A stretch of DNA of 63,984 nt, the filler included, from Ionaspis alba (lineage: Eukaryota), in NCBI GenBank assembly GCA_964255285.1. It is 7 parts of 7 records of this genome, joined end to end, with 100 filler letters (N's around TTAATTAATTAA, not from the genome) between each part and the next. Parts side by side here need not be neighbours in the genome. Positions count along the whole stretch, not along the records: positions 28,572 to 37,937 come from CAXUUL010000677.1; 6 more parts are not named here. One strand, given 5' to 3'. The position numbers and the translations under genes are program-made. The notes under the pieces were generated by a model. That model was not told the DNA's origin and made no database searches. It saw only the letters and a program-made list of their open reading frames with translations. Positions 1-63,984 of this stretch are shown piece by piece (position 1 is the first letter of the stretch; every line of letters starts with the position of its first letter).

Positions 1-864
1 GAGGAGGGGAGAGATGATACGGTCTTTGAGTGGGCGGAGGGGGATATCGAACATGCTAGGAGGAGTACAAAGAGAATTGTGAAGAGAGGGACAGGGTGGA
101 TAGGTGGATGCTAGGATAGAAGCCCTAAGCGTTCCTCAGCGGCTGGTCAGCCTGTGACGTTTGCATTGCAAGGGAGGGTGCTAAGGAGAGTATGAAGTCC
201 ATGCTCTGCAAAAATCCCATGATTCGACCAATAGGAGTATTACAAGGTTGAGAACGAAGTCTTCACGGCATGATATCTCGCTCTATTCAAGTCACAGATG
301 CTTTAGATTCAAAGTGAGGATAATGTAACCAGCTAGCTCCCTCCATCCCTTCCACAACCCCATCAAAAGCCACTTATCCAGAGATCCATATCCAACGCCC
401 CTCAACTCCTTGGGAATCATCCAACCTCCCATTTCCCATCTGCTATCCAACAACACGAAAAACACCTCTTCGCCTTTCGTTCAATCACCACAACCGTCTC
501 TCGAAATGCTACTGAGCGAATAACTCATCAACAGCTCCATGAAGCAAGACCTAACCTCCATGGTCCCCTCTCTCTTGCTCCGAAACCGACAGGGAAGCAG
601 GTCGGAAGGCAAAAGTCCCAGGCACAACTTGGAGTCCCAAGTGCGCTGGTCTGCCCTCGAAGGCAGGTATGACTCCGCCTCTGGAACGTCCAATCCTTCA
701 TCTACCGCCTCGACTTCCCTCTTTCGCGTCTCAACCATCTACACGGTCCACCTCTCCTGTCCCAGCTGCATCTCCACTCCTGATCCTCCTCTAACTTCTC
801 CACCTCCCCAATCCCAACTCAATCTGCTCAACCCACACAAAAGCAACGCCCACACCCAGCCCAT

Positions 865-2901
865 TCAACCCTCAACAGCAACCACATAAAGCGTCAACTT
901 CTCATTCCTCCTCTGCGCCATCACCAAATCCGCATCCCCCCTCAGCGCCACATACTCCGCACTCGGCTCATCCTTATACTGGATACTCACACCGCCACTG
1001 ATCTTCAACCTCTCCTTCAGTTTATCCCTTAGAGCTGCAAATCCGATATCATTCGGCACCCTGATGGCGATCAGATCGTCATCGAAGAAGACTTTGATTT
1101 TCAACGCGCCGGACGCGGAGACGTTCGTCATGGATGTGTTGTGTGGAAGCGAGGGCGGAGTGGATGTTTGCGTTATGGAGGAGGGTTGGCGGTGGACGGG
1201 GTGCATGGGGTCGGCCGAGGGAGTGCGGTAGTGGGGTTGGGCAGCTGGATTGCTGGGCTGCGTGGCGGGATGCGCCCATTGGTGGGACGGCTGCTGGGAG
1301 GCGTAGCCGCCTGCTGCACCGCCGTTCATCTGGCCGTGCGAGGACTGGCGAGATGCGGTACGAGAGAGGGTATTGGCAAGAGAGGACTGCTGCGAGGTAC
1401 CCGAGAGGCGGTAATCTTCGCTCATGGCACGGGGATCGAGTTCGAAGTCGCCCTGTCTAGGAGCAAAGAGCTGACGGACGAGGTGGCAGCGGGAGATATA
1501 GGGAGGGAGGGAGAGGAGTTTCTTGACGTATTCGTTGAGGCTTTCGCGGCGGCCGTTAGAGATGGCGTCCGTGACGTAGGTAACGGGGCCGGGCATGAAG
1601 GGCAGGATGCGAGTGCCACCGTCGGTGGCGGCTTCGCGGGGGAATTCTTGCAGAAGTGCGATCTGGAAGTCGTAGAAGTTTTGGTAGAACCTGCTGAGTT
1701 CCCAGTGGGAGCCGTCTTCCATTACGCATTCGATTATGTACCAGTATTTGTCGTTTTCGAAACAGTAGCGTGGGATGGAGGCGGAGACAGGGGCGAGGAG
1801 CGTAGATTGAGAGGTGCGGTGTTGATTTTGCGGGCGGTCGGGTTGGGTGTAAAGTTGAGTTTGGCCCTGGGTTTTGGTGTCAGAAGTTATCGTAGAAGAG
1901 TGGAGGTTGACACTTACATAGCCGTTGCCGTTGACAGGATAAGGCTGTTCTCCGTTCCGCATGCTTTCACGAAGTTGTGCCTGTCCTGCGTTGCCAGTCT
2001 CGATCTTGCCTAATGTGATACTGCTCTTCTTGTAATCTGCGGCCATTTTCTTCCACTCCTCCACTTTTGGTACACCAGCTTGTTGCACGGCCTTCTGCAC
2101 ATCCGCTACTGCCTGACCAGTCGTCATATCCCGAACCTCAATAAATGTCACCGGTATCAATCCAGGTCCTCCTAACCGTCCTATCGGTTTTGCAACGAAC
2201 CATTCGGCGTTCGATTGAGCAATAACAATAATGGCTTCACCGGCTTTCGCCTCCAGCTCATCCGGTCTCTCCGCCACGAAATCATGTATCACAATCCCAT
2301 AAACCATCGCTCCCTTGCTCATACTCGACATCCTCGCGTGGCCCGGTGTTCTCGCCGTCGCAGTCGAATCGTTTCTTGTATGATTGCTCGCAGTCGAGTA
2401 TCCAGAGTCTGGCAATGTATAGCTTGAATTCGACGTTGTCGATCCCGCACTTTGCCGCTCCGTCTTCCCAATGATCTCAAAATACGACACTGGGACCAAT
2501 CCACGTGCACCTGGAATCAGCGGATTACAAGCATCGTACCAATCCGGGTCATTCTCTTGCCCAACAACGTGAAAGAAATCGCCTTTGACGAATCGAAGCT
2601 CTTGGGTATTTCCGGGATTTGGAGTGTAGTCGTGTAAGGCTTTTATGACCTATTCCCGTTGTGTCTCATATTAGCGCCGCAGTCCTGAGAAAAACTATGG
2701 CATGTCACTGGAGCGGAGACACGCTTACCTTCTTAGGAGGAAGAATTGCTATAGCGGATTTGGGAGTTATGGAGATATGATGTGGTCTCGATTCGTGCTT
2801 CTCGCCTTTGATGGAGCGCCGGATTGCCTGGGGACAATCGTGTCAGTCCTGAGCTCAATCGGTATGGAAATGTGTAGAAATACGTTTATCGGTACCTTCA
2901 T
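865..2901 (-). CDS. bem1: Polarity scaffold Bem1/Scd2 (SH3-SH3-PX-PB1), multi-exon
   Basis: ORF 865-2499 has an SH3 (HDFVAERPDELEAKAGEAIIVIAQSNAEWFVAKPIGRLGGPGLIP), a PX (YWYIIEC..SRFYQNFYDFQIALL) and a PB1 domain (LKIKVFFDDDLIAIRV). Spliced 5' exons read MK|AIRRSIKGEK...ILPPKK from the ATG at 2901. Confidence 0.95.
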
Positions 2902-5048
2902 GATGTGGCGAGGACGACCGCTCTCAGTAAAAGAATGACTCCTCTTCCTTCGTTCTTTGATGTTTCTTATTGCGCCTGCGCCGTGACTAAAAAGGGCATT
3001 GACTTATAGCGACCGCAGGTATTAGTCAGATATCGCCACTTTCGATGCCCTGATACCGAGTAAATCACTTCCAGGTATGAGTAGAATGTCTGCGAATGAA
3101 GAGATAGCGTCAGATGCGAAGTATATAACTGTAAGAATTGAGGAAGCAAAATGTTGCAAGCGTTGTGAATGTTGGAGGAAACCGATCTCAGGCCTTGGCA
3201 CGAAATTCCTGATGCTTCCGGTGGCTGGGATTGATGAACTCTGATTATTGCCGCAGCAATGAAGGATGCGCTTTCTGCTGGAGAGATAAAGATGAACGGC
3301 GGGGTCGTGAGTATGATTGCTGGCTGCGAAGAGATGAAAGGGCGGGCGGGTTTTGTCTAGTTGAGACAACCCGAACAATGCCAGTAGGGAAACGGCCTGT
3401 ATGTCTCCGGCTTCCCCAATCCGACTCTTTGGATCTCCTTAGGGTTTCCCACTATCTCGTTCTCGGGTCAAACTATCCAGCGCCAACGTCTCCGAGCTGG
3501 AGGAGTTCCACTGGTTCCCTGGCCAGATCAAGGGCTGCGATGAGGACAATGCCGGCGAAGTGGGTTTTGGTTCTGGCTAGTATTGTTGGGGTTGGAGGGC
3601 CTTTAGAGGATTGGCGCTATCGATAAAGGACACGATATCGCGACAAAGAAGAAGATCGCTGCGGCTCTAATCGATGATGATGATAATGCTCGAGGACTTC
3701 TGCCCTGGTGAGAATGAAGAGGCGGATACGTTGTCAAGAAGATACAGATCTCGAGTGGGGTGGAATGTGGGACAAGAAGTTCCTAGAACTACGGTTGGCG
3801 ATGGCGGTTTAGGTGCGCTCGCCGCCGTTCGCTCTCTATTGGGTCCCTAGTGGCAGCGGGAGAGATGGCGCGGAATGGGGTAAATTGGCCGGCCAGTCGT
3901 TGTTCAGAACGCAGGGTCTCGAGAGTTTCCCGACAGTACCTTGTGCGGCATCCACGGCCTGGATTCGCTCACAATATATCAGGTGCTGCTACTGTCACGC
4001 GTGGCAATCAAGAATAGACTCGAAGGACTGCGCACTACTTTACTCGAGTAGCCAATACCTGACCAGCTATATACACCGATTACATGAGGCTGACTGCCGC
4101 TTCAGTGCTCATCCCAAGCAAGCAGCATGGCGGGGCTGAGAAGGCTTTTGGCATTAGGCAGATCCGTTAAGGCTGCAGTCTGCCTTTCCAGGTACTCAGA
4201 ATGTCACTTACGATTGGACACACAAACTCTTTCAGATGCTTAGTCCTTCGAATGCCGAAGCCTTCAGGCCACCGCTACTGCTTCGGGGAGTTTGGAAGGA
4301 TCATTTAGCCTCCAGGACCAAGAGGAGCTGGGCATGACCTCGGCCCTTCGAGCCCATCTACTCTAGATAGTCATATCATCAGCTGGTAAGCATAGGACAT
4401 TATTCGATCATCCATCCGACTTACGAATACTCCCGCACTTCTAAGCAGCTATACGTGGTGAAGGAACGATGACTTCGCCGAGGATCACCATTGCTGCTCC
4501 AGGACGAACTCATGTTGTGCTGCCCGAGAAAATCTCTGGGCATAAAGACGTACTACGGTAACATGAACTGCCTCAAGAGATCGGCGTATTATACGAGCTA
4601 ACAACGTAGTAGAAGAGTGCACTACAACTCTGCATGCACTGTGCCTCGTCTCAACTTGGGCATTCCGTTTCAGGAGAATGGTGATTCAATTAAAAGTGCT
4701 TGTGAGCTAGATTAGCTTCATGATCAATTATGAAAGATAGCTCAGGAGATGGAATAGCCCCATCGTTCTCCTTCTAACCCAATCCTTCCTGTCCCTTCCT
4801 TATAGACCTCCCGTGCTGTTCTAATTAGTGGCACAGTTCGATTTAGAAGACCAACGCTGAAGACGGTTTGGGTAGTAAGGAAATGTATAAGGGACGGAAG
4901 ATCTTGACGCTCTAACGTGAAGGAGAATTGGGCGAACGACGACGATAGCAGATCCAGATACGAGTGAGAACATTCACAGTAGGACGACCAGCAGCATGGA
5001 ACAGAGGCGGAGAAAAGTGGTTTCATCACGATCAATCGATATGATAAA

Positions 5049-6714
5049 TCATATCTGACCTTTGATGTCCACTTTCCGGAACGCCGCTGCCTTGGCTGCT
5101 TCGAAGACAGCGCCGACTTTGCCGGTGAGTAGATAGACTACACCGTCTTGTTTCTCCAAAAACGAATCTTCAGGTTCGCTTCGGTAATCGTCAAGAAATT
5201 GTGCGCATTCGTGATCAGACTCGAAGCCAAGCTCTTCGGTAATGAGCCGAAGCTGGACGGACGGTCGATACCTACAGAAGTGATTAACCGTTGCTCAATG
5301 TGGGTATTGCGGGAATGACTTACGCTTTGCAAATGTTGGTCAACGCGGCCAGGCGCTCACGAGTAGCAAACATATCCATAAGATAGGCTCCCATGTTGGG
5401 TGTCTCGAGATAGAGCTGGAAAAATCTATGATAGTTCCCCAAAGCCAGGGCGGAGCGTGCTTCCAAAGCATGCTTTACCGCCGGCGCGTTTTTCTCTGCT
5501 GGTGTTAGATCTGCCAAGACGTCGTTCATATCGACACGGTTGCAAGTATGAATAAAATATAAGATCCGGTAAGCTTTGAATTCCGTGGGGTGGCCACCAA
5601 GGTTTTGTGCATAGAGTCCACGTAGCTGTGTCTGACATTGGTTATACTCACCCAAATCTCCCTTCTCCAAAGCAATTCTAGCATGGATCTCGTAAACGTT
5701 TACCGTGAAATCATTCTTGATGTGTTGGACAGTAAGATCCTGACGCATGGATTTAAACTGATTACAGATGAACGAATAGTTGCTTTCTGATTTCCATTTC
5801 TTTTTTAGGAGATCCAGTGTTTTCTCAAGGACATGTAGTGGGCGGACTTTGTCCGGATTTGGAGCAGCAGTGAGTCGAAAGTAGTCCTTCAGTAGATCTT
5901 GGCATCTTCCGACGATGGGCCCATCGTCTACGTCTGGCATTGGCGAATCGGGATAAGATGGTTGCGGAGAGATGAAACCATTCGAGCCACCTTCGAAGCG
6001 TCGTTTCCTGGTTTCGAGGTCCACATTTAACTTACTTGATGCTTTTCCCACTAGGTTGTTGTGTTGTCGTTTGTTCGGATGGGATATCCTATCCTCGAAG
6101 GCGGCGCTGTTGTTAGTGGTTGACCATGGTGGTCGGCTACCGTGGTCAGCCTGACCGAGATCTGCTTCGTATGATTTCCTTTTCTTCGAAGGTTTTTGGT
6201 GGCTGAAGACATTAGTATCTTGTACCTGGAGAGAAGAGAAATGATCGCTCCACGGAGGAATCACAGGCCGTTGAAGAGCAGCTAGACGTTCCTGCTGGAT
6301 CATTTGTTGGGGCAGTGGCAAAGAATCCCAGTCCACAGTGAGTAGAGTGTTACTTTCCGCAGCTTCCGAGATGACCTTTTTGAGCTTCTCCTCCATTTCG
6401 CTACGCGCAACATCAGGCATATTATTCTCTACAGCGAACGACCTTTGTACGTATTGTCGGACAGCTGGAGGCCATTCTCGTTTAGGCTTCTCCACTTTGG
6501 GGGCTGTCACTGGTAATGGTGCCATGTAGTGCGGTTGAGGAGGCGGGATGGGGTCAGGTGGACGCGCGAAGGTTCGTCTGGCAGATACGGGAGTAAAAGC
6601 AGAAGAGTCTGTGACGTGTTCAGTAAAAATCTAGGCAGGAATTTGAGAAAGCTCACATTGCATAGGACGATGTTCGGGGAGACTAGGTCTCCAAGGTGCC
6701 GTGGTGCTGGTCAT
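5049..6714 (-). CDS. SAC3/GANP/THP3-family (LENG8-like) PCI-domain protein, 3 exons
   Basis: Motifs KDYFRLTAAP, QFKSMRQDLTVQHI and YEIHARIALEKGDLGEYNQCQ. Exon 1 starts MTSTTAPWRPS (ATG 6714); last exon ends KVDIKGQI-stop at 5049. Confidence 0.9.
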
Positions 6715-7290
6715 TGAAAGGATTACGCAAGATTTGGGTATTCTATTGGGAAGGAAGGAAGAAAGTGGGGAGATGTGAGTAGATAAGAGAGTGCGCTGAT
6801 TCGCGAGAGAGCCCTTTTTTTTATCTCGTGTATGTGTTGAATGATGTTCAACGATGAAGTAAAGGCGACAATTGAGAAGTGAACAACGAAGGGAGCGTGC
6901 GGAGAGAAGGCCGGCGCCAAGAAAAGTTGTGCCAAGAGAGAGGATTAGTCATGCTTCATGCGGTGTTCACATAGTCCACCCATGACTTCCCTCCTTACAT
7001 GGTCATTTTACATCGCATGGTCTCCAAATATGTTTATATGCGAGCTCGACTTGTGACCCTCTACTTGGCCAATATACAGTAACTGACATAGTGGAACCAC
7101 CAAGTTGTTGTGCTCTGCTTGGCTGACACTGTATTGAGCGGCCTGAGTTTCGTCATTCCCGAATCGGAACTTGCCGATCCGATCTCGACTTTTTGTCGTG
7201 TGCCTGGAATGGAAGCAGGGAAAACCTTTTAGTTACTACCTTTGAGCTGTAATGCTTTATAGGCAAGACACTGGAGGATGATGGTTCTGA

Positions 7291-9336
7291 ATGTTTCTTC
7301 AGACACTCGACCTGACCACCGCTCTTCGGCCAGAACTATTGCCAGAAGAGACGCTTCTCTTTGTCCAAGACTCGGTCGGGCTGTATGAAGGGTATTATTG
7401 TGGCATGACAGCCACGTACATCCAGTATTGCTTACTCCTCGTTATTTAGAAAATATAAAATCCCTGAATATCAGAATGGCCATGTCTACCTCACTTCACA
7501 CCGCATATGTTACGTGGATAACGTGGAGCCTCGAAAGAACTCCACAGCCATCGAACTCAAGGCAGTCGAGAAATACGAATTTTATGTACACGACCTCTAT
7601 ATCTCTGTGCGAGCCTACCGTGCTGATCTCCAAGATAGGCAGGCTTCCTGAAGTCCTCTGCTAAGATTACATTATATCCTAAGGCCTCAAAGAGGTCATC
7701 TATCCAGCTGCGCAGTTCACTAGGTCTTCATAATCCCCATTCGTCCATCTACAATCCTTCGCGCAGCGCAACTGCCTCTCCTCTACCTCGAGGAGGAAGT
7801 CCTCTTGCTGGACAAAGTTCGACGGCAAGCAACCAGTGGCCACAAAGCGTGACTTGGATATGTCCAATATGCTCGTTTTCAAACCCACTACCAACCAACT
7901 TCGATCCTACGACGGCGAATGCGCAAACACCATTGCCTCCATGTCTTGCATGCGGCATCAAACCACCATTCGCTCACATACTGAAAGCTGCGATATCAAC
8001 AGCCTCATCCCGTCAAGCTCCTACTACCCCAAACCTTGGTTTCGCAGAGCCACTACTTGAAAGCTACCAGCAATACCACGGCGAAGCAACCGAAGACTAC
8101 GACTCATCCTTTCCACTGAACAACAGCTCAACGACACAACAATCAGCGTTCCAATGCCCCCGATGCACCTTCGAAAACCACCCCTCCCTGCTCTCCTGCG
8201 AACTCTGCGGTGCCTCTCTCATCTTCTCCGAAGCCTCAAACCCAGCTCTCCACAACGGCAGCATCACCCGCACAGACTCGCCCGGGCCATCCCTTGACGG
8301 CGGACACAAGCTATCCGAAGACACTCCCGAGCTCGTCAAGATCTCCTTCCGCGCCGGCGGAGAGAAGATTTTCCACGAGCGGCTGAAAGGCGCAATGGTG
8401 CAACGGAAGTGGCTTTTACAAAACGCGCCACCGATACCCGCACAGACCCACAAATATCCTGTCGATGCCAATGGTCCGCATCCTGGGACACCGGTTCACT
8501 TTGAGGAGGCGCGGCCGAGAGCGGTTGGCATAGCGGGATTGGAGCGCCTGGGGTTGGAAAGGCGCAGGAATAATGAGATGGTCATTGGGAGCGCGTTTGA
8601 GGATTTGGAAGCTCTGATGACGTCCGCGAAGGAGATCGTTGCTTTGGCGGAAAGCTTTGCTGAGAGGATGGGTGATCGCAACTCGGAAGCCAACACGCTT
8701 CTCAAAGAATCGGCGGCCGCACTTGGGATGGTGACGACGAAGGAAATGCTCGGGTCGAGCACTAGCACGGACTCGCTATATCTGTCTGAGCTTGCGAGAA
8801 ATCTCGCGGAGTATTTGACCGATGATCGGCAGGATATTCTGAGGAAAGAGGGTGGGATTATGAGCTTGGTTGATTTGTGGGAGATGTTCAATAGGACCCA
8901 GAATGGAGTGGAGCTTGTCAGTGCTCCTGATTTCGAGAAGGCTGCGAGGCTGTGGGGAAAACTCGGGCTTCCGGTGCGGCTGCGCGAGTTCAAGAATGGA
9001 TTGCTGGTTGTGCAACGATATGATCGGACGGATGATAAGACGATCGCTGAGTTACTTGCATGGCTACAGGAGCTACATTTTGAGGATCTGCCGGGAGATG
9101 GCAGTCTGGATTGGGCGCCATTTGGAAGGGGTGTCACAGCTCAAGAGACGGCGAGCAGGTTTGGCTGGAGCGTGGGTGTTGCGACGGAGGAGTTGGCTAT
9201 GGCGGAGGAGAAGGGCGTGCTTTGTCGGGAAGCGGGTATTGAGGGACTGCGGTTCTGGGAGAATTGGTTTGTGCAGGATGTGGATTTTGAAGATACTGAT
9301 ACATCGACGAAGCTGCAATCTATGCATATCCGTTGA
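7291..9336 (+). CDS. vps36: ESCRT-II subunit Vps36 (GLUE domain with NZF zinc fingers, EAP30 domain)
   Basis: N-terminus MFLQTLDLTTALRPELLPEETLLFVQDSVGLYEG. NZF fingers WICPICSFSN and FQCPRCTFENHPSLLSCELCG. Also AFEDLEALMTSAKEIVALAE and C-terminal winged-helix motifs. Confidence 0.95.
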
Positions 9337-9451
9337 GGAGGAGCCCGGCTAGAAAACATGATATATGCCAGGGTCTGATCGATGAAGTGGAGCCTATGAT
9401 ACTAGAGTGGAAGGATTTGGGTTGGTACTTAGTTGCATCAAGTAGGCATAG

Positions 9452-9551
9452 NNNNNNNNNNNNNNNNNNNNNNNNNNNNNNNNNNNNNNNNNNNNTTAAT
9501 TAATTAANNNNNNNNNNNNNNNNNNNNNNNNNNNNNNNNNNNNNNNNNNNN
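9452..9551. other. Artificial contig spacer (N44-TTAATTAATTAA-N44); also at 18978-19077, 28472-28571, 37938-38037, 47348-47447, 56758-56857
   Basis: Identical 100-nt linker with stops in all six frames. Intervening segments decrease in length. Confidence 0.97.
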
Positions 9552-11017
9552 CCACCAATCCACCAACCACAGTCCCGTCCACCCCCCATTTCTGCCGTCG
9601 ATCTTCTTGGCACACGTAAACCGCATGCAGATGGCACAATCGCACCGAGCCCCAAAGCTGCCGAGATTCATGCGTTTCTTCTGGTCGCATGCCGAAACCC
9701 GCATCTGCGTAGGCCGGGTGTCCAGAACCCCAGACCACGCAAATTCCGTCCTCTTGAGCAGAAAATACTGTAGATAGGCTCGCCCGCGAATCTGGTGATC
9801 AAGGGCCGATATCTCGCGAAGCACTGTGCGGGATCGAGACCGGCGCTTGGCGTAGATGGGGAGGTGCGCTTGTACATGGATTTCTATCCATAGCGGAAAT
9901 CTCTAAAGATTCTATATCTTGCGAAATAGAAATGCCTCACGATGCAAAGTACGATGATGAAGAAAAAAACCCTCGCTGCTCAGTCCCGTCCCAGAAATCC
10001 GATCCTCGGTACTCGATGCCTTCCTTCTCCCTCCCTTCCACGCTAGAACGATCCACAGCTTCTGGCAAACACTAGAACTTTGCGAACCGTGGCTGCGGTG
10101 AGAGAAATATCGCAGAGATAAGAGGTGGCGAATTGCTTGGATACTATGTCGAGGCTGGAGACGAGGGCTAGCGCTGCCCTAGTGGCATTTGGCCATGGGA
10201 GGAGGGTAAGACGGTGAAGATTGGAGGCGCAGTGCGGAACATGGCCCGAGGTAGATGTATATTTTGACGGAAGAGGCGTGTCAGAGTCAGTGTTCGTAGG
10301 TTTGAGGGGGAAGCTGGGACGGCTAATTGTGAAGGGGGCGGTGGGAACGAGTTGATTGATGCTGGTGGACTCAGGACGAGCAACCTTTTTAAGGGAGAGG
10401 AACGACTCAGTAGGGGGTAAGGTACCTGGATGGGGAGCACTGGAATGGGCAGAGGGAATGGCTGTTGTTGGTGAGCCTCTACTCGATACGGAACTGTTTC
10501 TGCGTGTGTTCAGCTTCTATGGTCACAGGGATATATATAGATCGGTGGTATTCACACATGCACGTACGAACAGTGAATTGAATAAGCGGATTCCATTCCG
10601 TAAAAGCCTAAAGTACATGAGATGGCGCTGTAGTGCGCGGCTTCGTCATCGAATGAACACTTCAACCACCAAGCACCATACCTTGACCTCGATTCCGTAA
10701 AACAGAATCCGGAGGACAAAAATTTTAGAGACGAGGACGACCTAGGTGAGGCCGAGAAAAACCCACCATAGCGAGGGTGACGCTTTTCTGCATCACTTGC
10801 CTGCAGATCTCAAAGAGAGCAAAAGAATTGCACGCAGAACACAGAGGGCCTCCTCACAATACGAAGACTGCCGTAAACACCATAACCCTATGCCGCTAAC
10901 ACAGATCTCCTCTCCACAGAGACAATCGACAAAAAGCCAAGGCGTCCTTAACGACATTAAAGTCATCCAACACGAGGACTAAATGGCAGAAAGGAGTGCA
11001 ACAGAAGCCACAAGTAG

Positions 11018-13682
11018 TTAAGTAGCACCAGGAGGAGGAGGCTGAGTAGGCGTCTGCCCTGGCATGACGAATCCTGGTGGGAACATGGGCATACCATTTG
11101 GCATCATGGGGAATTGAAACCCAAATCCAGGGACTGCAGGAGGAGCGCCTGTGTTGTTGCTGGTACTGTTGGTGTCGCGTTCGTTGCGGTCGTTCCTTTC
11201 AGGCTGGCGGAAGCGAGAGTTACTGGAGCTGCCGAGTGGTTCGCGAGTGGAGCGGGGTCCTTGCTGCCCACTCTTGTCTGTTTGCATGCGTCTGCTGATT
11301 GCTGTGGAGTATGTCAATACTACCTATCAGTGTACGGGGCCGAAGTCAAGACATACCTTTTGATGAAACACCAGCACCGATTTCAATATCGGGTTCTTCG
11401 ACGACGAGACCACTCTCGATAGGCTTGCCACCAGTGCCACCAAATTCCGCAGTCAACATCCACTTCCTATCGGCATCTGTCAAGCGTTCTATAGGAATGA
11501 TGCTGATGCCGGTCTGATAGTCGCTGCAGTCACGAGGTCCGAATCCTACACCCCAACGAGTCTGTTGTGTAATTAGCAAAGAGAATGTGGTGCGAGGTTT
11601 ATATCATCAAACTTACTCTCAATTGCATTTCTTGAGATTTGTAACGCTCCATGCCCTCCTTTGCTAGCATAGCTTCGTCACGAGTGATCATCTTGACAAA
11701 TGCATGGCGCTTGTCGACATTTACGATGCAGGTTTGCACCCTGCCGAATGCCAAGAAAATCTTGCGCAGGTCATCTTCGGAAGATCTACGTGGTTTGTTA
11801 GTTTTATTATCGTTCATTCAATAGAATACAAGGCCTTACGTTACTCCACCGACGAAAAGCGTCCTGCTGAGTACTGTCACGGTCGTTAGCTATTAAGCCC
11901 TGGAAAGTCTTACCCTAGATTTGGTTGAGGCCGACTCACCTTTGATCATGCCTTGCCCAATCGAGTGATCATACTGGATGAATTTAGGGCCAGGAACAGG
12001 CAGTGCCTGATCCTGACGACGTGGACTTGGGCTCCTACGGAACCGGGTTGGGCTTCGCTGGCGATACGAATCTCCTCGTCCACCACCTCGAGCAGTGCCT
12101 CGACGAAAATCGCTGCTTCGGCCATTGCGATCATTACCGTATTCACCATACACAGGACTATCACGACGGCGTGGTGGAGATGGATCACGACGTCTATCCC
12201 ATCCAGGCGGCGACCGAGACCTAGAGCGATTTCTATATCGACCTGGCGGTGATCGGGTATACTGCTGATCATATCCGTTACGGTCACGTGACGAATCATC
12301 CCTTCCATTTCCAGCAAAAGCTCCATACGATGCTGGATTGGGTGCGGGGGCAGCGCCAGCTCCGTTAGCCATAAGTACAGATAGTACAGCAGCCCATTGA
12401 TCCTGAGGAACACCCTGCGCTTTCAATGCTTGAAGAATTTGCAGTTGCTGCTGGAGAGTCTCAGGAGTTGTTACATTTGCAGCACCCTGAGGCACAGATG
12501 GTGGAGCAGCAGCCGGCAGAGCGGACTGCCCACTCGACATATTTTGGAGAAAGTTTTGAGCAGGATTCATTCCTGGGTACGACAATACACCATTGACTGT
12601 TCCAGCATTTACAGGCTGCACAGGAGGCATCGCAGCAGGAGCTGGATTTACGGACGGAGACGTGAACGTGTTCTGCGGATGTGTTACATTGCTTGAGCTA
12701 ACCTGAGTCGGATTTCCTGTCGCTGTCGGATTCTGTTTGGCCATGTTCGCTAGAGCTTGTAGATTGGCTAGAATTGCTGAGGTGTCCGGCGTCGGTGCCG
12801 CAGCCCTTGTTGATTGCTGATTCAGTGATATGAAGTCCTGAGGTGGCGTTCCATCGGGAGTCGTCGAATGTGCGGCTACATCAAACACCAGGTATCAGAA
12901 GGCTTTGTTACAAGAAATCAAAGAGATTGGGGACCATTCTTCTGAGGTAGACTAGAGCGACGGGATTTCTCACCATTTGAGCTCGGAGCGTTGAGCTTTT
13001 CTTTGAAAGTGTTCAACATTGCTGCTGGGAAAGTGGTGCCACGCTCCCAGATATCAATGAGCTTCTTCAGCTTGACCTAAGACGCAAGGAATACGTGAGT
13101 TTTTGCAATACACGAAATACGGAATACTCGGGATCAGTATTTTTAGATCGTAGACAACAGAATAAAGCATTCATGTATGTTTTATCCACATTCGTGTGGT
13201 CTAGCGGCACTATAGTGTTGAGTGACATCTCTAGGAAGCGTACCTTCTGTGCTTCGGGAGCAGTGTTTATGATGTCGGTCATGAAAGATGGAAGGAGCTC
13301 AGTCACATGGTTGACACCAGCAGCGAAGGTTCCATCTGCTGCAGCGGGACCTATTGTTTGCCCAGATTTCCGTGCCTGATCCAACCATCCGCGTGTCACA
13401 GAATCTACTACATACAGCACGCCTAGTTTGTGAGTTGCTGGAGCTTTCTTGAAGTGGGTATACACTTTCTGGATCAGGACGGTTTCAAACTATGCGAGCG
13501 AATAGCAATAATTAGCAAGTCGAACATATATCGTGATAAAGGGTTAGGTGCAGTAGACTTACCTGGACGTTCGCATTACATAGTGATGTGATGCTGGCAA
13601 TCTTTGGCGACGATACTCCTGGTGCTTTGAGCTCCAGCATAGAATGGAGGATACCATCGAGCTCTGCTACACATGAAGACAT
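11018..13682 (-). CDS. nrd1: Nrd1/Seb1-like RNA-binding termination factor (CID + RS-rich + RRM), multi-exon
   Basis: CID motif HKLGVLYVVDSV..KLIDIWERG, RS-rich linker, RRM (RTLFVGG..FGRVQTCIVNVDKRHAFVKM) and TRWGVGFGPRDCSDYQTGISIIPI..LTDADRKW..EEPDIEIGAGVSSK. ATG at 13682 gives MSSCVAELDGIL. Confidence 0.93.
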
Positions 13683-14543
13683 GGTTGCGACGTCGACAAC
13701 GATTGCAGTCTACTCGGACCCGAAGTAAGTCCCCAGTGTGTTTGACAGCTTGTGCTCAAAGATGAGCCAATAGTCGAGAGGTAGCGTAAGCTTTTCACTA
13801 CCAACTATGTCGCGATGTATCCTCTCGTAACTGCTACAGAGGATAGAAGGAACAGAGACCAGTCAAAGAAAGATGTTGTCAGTAGTTGGTGTGTTTGTCA
13901 CTACAGAGGTGGTATGTAAGAATGTTCGAGGTGAAGTGGAGTAAGGTTGCGGATGTGAGATTGCGACACGACCAGAAGCCCAAGGATGCTACAACACACA
14001 AGCCGCAGAGATTTCTTCAGCACACAGCTTCAAGTCCCGATAATCTCATTTAATATCGGGATGAGAAGAATGAAGTTGATCGAAGTAGGTGACGAAAGTC
14101 GTTGAGTGTAGGTTTGTGGAAGCTGAAAAGGGAAGATTGCAAGAAACGAAGTGAAGCTTTGTACTTAAGTGGTTGGCTTGACACGTGACCTTGGAGAAAC
14201 AACGGCTTTCCCGGTTCTTATACACTCACCACGAATTAGAGTGAAGAGAGAGCTACTAAGTCATTGATTCGAGATATCATTGTGACATTGAACTATATCG
14301 ATCCAAGTTATTCTTCCGCAGACTTTTGGTCTCACCCACAATCAATTCCTCCTAACAAGCATTCAGCCTTACGGTACCGTACAACAAAATAGTGGCTCCT
14401 CCAAAACTGTCCGGCCCGGCGAAAAGGTCCGAGTAAGCTCGGACTGGGCGCCCCAAAGGTCTCCAACAGAATTTCTTATTCCTGCAGGAGCTCTTCATTT
14501 CTCCAATAACCACCATTTAGACTGAAATTTCAATATTCATACA

Positions 14544-16277
14544 ATGGCAGCAACTCTACGCTTAGGCAATTCTGCTCTGCGGTCTTCATTGACCAGCGGA
14601 CCTACTCGCTCTCTTACTTTCAATGGCTTCCGCTACTATTCCTCTGCGAAGACCCAGGTACGTCACAGCGCGGCTCCGTGCAAGAGCTGGCGATTGACCG
14701 AACTTTCAGACTCTCAAGGAAGCTTTCGCAGAGAAGCTGCCAGCGGAGATTGAGAAGGTGAAGAAGCTACGGAAAGACTACGGATCTAAGGTGGTAGGAG
14801 AAGTCACACTCGATCAAGTTTACGGTGGTGCTCGTGGGATCAAGTCACTCGTTTGGGAGGTAAGCTTGTCAGATTCGAAGGATCATGGAAAAGAGAGCTC
14901 AATTGAATCAGGGATCTGTCCTGGATTCTGAAGAGGGCATCCGATTTAGAGGCAAGACCGTAAGTACCTTCAAATTTTCTCCCTTGAATACAACTGCTCA
15001 CAATGGCAACCAGATTCCAGAATGCCAAAAACTCCTTCCCAAGGCACCTGGTGGTAGCGAGCCTCTTCCTGAAGGTCTGTCAATTGTTCTACGATTCGAG
15101 CAACCATGGAACTAATTGCCCTAGGTCTCTTCTGGCTACTCCTCACTGGCGATGTCCCTAGCGAACAACAAGTCCGAGACCTTTCCGCCGAATGGGCTGC
15201 CCGGTCGGAGATCCCCAAGTTCATTGAAGAGCTCATCGACCGCTGCCCTAGTGACCTACACCCAATGGCACAATTCTCACTCGCTGTCACTGCTCTCGAG
15301 CACGAATCATCCTTCGCCAAAGCCTATGCCAAGGGCATGTCAAAGAAGGATTATTGGGGATACACATTCGAGGACTCAATGGATCTGATTGCCAAATTAC
15401 CCACAATTGCTGCCCGTATCTATCAGAACGTCTTCAAGGATGGCAAGGTCGCACCTGTCCAGAAGGACAAAGACTACGGTTTCAATTTGGCAAACCAATT
15501 AGGCTTTGGCGAGAACAAAGACTTCGTCGAGCTCATGCGTCTCTATCTTACCATTCACTCTGACCATGAGGGTGGTAACGTCAGCGCTCACACTACGCAT
15601 CTTGTCGGTAGTGCTCTCAGCTCCCCGATGCTCTCGCTCGCTGCTGGTCTGAATGGTCTGGCTGGTCCCCTCCACGGATTGTAAGTTGCGTTATGCCTAG
15701 TTACTGTCACTGTCACTGGCTAACATATCGTGCAGGGCGAACCAAGAGGTCCTCAACTGGCTCCAGAAGATGAAGAAGGCAATCGGCAGCGATCTGAGTG
15801 ACAAAGCTATCACGGACTACCTCTGGACAACCTTGAAGGCTGGTCAGGTGGTTCCTGGCTACGGCCACGCCGTTCTACGAAAGACAGACCCGAGATATGT
15901 GTCTCAACGCGAGTTCGCTCTCCGCCATTTGCCCGATGACCCAATGTTCAAGCTTGTCAGCCAAGTATACAAGATCGCTCCGGGGGTCCTGACCGAACAT
16001 GGAAAGGTAAGCCATACATCTGTGACTACCCTTTGAGACACACTAACGGCGACCACAGACGAAGAACCCATATCCTAATGTCGATGCCCACTCAGGCGTT
16101 CTGTTGCAATACTACGGTCTGACGGAAGCCAACTACTACACTGTTCTCTTTGGTGTATCACGTGCCATTGGTGTTCTCCCACAACTAATCATTGACCGAG
16201 CATTGGGTGCCCCCATCGAGCGTCCCAAATCATTCAGTACGGAGGCATGGGCCAAGTTGGTTGGTGCGACGTTGTGA
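14544..16277 (+). CDS. cit1: Mitochondrial citrate synthase, multi-exon
   Basis: Mitochondrial presequence. Motifs [37 protein letters not shown] and [11 protein letters not shown]; ends [23 protein letters not shown]. Confidence 0.98.
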
Positions 16278-16989
16278 GGAATTCGTCTTTCTGAGTTGTA
16301 CCAGTAGGGTCGAGGGAACGGCTACAAGTACTGTGGAGGATCCGGTTGGGAAGACTGTACAATCATAAAGGACTGATACCACTTGATATCGTTTTGCGGT
16401 GTCCATACCGACGTTGTCATAAGTAAAGTCTTTTGTATATTGGTTCTAGAAGTACTATTGGCTCTTTTGGCGGCCTCCATTTCACCATGATATTATCTGC
16501 TGAACATGCAATGTACGCTAGGATGAAATGACTCTCGTCTCAGCGAGCAAAACCCCTGCACAACATTCTGCGGAATTTGTCCCACCGTTTTCGAAGTTGG
16601 GAGGAGCTAGCTTGATAGCAGGGCAAACTAAAATTTAGCAGCCGCAGCCGCGCTGTCGGCCGTCCCAACGCGGCTTAGACCCTGAAGGTCATCCTCAAGG
16701 TCTTGGAAGCTCCTGAAGAGAACAATTCTATTCTACACGACTTTCCCCGTGAACACTGCTTGCCGAGGCCTTTTCGCGACAAATTCGACTGTCCAATTCA
16801 CATCTCCACTCTTGACAATTTCGAGTTCCACTTCTGTTCTCTTAGACTACACCTTATAGAAAAATTGTGTGCTTAGCAGTCAGCACATTTCAGCTCAGTC
16901 TTCCTCACGAACTTTCCTCTTCGAACACTCTCTGCGAAGAAGCACCCTACTCCCTTGGTCAGGGCCCCTACAGTAACAGCCTATTCGGA

Positions 16990-18244
16990 ATGTCAGCTAC
17001 ACTTGCAGCACCCCCAGCAATGCTGGAGAAGAAGCTCGAGAAGAAGCCGGTTAAATTCAGCAATCTTCTGCGTGAGTAGATAACAATTTCATGGATCTTA
17101 GAACATGGCTGATATGTTTGGTGTGAAGTGGGCGCCGGACTGAACATGTTTGAGTATGTGGTTCAACTCTTTCAATCCTCCAAAACTGGGCTGACAATTT
17201 ATTCCTAGGGTCACAACTTTGGGCCAGGTACGCAGATAACGTCTTGACATGCAGGGAGCAACGACCTGACAGTGATACATGTAGCCTTTGGAAGTGGTAA
17301 AGACGACCATGGCTGCGAACAGAGGAGACAGTTTCACTGGGGCTCTGTCCCGTGTCTGGGGCCGAGGTGGTGTCTTAGGATGTATATATAGCCAGAATCG
17401 ACCTTTCAAAAGCTCTCCACTGACCGCCTTTACAGACTACCAAGGACTCATCCCCTGGGCATGGATTGAAGCCTCGACCAAAGGTGCCGTCCTACTGTTC
17501 GTCGCCTCAGAAGCCGAATACTACGCCAAATCGTTCGGTGCCTCAGACTTCGTGGGAGGTATCTCCGGCGGTATGGCAGGAGGTGTCGCTCAAGCATACG
17601 CTACAATGGGATTCTGTACCTGCATGAAGACTGTCGAGATCACGCAACACAAGATCGCTGCGAAGGGCGTTAAGCCTCCGTCAACCTTCAAAACCTTCAT
17701 GGACATCTACCGGAAAGAAGGTATTGCAGGCATCAATAGAGGCGTCAATGCCGTGGCAATAAGGCAAACGACCAACTGGGGCTCTAGATTCGGTCTATCG
17801 CGGCTGGCTGAGACCGGAATCAGGAAGGTCACTGGCAAAGAGGATGGGCAGAAGCTGGGCTCGGCGGAGAAGATCTTGGCGAGTGGTCTTGGTGGTGGGT
17901 TGAGTGCTTGGAACCAGCCTATCGAGGTCATCCGGGTCGAAATGCAAAGCAAGACCGAGGATCCCAACAGGCCAAAGAACCTGACTGTGGGAAAGACTTT
18001 AAAGTACATCTATGGGAACAACGGTATCAAGGGCTTGTATCGTGGCGTTACTCCTAGAATTGGGCTAGGCGTTTGGCAGACTATTTGCATGGTGGCGTTG
18101 GGCGATATGTGAGTGTCCTACCAATCCCTTTCTTAGCTGTGGCCCTTTGCTTCTTCCTCGGTCAATTTACTAATACTGCTGCGACACAGGGCGAAAGAGG
18201 CGGTAGAGAAGCTTACAGGTGAGAAGGTCACGGCTAAGCATTGA
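16990..18244 (+). CDS. yhm2: Mitochondrial citrate/2-oxoglutarate carrier Yhm2, with micro-exons
   Basis: [33 protein letters not shown] assembles across short exons. Also YQGLIPWAWIEASTKGAVLLF and WNQPIEVIRVEMQS. Confidence 0.95.
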
Positions 18245-19564
18245 GAAGCTCGGTGAGCTATGAACTTGTAATTTTGGTCCTGTAGCATTGCAAGAGCTGT
18301 ACATTTTTTTGCTTGAAGCTACACGATAGAGCGGAAACGGTTGTTGATGAAAAGACTTTATTGAACATCTGTAAGAGAAGTTACATTGTTACAGAACTGC
18401 TATGAGGGAAAAACTTGGCCGTGACGTTGTTTGCTCGCTCGCACTGGTATTATCTTGTGAATTATACACCTAAGATCGCTTTCTCTGTTTCCTTCTCAAC
18501 TGCCTTGCAAGTTCTTAATCTACCGCTGAGTCCCTATAATCGTTCGGTACCTGACGCATCTCTTGCACTTCGAGATCAATGGATAGGATGACCCGATCTG
18601 CTTTGAGGGCTTCCAATAACATTCCAGTCCCTCAGCGCTCGAAAAGAACTCGCGGACAAAAGAAGTGCGGTCTTCTGGTATTTGGACAAGTGCTCTAATG
18701 GCAGTAGTCACCTCAGTCATGACCCACCGGAGCGAAAAGATACCAGTTACCCAAAATGTCTGGATAATATCATCTAAAGAGCCAACCGCTGCGCACAACT
18801 GAAGTGGGGAAGCACTATCTGTTCAGTACACATATATGAAATTTGTTTAAGCTGATCTGAAACAGTAAGCTCTTTGCCATGCGGTGGAGTCTGTTCATCG
18901 TGTGGTATCTGTCCGAATTACGATAGCGGTCAAGCATAAACCACGCTCACCTCAAACCTCTCGAAACGTAAACTCTCNNNNNNNNNNNNNNNNNNNNNNN
19001 NNNNNNNNNNNNNNNNNNNNNTTAATTAATTAANNNNNNNNNNNNNNNNNNNNNNNNNNNNNNNNNNNNNNNNNNNNGAGGGGAGGGGAGGGGAGCGATG
19101 AGGAGTGGGGAGTTTAAAGGTGTGGAGTGGGGAGTTGAGATTTGTTGATGAGGGGTGGGATGGTGGTTATTGGATTTGTCGAAGTCTGCGGGCTTTTGTC
19201 CTGTCCGGGGTGATTCACCATTCTGATTCATACTTTTGTTCTTTGGTTTCCCTGTCATATCCATTCCAAATGGTTTATCACATCCCTCGTTGCCGCGTCT
19301 TGAGTCGATTTCCTACTGCGTGTGATGCACCACTTCTTTTCATACTTCTGTGCCTGATTGTCTCTGTCATCACCCCACTGTACGATTCACCGTATTCCTT
19401 GATACCCTCATGCTTCACTAGGTCTGTCACACCTTCACAGTATCCTTCCCCTCGAGCCTGCCGTCTATATAACTCGAATACTCTGCTGGTAGTACACTTC
19501 AAAATCCTGCCATCAACCACATCTCTCGCAAAGCTTCTGTGAAGCCCATCGCCCTCCCTTAATC

Positions 19565-19975
19565 ATGGTTTTCGGTTCCAGAAACTCAAAAGACGCAGGC
19601 GTCATCGTACTGAAAGCCCAGGGCATACCATCTGCCATCAACCGCGTCGACTACACCCTCTCCACCACCACCCTCGGTAATGCCATAAGTGCGTTTCTCT
19701 ACCCTCTCCATCTCGTGTAAGCTCGAATCTAATTACTCCCAGGACTGGAAAACTGCACAGAAGTCCAGAAGCAACCGTCGAATCCCGAAAAGGGAAGGCT
19801 TTATCTTGTCCTCAATTATGGGGGGAACATTGGTTATGAGGCCCAGAAGGATTTCGATTTTGCGAAGGAGCTGGGAAAAGGAAAGATGAAGAGGAGGACT
19901 AATGGGAAGGAATTTACCAGGATTTTTGTTGAGGCTAAGATGATGGGGAACGTGATTGATTTTACGTTTGAATAG
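19565..19975 (+). CDS. Hypothetical 118-aa protein, 2 exons (19565-19688, 19743-19975)
   Basis: A GTGCGT...CTAAT...CAG intron joins the exons into an open frame MVFGSRNSKDAGVIVLKAQG...IDFTFE-stop. Not in the ORF track. Confidence 0.6.
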
Positions 19976-20865
19976 AAGTACGGAGGCACATGGGAGCTTG
20001 CTGGCAAGGGACCGGGAAACGTAGCACGAGACAGGGCTAAGGACCTGATGGCTTTCTTCTGATTGCTTCTCAGCAATGCGCCTATCAATTTCCGTGATGC
20101 AAATCTTTCTGACACAATGCTCATCGAGTAAATCGAGATGGCGCGAATCTCTGCGTAGTGTTGGCAGGCGGTCTGGTGGCCTTTGAGCTTCCAGACATAC
20201 AGTTCCGTGCAGCTTGACATTTTGTTCCCAAGCAGATTTTTTGTACACATAGTGGCCCGATCAGTCGCTGGAAATCCCGTACATACGCCTTATCCTTCGG
20301 CATTTTTTCGCTCTCTCGCCGATTAGCCCATACAAAACGTCGCTACTCGTTACCATGAGGCTCTTTGTATGATTGGAGCAGGTCGTTTTGCACTGCCACT
20401 TGAAGGACACCCATGGGAACGACGTCGCCATCGACATGAGCATGCGTTCACCGAACATATTGCCTGGCGACTCGCTCGAATTGGGTCATACATGCACCTT
20501 CAAATTAACCTTCTTGAACTTACCTAAGGGCTTGATCCAATTTTCAGGAAATTGAGATCTCTGTTACTAGTCCTGATTTGCTAGAGTCGGTGTATGGCTG
20601 GCCCCCTTGTAGAACAATGTGTTTTCGGCAACAGCAAATGGCGGCTCTTCTATCCCGCTCGATGTTGACTATTTCAGCGTGGCCTTAAAATCTCCCTTCT
20701 GTATTTTTGTGCTCGTAGTTCTCTCCAGAATCATTAGCATCGATTTCGCTCTCAAATTGCCGTCAAGATCAAGATATCTCGCTTTGCGTCCAACGCTCTT
20801 GGCTGAGGCTTGGATGATTCCATCAAGACTTAAAAGAAACTCGAAATGGTTATCAAGCCTGTACT

Positions 20866-22404
20866 TTGACTGCCGGAGGAGTCCTCGGACANNNNNNNNN
20901 NNNNNNNNNNNNNNNNNNNNNNNNNNNNNNNNNNNNNNNNNNNNNNNNNNNNNNNNNNNNNNNNNNNNNNNNNNNNNNNNNNNNNNNNNNNAGATACCTA
21001 ACACGACCTCTAAATTTCCCCGGGAGGGCAACCGTGTTGGAGTTCGGAGCGGGCAGCGTGGGAAGATTCGACTTCGGAAATGCTGAAAGCCTAAAAAGGT
21101 ACTTTTCTGGCACCGCAGGAAACGCCTGCAAACATCGGCTATATCTGCTGGAAGATTTATCCAGGCCGTTTGTAGAGGTAATTGGGGCGCACTTCTGGAT
21201 GGACCCATTTCTGTTCGCGGCACATGAGAATTCGACGCACTGGACGGGGACGAAGCTAGATTATGCGCTCCCCCGGAGACTACCGTCGTTGCAGAACCTG
21301 GATCCGAGCTTTACGTTACGGTATTATGAGGTTGTTAAGTCGTTGGGGAATAACAGTGAGAAGGTGGATTGGAAGACGGTGTCTAATGTCCACCGGAAAA
21401 TTGAGCTGGGCGATTTGAACCACTCTTTGGAAAAACATCAGAATCCTGATTCCATGAACTATGTTGTTCGCAGGAACGCGTCATTTTGGTCGCGGGAAAG
21501 GAAAGACGGGGGCTGGGATGGTCAGTGAACACTACTTCTACTGCCCCTCCTTTTCATCGATTCTAGGCATTCGAGAGCTTACATAGCTACAGCACTTATC
21601 TTGGTTGATCCTCCCGTCGGTGATTCGGTCCTTACCAGCAAGTCTCAGTGGAAGAGATGGCCCAATACACCTTATGGATCTGGGTATGTTGACTTCACGC
21701 CCTGGAATGGCAAAAATGCGCGCTCAATGCGGCCGGATACTGTCCGCGGTCCTCTAAGGAGGTCGATATTAGACGATATTGCTTGGTACTGGACGAAGAT
21801 GGCAAGCGCTGAACAGATAGCAAGTGCTCATAAAGATGCGGCAATGAGCTCAATTTTTCTCAAGAAGATTGTAGCCTCAAACTGGAATGTACTGCTGGAA
21901 TTTGTCTGGGCAAAACTCAGCGAATTTGAGAGAGAACTCGGGAAGTTTCAAGGGACAAAGTTAACTGATCTTGCGGAGACCTTAGCTGACGTTAATCTCT
22001 TTCGAAGACGACTCTCATGGTATTATGACGAGGTTGAAATGAGTTTGAGGAGTGTTGGAATTGCTGTCGACGGGCAGAGTAACGACGATGGAAAGGAACT
22101 TCTGTCCGTCCTCTCGCGACTTCAAGGTTGCAAGGAGAAGGTCGAATCTCTGACGCCAATCGTGACGGGAATGCTGAACGTTCGCCAAGCAGATATATCT
22201 ATGAAAGAATCCCGATTAGTGTCCAAACTGACGCTTGTTGCTCTGGTATTCATTCCGCTGTCCTTTACAGCAAGTATATTCAGCATGGGCGGAGACTATC
22301 TACCTGGCAGCTCCTTGTTTTGGGTTTACTTTGCAGTGGCGTTGCCAACCACATTGATAATCCTTGCTCTTGCGTGGTGGTTGCGAGGGAAATCATTTAT
22401 ATGA
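20866..22404 (+). CDS. CorA-like fungal membrane protein (5' end obscured by gap 20892-20991)
   Basis: Fungal CorA-like motif LYLLEDLS..IGAHFWMDP.LFAAH, an intron near 21521-21592, and two C-terminal TM helices LTLVALVFIPLSFTASIFSMG..FWVYFAVALP. Confidence 0.8.
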
Positions 22405-22999
22405 AAATCGAAGCGCTACTGACCATGGGATTCGACGGTGTAGAAGTTGAGGTTTGCTTACTTCGCGCAAGAACGCCTCTCTTACAACAGAGAGTGCCAT
22501 TCCGAAGCCATATTGAAGCGATATTGCGCCGTTCCAGCATCCAGTAATATAGGTAGGAATGTCTAGGCGGAGCATTGCTATGTATCGCTCTGCTAGACCT
22601 ATACTGCTTCATCCCACGAGTGGCTGTGTATAGGCTGGCACGTGATAAGGTTTTGGACAGCAGGCATTGAATACTCGTACAGAAGAATTGGAGGGCAACT
22701 GACGCCAGCTCAACGCAGCCAATTCAGGCTTCTACCTGCTGCGCGCCTTGCACCGTTTTATAGATCCTTTTTTGCTTTTTCGATACTCTCTCGGTGCTCC
22801 CCACTGCTTCCACGCTGTTTTTCCTTGCTCCCTTACTGCTCCCTCTAAAGCGGCCCTGCTCCTTTTCCCGACCCGAAACGGCAATCGTNNNNNNNNNNNN
22901 NNNNNNNNNNNNNNNNNNNNNNNNNNNNNNNNNNNNNNNNNNNNNNNNNNNNNNNNNNNNNNNNNNNNNNNNNNNNNNNNNNNNNNNNTCGCCTCTAGC

Positions 23000-25096
23000 T
23001 TAACAGGTCCACACACCCACGACCCCATCTCTCCTCCCCTCGACCAAAAACCCGTCAAGAATCCTGACTCTCTCGACTACACTAGCTTTTACACCCTCAT
23101 CGCTCGCTGCTAATCCAGCACCACAATCCCAATGCCTACCATCTGTCTTATCATACACTTTCGCCACGTCTTCACCTGCAGCAGTCACTATTCGTCGAGC
23201 GTCAAAGTTCATATCAGTGATGGGATTGTCGAAAGCGAAGGCGTCGTGAATGGAGCCTGTGCGAAGATCCCAGATCTTTGCGAGCGAAAGGTCAGCCAAA
23301 ACACAATGGAGGAAGTTGTAGGAACGGAAAGAACAAGGTTTGAGGGGTAGAAACATACTCGTATACTGCGGTCCAAGCTCCCGGTGACCAAATGAACGTC
23401 ATCGAATTGAAGTGCGGTCACTGGCCCGGTATGGCCCACCAAACTCCTATGCACCTGTCCGCTTCTCAAATCCCAAAGCCGAACCATCCCATCTGCCGTG
23501 CCACACGCCAACGCCGCATCAAAACACTGTAGAGCGCCCACAAAGTCCGCTGACGCATTTGGTAGCCGTCCCGTCGTCCGCCATTGTCCGTCGTTAGAAT
23601 TCATGGTAGATGATGCCTGGGCTGCTGCCCACAGCACATCTAGTGTCTGCACACAGCGACCTTTGACAAGATCCCATTGCCGCAGTGTCTTGTCAGCAGA
23701 GCCAGAAACAAGAGTGTCATTCCTGAAATGCAGGGCTGTGACTTCATCAACGTGAGCCTCGAGGGAGAAGATGGGACATTCTTCCATGCCAGACGAGGGA
23801 GGACGTCTCGACTGGTCATTGTCGTTTTCGAGCGCCAGGGCTGCATCGTCATATTCTTCTTCGTGAATATCGCTTTCTTCTTGCGGAATGTATTCTGCTT
23901 TACTTAGATCCCATAATCGAATCGATGCGTCAATAGAGCCGGTAGCAACGATATTTTCTTCGACTTGTAGACACCGTACGGAAGCTCGGTGGCCTTCCAG
24001 AAGGCCTAGACATCGTCCTTGGTTCAAATCCCATACTCGCACTGTATCGTCCAGGGCGGCCGTCACCATAGTGCCAAAGGGGGCATCAAACCCCAAGGCT
24101 GTAATCATGTCATTGTGGGCGGGAATCTCCTTGATGCTTGTTCCTGGCTCAAAATGCTCGTGTCGTATAGGCATAGATTTCCTTCGGGGTAGCTTATGCC
24201 TTTTTGCCTTGGGTGATGGCAGTTTCTCATAGATCGATGCTGACATGAATGTATCTGCAGCAGCTTCGGTCTCTGAAACCAGGGTGTTAGCCCCTGTATC
24301 TGCTTCTATGGGCGGCGTTGCTGCGTAGCCTAGTGTGGCCGCATCGTCCAGCTCTTCCTGCATGTCTTCTAGTCTATTGTCGAGCTCTGAGATCTCATTC
24401 TCGACTTTTAGCTCGTCGTCTTCTAGGCCCGATAATCGATCCAAAACGATTTTTCGCATGCTGTTCAGGTTTGATATCTTATTATCGATCTCTCGGATCT
24501 CAGACGAGCACATATTCTTTCGCACGCCCATCATTTCTAATCTATGATTCAACTTGTTCCGCTCTTTCTTCAGCTTTACCAATGATGGCGGTCCTGTAAT
24601 GTCCTCCTCAGCATCATCGAGTAGCTTCTGCCCCTTATTATTCCGTCTATGCGTTTTCCTGTGATCGCTTTCATCCTCCTCTGGTATTGTAGCTTGGAAA
24701 CCTTGAAATAAGGAGTAGGGATTTTCGTTTTCCGGTATTCTAGTCAGAAGTTCATCGGGTATGAATGTAAGAGCGCGATGCTGGATCTCGGAGGTCAATT
24801 TCGATCGCATGAGATCCGTAGGCGATGTTTGAGCATATGAGAAGACTCTTTGCTGTATTCCTGGCCGTCTTAACTCACGATGGAGCTCGCTCATGGCATT
24901 CTGATAGGTGGAGTTGGTCGGGTCGCTGAGGGGCCCGATCAGATGATTTGCGGTGGTGGTGACTTTGCGTCCGAAAGCTTCGATATGCCTTGTCTATGAC
25001 TATTTAGCAAAAGCTACGAGCACATACAAGCAGACTCACTGTCAACGCAGTTCCGAGAATAGGTTCGTCCGCGGACGAGCCTTCTCGGCCGGCCAT
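23000..25096 (-). CDS. mdv1: Mitochondrial division adaptor Mdv1/Caf4 (coiled coil + WD40)
   Basis: [17 protein letters not shown], coiled coil, WD40 repeats ([47 protein letters not shown]). Confidence 0.93.
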
Positions 25097-25584
25097 AGTT
25101 TAAGGTAAACGGAGTGCTACTAATTGTTCCTGGTGACTAATGTCGTCCGAATTGATGTATAAGAGCCTCTAAGATGCACATGATGGAGCAGTCTAGCTCG
25201 ATAGTTGAGCTTGAAAAACACGTCTCGTGTACATGGACGTGATCATGGTGTAACGCAGCCACAGCAGAGGTCAAGATCCCTGTCACGATCATCCCGCAGT
25301 GGCGTACAGCCTCATGTCGTCTCACTGCATAAACAACCCCACAATTTTCAACTTGAATTGTTAAAGCCTCAATTCTTCGGGAGATACTGTTGAAATCCGA
25401 TTATTTCTTCGTCGTAGTATTGCCCGAACACTTTCCTTGCTTCCTGACTGTTTGAGAGCATTCATTGTCCAATGGGCGCGGATTGTAGCAGCATATTCAT
25501 AAAAAGCAGATCACTTCGGATGAATGTAAACAGATTGATCTAGCATTTCTTCTTTTTTAGTACAAGTCATATGTCATACAAGTC

Positions 25585-26648
25585 ATGGATACAGCCATTG
25601 ATCTATCTGATGCCTCCAAGGCGTTAGATCTTGCAAACATCCGCTTCCAATTGATGTATNNNNNNNNNNNNNNNNNNNNNNNNNNNNNNNNNNNNNNNNN
25701 NNNNNNNNNNNNNNNNNNNNNNNNNNNNNNNNNNNNNNNNNNNNNNNNNNNNNNNNNNNATCTGATGCCTCCAAGGCGTTAGATCTTGCAAACATCCGCT
25801 TCCAATTGATGTATGACAGCGAGAGAAGTTCCTGCTTGGGAGAAAAGTCTAGTACTGACTATCACCAAGCCGTCTCGAAGACACAATCACATTCCATCTC
25901 ATTGAGCGAGTGCAATTTCCTTTGAACAAAACAATATACGAATCCGGCGGCGTCAAAATCCCAAATAGCAACCTCAGCCTCTTCGACTGGATGCTCCGAG
26001 AACAAGAGCGCATCCACTCGCGAATCCGTCGTTACGAATCGCCAGACGAGTATCCATTTTTTCCAGATGTGTTAGAGAAACCCATGTTGCAGCCGCTCAA
26101 GTATCCGCAAATCCTCCACCCAAACACGGTCAACTTGAACGACGAGATCAAGCGAAGGTATATTCAGACCGTTCTTCCACGTGCTTGCCGAGACTTCGGC
26201 AGGGAGGACCGAGGCGAGACGCAGGAGAACTATGGATCTTCGGCAACGTGCGATACGGCTTGTCTGCAGGCGATCTCAAGAAGAATCCACTTCGGGAAGT
26301 TTGTGGCTGAGGCAAAGTTCCAAGCAGAAACTGAGAGATTCGTGGAGTTGATCCAGAATGGGGATAGAGAGGGAATTGATGCTGCAATCACAAATGCTGC
26401 TGTTGAGGCGAAGGTGCTGGAAAGACTGAGACTCAAGGCAAAGACGTATGGGACAGATCCGAGTATAAGTCTTGAGGGGCAAGAGAAAATCAACGTCGAT
26501 GCTGTTGTGGCTATGTATAAGGTAAGCCATTGTTCGAACAAAGTTGCACAAATACTCACAGGTACAGGAAATGGTCATACCTTTGACAAAAGTCGTGGAA
26601 GTAGAGTACCTCATGCAGAGACTAGAGGATACCCAATGGAAACTATGA
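25585..26648 (+). CDS. aro7: Chorismate mutase (exon 1 partly duplicated around an assembly gap)
   Basis: [61 protein letters not shown] and [17 protein letters not shown]. Confidence 0.96.
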
Positions 26649-26706
26649 GCACCACGAGCCTTTTCTAGCATGTGGCCAGTGGTGTTCGCACCGATCTTTG
26701 AGCTTA

Positions 26707-27668
26707 TCATGACGGCTGAAGGAAACTTTCAATATCCTTTACCGCCTCCTCAAACTTCCTGGCCTCAATCAGAATCGCATGTCCCCGCGGCCTAATTCCT
26801 GCCTCCTGGAAAGCCCTCTTCGCATCCGCCTGTCCCTCTCCCTCCTCCTTCACATAAGTGTACCCACCCCACGCCAGTGCATGCCGCTGCAGTACCTCAT
26901 CCTCGGGATGGAAGTAGAAAACCTCTTGTCCGTCCTCCGTAACCCCACCCTTTTTCTTCTTCTTTTGTGGCCGAGTCTCGTCGTCTAGCTTGGACAAGAT
27001 CTCGAGGTAGGTCTTCGAGAGGATGAGATAGTGCGTAAATTGGTATGGCTCTTTCTCTTCGAGCGCCCAGGCAATTTCTTCGAGTAGCATGCGATACATT
27101 GGTGGGACAACCTCGGAAGGAATGTTGATGAGACGTTCTGTGAGTACCAAGCCGACTTGAGCATTGCTGGTAGAGCCTAGAAGCTCTGCAAGTGGTGCCA
27201 ATGGAGTACTTGATATTGCGCGCTGCGAGACATATTCGATCAAGGATTTGATCACTGGTTTTCCCTGCCACCCTTATTAGCCCCGACTCTCTCTTGCTTT
27301 TTAGATATCTCCCACCCTATGTTCGTATAGATTCAACACTGTCAAGAACGCATACGGATCCGTCTCGTTCCCATCCACTTTGACCGTAGACCCAAGAAGA
27401 GGTTGCGCCAGGATCAAGTCTGCCAGAGCGCTCAGATCGAATAACTGTGCATCCACATCGAGCAGTTGACGGAGGAGGGTCTTCAATCCGTGGAAGTCGA
27501 CTTCTGGCTGAGGATCAAACCATTCAAACTCGACGTCTAGCATGTCCGTATCCTGAAATTGAGTTAGTCGAGCGAAAACATGGGGGACACGGAGATGGGT
27601 ACCAAGTCGCTGGAGCTTTCATCTTCGAACTGCTTCTTTGAGCGTTCTGGCTCTTTTCTTTTGGCCAT
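26707..27668 (-). CDS. bcp1: Bcp1/BCCIP family protein, 3 exons
   Basis: [48 protein letters not shown] and YFHPEDEV. Confidence 0.93.
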
Positions 27669-27844
27669 CGTAAAGAAGTCTTTGGTAGAGAGCAAAGTCA
27701 ATTGCCCCAAATCGTTGCTAAGGTCGTATTGGATTTACGAGAATCTATGCGAGCCGTCAACTTTTGTGAAAATCTCTTGGCGGTACAATACATAACCCTA
27801 ATCTTGTTGAAGGAAGTAACTCCGGTATTAGCGTGGTTTCCCCA

Positions 27845-28471
27845 TTAAGCTTAGTTTAATAGTATTTAGTTAGGGGTTCTCGCTTCTTTCCTCTTTTATA
27901 GTTATAATATATTTTTGTAACAGATTATAAGCCCGGATATTTGTTGTTATTACAACAACAACTACAATTGTATTAAATAATAGATTTTAACTAATTATTA
28001 CGGTTATTATTTTTTATTATTCTACTTATTTTTTCATTTTTTAAGATTTTTATTTTTTTTGGATTTTTTTTAAATTACCTACTATAATATTTTTTAGTTT
28101 TAAACTAGATTAGTTTGTATTATTTAAATTATTTTCGAAAAAAAATAATTATATCGAATAAAAATCAGCTTGGACAATTGTTTATAAATATATTAATTTT
28201 TAATTTATTGTTAATGGAAAAATTATACGTCTATTAATCGACGATAATAATTAAGAAATTAAAAATACGTAAATTATAATTATAATATTTAATTCAGTTT
28301 ATATTGATTTTATTATAATAATTATTATTTGCGATACCTCGCACAAAATATAAAAATATTTTAAAAAAAAATTCGACAAAAATACGGAAAATATAATTAT
28401 CTATTTTTTTCGTGCGTTAATTAATTTATATTATTATAATAACGAAAATCTTCGAACTCACCTGAACAATT
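27845..28471. mobile_element. Extremely AT-rich relic, probably a RIP-degraded repeat, at a contig end
   Basis: Abrupt shift to very high AT with excess TpA and no ORF. Element family not recognisable. Confidence 0.7.
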
Positions 28472-28677
28472 NNNNNNNNNNNNNNNNNNNNNNNNNNNNN
28501 NNNNNNNNNNNNNNNTTAATTAATTAANNNNNNNNNNNNNNNNNNNNNNNNNNNNNNNNNNNNNNNNNNNNAGGGGTGTGTGAGATTTTGTATGGGGATG
28601 GTGAGTGCTGTGGGAGGATAGTAGAAGTAAGGAGATGGCGAGAATTCACTGACGTTGACAGGTTGAGTCTACGGATC

Positions 28678-28770
28678 CCGATAATCAGATGATATATAAC
28701 ATGTATATAGATTATATATACCCCGAATTTAAGGTGAGGTGGCCGCTTTAAAGGGAGAACCAAGGGAGCA
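28678..28770. repeat. Degenerate repeat copy A (related to 32761-32870)
   Basis: Shared blocks ccgataat..atatat..atgtata..attatata..c.ccgaattta.g and ggccg.ttta..gg.ga.accaa.ggag. Confidence 0.65.
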
Positions 28771-30730
28771 CGAGAGCTTGCTATGGCAGAATTCAGGCTA
28801 GAGAGTCAAAACTGGCCGGGAGCAGAAATTGGCTGCGTAAGCCCGGCTATAGTTACTCCAAACCATTGAATAATTGACCGAGCTCAAGGCTGCTGCCCAC
28901 CTTGCCTAATTTGAAGCTTTCTCGGTACCTTGCACGAGTTAATGGCTTATTAGGGAGATTCTGCAACGAATGTTAAATCGAATTCCTTATCGCATTAAAG
29001 AGGCTTGGCATGTTTCCGGACAGATCGGGTAATTCGATTAACTTTGTACTATACAGGGACCTTAATCGTCGAATTATACAAAGAAACTCTAAATAAGGGA
29101 GTCGTTGGCAAAGCTTGGGTACCTAGATAAACATCGCAAACAGGTCGACCCACACGCTTTTCTGACTTAAAATAGATTTGATGCACTTTTCTTCTGCTAA
29201 AACTAGTTGTTTGCCAGCTTTATGTGATTATATTTCTGTTGAAATGATGTCGTTCTTACGGTTTTTGCTCACTACGGCTTCTGTCAGTCTGGCTTTGCAG
29301 ATCGTTCCCGGCCATTTATGCTGCCCGGCTCTGGCCGGCGATGGTACGTCTGAATCTATAGCGCATCAGGCGGTGCATCCCCGAAGCTAGTTTCATAGCT
29401 CCGTCGGACTTGAACAGTATAGTTTTTATAACGACCTCACCGATAGCCACCGCATCTCGAATGAGACACCAAGCACCTCTGTGAACCATTCGACCGCCGA
29501 ACCCCGTAACGAGGCCCCCAACCAACCACCCCAGCTCTCCCGCCGCTCCATTGAAGAAGCTTATATGGCGATCGGAGCGCACCTGCTACAGCGACGCAGG
29601 GGCGCGGGCGAGGTTTCCGAGAAGCCAGTCAATCCACTAGTCCTATCTCACAGAAACGGTTTTGATGTTACAAACGCGATTATTCGTACGCAACAATCTT
29701 CGAGTCAGCCCATAGGCTTAACAGTTGGTTGATAGATTTGATTTCAAGGTTTTATGAATTTTGAACTCCTTGGGTTGAATCGATAACTTGCAACAGCCCA
29801 AGCTTAGAATAGACTCGATTTAAGGGTTGTCGCTTCAAACGCTCAACTATTGTGTTTTGTTGCGGCAGGCCCACTCAAGTCGGAAGGATTATATTGATGT
29901 TAAGACTGTTATACGGTGGTTCGCTTTAATAGTATGGAATGCTCGCTACAGCGTGAACGGTTAAAAGAAGGGAGGAGAGCTCGACACGTGTAAAGAGATA
30001 TCTGTGTCGAATATGATGTCCAGCGATGTTATCTTATCGGCATTGCCGGTGGAGGAACGTGCGGTGTCGATACAGAAAATTCTGAAACGCCAGTATGAAA
30101 ATCGAGATACAAGAGGACAGACTGGTATAAGCTCAACTCATTTTTTCAAAACTTTCACTGATTATATTAGCTGAGTACATAAAGTTTGTTCCCTGAAAGA
30201 ACCCACTGGGTTTACCCAACCCGTGGTGCAGCGTACGTGGAGGCCCGAAGCGACCCTGGAATGGTATAGAAGGAGAGGGTGTGGGTGACTCGCGACATAT
30301 CTGTAGGTGGGCCGCTTCTTTGTGAACCGACGGAATTTGTATATGAAGGGACACGCAGCTGAGAAGATATGGTGATAGTGGGTAATCTGCCCCTGTCTCA
30401 TTGTACGCATTGGCCAAATGAATCATTATAGGACATCTACCGGCATATTCTTAGCCGTTCACCTGGACTCCGAGGGAGCAGACATAATAGTGAAGCATAT
30501 TAACGAACAGGATTTCAGGTAGGCCTTGCATTAAGCGCGATGTTTCGAAGTAGGCGTATTGCGCGTACTATATATACTGGCAACGTCACCCTACACAGTA
30601 TATGTGCCGCCGTTTCAGGCATTTCTAATCTCCTGGACCAGTCGAACATAGGTCTTTGCCCAACCCAAACCATTTCCAGAGCCACCGTGGCCGGCAGTGA
30701 CCCTAGGCCAGGCTCATCCAAAGCCCGGCC

Positions 30731-31067
30731 TCACGTAGGGATGCAAGTGAGACCGCCATCGCCGGGCGCGCACTCTAAAGCCTGGCGTTAGCGGACCACC
30801 TCCCTCGCATTTCTCAAACCCGCGACTTACTGCCTTTGACCGTCGACCCATCGGTGCTGACGCCCGCTTTGTACGCGCAGCTGGAGCCAGCCTTATGGCT
30901 GCAGTTGTTGGGGCAGCGGCACGCCGCGTCTGCGATCTCCCCGTCAGTGCTGGATCTCCAACGGCGGTTCGACACCTACCGGGGTTGGTCGCGGTAAGAA
31001 CGGCCCCGAGAGCCTGGCTGGCGCAGAGGGCCGCCACGAGGGTGAAGAGGACACCACGGAATAGCAT
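30731..31067 (-). CDS. NFAP2-like secreted cysteine-rich antifungal peptide, 76 aa, 3 exons (31067-30980, 30929-30831, 30774-30731)
   Basis: Spliced product MLFRGVLFTLVAALCASQALGAVLTATNPDAACRCPNNCSHKAGSSCAYKAGVSTDGSTVKGKCAPGDGGLTCIPT. It has a signal peptide and 6 mature Cys spaced like NFAP2 (CxCPNNC.HK.GS.C.Y...GKC...G.L.CI.T). Introns are canonical with CTGAC/CTAAC branch sites. Confidence 0.9.
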
Positions 31068-32671
31068 TGTGAAGAGTTTGTTTTTGGTAATCAAAGTTTG
31101 TGTCTGATTGGAAGTACTGTCAGAGGAATCTGATGAAAAAAGATGGGGAAAGAAGAACGAGCGTCGGTTGAGCTTTTGTATTCATTGTCTGCCAAGTAAG
31201 TCTGTTCATTCCGTTCTTGTTGCGTCCTCGGAGCTTACGCCTCATGTAATAAGTCCCTTACTGCTGATCGATGCCCCAAGCAGGTCGATTTGGAGCAGCA
31301 ATCGACCTCCATAACGATGACATTATGCGAGGATTTGAGCCGGCTCGGAGCTTCCGAGTCACGCTAACAAGCTTTGGACGGCGAAAGGTGAGGTCAGATA
31401 TAGATCGTGATCTCATATGAGGCCAAAACCCAGCAAGACAAAGGCGGTGAGAAGGTACAGGCAATGCAAACCACCCCACAAGAAATGTCTCACGGTTATA
31501 TTGCAAGGGTTATATGGTTTACGTGACCGCAGAGATGGGTACAAAACGGAAAAGCCGTGGCAGAGAATATGTTGGCTGCCCGATCAAACATCCAAAAGAA
31601 TGGCAGCCGAACAAAGCTCAAGATCACACACGGAGTATGATATTTGTGTGATGAACATGATCGAAAAATAAAATGTTTTGTAATATATAAATTGGAAGCG
31701 TTGCATCTTACGCTGACTGCGAACTAAACCGCGCGATGATCTAGGTACAACATATCAATTGATGGTCTTAATGATCAGACCGAATTGTCTGTTGAAATAC
31801 TTGGTTCTCAAAAATTCTTTTCTGAAAATAGGGGGTCCGTAATGGAAGCAGATCCCTTTCTGAGACCTGCCGTTTGCACTTTCAGGAATCAAATCCGGCG
31901 TCAGTGCAAAACTATCACAGCCGTTTAGTAAGACAATGCCGTAATAACGAGCATGGTATATGCCAGGTTGCGCCAATCGCTCCGTTCGGTATCTATTATT
32001 TGTATTGAGTCAGGTTGTCAGACTGCCCCTTCTTTCATCAGCAGCGTGCAGATGCGCCTACTGCGTGCGTCATCTATCATTCATCTATAGGCTATCTCTC
32101 TCCCGGCGACGTTCTTGCACTGCAGAAACTAGTGGAATCGCAAGATGAATGCGGCGTTCCCCATCCCATCATTTGTCAGGATCTGCAACACCACTCTGGG
32201 CTAGATCGAGTGCGGCAGATGCTTTTCACAATTAATCGCGTTACAGCACCTGCTTGAAGTCCTAAAGATTCGAATCTCGGTCAAAGCAGAACAAGCTTTG
32301 TATGAAAGGAACGGACCGAATGATATATGGCGTTGCCTCGGCGCACTGTGCCGGGGTGAGCAAGAGTCTTCAGGAGCCCGGGGATACTGTGAGTATCATA
32401 GACTGAGGTAGTTAAGTCAAGGCTGACGTAAACGGTTTTGAGAGACCCTAGCAAATTTGATGTTCTTTTACGCGGCTGCTTTGACCTGTCAGCATTAAGC
32501 GCCCAATCAACTTTCCGTCCATGATGATTTGTTAAGGTTAGGGTGCAGGCGGTGACTGTATCTAAAGCAGGGGTATTTAGAATATGCGTGAGACATCTAT
32601 GATGACCGTGAGAGCTGATCCCTCCAGGGCTCCCGTAATACTCTCTATAGACTCCTCCACGCTCTCTCGAT

Positions 32672-32870
32672 GCTCCCTTACTAATCCTGCATAAAGTGGC
32701 CGTACTCTCTTTCTTAGATAAAGTAAATGATGGCTAACCTGCAATCTGAGGTGCGCATAACCGATAATATATATATGTATATTATATACACTCCGAATTT
32801 AGGATTGGAGATTGCTGTTCCAGGACGGGAAAGAGAGCAGGGCCGTTTTAGAAGGAGCACCAAAGGGAGT
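32672..32870. repeat. Imperfect inverted repeat around a (TA)-rich core; MITE-like relic, copy B
   Basis: Left arm 32672-32713 reverse-complements to gaaagagagtacggccactttatgcaggattagtaagggagc. Right arm 32829-32870 reads gaaagagagcagggccgttttagaaggagcaccaaagggagt. Confidence 0.6.
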
Positions 32871-33481
32871 CAGGGAACGCAGCAAAGGAGACCAGGTTGA
32901 AGATATTCAGAGTTCTCCAAGCACATCCTGAACCTGTAAACGATACCTACCAACCCAAGTGCTGGCCCAGCAGCTTCTGCCATCACGCATGGAGTAAAAC
33001 TAGACCTTTCCTGATGTTTGGTCACGATATGTTGGAGGAGCAACTCCTACAGTAATTCCCTGACCCTGTTAACAATCGAGGCCAAGGCGCACGTGCAAAA
33101 TTCACAGCACCGACCCTCCACTCACCAAACATAAAACGTTATAATTGAAATGAACCTTTATGTTTGTGATTAACTCATACTATAGTTACAGTTTATTTTT
33201 ATATTATACAAGAGAATTCAAAAGGTCGATTCATATTTTTTAATATTTTTATTGCCAGCGAAATTGTGAGAATTGTCGGGGCGATTGGATTTGCGGTGCA
33301 GCAAATATTGCACGCGCGCCTCGGTTGTCCGTCCTGTATCCATTTACATACGTCGACCTACACTCCTGGACCTTACAATTGCAATACCCTTTTATTATAC
33401 CTACGTGCTTCCGTACAACGCTTAACCACAACACATTGCCAACGAACGAGTCCATGCCATCACAACCGCAATCTCGTCAGG

Positions 33482-35071
33482 ATGTTGGTACGTAAACTCC
33501 TTGAGTCCCGTGGTCAGCAATTCCTTCGACGACTATGGACGGCTCCAACAAACGCTGCCATGCCCGCAAGCCGCGCACCTACTATCCTCCCGTCTGATGT
33601 TCTAGTGGAGGAAGAAAAAATTCCTAAATACGACTCTAAGCACTTCTACCCAGTGAATCCAGGCGACCTCTTCCACAATCGTTATGAGATGTTGGTCAAG
33701 GTCGGATGGGGCACTTCTTCTACCGTATGGCTAGCTCGAGATACCCAACGGTATGTGCTAGCCTGATTAAAGCACTTGTCACGTTTACGTCTCACACCTT
33801 TGCAGGTGGTGGTGGCAGCCCAACCGTTACGTCGTTCTGAAAGTCGTTGCCGCCCGTTATATCGACCAAGATGCGGCAAAGCATGAGCTGAATATCGATC
33901 AACGCCTCAAAACAAACCCATCGCATAGCGGCTTCCTATTTGTAAGAACTACGCTCGACAGTTTTGAAATCACCGGGCCAGATGACAGGCACTTTTGTCT
34001 GATCTACGAGCCATTGAGAGAGCCTCTCTGGATATTTCAACGGCGTTGGGAGGACGGCAAATTGCCACCGAGTATTGTCAAGATATACTCGAGGCTTCTC
34101 TTACAAGGACTCAATTATCTTCATTCCGAGTGTCGCGTCATTCATACAGGTGGGTTTAAGGCTTCGTTCGACATCAACGTATGCTAAAGCTCATTCCATA
34201 GATCTTAAACCAGATAATATCATGATGAGATTCGAGAACCCATCTGTGATCGAAGATTTCGTCCAAAAACAAGCCGAAACCCCCATGCCTCGAAAAGTTA
34301 AAGATGGCCGATCAATCTATCTATCACACAATGATTTTGGGCGACTAAAGTCGTTACGTGTACTACCGATAATAGCAGACTTCGGTCTAGCAGAACTAGG
34401 AGATGGTCCCGAACCTCTGAGGCACCCCATACAGCCTCCGCTTTATCATGCCCCAGAGGTCATATTAGGCACTGGGTGGACATACAGCGCAGACATCTGG
34501 AACCTGGGCGTGTTGGTGCGCTTTAGCTTCTCTCGTCAGCTACGGATGAATTCTGCTGACTCCAGCGTGACACGCAGATTTGGAACCTATTGGAGAACAA
34601 AGATTTGTTCAGACATATCCGTTCCAGCCAAGGCGCTTACGATCCTCGAGCACATCTTGCGGAGATGATTGCGTTACTGGGTCCTCCACCGAAAACGCTC
34701 ATTGACCGAGAAATAAGGTGGAGCCAGGTCAAATGGAGCCATGCTGTTCCAAATGCAGAAGGCGAGCTTTGTCAGACCGCTCGCGAGTATTACGGAGGGC
34801 CTTTCTTCAACTCAGAAGGTATGATTGTTGAGCTCGTCAATGCTACCCGCCGCTACCTACAGAATGGCTGCATTACTGACCCTGAATCTCAGGCGAGTTC
34901 CTATACCAAGACCTCATTCCCAGCAATTTCAACCTGTCGCACTCAGCCCTTTCCCTCAAAGGAGAAGACAAGCAGCTCTTCCTTGATTTTATGAGTCATA
35001 TGCTTCGATGGTTGCCAGAAGAGAGAACGACCGCGAAGGAACTCCTTGAGCATCCGTGGCTGGTTTTATAA
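33482..35071 (+). CDS. SRPK-like (CMGC) protein kinase of the fungal expanded subfamily, multi-exon; start uncertain
   Basis: EEEKIPKYDSKHFYPVNPGDLFHNRYEMLVKVGWGTSSTVWLARD, H(T)DLKPDNIM, IADFG, IQPPLYHAPEVILG..ADIWNLG, HLAEMIALLGPPP; ends LLEHPWLVL-stop. Confidence 0.9.
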
Positions 35072-35691
35072 CTGGACGAATGACTACGTTTCGTTAAGGA
35101 AAAGAACCCTTACACTTGACAGCGCTTCGCCCCATCTAAGGCGGGAGGCCGGGCCGAATCGCTTGAGCCAGGATTCATGGGCCATCTTGCGGTGGAACTT
35201 CGATGAATTGAAGCTTAATACCACACCTCGTGAAGCTCCTCCTGCTTCGAGACCCTTGTCGTGACAACAGAGAACAACAGACAGCAACAAATGGTTCGAA
35301 ACAGGCAACAAGAACGCAGGACGGGCATGTGAGTCGATTGGTTGGGCAGCCGCCGACATAATTGTGATTCCAACAACCTCAAGTTCCTGTCGATCTTGGA
35401 ATGCACGCTGACTCATTGGATAGAAGCTGTCCGGGTCATACCACAAGCTCGGATCTAACAGAGAGCCGTTGTTTAACCGCCGAGTGCAAGAGTCCAAAGC
35501 CGAATTGGAACGGCGCTTAGTTATTGTCTCATATGTGGGAAGGTGTGGTTCCTTTCGTTAAATACATAAAGCCGTCTCTAACCCCGAATCGTAGCCACCC
35601 TTCCACACAATTAGTTCTTCTCCCATCGAGCCCCGTGAACAGAGAAGGATAAACCAGTTCCGAAAACGCCAATTTCCTTCTGCCGCAAGAC

Positions 35692-36242
35692 ATGTACAGA
35701 GCTTTCTCAACTGCCGCGAGGGTGGCAAAAAAAATCTCATGGACATTCAATGGTACCACCCAGGATATGAATGCGGCATTGGCGGGAATCGAACAAGCTC
35801 TTGATGTGATACCCCAACTCGCTCAGAAGGTGGAGAAAGGCATCATCAAGTGAGTCCTCGTCGATGTTTTATATTGCATCCAATAGGTTCTAATTGGACT
35901 TCAATATGAAGCGGAGATCCGCATCCCACCAAGCGTGCCGACGGCACCGTGGATCCAATTCATATTTCAGGTGTGCTAGGCAAGGGGAACCTGAAGGGGT
36001 CTAAGAGGGCCACTTCCTTCCACCTCTACCTAGAAACTGGAGATTTGGAATTCTCCAACGCGAAATACCAACCAGTCCGTATCCCTTCGTCTAATAACCA
36101 AGCGGGACAGTCGTCTTCTGCTCAACCAGCAGCTCAGATACCAGCTCATCAGCAGGCATCAGACTGGGTGTGGGACGAAAACGCCCAAAGGTACAGGTAT
36201 TGGAATGGTTTCGAGTGGGTCTGGCAGCAGCAGCAGAGTTGA
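35692..36242 (+). CDS. Hypothetical 162-aa protein (exons 35692-35849, 35912-36242) with presequence-like N-terminus and Trp-rich tail
   Basis: A GTGAGT...CTAAT...AAG intron gives the open frame MYRAFSTAARVAKK...GDPHPT..DPIHISG..TSFHLY...DWVWDENAQRYRYWNGFEWVW. Confidence 0.7.
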
Positions 36243-38162
36243 GCAAGTCATAACTGGCCGTCATTCCCATTTTTCGTTCCGGGGGAGGCTCGCTGGTCAA
36301 CGTTTTCGGAAATCACAGGGGACTATGCCGCCTTCCAGTTGCCTATTATAGTGCTCTAATTTGCGCATCTCGAGTCTTGGTGCCTGCGTGAATTGCGTCG
36401 TTCCGTTATGCCGAACTGGAATCAGCATTTTTCAGCCCAGCTCCTTTATCCTCCAGCTTTTTGCAGGCCCCCATGCATAAAGTTGCGCCGCTCGGTCAGC
36501 CCTGCAGAGTAGCCAGCGCTATCCATTCCCGTCCCCTTTCTCCATCTAGCTTAACCGGCGGAGGTCGCCAATCCAATTCCCTTGCCACGCGCTTAACCCG
36601 TGGAGACCTTGTACGCATGAATCTTCGCTGACCGGTCATTCTCCTTCGCCAAGTAATGTCCGTATGAAATTGCGCCTACCGGTCAATCCATAGAGAGCCC
36701 AATGCTATCCAATCGAAATCCCTCGTTATACATCTGCTTCTGAACTCAATTGAAGGCACGGAGCTTGGTTTAGGAACAGTGTTTTCATGAGACAGCTTGA
36801 CAACAAAGAGATATTGCAATCAAGTCAGCGTGCACTTCTAATCCTAGGCGGCATCGCTGTTGCCTAACATTAAATCACTTCTCTGGCGGCTTGTGTTTTC
36901 AGTGAGCGGCTTCCAGTAGCCAATAATTCACTCTTTACATTCCCTGTCAAGCTTTCGGCAGATCCTCATGCCGGTACCGACTTGGCACAAGCCAATGTTA
37001 ACGTGACAGGCAATTAAGCTATCCTAGCCAAGTCGCGTTTCGCGTGGGGTTTATGTGGCTCTGGCAAATGATTGGTTCTCGATGACTGATAATCAGCCGC
37101 CCACCCAGTCTTGCAACCTCCACAAACCCCGCTTCTTATTACACTCCCAAGGGAACCATCGCGTCTCTTGCCCGAACTGTCGAAAAGATATCAAAACCCT
37201 TTCTCCGCCAATCAGTATGGAAGCTGGCGTTACAAAGCCAGACACAAGCAGAACGCGAAGAGGCCATAACAAACTTGACAAGCAGGTCTGGCCAGATCAG
37301 CCAAATCGTTAGAGTTCCGTTCATGTATCTAAACCTCAATATGACTGACTATACATAGGCAAAAAGCGCCGTATCGCCAAAGACGAGGATGCAGTTGATC
37401 ACACGCGCAAGAAACCGAGAATCCAGGAAAGTTGTGGCAATTCCGGTGTGCTGATCAGGTAATAAGTTCAGAGTCGCTTCCACTGCAAACGCGGCATCCG
37501 TTTGACTCCATTGGTTGAAGTTTGTCATAGATCTATTGGACGCATGTGGCATTGTCCAGTTTCTGTTGCGCTTGCATTCAATGAGAAAGCATGGGCTATT
37601 CGGGGATGGAATCAATTCCCATTTTCCAGCGGTTGCTTTCCCAAACTCTTCACGGCGAAACCTTCAGTCGCCGAAAGTCACCGAGCTACACGTCGTTCGA
37701 TGCCATGCAGCTACCTCGCCCCGTATTGCCATCAACCAGTTCTACGATGTTCGCTCCAAGTCTTGGAGGACGCTTTTTTAACTAGCATGAACCAAGTGGT
37801 TGGGATACGGACTAACGTGGTGAGATATGACCGGTCAACACCTCGAGTTCCCGTAAGGCTGCAAAGCGTGGAGAACTTGCGGGACATCCTAGCTTCCCAG
37901 GGTCAGTCAAGGATATGCAGTCAGCGGACGGCCAGTANNNNNNNNNNNNNNNNNNNNNNNNNNNNNNNNNNNNNNNNNNNNTTAATTAATTAANNNNNNN
38001 NNNNNNNNNNNNNNNNNNNNNNNNNNNNNNNNNNNNNACCTTAATTGTGTCGAAAGTTATTTCCAGCTCTCGAATTGTGTCCTCTCACCACACCTACTTT
38101 CGACCGAACCTCAAATAATTCTCCTCTTTCCCAAGTCAAGAATATCGAATAGATCGCATACA

Positions 38163-38910
38163 ATGGTGCGTGCAATTTCCCCTTCGCTCGAACATCGCTC
38201 TCTTCTTTACCGTGGCTTTCCTTATAGGTGGCAGTCCGCCCAAATCTTAAGACTGACAATTGTCGCTTTCTAGGCCTCACCACCACCCAATTCCCCTCCT
38301 CTTTCCTCCCCGTCAATCGGAGGCAGTACTGCGGTCTCTTCGTCAACGAGTGTTCCCGGAGGACCCAAAACTGCCATCAGGCGCAAAGCAGCAGCGGACC
38401 GGTCGGAAAAGAAGGCCAATGAGCGACCAACGAGCACAAGAGCGGCAGGGGCTGGCGGAAGTGATAACAAAATGATGTGTATGTGATCAATTTTCTTCTG
38501 TGTGAATATCCTAGGTGTCTGTATCTCGGGAGGAGTGAACGGACACTGAGACGGTGGCCTGGAAACGGAATGAGGGGGGGAGGGAGGACACTGGTTGGAA
38601 AGTCTCGAGGCTGGGGAAAATGCGTTTGGCTGTCGAAGGGAGACCAGCCGGACGCCTGGTCTCGCACCGGAGGAGAGCTCGGAGGAAAAGGCTCATGCTG
38701 ATATTGTGCTTGTGCGCAGTACTCTACACGGAAAACACTTCTGGCCTGAAAGTCGACCCGGTCGTGGTGCTTGTCCTGGCAATTGGTTTCATCTTCAGTG
38801 TTGTTGCCCTACATGGTACCTTCTTCTCCCCATTCCGGAGCTTTATACTGTAAAACACTGTTGACAACATGACAGTAATTGCCAAGTTGGCAAGACGATT
38901 CTCCTCGTGA
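38163..38910 (+). CDS. sbh1: Sec61 translocon beta subunit, 4 exons
   Basis: ATG micro-exon, then IRRKAAAD..RPTSTRAAGAGG, LYTENTSGLKVDPVVVLVLAIGFIFSVVALH and VIAKLARRFSS-stop. Confidence 0.93.
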
Positions 38911-39503
38911 ATGAAGACGGTGGTGTGCAGGATCATGAGATTTTTGTTCTTGACATTGAGTTTCTTGCACACGCTGTACTAGTTTTCTGTATCTCAATGG
39001 ACGTGTATAAAAGGATATCGGCGTATGGGATCACGTCTACTGCTGAAATACCTTGTATTCTACGTTCATCACGTGGAGGTGCGCAAAAGTACATTTGATA
39101 CCTGGCTATTAGCTCAAGGCATCGCAGTCGACTATTTCTACGTCGTATGAACGCGATAGAGAAGTGTGTAGTATAATCAATTTCTTATATGCGGGTCCGC
39201 CGATCGGCTCTTCTTCGTTCGTATCGATCGAAATGTCCCGGGAATCGTAGCACGAGACTGGTACGACTTGGAACCTGATACTAGAGAACCTGCAGTCAAA
39301 CTAAGGAATGACTACCATCACTCTACACCCTTGGGGGTCGCAAAGAGGGTACTAGGCGGAGTACGTATTGCAACGTTTCACCGAGGACAATATAACCATT
39401 GATAATGATGAGATCTGTTTCATCATGCCAAAGGCTCTACCTTACTCAACGGGTTTATCAAGTAGTCCTGGTCCAAAATGCACCAAACGTCACATTCGCA
39501 ACA

Positions 39504-41756
39504 TCAACCTCCAGCTGTCGTTGGGGTGAAGAAAACCTCCTGATCCGTAACCAACAAGCCGGCAATACTGGCACTCGTGAACGTGCTCAAAGCTCCTGCA
39601 ATCAACGCACTAATAGCTAGCCGACTGACGTCGCCGCTCCTGCCTGGCGCAATCTGTGATAGCACACCGATCTGCGTGCCAAGGGAGCCGATATTGGCGA
39701 ACCCGCACAGAGCGTAGGTAGCGATGAGGCGGGAACGAGGGGAGAGGTCTGCATATTGAGGGTCTTGCTGGAGGGCCGTGTAGGCGACGAATTCGTTCTA
39801 TAAACCCCAGGCCGATTAGCACTGATGGTTATGAGTGTACTTAGACATGACACTCACAGCGATGAGCTTGGTGCCAATCAGTTTTCCAACGAGCAGAAGA
39901 TCTCCGTTGCGAGGTACTCCGAGGAGGAAGGCAACAGGGTACGCAATATAACCGACAATGAGCTCAATGGTGAGGGGTGGGTCATTGATGTTGAGGTAGT
40001 GGCCCCACCAAGTCAGGAGGCCGTCGACGAGGCCTAGGAGTGCAATAATGCAGAGAAGAGTAGCGATGATCATGCCGCCAATCTTTAGACCTAGCCATGC
40101 GCCATTGGCAAAAGCGTGCAGAGAGTTCGCAGCACGGTGTTCGTCGTCATCAGGGATGACAACTCGTCCAGCTGTCAGGGTTTCTTCTTCCTCGGGATAT
40201 CGAAGCTTGGAGATGGCAAGGCTGGCGGGAATGCTCATCACGCATGAGGAGACTAAAGCTTGTGGATTAACTCCCAGGGAGATGTATGCGACCAAGACAC
40301 TCCCGGCGATTGTGGCAAATCCAGAACACATGATTTGGTGAAGTTCTGCTTGCGTGAGGTGAGCGACAAATGGTTTGATCAGCATAGCCGATTCTCCTTG
40401 ACCAATGAAGGGTGAAGCGGCTGCCACTACAGCTTCTGCTCCTGAAACTCTCATGGACCAGAAAAAGAAGACAGCGAATTTTCCAATCGCCCACTGCAGG
40501 ACGCCCCAATAGAAGAGGAGCTGCACGAGTGCCACAAAGAAGATGATCGCAGGAACCACGGCTGTGAGAAACCATCCTAGTTTAGGTACAGTTGGACGAG
40601 TCAGGAAAGAGGTTCCCTTATCGGCGAAGCCCAACAGATCGGTGGCAAGGCTGGAAACAAAATCGAAGATGTCAACTGGAGGATTGTGTTAGCACGACTG
40701 ATAAGTATCACCAGGTGGACTGTCATCTGATCTTACATCCAGTCTGCGTTCGAAGAACGAAAAGGGCAATGACAAATTGAACCAGCATTCCAACTATCAC
40801 GGTGTGCCATTTGACCATCTTCCGGTTTCTCGACGTTGCGTAGAGACCGGCGAGGAAAACTACCAGGCCAAACAAGCTGACTGCACGATTCGACCGCGTA
40901 TTATCCTGACTTTCCGGACTCGCAAATGATCCCACCAGAAAGACTAGAACAACAAAGGCTGCGGAGAGGGGAATCTTTAGCTTCTCTGGGATAAGAGCGG
41001 CGAAGCGAACGCCAGTATAATTCCATACAATGTGCATGGGTTTGGTGACAAGCGAAATGGGAACGTAGAAGGTGATCAGGCGAACGGAGATGCATAGATA
41101 GAGGAGGAAGGGGATGAGCCATCCCAGATCGTAGCGGTGGAGAACGAGACCTGCGATCCACCATCTTCAAAGCATATGTTAGCCAATAACCCACAATTGA
41201 TTGTCTCACTGCAGGAAATAGAGCTTGTAGGTGCCGAAACAGCATCCTGGCAGGTCACGTGACACAATTGAGATTTGTAGAGATGCAGAACTTGAACGTA
41301 CCCAGTGAATAGGAGCCAGATGAAGAGATGGAAGAAGATCCTGTACTTGGCATAGAATTTAGAGAATGTATGCGTCTGGGGATCCTCTTCTGATTGTATG
41401 GGGCTGATAGCACCTTTCTCGGCGTCCGTAACGTCCACATTACCTTTGTCGTCCGCTGGATGATGTCTTCGGTGGAGGGCATGATCCAATGGAGCCTGGT
41501 GAGGTATCGTGCTTGGCTCATTAGTGGTCCCTTTCGAATAAACCACATCGTCAACTTGACCTTCCATCGCGCGAGCGCTGTGATGAAGATGCGCATGATG
41601 ATGCGTGTGAGCAGGGTCGAGGGCTATATCACTGTTGGGTTCTAAATGATATCGCGCGGGACTGTTGTTGGGGGCGACAGCAGTAACTCCAGGTTTCGAG
41701 GTAGTCTTTAGGTCTTCCGCCTCCTTTGTCACGTCCTTGTACTCTGGTGCAGACAT
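39504..41756 (-). CDS. Concentrative nucleoside transporter (CNT/SLC28 family), multi-exon
   Basis: VKWHTVIVGMLVQFVIALFVLRT, EAVVAAASPFIGQGESAMLIKPF, SGFATIAGSVL, KLIANEFVAY and TYALCGFAN. Confidence 0.95.
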
Positions 41757-43100
41757 CTTGGAGGGCTGTTATCACCAGTGAAGGTATTTGGTAGAGGTAC
41801 CAATATCAACAGCCACAGTGTGATGCGAATATGTACACAAGAGAATTGAGGAACTATCCGTCACCTCTTTGTGGAGAAAGAAGAGACCGTGGTTGATCAC
41901 GGTTGATCTGGAGGGGAGCATTCGTGGTTTTAGATTCCTTTCGCACTCGCTCTCACCGTCCTGTTACTGCTGCAGGAGAAGGCTAGACCCGTCCCAAGCC
42001 AGACGTACATGCATGGAGGAGCTTCCTGGATTGATAACCAGAGGTGGGTATCACCGGTGCACTAACTATCCATGGAAGCATCTCATGAGCTTCCATCGCT
42101 ACTGATTGGCTCTTTGTAACGGAGGAGATCTGCAACCACGAGCGGGGGTGAGCAGTATAGAGTGCGGGAGCCGTTATCAGTTCGTGCTTGGCTCTGTCGC
42201 TTGTGCCAGGCGCTGGCAGACCTTGGCCCGAGGTTCTCTCCTTCCTTGTCTGATGGGATGGGACATCGGCTGATAGGCACAGGACACTTGTGGCCACGCA
42301 AGGGTGTATCCTTCGGTGATCCCATGTCTAAGCGAGTCTGCATGAGGAGGGTGGCAGCACGGTGGTGTACACGGTAAATCACTGCAGCGTTGATCCGTAG
42401 GTTTGGGTTGAACCACTAGACGGAGGGCTGCAGAAAGACCGGAAATGATAGAGGGAGGGGTGATATTGCTATCAAAGATCTTTCAAGCTAGTCTCGATGA
42501 GGCTGCTATTCCGGTTTTGATCTTGGTACGTTTGTCACGTTTGTCTTCGAGTGGATGATGCACAATTCCTGTGCCTCGATGCCCTAATGATCTTCTTCGG
42601 ATTAACGTTCAGGTTATGCATATTATTGATGCCTTGGTATTTTGGGTCCTCACGACTGTCACTGCTTAAAAAGCTGCCAAGCGGGTCAGAAATCAACATC
42701 ATTACACATTTCTGTAGTATGTTGCGATAAGGAGATTCTGCTTACTGCTTTGTCCAATGCGACATGATCAATTTGTCACTCCTTGCCTGATTTCGATGCT
42801 TTACGTTATCCTTGTAGAGATTTGCCTTGAACGAAGCTTTGAGAAAGTCTGGAAAACATCAAAATAATGTGGATTTCCTAGAGCTATCCAACTCACGACT
42901 CTCTCCTCTCAATAGGCAACATTTTGATTTCTTACGACCAGCACTATGGATCCACATGGGTCTCTGGAATCCAGTATCCCAGATTGGGAAGTTGANNNNN
43001 NNNNNNNNNNNNNNNNNNNNNNNNNNNNNNNNNNNNNNNNNNNNNNNNNNNNNNNNNNNNNNNNNNNNNNNNNNNNNNNNNNNNNNNNNNNNNNNGCACT

Positions 43101-44918
43101 ATGGATCCACATGGGTCTCTGGAATCCAGTATCCCAGATTGGGAAGTTGAGCTTGGCCTCCCTCAACTCGGGGATCCTTTCATTCAACAATACCTCAACT
43201 CCCGTGATGCCTTGATTGACCAAGAGAAAGCGACACGTGCTGATGCATCCTTTCGATCTTCCCTCGCACCACTTGCGCAGGAGGCGTGTGCAATCGTCTC
43301 ACGGATACGTACAGACGAGCGGCAGACAGTATGGGTCAAGGATAGCGAACTGTCTGGTCATGTATTTCCGGGCATGCCATTCAGCCTGGCCCGAGGACGC
43401 ATGCAGAAAAGTAAGTTGTGGCAGATTGTGAAGAAGATGCCTAAGGGTGCACTTTTACATGCTCATTTCGATGCTATGATCGATGTGGATTGGCTCGTTG
43501 ACCAAGCATTGGAGACGGAAGGGATGGGGTTTGTGGCTGGGAAAGGTCTCTCTACCGCTCAAGGCCGAGAGACAGCGCCTGTTGCGTTTCAGTACGTTGG
43601 CAAATTCAAAGGGAACAAGGCGGACGACAGTTCTATATGGACTTCAGAGCCTTCTACGAAAATTATTATAGCTACCCAGAAAGCAGCAGACTCTTTCCCA
43701 GGCGGCCGCTCTGCCTTCAGAACCTGGCTCATAAGCAGAATGACCATCACTGATTCGGAAAACCTCGATCATCACCAGGGGCTAGATGCCATCTGGACCA
43801 AATTTGCATCAGCGTTCCCAATAATATGCTCTATCCTTTTCTACGAGCCCATTTTCCGTGCTTCCCTACCTCGCTTGTTCCAAGAGCTCCTCGAAGATGG
43901 TGTGCGGTGGGTAGATCTTCGTTGTGCCTTCGTCTCTGATTACAGGAGAGCGGGAAGCGCTGAACCGGAGAAAAATTACTCGGCTTTATTTCAAGCTTTT
44001 CACGAGGAACTACAGAAGTTCAAGGCCTCCGAGGTTGGATCAAGATTCTGGGGAGCCCGTTGGATATGGACCACTCTGCGCGTTATGCCCAGAAAGCTTG
44101 TTGTCGAAAGCATGCAACAGTGCATCGCTATCAAGAAACAATTCCCAGAGCTCATCTGCGGCTTCGATTTTGTGGGACAGGAAGATTCGGGAAGACCACT
44201 GGCAGATCTGACGCCAGAAATTTTCTGGTTCAGAAAGCGCTGCGTCGAAGAAGGAGTTGAGATCCCATTCTTCTTCCATGCCGGGGAATGTCTTGGAGAT
44301 GGCGATGCGACGGATGAAAATCTCTTCGACGCCATACTGCTGGGTACGAGGCGTATCGGTCACGGGTTTTCGCTCTACAAACACCCACTGCTCGTTGAAA
44401 TGGTCAAACAGAAATCTATCCTTATCGAATCCTGCCCCATCTCAAACGAAGTGCTCCGCCTCACAGGATCAATCATGTCACATCCGCTTCCCGCACTGCT
44501 CGCGAGGGGTGTCAAAGTAGCGCTGTGTAATGATGATCCGGCAATACTCGGCCACGGAAAGAATGGCCTCACGCACGACTTCTGGCAAGCGCTCCAGGGA
44601 TGGGAGAATCTGGGACTTGAAGGCTTGGGTAGCTTGGCCGAGAACAGTGTTCGGTGGGCTGCCTTTGGACCCGATCAGAAAACGAAGGAGTGGTTAAAAG
44701 ATGTCAAAGATGGTGTCTATGGGCAGGGTGTGAGGGGAGAGCGCATGAGGGAATGGGTCGCGGAGTGGAACCGGTTCTGTGAGTGGGTAGTAATGGAATT
44801 TGCGGCCGAGTATGGTGGTGACGATGAGGAAGAGTATGATGATGCTGGAGAGGTAGACCATGATGGTGAGGACGACGAAGGTCTCGACAATCATGGACCA
44901 AATGCATTGGCGCTGTAA
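43101..44918 (+). CDS. Adenosine deaminase, ADA2/CECR1 (ADGF)-like, intronless, acidic tail
   Basis: MPKGALLHAH, GFDFVGQED, FFFHAGE, DAILLGTRRIGHG, ESCPISNEVL and NDDP. Confidence 0.93.
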   Translation: MDPHGSLESSIPDWEVELGLPQLGDPFIQQYLNSRDALIDQEKATRADASFRSSLAPLAQEACAIVSRIRTDERQTVWVKDSELSGHVFPGMPFSLARGRMQKSKLWQIVKKMPKGALLHAHFDAMIDVDWLVDQALETEGMGFVAGKGLSTAQGRETAPVAFQYVGKFKGNKADDSSIWTSEPSTKIIIATQKAADSFPGGRSAFRTWLISRMTITDSENLDHHQGLDAIWTKFASAFPIICSILFYEPIFRASLPRLFQELLEDGVRWVDLRCAFVSDYRRAGSAEPEKNYSALFQAFHEELQKFKASEVGSRFWGARWIWTTLRVMPRKLVVESMQQCIAIKKQFPELICGFDFVGQEDSGRPLADLTPEIFWFRKRCVEEGVEIPFFFHAGECLGDGDATDENLFDAILLGTRRIGHGFSLYKHPLLVEMVKQKSILIESCPISNEVLRLTGSIMSHPLPALLARGVKVALCNDDPAILGHGKNGLTHDFWQALQGWENLGLEGLGSLAENSVRWAAFGPDQKTKEWLKDVKDGVYGQGVRGERMREWVAEWNRFCEWVVMEFAAEYGGDDEEEYDDAGEVDHDGEDDEGLDNHGPNALAL

Positions 44919-45227
44919 TCCAAATGTGATAGATAGTTTGGGACAACGGGCACTGGCGTCGGCCGGCTTTAGATCAACTTTAGCTTGTAGTCTAGAGCTG
45001 CTTTATAGGAAGATGTCACAATTGCAATCTACAAAAAATCCCTAAGCCCATCGTGCCTGAGTTGTGATGAACTATCGGGATTGCCTCCCTCGTTTAAGCG
45101 TCCCCTGGAGCGTCATACCTATCCGGCTGTGGGGCGGGAAGACGCAGCCTCTAAGTTCTCCGCTCCCATAGTCCTTGGATCTTTCGATTCTACTTAAAGA
45201 CTGCTTCCCGCCGTGCTCTATACCAGT

Positions 45228-47195
45228 ATGTCGCGTTCGAAGCTCTGCCCGTCGGCAGCTCTACTAAGAAGCTTGCGCGTCTCGCAAGCTCTCGGCCCTG
45301 TCCCTCTCAAGGCCTCCCTATGCCTGAGAAGACCTCTCCATACCTCCCGTCCAGCTCGTGAGCAGCAGCGATCCTCTTTCAAAGGTCAATTGTACGAGAG
45401 CGTCGCGCAGAGATTGGAGCGGGAACGAGCGGAGCAGCAAAGATTTGCTAAGATACGTGGCGAGGGTGGAGGAGGGAGACCGGCTGCTATAGCTTTTGGT
45501 ATGCTTGGTGTGATCGATTGGTCAATCTACATACTGATTATGTCTAGTCATACTCTTTACCGCCGCCAGTTGCTACTATTTGGGAACACTCGCGCCGGTG
45601 CCACCAAATCCCGCCTCCACCGCGCCGCTATCGTCCTCGCAACCTCCGAAACATGACACTGCGCCAGTCAATTTGGAAGCTGCCTGGAAGGATTTTGTCA
45701 ACATAGTTGGAGAGGAGCATGTTTCTACGGAGAAGTCGAGTCTAAAATACCACTCCGGATCAGACTGGTCGTCCTACGATACCAAAGATAACGAGCATCC
45801 TTTCCTGATAGTCTTTCCCTCGACGACAGAGGAGGTCAGCAAGATTGTTAAAATATGCCATGAAAGAAAAATACCAATCACCGCATACTCGGGAGGTACA
45901 AGCCTGGAGGGACACTTTTCAGCAACGAGAGGCGGAATTTGCATCGATTTCGAACGTATGGACAAGATACTGCAGCTGGATAAAGATGACTTGGATGTCA
46001 TTGTACAACCCGCAGTGGGCTGGGAACTCTTGAATGAGGAACTAGCTAAGGATGGTCTTTTCTTTCCGCCTGATCCAGGCCCTGGAGCGAAGATAGGAGG
46101 AATGGTGGGGACGGGATGCTCGGGAACCAATGCTTACCGCTACGGGACCATGCGTGAGTGGGTTCTTAGCTTGACAGTTGTACTGGCAGATGGGACGATT
46201 ATCAAGACCCGACAACGACCCCGGAAGAGCAGTGCCGGTTACGATCTTACAAAGATGTTTATTGGAAGTGAAGGAACGCTTGGGCTGATCACGGAAGCAA
46301 CATTGAAACTTACGGTCAAACCAAAGAGTGAGAGCGTGGCTGTCGCTAGCTTCCCAACAGTAAGGGATGCGGCTGCTTGCGTCGCTCGGGTCGTCAGTGA
46401 GGGAGTTCCGATCGCGGCTATTGAGATCTTGGATGATGTGCAGATGCGCTGCATCAACGAAAGTGGCAACACTTCGAGAAGCTGGAAGGAGGCGCCGACA
46501 CTCTTTTTCAAATTCACTGGTACTCCATCAGGAGTCAAGGAGCAGATTGGGATCGTGCAGAAGCTGGCCAAGTCGAAGGGCAGCAAGAGTTTCGAGTTTG
46601 CGAAGAGTGCTGATGAGGCCGTCGAGCTATGGAGTGCCAGGAAGGAGGCTCTCTGGAGCGTCATGGCGATGAGACGGGATGAGAGCGATCACGTATGGAC
46701 TACGGATGTCGCTGTGCCAATCAGCAGACTGCCAGACATCATTGAGCAGACGAAGGCAGACATGAGTTCGAGTGGTTTGATGGGGACGATTGTCGGCCAC
46801 GTTGGAGACGGCAACTTTCACTGTGAGTATTTCTACACTCAAAGCGAGGGGACTTCAGCTGATTGTTGTAAGCGATACTGCTCTTCAACGACAAAGAGCG
46901 CAAAGTTGCTGAAGATGTCGTTCACCGTATGGTAGTCAGGGCAGTGGAGATGGAGGGAACTGTAACAGGAGAGCATGGTGTTGGACTGATCAAGAGGGAC
47001 TACCTCAACCATGAGCTAGGCGAATCGACGGTTGATGCAATGAGAAAGGTAAGCGATACTGGTGGCTGGTATTGGTGCGACACTGACAGTCTGCAATAAC
47101 AGCTGAAGCAAGCTTTCGATCCGCTTTGTCTTCTGAATTGCGATAAGATAGTCCGTGCGGAGCGACCCAAGGCCGGGGAAGTCCAGCCATGGTGA
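45228..47195 (+). CDS. dld1: Mitochondrial D-lactate dehydrogenase (cytochrome), FAD-linked
   Basis: YSGGTSLEGHF, FFPPDPGPGAKIGGMVGTGCSGTNAYRYGTM, RPRKSSAGYDLT, IGSEGTLG, GHVGDGNFH and GTVTGEHGVG. Confidence 0.93.
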
Positions 47196-48215
47196 TTGCG
47201 GGGTGGAAATTGGGCTTCTTCTCCTTCCTAAAGTACGTTTCCCAGGATTAGCAGACTTCTTGCACCGAAATTCGAGCATATAGGCTGAGGGGACAGACAT
47301 TCGATGTCAAAACCTCGTAGCAAGACCAGCCGCAGCTAGCCGCGATANNNNNNNNNNNNNNNNNNNNNNNNNNNNNNNNNNNNNNNNNNNNTTAATTAAT
47401 TAANNNNNNNNNNNNNNNNNNNNNNNNNNNNNNNNNNNNNNNNNNNNACGAACGCTGGCCCTCTCGGCCTCATCTCCGAGATGGTTACTTGGCGCGGTCA
47501 TACCAGAAGGAACACCAGGGTCTGGGCTGTTCTAAGGATTTCATAGCATCTAGTTCATTAGCAAGGTTTTCGTTGCGGCCATACGCCCCTCATGCATGGT
47601 CAGTCAGTCAGCGGGTCTCGCAGGACTGCAGCCTGTCACTCTCGCCTTCCTAGATCTGTGTCTGTAAGGCGAGACGTATTTGCTTTTGCACCAGAACTCG
47701 TGGCCCGGGCCGATGCAAGCTTACATGCTTGCAGGCAGCTTCTTTCCAATCTTCCTCCATACATGCCGACTTAGCCATACTGCTGATATTAGAGCGTTGG
47801 CTTAAACCTTCTGAGCAAACCATGGCTTCAGACCCTATTCACGAGTCTTTAATTCAATCTTGAAGAGTATGTACATGAGCTATAGGAGCAAAATCTGCCT
47901 CAATCCGCCCATTAGAGAGCTTTTCAAAGCTATCGTTCCTTGTCTTGAATTTGGCCGCTTGGCTGGTTTCCCTACTGTTGAGCCCCGAGGTCTTTGAGTT
48001 TATTCTCTACTGAGGTCTGCCAGGCCACTACTGTCTTACCGAGGTTAGTACATGGCTAACCGCTTTCCCGTAATCTAAACCTGACAGATGCTTTCTGCTA
48101 TTTCGAGCCAGCTCTGTTCTAATCTTTGTGTTCCAACAGGTCTAATGCTGCTCGCACTATCGCGACCGCAACCTGCAGAATCACACTAGACAGAGTTGAA
48201 AAAAAGCTAAAGAAT

Positions 48216-49550
48216 ATGCCGGACTCTATGCACCGTCCAGATATCGCAAACACAACTTCAATTCCCCTATACGAGTCAAGCGCCATAAATACTGTTCTTG
48301 GGGAACCCCCTGATGGCGGCGTAAAGGCATGGACCCAGGTCGTTATGGGTCACCTAGTCCTCATCAATGGCTGGGGATACCTGACGTCCTTCGGGCTGTT
48401 TCAGTCATACTACACGGCTACACTTAACAGCTCCCAGTCTGAGATTTCCTGGATTGGTTCTGTACAGATATTCCTTGTTTACTTCGTCGGAACGTTCTCG
48501 GGTCGAGCTCTTGACGCCGGTTACTACCATTCAACAATGACTGCTGGACTATTTCTACAGATTCTCGGGGTCTTTATGACTTCAATCTCTTCACAGTATT
48601 GGCAGCTATTTCTCGCGCAAGGTATTTGCAAAGGCTTGGGCGATGGATTGGTCTTTTGTCCAACCGTTTCCTTGGTGGCTACATATTTCACCAGAAAACG
48701 CGCTATAGCTATGGCAGGTACTGCTGCTGGTGCTGGAACGGGCGGAATCATTTTTCCATTGATTGCACAACAGCTTCTGCCCAGGATAGGCTTCAGTTGG
48801 ACAGTCAGGACAATGGGGTTTGTGATCTTGTTCAATAGTATAATAATATTATCCATTGCCCGTGTGCGTTTACCCCCTCGGAGAATCGGGCCTCTCGTTG
48901 AATGGAGTGCGTTTACGGAAATACCATATACACTATTTTGCATTGGCATGTTCTTGAATCTCTGGGCCGTCTACTTTGCATACTTCTACGTGAGTCCACT
49001 AGTACTATCATTGAAGGCGTTCTAATGTTCAATGCAGATAAGTGTCTTCAGCAAGACTATCATCGACCTCTCAGCCTCGACCTCCCTGACAATTCTGCTC
49101 GTGATGAATGCTATAGGCATCCCCGGCCGCTTGAGTTGCGGCCTCATAGCAGATCGTGTGCTCGGCCCAGTCAATACTTTAACGCCCGTGGCATTCCTTT
49201 CTGGGATTCTACTTTACTGCTGGACGGCAGTAAACTCAACGGGCAGCCTGTTTGTATTCTGCATTATCTACGGCTTTTTTGCGGCTGGGGTTCAAAGTCT
49301 TTTCCCCGCCGCTTGTGCAAGTCTGACAGCTGATCTCAAGAAAATGGGGGTACGGACGGGGATGTGCTTTTCGGTTGTATCGATCGCGTGTCTGACTGGC
49401 CCGCCTTTGGCGGGTGCTTTGATTCAGAAAGACAATGGAGGGTTTCTGTTTGCGCAAGTCTTTGGGGGCTCGGCGTTTATCGGTGGTTCGGCCACTTTGC
49501 TTGCTGCTCGAATCTCGAGGAACGGCTGGGATCTGAAACTCCGCATGTAG
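48216..49550 (+). CDS. MFS monocarboxylate-porter (MCH-like) transporter, 2 exons
   Basis: PPDGGVKAWTQV, SFGLFQSYY, SWIGSVQIF, YFTRKRAIAM, GVRTGM and multiple TM helices. Confidence 0.92.
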
Positions 49551-49889
49551 ACCGAAGCGAGAACTTCTAGAAAGATCTTATTGACTGCTAGTCGCGGTTA
49601 TAGACTTATATAATAAAGTTGGCTTGAGCAACCTTTGCCAGCTGATATTAGAGAACAGGATATGCGATGCTATTAACAAAAAGCACTGCACATTTTGCAT
49701 GCCAGAATCTTGAATCTGTAACAGAGAGCAAGTCACGGTGGCCGCGTATCCAGACTGGTAATCATCCTCGCTCGAGGCAGATAACATACTGGTCGTGCAT
49801 CAATGCGCCTTCGGAAGGCTGACCCTAGACTACAGGCATCCACCACCATCTCCCTCCCAAACCTTTCACCTAAAACCGCACAGCAGCTC

Positions 49890-50150
49890 TTTAGATCGTT
49901 ATATATATTAACAAATTATAGATTCGGTTTCATATAAGAAAATTTCCAATCTATTTAATTACGATAATTGATATATTTAATAATTTGAATACAATTTTTC
50001 CGCATGAAAATAAAATAATATTATAATAATTCGAATACGATTTTTAATATAAGAATAAACTAATAAATACAACAATTAGATACAATTTTTTTTGAAAAAA
50101 ATAAATCAGGTATATACAATCGTTAAAGACGGTAAAAATTTCAATTTAAC
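49890..50150. mobile_element. Short AT-rich relic, probably RIP-degraded
   Basis: Sharp AT-rich island with composition like 27845-28471. Confidence 0.55.
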
Positions 50151-50650
50151 AGACGCTGCAGAACCTCCCTCTTGTCAAGATCGGGCGCTGCTAATCCAAT
50201 CTGTGGGCAGATGTGGCTAGTCGTTTCTTAAGTCTACAGTATGTAGTTGTCCACAAGGACTTATGCACGGCTCATGCTCTTGCTCGTGCTCCGTGGGTTG
50301 CATGGCGCATATTACTCCTAAATCCAAATTCTGGCGCTGATAGTTTGAGGATTTTTGGTGAGAGCAATTCCGCTTTCCAAACTTACGGAGTTGGGTTCTA
50401 CGTCTTCGAGGCGTGTTGAGGTAATTCATATAATCTGCTGCCGGAGTGTCGGAGCAATAGGAATTCTGTCTACCGGAGGAATAGAGAAAATGAACGGGAT
50501 CGTCGTCAATCGCAGAAGCGTTCTATAGTCGGCGATCCCGAGAAACAAAAAATGTTTGCGGAACCACGATGACCAAATCGCATTGACCTTGCATCCCCAC
50601 CATCGATAAATTTATCGTCGGAGTATACAGTAATTTGAAAAGAATTCACT

Positions 50651-50769
50651 ACATACGACCATAGACTCAAGAAAACTGGGCATCCCGTCCGCTCTGCCAT
50701 ACATAAGCTTGAGATCGGCTGATTAGTAGTTGGGTGGGTGACCACCAGCGAATACCAGCTGTTGTATGT
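50651..50769 (+). rRNA. Dispersed 5S rRNA gene
   Basis: ACATACGACCATAG...CATCCCGTCCGCTCTGCC...TTAGTAGTTGGGTGGGTGACCACCAGCGAATA...GTTGTATGT. Complementary ends, downstream oligo-T Pol III terminator, TATA at about -27. Confidence 0.97.
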
Positions 50770-51066
50770 CTTTTGTTTTTTCTACATGTTACAGTAAATC
50801 CCGGGTCTGCATAGGAAATATTTGTCACATAGGTGCTGCAAAATCAACTGAATCCCTTAGTGGCGCTTCAAATATTGTTGAATCATCCACAACCGGGAGC
50901 GCAAGCCTGTCTTATCTACTGTCTCCCAATTCTTTCCTGTGGTTGCATAAATGAAAGCACATAACTTTTTCATGTACATTGAATCCTGTCTACCTAATGT
51001 ATAGCAAGGACATTGCTCATAAATCGTCACCCTCTCACCCTCTCCCAATCTCCCTTCCTCCCTCCT

Positions 51067-52278
51067 TCAAACATTCTCATACCCCACCCCACAAGGTCCC
51101 ACAATATTCCCCGTACTCCTAAACGCCGGGTTCACATCAGGTCCATACACCAACCCGGCGAACCTTCCCAACGGACACGTCTTGCTGACCCCCTGCCCGT
51201 CGCCCGTCACACCCGTCGCCTGCTGGTACACGCACCCTTGGTAGGGGTAGTAGAAAGCCTGGATACAGTTTTCCACTTCGAAGAAGCAGGCCGAGCAGCA
51301 GGCGGCGGCGGACGCACCCTCGGGTGTGTCGAGGTAGAAGCGGTCATTCTGGACGGGGATCGCGGAGGGGTTGAGTACGTCGCCGTAGGCAGGGCCGGGA
51401 GAGGGGAGAGAGCCATCCGGTGCAGCAGCGCAGGCTAGGAGGGAGATTAGTCTATAACTCGAACAGAAGAGGATATGGCGAAAGAAAAAAGACGAGGGGG
51501 AAAGTTATACGGTAGACAGTCTTCGTCACCAGCGATGGAGTGACGATGGCGGTTGCAGTTTCCGTCTTCGTGGCCGTCACTACCTGCCATTTGGGGCTGA
51601 TGGTTAGGCAGGAGCAGGCCGAGGAGATCAACGTCGGTGCGAAGTCAAAGAGCCAGGCGGGACGCGACTTGCCGTCGCCTCGCTTCTCGAGAGAAGGTTC
51701 GGAGAGGGACTCGAGGCGGGCTTTCAGCGTTGGGGCGGGCGAGGCTGCTGGTGGGTTGCCGGAGACGAAGACGGTGGTTGTGCTGGAAGAGGATTAGGAT
51801 GGTTTAAAGTATTCATGGGAGAGGGCTTGTTTACACTGCGGAAACGGTGATTGTCGCAGTGGTGGTGGTCGTTGGGCTAGTTGGAAACGTCAGCCTTATC
51901 TGTATAATATGATATATATGCATATATCAATATATGCCTAGATATATGAATACATATATCGACATAGCAAGAATATGTATTGATATATCATGATATATGT
52001 GTAGATGACTCAACAAGTAGATCATGAAGGAGACTTCAGTCCGGGAGGTCTGACCCTGGCTTAGTCGTGGTCAAAGTTGGGAAATCCAGATAATCGAAGC
52101 AGAATTCCCCAGCATGGAACAGCTTCATCTTCTCCACCAGGGACGCCACTTTCTCTGTCTTGAAGCAAAACAGTGGGTGTTCGAAGTCAAGGTCACGGCC
52201 ACGGTGATTGGCGATGGGAGAAGAGAAAGTAGCACTGGCCGCAAGAACCAGTGCAAGGAGGTAGAAGAAGAAATGCAT
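51067..52278 (-). CDS. Secreted Thr-rich protein with SSACSC motif and C-terminal Cys-rich domain, about 4 exons
   Basis: Signal peptide MHFFFYLLALVLAASA. Exons assemble to ...TTTKPG|PTTTTTATITV..LEKR..LISSACSCL..VYP|CAAA..ACCSACFFEVENC..GPCGVGYENV. The first donor (GTCAGA) is less certain. Confidence 0.7.
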
Positions 52279-53639
52279 TTTGAAAAATTGTAATGCGAAG
52301 TATTATCAAGACGATGGTGTTGAAGATGATTCAAAGTGCAATGAAGGAAAAAGCAAAGACAATGGGGGCTACCTCATATATATACTCACAACCATCCTCT
52401 CCTTCCCGACTGCGATACGAGTCTGCATATACCAGTCCCAAGGTCGTGATTGCCTCGAATCTAGCCTACACCTAAAGCCGCGATTAACATTTCCCTTTGG
52501 AGAATATAAGGATCCAACGGCCCTAAGCTTCTGCAATTAAGGCGTGGCAATCTAACCACAGGCAGACTAGTGAGCTCTGCCAATTGGTCCAATATCAAGC
52601 GATATCAGCCACCATCTGCACATCATCATTGCTTGTGTTCGCCAAGACGGCTTGGATCTGCGAGCTCGTGTTCCGAAGTGTGGCACGGGTTGGAAAGATG
52701 GCACACTTTCGGGGACAAGATCATTAGCTCAGTATCAAAAACTCGTGCATTTCTTCGCTGCCGAGGGTTTTCAATAAAGTCCCACGGATCATGGATGCAA
52801 TGCTCAAAATCATTTATCATGACACGACTTGGCAGTCCATAGAACTTTAGCCAGGTTTGATTTTAACTATTCGCTCGTAAAGGGATGTCTTGCTGCAACA
52901 ATAAGGCATGTATTTAGAACACGCTCCGGAAGTCTCCACCATACTACAGTCCTGAGAAATGCCGTCTTCTTTAGCGGGTTTCTGCAGTCGTTCAGACAGA
53001 AGCTCGGCTTTGGTTCCATAGATCCGGATGCCCAGCTTCAGTAGCTCTGTGCAACATCCAGTCTATGGAGCATGGAAACGAGACGTGATGCCGAGGGTTT
53101 GAAGACATGGTAGGCTTTGAAATGGGCGGAGCTCTTGTACTGGAGCGGGAGGGTAGAGCTGATGAGTAATGGTGACGGCTTTAAAAATCAAAAAATTGGA
53201 GTATGGTCATTGATGGATACAGACACATGCTCAAGTTACGCAAGAGGTGAATGAGTCGAGAATAGCCATAGAAACCACGAAGCCAGGAGAATAGCACATT
53301 TATGTTGAAACCAGATGCTTTAGAAGCTGTCGTCAAATTGAACATATAATGTTTGACTTCGATATTCTGCCTCTGGAGGACTCCTGGGGACTATAAATCC
53401 GGAGGATTGCGGAGAGTTCCGTCCTTTGTTTTACCTCGGCTCGCCCAATCCTAGCATGACGATGAAATCGATACCATCATCGTTCCATCCATAAATCTTC
53501 GTATCTTCATGAAACTTGTGCTCAACCAGTCGAGCGCTTGTAACACATCTGTGTTCTAGTCTTCTCTCCCGACGTATAAGCACAACATCTCCTAGGCCGC
53601 ACAAGCAGTACTCAGAAGCCGTGCTCTATTCCCTGAGCC

Positions 53640-56495
53640 ATGGCAGACTCACCTAACCGCAAGATTCTACCTTTGATACCGTTAGCACGAGACTCCGTCC
53701 TACTTCCAGGCGTCACACTACGAGTGCCCGTTCAGAACCGTCCTGATATACCTGCTCTTCTCTCCTCCGTCTACACACGCGCAGCCACCCCCAAACCAGA
53801 TACTGCCGCGATCTCAGTCGGTTGTGTACCACTCTGCTCGCCGTTGTTGAGTCACGAAGGTCAAAATCTCTTAGAGGATGCAGACATCAGAGTGAGGAAG
53901 ACAGCGGAGCACCTGGCCACAAACCCAGGTCAGGCGGACCAGAAGGACTTGTTCGGATATGGTGTGGTGGCGAAAATATCTGGAGTCCAGGGGCAAAGGC
54001 CTGGGAAATTAGCTCTGATCGTCGAGGGCGTCCGGCGTTTCAGAATAGAGAGGTTTACACAGTTTAAGCCTTACATGGAGGCCGAAGTCACATATCTCAA
54101 AGATCAAGGTGGGCATTATTGTACTTGAAGGGACTGTGGAGAGCTAATTCAAGTCCGCACCATAGACGTTGATGTCGACAATCCTGCTATTGTGGGGCTT
54201 TTCGACCAGCTAAAGCAGCTTTCACGGGAGCTGTTGACCCTGGTCCGGCTCTCCTCCCTCCTGCCGCGAGCCTCACCCTCAATGTCTCCCATGCTCGCTA
54301 GACGGCTCGAGCTTTTCATTTCTAGGAAGGACCTACAGGAGGCTGGCGTACTCGCAGATTTCATGACCAATATTGTCGAGGCGACATTTGAAGAAAAGTT
54401 ACGCATTCTAGCAGCTTTAGATGTCAAGGATCGATTAGAGCGGGTCACTGAGCTTCTGAGTCGACATGTGCAAGGTATCAAAGGGAACATGAAGATAACG
54501 TCCATTTCCAGCACTTCGTTTCCCATCCCGCCTCCTACGTTCGACATCACAAATATTCCGCAGCAGCAGCAAAGAGATGCTATCTTGCGTCGAGGTATAG
54601 GCGCATTCACTAATGGTCAGCTACCTCCAGGATTTCCAGGTCGAGGTGGAGACGATAACGGAGCAGAGGAGCCAGATGAGATTGAGGAGCTCAAGAAGAG
54701 GCTTGATGAGGCCAAATTGACACCAGAAGCTCAGAAAGTGGCGGATAAGGAATTGAAAAGATTGAAGAAGATGAATGCTGCCCAGGCTGAATATGGGGTC
54801 TGTCGAACGTATCTAGAGAACTTGTCCGAAATTCCATGGACAACGATGACAGAAGATCAACTAGGTGTCGAAACACTCAAGCGTGCGCGAAAGCAACTAG
54901 ACGATGACCACTATGGACTGGAGAAGATCAAGAAGCGGCTTCTGGAATATCTTGCGGTGCTGAAGTTGAAACAAGCTGTCAATGATGACCTGGAGGCTCA
55001 AGTGAAACGAGCCGTCGAAGAGGCAGCTGCAAAGTCTAAAGAGATAGACTCCGAGTCATCCTCGGGCAGCGAGTCGGATGCAGACGTTACCAAGGTGCAG
55101 ATACTAAAGAGTAAACGCATGGTCGACAAGTCTCCCATATTACTGCTTGTCGGTCCACCGGGTACTGGTAAGACAAGTCTTGCTAAGTCGGTGGCTACTG
55201 CCTTAGGGAGGAAGTTCCATCGCATTTCCTTGGGAGGCGTGCGTGACGAGGCAGAGATCAGAGGCCATCGGAGAACGTACGTCGCTGCCATGCCCGGCCT
55301 TATCGTGAACGGGTTGAAAAAGGTGGGAGTCACGAATCCGGTCTTCCTGCTTGACGAGATCGATAAAGTTGGTGGATCGAACTTCCACGGAGATCCATCT
55401 GCGGCAATGCTAGAAGTTCTGGACCCAGAACAGAACCATTCGTTCACTGATCACTATGTGGGCATTCCTATCGATCTTAGCAAGGTCCTCTTCATTGCCA
55501 CTGCAAATACACTAGACACAATACCTCCTCCGCTCCTGGATAGGATGGAGACGATCAGCCTCTCTGGCTACACAACAGTTGAGAAACGACATATAGCTAC
55601 ACAGCATCTTATTCCCAAGCAAATCACCACAAATGGCATGTCTGACGGCCAAGTCGAGTTCACTGACGACGTAGTCGACACCATAATCACATCCTACACT
55701 CGAGAATCTGGCGTTCGAAACCTCGAAAGAGAGATCGGCTCTGTCTGTCGATTCAAAGCTGTCGAATATGCCGACGCTAAGGATGCTTCCAAGTTGCAAA
55801 CATATAAACCCTTAGTCTCTGTCGGTGATCTGGAAGAAATCCTTGGCATCGAGCGCTTCGACGAAGAGATTGCAGAGAAGCAATCAGTACCAGGTGTTGT
55901 TACAGGCCTTGTAGCATACTCTTATGGCGGTCAAGGTAGTATTCTTTTCATCGAAGTCGCAGACATGCCTGGCAGTGGGCGGGTCCAACTCACCGGGAAA
56001 CTCGGAGATGTGCTCAAGGAATCCGTGGAGGTGGCGTTGACGTGGGTGAAAGCTCATTCCTACGACCTTGGTCTAACGCAGGACGCCAACGAGGATATCA
56101 TGGCCAACCGCAGCGTGCATGTTCACTGTCCTTCGGGTGCTGTGCCAAAGGATGGACCATCAGCTGGTCTCGCGCATACGGTCGCTCTAATCTCGCTTTT
56201 CTCAGGAAAGGCTGTGCCACCACAGATCGCCATGACTGGGGAAGTCAGTCTTAGAGGACGGGTCATGCCTGTTGGGGGTATCAAAGAGAAGCTGATTGGT
56301 GCTTTGAGAGCTGGAGTCAAGACTGTGTTGTTGCCGATTTTGAATAGGAAGGATGTGAAAGACTTGCCACAGGAGGTCAAGGACGGATTAGAGATCATTC
56401 ATGTTGGAAATATTTGGGAGGCGCTGAAGCATATATGGCCAGAGGCGACATGGCCTAGAGAGCAGCATCTCCCTGATATCGAGAGCAGGCTATAA
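53640..56495 (+). CDS. Peroxisomal Lon protease (LONP2/Pln)
   Basis: LON N-domain, Walker [20 protein letters not shown], catalytic PKDGPSAG and GGIKEK, C-terminal PTS1 SRL. Confidence 0.96.
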
Positions 56496-57015
56496 GATTG
56501 ATGATAGTCATTGATGGCACACGAGCGGCGTTGGGCAAGCATTTGGTTGGAAGTTCTCTAGGTATTCAAGTAGCTTTGTACATATATCATCACTGTTCAG
56601 TAGTTGAAATCTCCCCCACTCCAAGCACAGCTCTATGCCACGATGATGATCGACTTGATCTGACTCCAATATGTTACAAGAAGCCTCTAATCTGTTCACT
56701 TATCCTCACCTCCTTGCCACCTCCGCTCCCTCCTCCGCATTAACATCCATTCCAATCNNNNNNNNNNNNNNNNNNNNNNNNNNNNNNNNNNNNNNNNNNN
56801 NTTAATTAATTAANNNNNNNNNNNNNNNNNNNNNNNNNNNNNNNNNNNNNNNNNNNNCCGAGGAAGAGACACTCGCAGAGAGGAGCGTCCAGACCTAGGT
56901 CGAGGCAGAGATAGTGGTCGAGAAAGAGACAACCGGGGGCTGTACAGTGATAGTCTCTATTCGCGTCCACGTGCTCGCGGATTCCATTGACTCGATCTCA
57001 AGCCTTACGAGCATC

Positions 57016-57058
57016 TCTGTTCGATGTCTGTTCTGTTCGATGTCTGTTCTGTTCGACA
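57016..57058. repeat. Short tandem repeat, about 2.7 copies of TCTGTTCGATGTCTGT
   Basis: Directly visible. Confidence 0.8.
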
Positions 57059-57479
57059 TCTTTGTCATATTGGCTCACTGATACTCCTAGCGTGGTGTCA
57101 GGGCTAATGGGAATGATGCAATGCATTGCGGGATTGGAGGATCTTGTAAAATTGCTCTCTGTCTCACCACGCTGCCTACGAAGCCCCTAAGCGCTGCTAA
57201 GAGCATGTCAAGTGTAGGATACTTGTCTTCATAGAGTCCATAGAAAATTTTCCAAAACACACATGCTGCTCTCTTGCTGAATAGTTTTCAATCTACACTG
57301 TGTAGTCGGTCATTACATGGGCTCTGCTGACGAAGAAGAATATTCAGTGTAATGGCGTTGATCAGCCGGAAGTGCCAAGCCGTTCACGTGCAGTTGAGAC
57401 CAGCCTTATAAGGGACACTCAGTTCTACACTTTCCATGCCTGATTCAACACCATTGTCTGACTTCTTTGTATCTCCTAA

Positions 57480-58499
57480 ATGACGATGGACACTAAGCAA
57501 GAGAATGGGACTTCAGTCCCATCCGGGGATGCAAAGCCTCAACCAGAGGCTGAATGGGATGAAGCTCGTCTTACCTCGTCTCTTGCTCGCCTCCAAGAAC
57601 TGCACATCCAGGTGAGGCGTTCCTGCGAGGACCTTTTATTGTCTTGTCTGGAACTGACCGCTCCTGAAATACAGCTTCGTCAGCTTCGAGAAACAATTCC
57701 CTCCCTCATGCGGGTCATTCACACAGAGCACTCGACTCCTGGCGGCCTGTACGCCGAAGTCTCTAGGGCTGCGACAGATGCTGTGGGTGACATCAAAGAT
57801 TTTGTGCAGCACATGCGAGAACCTAAGAGTCAAGAGATACTAAGGAAAGCAAAGGACACCAAGGGAAAAGATGGCGGGGCAATCATGGGATGGCTGGTCA
57901 CACAACATCCAAAGTGGCTGGAGAAATCAGTGCATACTACTGTTGAACAGGTACACGTGGAAGCAGAGGATAGAGAGGAGGATAAAAATGCAAAGCTCAT
58001 GGCGCAAGATCCTGCTGTGGTTGTCGAAGTATTCCGGAAAGATCACCCTGACTTGGACGTCCTGATAGACCAAGAAGCGCAGGAGATCAAGGTACATTGG
58101 CTCCTATAGAAGCTTACGGTTTCATACTGACTTCTGAAGTTCAATCTCCCTCAAGCAAGATTAGACTTCCGTATTGATTTGCAATCTGAGACAAACTCCA
58201 AAGTACCCTACAAAACAACTCTCAGAGAAACCATCAAGCTGCATGGACTCATTCTCCGTGCTATATCTCAACGGCCCGAGCCTACAAACCTCCAACTTCT
58301 CCTTGTACGTCCGATATCCCCCGCCTGTCCTGCCCTCGCTCACGTCGCACAGGAGATGCTAGCCTCATATTCTGATTTGAGGTCAAGACCGTGTGAGAAG
58401 TGTAATCGGCCACTTGATCGTGATGCTCAGCGGCCTGCCTACCGTGTAAAGAGAAATGACGGATGGGAGGCTTTGCATGCCATCTGTGCTTCAAGCTAA
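57480..58499 (+). CDS. med27: Mediator subunit Med27 (fungal), 4 exons
   Basis: SLARLQELHIQLRQLRETIP and C-terminal EMLASYSDL..PCEKC..LD...WEALHAIC zinc motif. Confidence 0.75.
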
Positions 58500-59098
58500 A
58501 CGAACAGGGCATTCGGCATGTAGTGGCCATAGTAATAGTTGTCGTCGGCAGGTCTGCCCCAGTCTAGCCATGGAGTGTTAGGATCATATCGAAACGGATT
58601 GTTGTGAGGCCCCGGCCCGAATTCGGTATGCTCAGTTCCTAGCCAGTCGCGGATATAGTGATGTCCCACCGGGTGTCGCTTTCGCTGCCATTTAACATCG
58701 CTCCAGACACCTTGTTGTGGCACTCGATATTTGCGCTTGCGGAAGTCGTACTTCTTTGATCCCAAGGGTACTCCGACCTCGTCCATATCTCTCATATATC
58801 CGAGGTTATCCAATTCTTGCCAGTTCGTCCACGTCGGTCTATCCGGGCTAAGACTTCCCTTCGGCGCTATCCAGATTCCAGGCCCTTTACCGGTCAGGAC
58901 ATCTTTGAATCGCCGCCAAGAGTAAGGTGGTCGATTCGTTTTTCCCTTGTCGCGGGGCCAAACGAACTGCAGTTTCGGCGGTTTCATGGGGTTTGGATGC
59001 TGAGCAGCTGCCCATGTTGGAATTGGGTCACCGTGTTGGTCAAACAAGTGCTGGTCCCAAAAGGTTATCTGGGGGTGGATTGGGAATGTGCTACCCAT
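58496..59098 (-). CDS. Hypothetical 200-aa Trp/Pro/Arg-rich protein, intronless
   Basis: ATG-initiated 200-codon ORF with protein-like composition. No family recognised. Confidence 0.65.
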   Translation of the reverse strand: MGSTFPIHPQITFWDQHLFDQHGDPIPTWAAAQHPNPMKPPKLQFVWPRDKGKTNRPPYSWRRFKDVLTGKGPGIWIAPKGSLSPDRPTWTNWQELDNLGYMRDMDEVGVPLGSKKYDFRKRKYRVPQQGVWSDVKWQRKRHPVGHHYIRDWLGTEHTEFGPGPHNNPFRYDPNTPWLDWGRPADDNYYYGHYMPNALFV

Positions 59099-60178
59099 TA
59101 TAGATATGAGGAAGATCCTGGTGTCTGAATTTTGAATGGGATTGTGAGATCGAGCTGAATATGATAAGGGCTCTCAATCATATATTGGATTTCATTGCAG
59201 TTCATTCCCCTCGATCTCGCGCATAACTCTGAACAGTTTGATCAGACAAACCAGCAAGGTCCACACTGCTGTCACGTCTTGCAGCGAACAAGGCAAATAT
59301 TTGATCAGTGCCTATGACTGTTGTTTCTCAGCCAGCGCTGGCAAACAACAGCAGCAGATTGCTAGAGTCGCTTGAGCCTCAGGCCAAGCGATCACGTGCA
59401 CAACTCCAACTGTTGGCAGATTCTGACGGCACCGCTCAGCGATACTTAATTTGATATGCGCTGGGCTCTTGCTGATGGTTGATTGCTTATCCTGCATCGC
59501 GGTTGATTGTGGAATTGACGCGCCTCTGTGTCACAAGACTTGTCCTGGCCCAACACTGTTCCTTTCTTTCATTGTCGGTCGTCAAAGGTGGATGAAATGG
59601 TTGGCACAGCCAGCTCTATGCAAGTGGGACAGAATTGAGTACTAGTTGCTCAATAAAGCTTGTCAAGCTGCGAGATACGCCTCGATTCCGAGGGATCTAT
59701 GCTATCGAAGTCTTGAGAGAATGTTCTCGGGCAGGAAAGTAGCGATGTTGCGTATAAACATTATCTGAGCCCTTAGCAAGAATGAGTACATTCAAGATGG
59801 ATGTGAAAGCAGCGCGTATGCGAAAAAATCCATGGTTGTTGCTTATTGGCCGTGGACTAATTCTATTCGCTGAATAAGCGGGCTCAGGGCTTCCACCAAA
59901 AGTCATAGAAAATTCCGGATCCTCGCAGCGGTAACACAACCTCAATTGTCACTCCCCATGCACACGAACAAGACGCGTAAGATAACATCAGACTCGAGAA
60001 GCAACAACAACGAAATGGCGACGGGAATGAACTTCTCCTACTGTCATAGTACGATCCCTGATCTTCGTCGACCACTACTGCCTCTCTGAAACCGGAGTAC
60101 TGACTGAGTCCAGCGGACGGGCTTCCCTTGGGTGGCTTGCCCATCTACATACCTCGACCGCAAGTCCAAGCATCCGCC

Positions 60179-60625
60179 ATGGAGCTAAAAGAAGCACAGA
60201 AGTATAAACTCGATGCCGTGGTTAAGGCAGGGTATATAAAGCGGGGCGACGTCTTGCAAGTCTATTCTGCGACCGACTTGGGTAGTGATCACTGGATGAC
60301 TACGGTGAGTCAATTCCACCGGAGATCGTCATGTCCAAACTAAGTAGATACAATGAAGGTTGTCGATGTCAAAACGAACGGACATATAGTGATAGTCGAC
60401 AACGATGGAGCCCAAAAAGACATCGGGGGTCCCCGCCAGATCGTTAAGCAGGCTACCGAGTACAACGAACGTCTTTCAGCGTTAGAGCTTAAGGCGTGGC
60501 AGCATATCATCCTATACAACGACAACATGAGGATGGGGTCCCTCGACGAAGTCCGCACTGAATTCTATATTCATATGAAGCAGGAAAAGGCCCTCAAGGA
60601 AAAGGCCGATGCAAAGAAGCTGTAG
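60179..60625 (+). CDS. Small stand-alone RAMA-like domain protein, 2 exons
   Basis: MELKEAQKYKLDAVVKAGYIKRGDVLQV..|VVDVKTNGHIVI..GGPRQIV..KAWQHIILY....GSLDEVRTEFY. GTGAGT donor at 60305; the exact acceptor is ambiguous. Confidence 0.65.
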
Positions 60626-60650
60626 ATCAGAGAATGAAATCATTGGAAGC

Positions 60651-61637
60651 TCATTGAGCTGCAACTTGAACCACGAATTCGAAGAGGCGAATAGGAGCAT
60701 GAGACTTCGCTGCGCTTTCCTCAAATAGTGATCGCTCCATGAAAGTTGCATTGCCAGTTTGGTCAATCAAAAGCACAGACTGTTTCTGCGTCCCGTAAGC
60801 TCCACTCGTCGTGTCGTTGATACGTATTGAACCACTGCTGTTCGCTGAGGCTATTTTGTCGGACTTGCCGTTGCTTGATGTTCCCCCGCCTATGACTGGA
60901 ATAAATATGCTCTTTCTCAGCTGCTTCACTTGTGTCTCCCAGCCTGCTGTTCCTTCGAGCCTTGGAAGTGTATCTGTACTAAGCAGGCTCATCAATGCTT
61001 CTCCCAATTGCTCCTTCGTGTAATTGTCCTGAACAGACTTGGTGATCAGAGAATTGAGCAGCTTCTCGCCTTCAACAACCTTTGGCCAAGACCGGTCTCC
61101 AAACGCTGCATTGCTGAGGCCAATGGTTTCCCCCGAGTTCTTGGCAATCCATGCCACTCCTTCTGCACTTGGTGTACGATTTGAAATGATTGCAAGGGGC
61201 TCTCCAATACGGCCACATATGAGACTGAAACCACCAACACCTTCAACACCTTGCTCTTCAACTAAATACTTGACAAATGCTTCAGTAGACATGGCGGACT
61301 TTGGAGATTGGCACAAGAAAGCATTAACCATAGCTCCACGACTTTGCTTTCCCACGAACGCTTGGCCTTCTTCTCGGAAATTGGTTAGAACGGCCACTCG
61401 ACCGTCCCGTGTTATGCCGAGCCATGTGCCGTGGACTTCACGCTCAAGATCGCGTCCGCCCAGGACATGCTCGTTAGGAGACTCCCACCACGCCGCAGGT
61501 GCAGTGGGACGGTTGAGAAACTCCTATGACAGGAGTCAGCAAGGTAGGAAGGACTCCAAAGACGTGTATACATCGCGATTGTTGATTAAGATCAGAGCAT
61601 AGTCTGGATGAGCCGTGGAAATTAGGGCAATACACAT
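60651..61637 (-). CDS. TANGO2/NRDE family protein, 2 exons
   Basis: MCIALISTAHPDYALILINNRD|EFLNRPT, GGRDL, GTWLG, AVLTNFRE, SRG, GLSN and YGTQKQSVLLID. Confidence 0.93.
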
Positions 61638-62117
61638 AGCTATGAGTAATACCTATAGTAGAGTCAACTTGGCAAGTGTTTTGGCACTGTCATTGCTACT
61701 TGATTACTCGATGGAGCACAATCTCACCGTGTTGAAGCGGTGACTTACAGGTTTGCATATCCGATGAAGGGCAGACCGAAGTTGTGGATTCGAATAGAGC
61801 CCTGAGGAGTTTGCTTAAACGTTTGCTCTGCAGGTCTGCTATAAGCATATACGGCCAGTGAATAATGAAGCGTCAGATCAGCAGTTTCCACTTCCGTGGT
61901 TCCGACCGGCTATAGCTGCCGAGCTGGGACAGCTCGAAGCCCTTGTCTAGCCGCTGATCTCCCGCGATGACAGCAGCCGCGGGGTTCACGATAGCGAGGT
62001 CAAGGCAGCCATAATACTCGTCAACTTATGTTTGGTACACAACGTCTGTCCAATTCCCTTTCTCCACAACAGCTTTGAGTGTCCTACTCATTCCCCAAAT
62101 CTTGCCATCTAGCTACC

Positions 62118-63176
62118 ATGTTTGACCTCATCCCAAACCTCTTAGCGTGAGCACTCCCTCTGACCCCTTGCTACCGAACGGCAGAAGAATACATATTACC
62201 ATAGTCCTCTTTTAATACCCAGCTCTTCCGCTCAGACCACTGACGTCGCGAAAGGTCAATTCTCACCATTCTCTTCCCGATTTTTGCCTCATACAAAGCT
62301 CTCAGAACCTCCGATCCGGCACAGTTGACTCCGTGGCTTATGTACTGGGTCTCTTTTGCGCTCGTCACCCTATTCGAATCCTGGACCTGGTATCTAGTCT
62401 CATGGATCCCTTTCTATGCCTACATGCGGCTCTTTGCGCTAGCCTACCTCGTTCTGCCTCAGACCCAGGGAGCTCGCCTACTGTATCAGTCTCATATTCA
62501 TCCTTTTCTGGCGCATCATGAAGAAAGCATTGATCGCATGATCACGAACGCCCACGAACAAGCTAAGAGCGCAGGTCTACAATACGTGAAGCAAGCTGTG
62601 CAATTTATCAAGCAAAACCTTTTGGGGATGCAGGCGCCACCAGCGCGAAAGGCCTATGCCGTAGAAGGTGGAAGCTATGCCCAGACTCTTCTGGGGAGAT
62701 TCAATCTGCCTTCGGCGAGCCATGGCCTTGCCGCTCCTGCGGGAGACTTCTACGGTCTCTTAAGCGCCGCGATGGGAACAATTGGGAGGAGTTCCGCGCC
62801 TAGAGAAGTGCAAGCAGAAGAACTAACCCGCAGTGGCACCTTGATCCCCCAGAATATTACGAGCACATCCGAGAAGATGAAATTTATCTCCACTCAGCGA
62901 GAGAAGCTGAGGATCGTGCTAACAGCGCTGGATCAAGAAGCCAGTGAGCTGGAAATCGCCAAGGATGTGGAACGACGGCTTGGCGAGATTGGAAAACCGC
63001 CATCAGGCACTGAATTGCAGAAGAGTAAGAGCGAAGCGTCCTTTGACACTATCGAAAGAACAGAAGCGTCTGGTCAGTCTCCACCAGGGAGTGCAGGTGG
63101 AGGGAGTTGGCTACCATGGGCCTGGGGAGGTAAGACGAACGCCGGAGCTTCTACTGGTGTTGACACTTCCCAATGA
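62118..63176 (+). CDS. HVA22/TB2/DP1 (REEP) family ER membrane protein, 2 exons
   Basis: LFPIFASYKAL, LTPWLMYW, WIPFYAY..YLVLPQTQGARLLY..IHPFL. Confidence 0.92.
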
Positions 63177-63984
63177 GTTCTCCGATGGATTATCTGTTCC
63201 CTGGCAGAAGCACTTCTTACCTTATATCACTACACTGGTAATCTGATCATGAAATATTATTGAAATTGACGAAGACTGTTGCACACTCTGCCAGAGTACT
63301 ACAGCATCCACAATGCAAGAGATTTGATGCTGCGTTGAGGTCCTTCTTTCATTTTCTTCACAGCCTTCCTTCTACGAATCTCCACTACCTGTGTTCTGAA
63401 CCTTCAGTCGAACATAGGAGGCTTCCCGCATGAACATTTCCATTTTCTCCATCTCTTGCAACTATCAGTGAGACTGAGAAGCAGATCGGAATTGTTGTGG
63501 TTCAGAGTACCTGAAAGCAAACTATACTGTTTTTGTGTCTGCAACAGCTTACCTGGAATTTTTGGCTCTGCTTGTAAGTAATAGCACTCAGCATTTGATT
63601 TTCAATCGCTCCATTTCTTTCTCACAAGAAACGTCGACTCCTTGCGTCTCCTGCCTTCTTAAAGCGACCAAATGCCATTAGAATCCTCCAGATTTATCTC
63701 AGACCCAAAAGAGGGCCTTCAGCCAGGTTCTCCGTCAATCACATGAGTTGGCTACCCTAGCCAGGGCAGGGCTTTCAGCAGCGCCCAGCTCGCATTGTCC
63801 CAGTGCCCTTCAGCTTCGCTTATCATCCGCAATTCAGATGGTGTCCATCACGATTACCGCATCACCTAAAAGGTCTTCGGCTCATATTTTGCCACTGAGA
63901 ATCTGGCCATCGGATCCCAAAAGGATATACATTTCAACAATCTGTGGTCCTACTACCAATCACTGGTCGTAGGGATCATTTCGT

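Follow-up and report, generated by a model that had tools for sequence, protein, structure and literature searches.

The locus at positions 31067..30731 (minus strand) of the DNA analysed here is very probably an intact, three-exon nuclear gene. Its product, a precursor of 76 residues, belongs to the NFAP2 family, also called the 'NFAP2 clade' of fungal cysteine-rich antifungal proteins, and would give rise to a small secreted protein stabilised by disulfides; this high confidence concerns which gene it is and what class of product it encodes. The whole stretch of DNA, called the window below, is 63,984 nucleotides long, comes from the assembly of the lecanoromycete lichen fungus Ionaspis alba (GCA_964255285.1) and consists of seven contigs of ~9.4 kb joined by linkers. 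Apart from the lichen-fungus assembly in which it was found, its closest relatives being from wood fungi of the genus Hypoxylon, the gene is a new, ordinary member of an already known family.

The gene model, with its two short canonical introns, was read directly from the sequence. Exon 1 (30980..31067) starts with the ATG at 31067 and codes for the predicted signal peptide of ~21-22 residues; the mature N-terminus begins in its 3' part, which also supplies the first base of a split Asp codon. Intron 1 (30930..30979; 50 nt, phase 1, GTAGGT...CTGAC...CAG) is followed by exon 2 (30831..30929); Cys1-4 and the CPNNC motif are encoded here, in the core of the mature peptide. Intron 2 (30775..30830; 56 nt, phase 1, GTAAGT...GCTAAC...TAG) lies directly before the codon of Cys5, and exon 3 (30731..30774) supplies the C-terminal 14 residues, among them Cys5 and Cys6, and the TGA stop (30733..30731). 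All these features are on the minus strand. The junctions proposed in a preliminary description of this DNA (30979/30930 and 30830/30775) are exact in the sequence, and joining the exons by coordinates with a script yielded 231 nt, i.e. the 76 open codons of the preprotein described there and a stop codon, with no internal stops. The joined protein contains seven cysteines: six belong to the mature part, and the signal peptide has the remaining one. It had also been stated that the open reading frame running through intron 1 gives nonsense; indeed, the unspliced ATG frame (30714..31067) is 117 aa long, and family sequence is lost past residue 29 by read-through of the intron. A DNA contig of 4,179 nt from a public run spans 29087..33265 with zero differences and contains both introns, and the window holds no second copy of the gene. 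A search for RNA data over 26000..35999 found none, and the contigs of the three public runs compared with this region, all of DNA, showed no exon-exon joints. Expression and splicing of the gene are predicted from the features of the sequence given above.

The exon structure is shared by homologous genes. In the 11 metagenome homologue loci (of 16) whose flanks were read by eye, intron 2 was found at the same codon and in the same phase in all 11 cases and intron 1 in nine, the latter intron being absent from L009 and L011. The gene model is colinear, residue by residue, with annotated homologous proteins of 75-77 aa. In a search with exon 2, all nine scored candidates were homologues (E 8e-11 to 3e-5), which together with the residue-level colinearity shows that the match is well beyond chance. 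Similarity of the spliced peptide to NFAP2, which the preliminary description had recommended to be checked, was confirmed: exon 2 alone matched the NFAP2 structure (PDB 8rp9_A; given as NFAP2 in passages of PMC11818080 and PMC11351017) with E 1.5e-6 over 30 residues aligned without gaps, and a profile of nine Xylariales homologues matched it with E 2e-20, covering residues 1-51 of the 52 of the chain. In the profile alignment to 8rp9 exon 3 is colinear with NFAP2 residues 38-52.

A family search with a threshold of E <= 0.01 returned 216 proteins, 120 of which were listed, giving 121 rows with the window's own peptide. Numbered from 8 residues before Cys1, the cysteines of the 52-residue domain are at 9, 11, 15, 23, 40 and 49 (determined with a script), and the published positions in NFAP2 are the same six (PMC5025423). 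All six are kept in 90 of the 121 family rows, the window's row among them. In 19 rows, all from Basidiomycota, Cys2 and Cys3 are jointly missing and the other cysteines are present; loss as a pair is what one expects from a Cys2-Cys3 bond. One or both C-terminal cysteines are missing in 12 of the 121 annotated rows, most likely as a result of the 14-codon last exon having been overlooked in annotation. The C-terminus carries a dextromeric gamma-core of the form G-x-C-x8-C, composed of the last Gly of exon 2, a split Lys codon and the Cys-x8-Cys of exon 3, in accordance with the motif G-x-C-x(3-9)-C defined in PMC5845869 and PMC11423270. Pfam returned no family for any of the four NFAP2-family proteins searched, and InterPro is without a model for the family (PMC13525654).

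An N-terminal signal peptide is predicted by a simple test based on hydropathy, a small-residue site and colinearity: one basic residue is followed by a hydrophobic core (mean Kyte-Doolittle hydropathy of residues 5-16, 2.45) and then by an A-L-G/A site of small residues, and the segment aligns colinearly with the homologues' signal peptides. The fold was modelled with AlphaFold2 on a homologue from Hypoxylon texense, a 69%-identical stand-in for the window protein, using an 88-row alignment. Mean pLDDT was 69.8, with ~72-87 per ten-residue block from residue 31 onward, that is, over most of the mature part. The sole significant match of the model in the PDB was NFAP2 8rp9 (E 1e-4, with a TM score of 0.80 by target and, across 51 columns, an rmsd of 2.1 A), which suggests an NFAP2 fold, with its flexible N-terminal half carrying the Cys11-Cys15 loop and its beta-sheet in the C-terminal half, for the window protein by way of its stand-in. 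A fold unlike that of NFAP2, named earlier as grounds for dismissing the assignment, was thus not seen in this model. The proposed likeness to the 6-Cys scaffold of Neosartorya (Aspergillus) fischeri NFAP2 is borne out by sequence, cysteine spacing, gamma-core, gene structure and the modelled fold of the nearest homologue alike.

The window protein shares with NFAP2 the 52-residue mature domain with identical positions of the six cysteines, the CPNNC loop between Cys2 and Cys3, the C-terminal gamma-core and the N-terminal secretion signal. The NFAP2 precursor, however, consists of 86 aa with a 13-residue pro-piece, whereas the 76-aa precursor of the window has no pro-piece; Trp42 is replaced, the residue between Cys1 and Cys2 is Arg in the window peptide and Asn in NFAP2, and the host class differs. 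Charge differs as well. The window peptide has a K+R-D-E balance of +2 (computed charge +1.4 to +1.8 at pH 7, pI 8.3) in comparison with the published +5.2 and pI 9.0 for NFAP2, and of the lipid-contact residues Lys16, 18, 19, 24, 32 and 34 only Lys18 is kept. The stretch that corresponds to the active fragment 13-23 has one Lys where NFAP2 has three, and a charge of ~+1 against +3.1. The earlier statement that this copy is less cationic than NFAP2, with several Lys replaced, is therefore correct, five of the six lipid-contact Lys being changed, yet the value is usual for the family: +2 is the commonest charge among the 102 scored family rows, which range from -4 to +6. The charge of the window peptide is ordinary, and strong cationicity is a trait of NFAP2 itself, not of the family.

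The nearest protein is an annotated 76-aa protein of H. texense (P0004; 69% identity over 75 residues); a 2026 survey that comprises 219 members (PMC13525654) lists it in supplementary file 2 as belonging to the NFAP2 family. This protein and its orthologues from Hypoxylon rubiginosum (P0005) and Hypoxylon sp. FL1284 (P0022) have the same length as the window protein, a mature domain that begins immediately after the signal peptide, a cysteine motif starting with C-R-C and a C-terminal tail of the same type. They differ from it in charge (-2 to 0 against +2), in coming from Xylariales fungi and not from a lecanoromycete assembly, and in being 64-69% identical to the window peptide but 82-83% identical among themselves. 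Candelaria pacifica, the sole lichen-fungus source of members in the 2026 survey (PMC13525654), is likewise a lichen-forming ascomycete with NFAP2-family proteins containing six cysteines (P0088 and a second copy). It belongs, however, to a different class, the Candelariomycetes; its precursor is long (88 aa), and identity to exon 2 is 50%.

Phylogenetic relationships were determined with 54 rows chosen by hand from the 121 family rows, 67 being left out, and support is given as ultrafast bootstrap / SH-aLRT. The window peptide grouped with the three Hypoxylon rows (99/91), then with H. crocopeplum (98/91), and then with Whalleya and one further row (99/88). In AU tests, a clade of the window with the Eurotiales (Aspergillus) copies was rejected (p 0.0019), and a clade with Candelaria was marginally rejected (p 0.0425). 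With groups that were chosen post hoc from the tree, the nine-row Xylariales group without the window (p-AU 0.083) and the four Hypoxylon rows without the window (p-AU 0.35) were not rejected. The conflict between gene tree and species tree that had been suggested as a check was thus found, in the form of the Hypoxylon grouping and the rejected Eurotiales clade. Arg between Cys1 and Cys2 is present in the window and the three Hypoxylon rows (4/4), and Asn occupies this place in all the remaining rows of alignments A1 and A2. The terminal branch of the window is 0.60, five to seven times longer than those of its Hypoxylon neighbours (0.08-0.12), which could reflect relaxed constraint.

The gene-bearing contig (28572..37937) is 9,366 bp long, contains two recognisable genes and is bordered by linkers (28472..28571 and 37938..38037) of 100 nt each, made up of 44 N, TTAATTAATTAA and 44 N. 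Its only other recognisable gene codes for an SRPK-like (CMGC) protein kinase, is split by introns and lies on the plus strand at 33482..34994 (ends approximate). A dispersed element of ~75 nt at 32810..32883 has a 78%-identical copy at 22814..22886, adjoining a 100-N gap in a different contig, which carries WD40, CorA, chorismate mutase and BCCIP genes; several contigs of public runs X1 and X2 end or branch at this element. Another contig of the window is lecanoromycete as judged by its Lon gene. No transposase, reverse transcriptase or integrase match to Pfam was detected in 14 ORFs of the gene's contig (E <= 0.1), the peptide gene is not flanked by a pair of direct or inverted repeats, there was no Rfam match, and no tRNA genes were found in the window. 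The description of the surroundings as a gene-poor, repeat-bearing contig applies to the 9,366-bp fragment with the gene, and only there; the accessory or mobile context attributed to it, by contrast, was not upheld, as transposase and reverse-transcriptase domains and flanking direct or inverted repeats are all missing.

The kinase gave 2,118 matches at E <= 0.001, the best with 56% identity. Ten named representatives, of 20 looked up, were from Leotiomycetes, Eurotiomycetes, Lecanoromycetes, Sordariomycetes (Fusarium) and Basidiomycota, with no close relative among them, and a protein atlas placed the kinase at the level of phylum only. A contig of run X2 is ~88% identical to the kinase gene rightward of 33359 and dissimilar leftward. 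Over the peptide gene no such diverged X2 contig was found, only short identical pieces of low depth, which is no proof of absence. The flanks of the gene in its contig showed no similarity to the 16 metagenome loci (tblastx and blastn, E <= 1e-6). In tetranucleotide usage the gene's contig stands furthest from the other six, with a mean r of 0.63 to them as compared with 0.72-0.76 for the rest. The peptide gene has a GC3 of 0.79, against 0.42-0.61 in 17 other ORFs. High GC3 was considered as a compositional mark of foreign origin and rejected: exon 2 has GC3 values of 0.63-0.87 in all 16 homologue loci of other fungi, and a property shared by homologues elsewhere is not diagnostic of transfer.

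A peptide that groups with Hypoxylon in a lecanoromycete assembly points either to gene transfer or to a contig of a co-sampled fungus. That the lichen fungus obtained the gene from a fungus of Xylariales type is the reading we tentatively prefer, at a probability somewhat short of even. Xylariales are frequent inhabitants of lichen thalli. A more detailed scenario, to be held slightly more tentatively still, is that a lecanoromycete took up a Hypoxylon-type gene from thallus-dwelling Xylariales, kept it intact with fast divergence, and may now secrete a weakly cationic variant managing the fungi of the thallus. Searches of the literature found nothing on the subject of NFAP2 together with lichens and, by title or abstract, no case of horizontal gene transfer between Lecanoromycetes and Xylariales. 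For the family as such, a patchy distribution has already been published and horizontal transfer put forward as a hypothesis (PMC13525654), transfer being described in that 2026 survey as 'possible but so far unproven'. An origin of the 9.4-kb contig from another fungus in the sample, e.g. a thallus dweller of Xylariales type, is rather unlikely; the gene would then still be real, but an ordinary Xylariales copy that had not been transferred. The placement of the peptide among Hypoxylon sequences would fit such a source, as would the outlying composition of the contig. Moreover, the contigs of the window are separate, so that the lecanoromycete Lon gene is unlinked to the gene's contig, and the public run with the contig comprises 164 million letters of contigs, more than the yield of one fungal genome. 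Several observations, each weak alone, argue against it: the ~75-nt element is shared at 78% with the WD40/CorA/chorismate mutase/BCCIP contig; none of the ten named kinase representatives is from Xylariales, an order densely sampled in the collection (60 of the 120 family matches listed); the peptide is more distant from the Hypoxylon copies (64-69%) than these are from one another (82-83%); and the GC3 of the kinase gene (0.42-0.53) is within or just below the range of genes in the other contigs (0.47-0.61).

Vertical inheritance of an old paralogue lost in most lineages, with the Hypoxylon placement produced artefactually by a long branch and an alignment of 52 residues, appears improbable. 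The family tree is poorly resolved and at odds with the species tree throughout, rows from Basidiomycota, Dothideomycetes and Hypocreales are dispersed among Xylariales, a position of the window outside the Xylariales group was not rejected (AU p 0.083), and genomes with several copies are common in the family (PMC13525654); all this is compatible with an old paralogue. Such a paralogue would, however, have to account for the Arg that the window has in common with just three Hypoxylon rows, for the short precursor of 76 aa without pro-piece and the GG-LTCIP tail common to the same sequences, and for their 99/91 support. The species-tree expectation, grouping with the Eurotiales copies, was rejected (p 0.0019), and no Lecanoromycetes members are found in the 219-protein survey (PMC13525654) or among the 120 matches listed. 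Least probable is a relic, decaying or silent, in place of a working gene. The long terminal branch and the gene-poor contig are what one might see around a relic, but the frame is open through all three exons, donor, branch and acceptor signals are canonical in both introns, GC3 is high as in homologues elsewhere, and the 12 positions (A, C, C, P, N, N, C, G, C, G, C, C) that are invariant or nearly so in the 88-row alignment are all retained in the window peptide.

If the gene works as its sequence suggests, the signal peptide of ~21-22 residues would be cleaved from the short precursor, which has no pro-piece to remove, and a peptide of 52-55 residues (~5.0-5.3 kDa) would be released. It would presumably fold with three disulfides in the abbcac pattern, as proven for NFAP2, and the secreted peptide would act extracellularly on competing fungi. 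With most of the membrane-binding charge of NFAP2 gone, a weaker or otherwise targeted activity is expected than the fast lysis of yeasts by NFAP2. We consider it slightly more probable than the opposite that the predicted peptide is antifungal at all, and unlikely that it is a strong anti-yeast agent. NFAP2 is the sole member of the family assayed so far (PMC13525654).

Interest in NFAP2 comes from its study as a lead against drug-resistant Candida; it is the one assayed protein in a family of at least 219 members (2026 survey). The copy described here keeps the whole scaffold and the CPNNC 'fingertip' and loses most of the lysines that bind the membrane according to molecular dynamics and peptide mapping. 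It is therefore a ready-made natural variant with which charge and scaffold could be compared as drivers of activity. The short three-exon genes of the family are easily mis-called, as the 12 rows with missing C-terminal cysteines illustrate. Should the contig indeed be part of the lichen fungus's genome, the NFAP2 family would extend to the Lecanoromycetes, with this gene as the first member there; and if acquisition from a Xylariales-type fungus is true, it would represent a concrete, datable case of transfer with a named donor lineage and ecological contact between donor and recipient.

NFAP2 is an anti-yeast peptide of Neosartorya (Aspergillus) fischeri. The NFAP2-type gene lies on the minus strand and has three exons. 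Translation starts at an ATG in good context (31067, A at -3). Exon 1 (31067..30980, 88 nt; translation P0001) is followed by intron 1 (30979..30930, 50 nt, GTAGGT...CTGAC...CAG), exon 2 (30929..30831, 99 nt; its 32-aa translation is P0002), intron 2 (30830..30775, 56 nt, GTAAGT...GCTAAC...TAG) and exon 3 (30774..30731, 44 nt), which encodes 13 residues and the stop codon (TGA at 30733..30731). When the exons were joined by script according to these coordinates, a 231 nt reading frame (76 codons plus stop) was obtained, in which the two introns split an Asp and a Lys codon. Of the seven cysteines in the joined protein, one belongs to the signal peptide and the other six lie downstream. Reading of the minus-strand sequence showed that the splice coordinates of the preliminary description were exact, and translation of the unspliced ATG frame (30714..31067) bore out its statement that this frame runs through intron 1.

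An alignment scan led by exon 2 yielded 16 homologous metagenome loci, whose matched segments were 44-76% identical. For 11 of the 16 the flanks were read by eye: intron 2, which splits the codon before Cys5, had an identical codon position and phase in 11/11 loci, and intron 1, three codons before Cys1, in 9/11. Since these positions are common to relatives, the two-intron structure is a family trait and no coincidence of this locus. In the same comparison by eye, loci L009 and L011 lacked intron 1 and kept intron 2, in contrast to the other nine, a difference representing intron loss or gain within the NFAP2 family.

Exon 2 alone, compared with solved protein chains, gave one match at E ≤ 10: 8rp9_A, 'Antifungal protein' (E 1.5e-6), in a gap-free alignment of 30 residues. 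According to two papers (PMC11818080, PMC11351017), 8RP9 is NFAP2. A search with the exon-2 frame read through unaltered (P0003) scored nine candidates, and all nine proved to be homologues (E 8e-11 to 3e-5): small annotated 'hypothetical' proteins from Hypoxylon, Whalleya, Xylaria, Nemania, Seiridium, Neoarthrinium and a Xylariales isolate. A Hypoxylon texense protein of 76 aa is colinear with the joined protein from the initial Met through to the C-terminus, with 69% identity over 75 residues. When 8,000 candidates were scored with a profile built from the nine homologues, 216 proteins reached E ≤ 0.01 (120 of the 216 are the listed ones), and the same profile matched residues 1-51 of 52 of the NFAP2 chain (E 2e-20); the family match on which the preliminary description had made its claim depend is thus present with both exon 2 and the profile. 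With numbering that begins eight residues ahead of the first cysteine, the 52-residue domain of the window peptide carries its cysteines at 9, 11, 15, 23, 40 and 49, the same positions as published for NFAP2 (PMC5025423). The peptide has the CPNNC loop and the C-terminal gamma-core G-x-C-x8-C, and its scaffold is complete, with every invariant and nearly invariant column of an 88-row alignment kept.

The fold was modelled on the 69%-identical H. texense homologue as a stand-in for the window protein, using the 88-row alignment. Mean pLDDT was 69.8, and approximately 72-87 per ten-residue block from residue 31 onward, which covers most of the mature part. Comparison of this model with the PDB gave 233 matches at E ≤ 10 and a single one at E ≤ 0.001, which was NFAP2 (E 1e-4, TM 0.80 normalised by target, rmsd 2.1 Å, 51 columns); a fold unlike NFAP2, the other outcome that the preliminary description had named as contrary, was not seen. 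Homology, cysteine positions and stand-in fold all agree on a three-exon NFAP2-like peptide gene, and both the observed gene and the family assignment are confirmed.

A Pfam search found no model covering the family, and a 2026 survey (PMC13525654) likewise reports no InterPro model. Among the 121 aligned family sequences, 12 annotated proteins (e.g. P0123) are missing Cys5, Cys6 or both, likely because the 14-codon third exon was missed or mis-spliced by gene callers, and the family is probably under-annotated.

By analogy with NFAP2, the signal peptide would be cut near A-L-G/A to release a peptide of 52-55 residues, in which three disulfides would follow the abbcac pattern of NFAP2 (PMC10273333). 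The computed mass of the mature peptide is 5.05-5.33 kDa, its pI 8.3 and its charge +1.4 to +1.8. With this charge it is indeed less cationic than NFAP2, as had been proposed, but this does not distinguish it: among 102 scorable family sequences K+R-D-E ranged from -4 to +6, with +2 the commonest value (19 sequences). The Hypoxylon neighbours have values of -2 to 0.

Peptide mapping located the anti-yeast activity of NFAP2 in residues 13-23 and tied it to net charge, not to sequence (PMC5845869). In simulations described in PMC11351017, NFAP2 contacted lipids through the Cys11-Cys15 'fingertip' with Lys16, 18 and 19, and through Lys24, Lys32, Lys34 and Trp42. The fingertip is retained in the window peptide; in the alignments Lys18 alone of the six lysines is kept and Trp42 is substituted, and therefore weaker electrostatic membrane binding is expected. 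By this analogy, the product should be a secreted peptide of NFAP2 fold with such weaker binding, which may possibly still be antagonistic to other fungi and is not likely to kill yeasts rapidly.

Joint loss of Cys2 and Cys3, with the other four cysteines kept, was observed in 19 of the 121 family sequences, all from Basidiomycota (Marasmius, Cerrena, Moniliophthora and others), where they make up 19 of the 25 NFAP2-like proteins: P0056, P0059, P0061, P0065, P0066, P0073, P0076, P0080, P0089, P0095, P0098-P0100, P0102, P0106, P0107, P0109, P0112 and P0114. In support of the abbcac pattern, the two cysteines lost together are those that its Cys11-Cys15 bond joins, and this loss marks out a four-cysteine subgroup.

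In a quick tree of all 121 sequences the window peptide grouped with three Hypoxylon sequences (SH-aLRT 91). A careful tree was built from 54 sequences selected from the 121 (support as ultrafast bootstrap/SH-aLRT). Here the window peptide joined H. texense, H. rubiginosum and Hypoxylon sp. FL1284 with support 99/91; the group including H. crocopeplum had 98/91, that further including Whalleya and one more sequence 99/88, and that with Xylariales sp., Neoarthrinium and Seiridium added 96/89. The terminal branch of the window peptide was 0.60, compared with 0.08-0.12 for its neighbours. An Arg between Cys1 and Cys2 was found only in the window peptide and the three Hypoxylon sequences (alignments A1 and A2), and a 76-aa precursor without pro-piece is common to these four. 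In AU tests, for which the groups were named after the tree had been seen, a clade of the window peptide with the Eurotiales copies was rejected (p-AU 0.0019) and one with Candelaria marginally rejected (p-AU 0.0425), whereas keeping together without the window peptide the nine-row Xylariales group (p-AU 0.083) or the four Hypoxylon sequences (p-AU 0.35) was not rejected. The peptide does not take the position expected of a lecanoromycete gene.

The window consists of seven separate small contigs of one assembly and is not one chromosome stretch. The pieces, in falling order of 9,451, 9,426, 9,394, 9,366, 9,310, 9,310 and at least 7,127 bp, are separated by identical 100-nt linkers (44 N + TTAATTAATTAA + 44 N, with stops in all six frames) at 9452-9551, 18978-19077, 28472-28571, 37938-38037, 47348-47447 and 56758-56857, and genes on different pieces are therefore no neighbours. 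The peptide gene is on the fourth piece (28572..37937), unlinked to the housekeeping genes elsewhere in the window (Bem1-like, SAC3, Vps36, mitochondrial carrier, CorA, chorismate mutase, BCCIP, AMP deaminase, Lon, TANGO2 and others). The sole other recognisable gene on this piece encodes an intron-split SRPK-like kinase (~33482..34994, plus strand). None of 14 further ORFs of the contig had a transposon-type domain in Pfam at E ≤ 0.1, no Rfam family matched, and no repeat pair bracketing the peptide gene was found. A public-run contig of 4,179 nt is identical to 29087..33265 including the introns; thus the gene-bearing sequence is reproduced as genomic DNA. Several public-run contigs branch near 28.6-29.1 kb and again near 32.8-33.3 kb, which places multi-copy segments on either side of the stretch that bears the gene. 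With two recognisable genes and these flanks, the contig can be called gene-poor and repeat-bearing; the terms accessory and mobile find no support in these searches.

Perfect 55-nt direct duplicates (25605-25659 = 25760-25814; 42941-42995 = 43096-43150) flank two 100-N scaffold gaps (25660-25759 and 42996-43095). They resemble k-mer overlaps left un-merged when contigs were scaffolded, and both gaps are therefore probably of zero length. The AMP-deaminase frame begins directly at gap 42996-43095.

The Lon protease ORF of the sixth piece had its best named matches in Pleopsidium flavum (83%), Trapelia coarctata (82%) and six Xylographa species (80-82%), against 75-76% for Eurotiales, identities by which it is clearly lecanoromycete. 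A kinase search among 1.84 billion representatives returned 2,118 matches at E ≤ 0.001, the best with 56% identity. Twenty representatives were looked up, and the ten with names (Mollisia, Sparassis, Paecilomyces, cf. Caloplaca, Phlebopus, Fusarium, Polytolypa, Trichophyton, Xylographa and Chlorociboria) included neither Xylariales nor any close relative. These homologues are scattered over Ascomycota and Basidiomycota, so this small contig carries, besides the peptide gene, a second gene of patchy distribution. That the contig derives from a co-sampled fungus we consider rather doubtful. Its tetranucleotides correlate with those of the other six pieces at a mean r of 0.63, compared with 0.72-0.76 among the six, a lower value that may arise because the contig is mostly non-coding; with unrelated fungal loci r was 0.57, no better than with the six. 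The only observation that points positively to the contig being part of this assembly is a dispersed ~75-nt element, whose copies on the fourth (32810..32883) and third (22814..22886) pieces are 78% identical; two public runs have contigs that branch at the former, and the latter adjoins a scaffold gap.

Transfer of the gene into the lichen fungus is a reading we favour tentatively, at somewhat less than even confidence. High GC3 was considered as a sign of foreign origin: it is 0.79 in the peptide CDS compared with 0.42-0.61 in 17 other ORFs including the neighbouring kinase, and the GC-rich island is limited to ~30,600-31,070. This argument was removed by a control, in which exon 2 had GC3 of 0.63-0.87 in all 16 homologue loci of other fungi, mostly above their neighbours. 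An old vertical paralogue seems improbable, and an equally small share of belief is left unassigned among the three origins.

The 2026 survey (PMC13525654) counts 219 NFAP2-like proteins, by class 133 from Sordariomycetes, 68 from Agaricomycetes, 7 from Eurotiomycetes, 6 from Dothideomycetes, 3 from Leotiomycetes and 2 from Candelariomycetes, has Hypoxylon as the second richest genus, and proposes horizontal transfer as 'possible but so far unproven'. The H. texense protein, the nearest relative of the window peptide, is included in the supplement of the survey; Table 3 shows no lecanoromycete member, searches of the supplement for Lecanoromycetes, Xylographa, Cladonia and Umbilicaria found none either, and a full-text literature search found no relevant report linking NFAP2 with lichen. 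Since family and nearest relative were already surveyed, the locus is a further member of a known family, and its sole possibly new element is the putative host lineage. The finding is of modest interest unless the gene-bearing contig is shown to be the lichen fungus's; if it is, the locus would offer a usable test of whether this peptide family has moved between classes by transfer.
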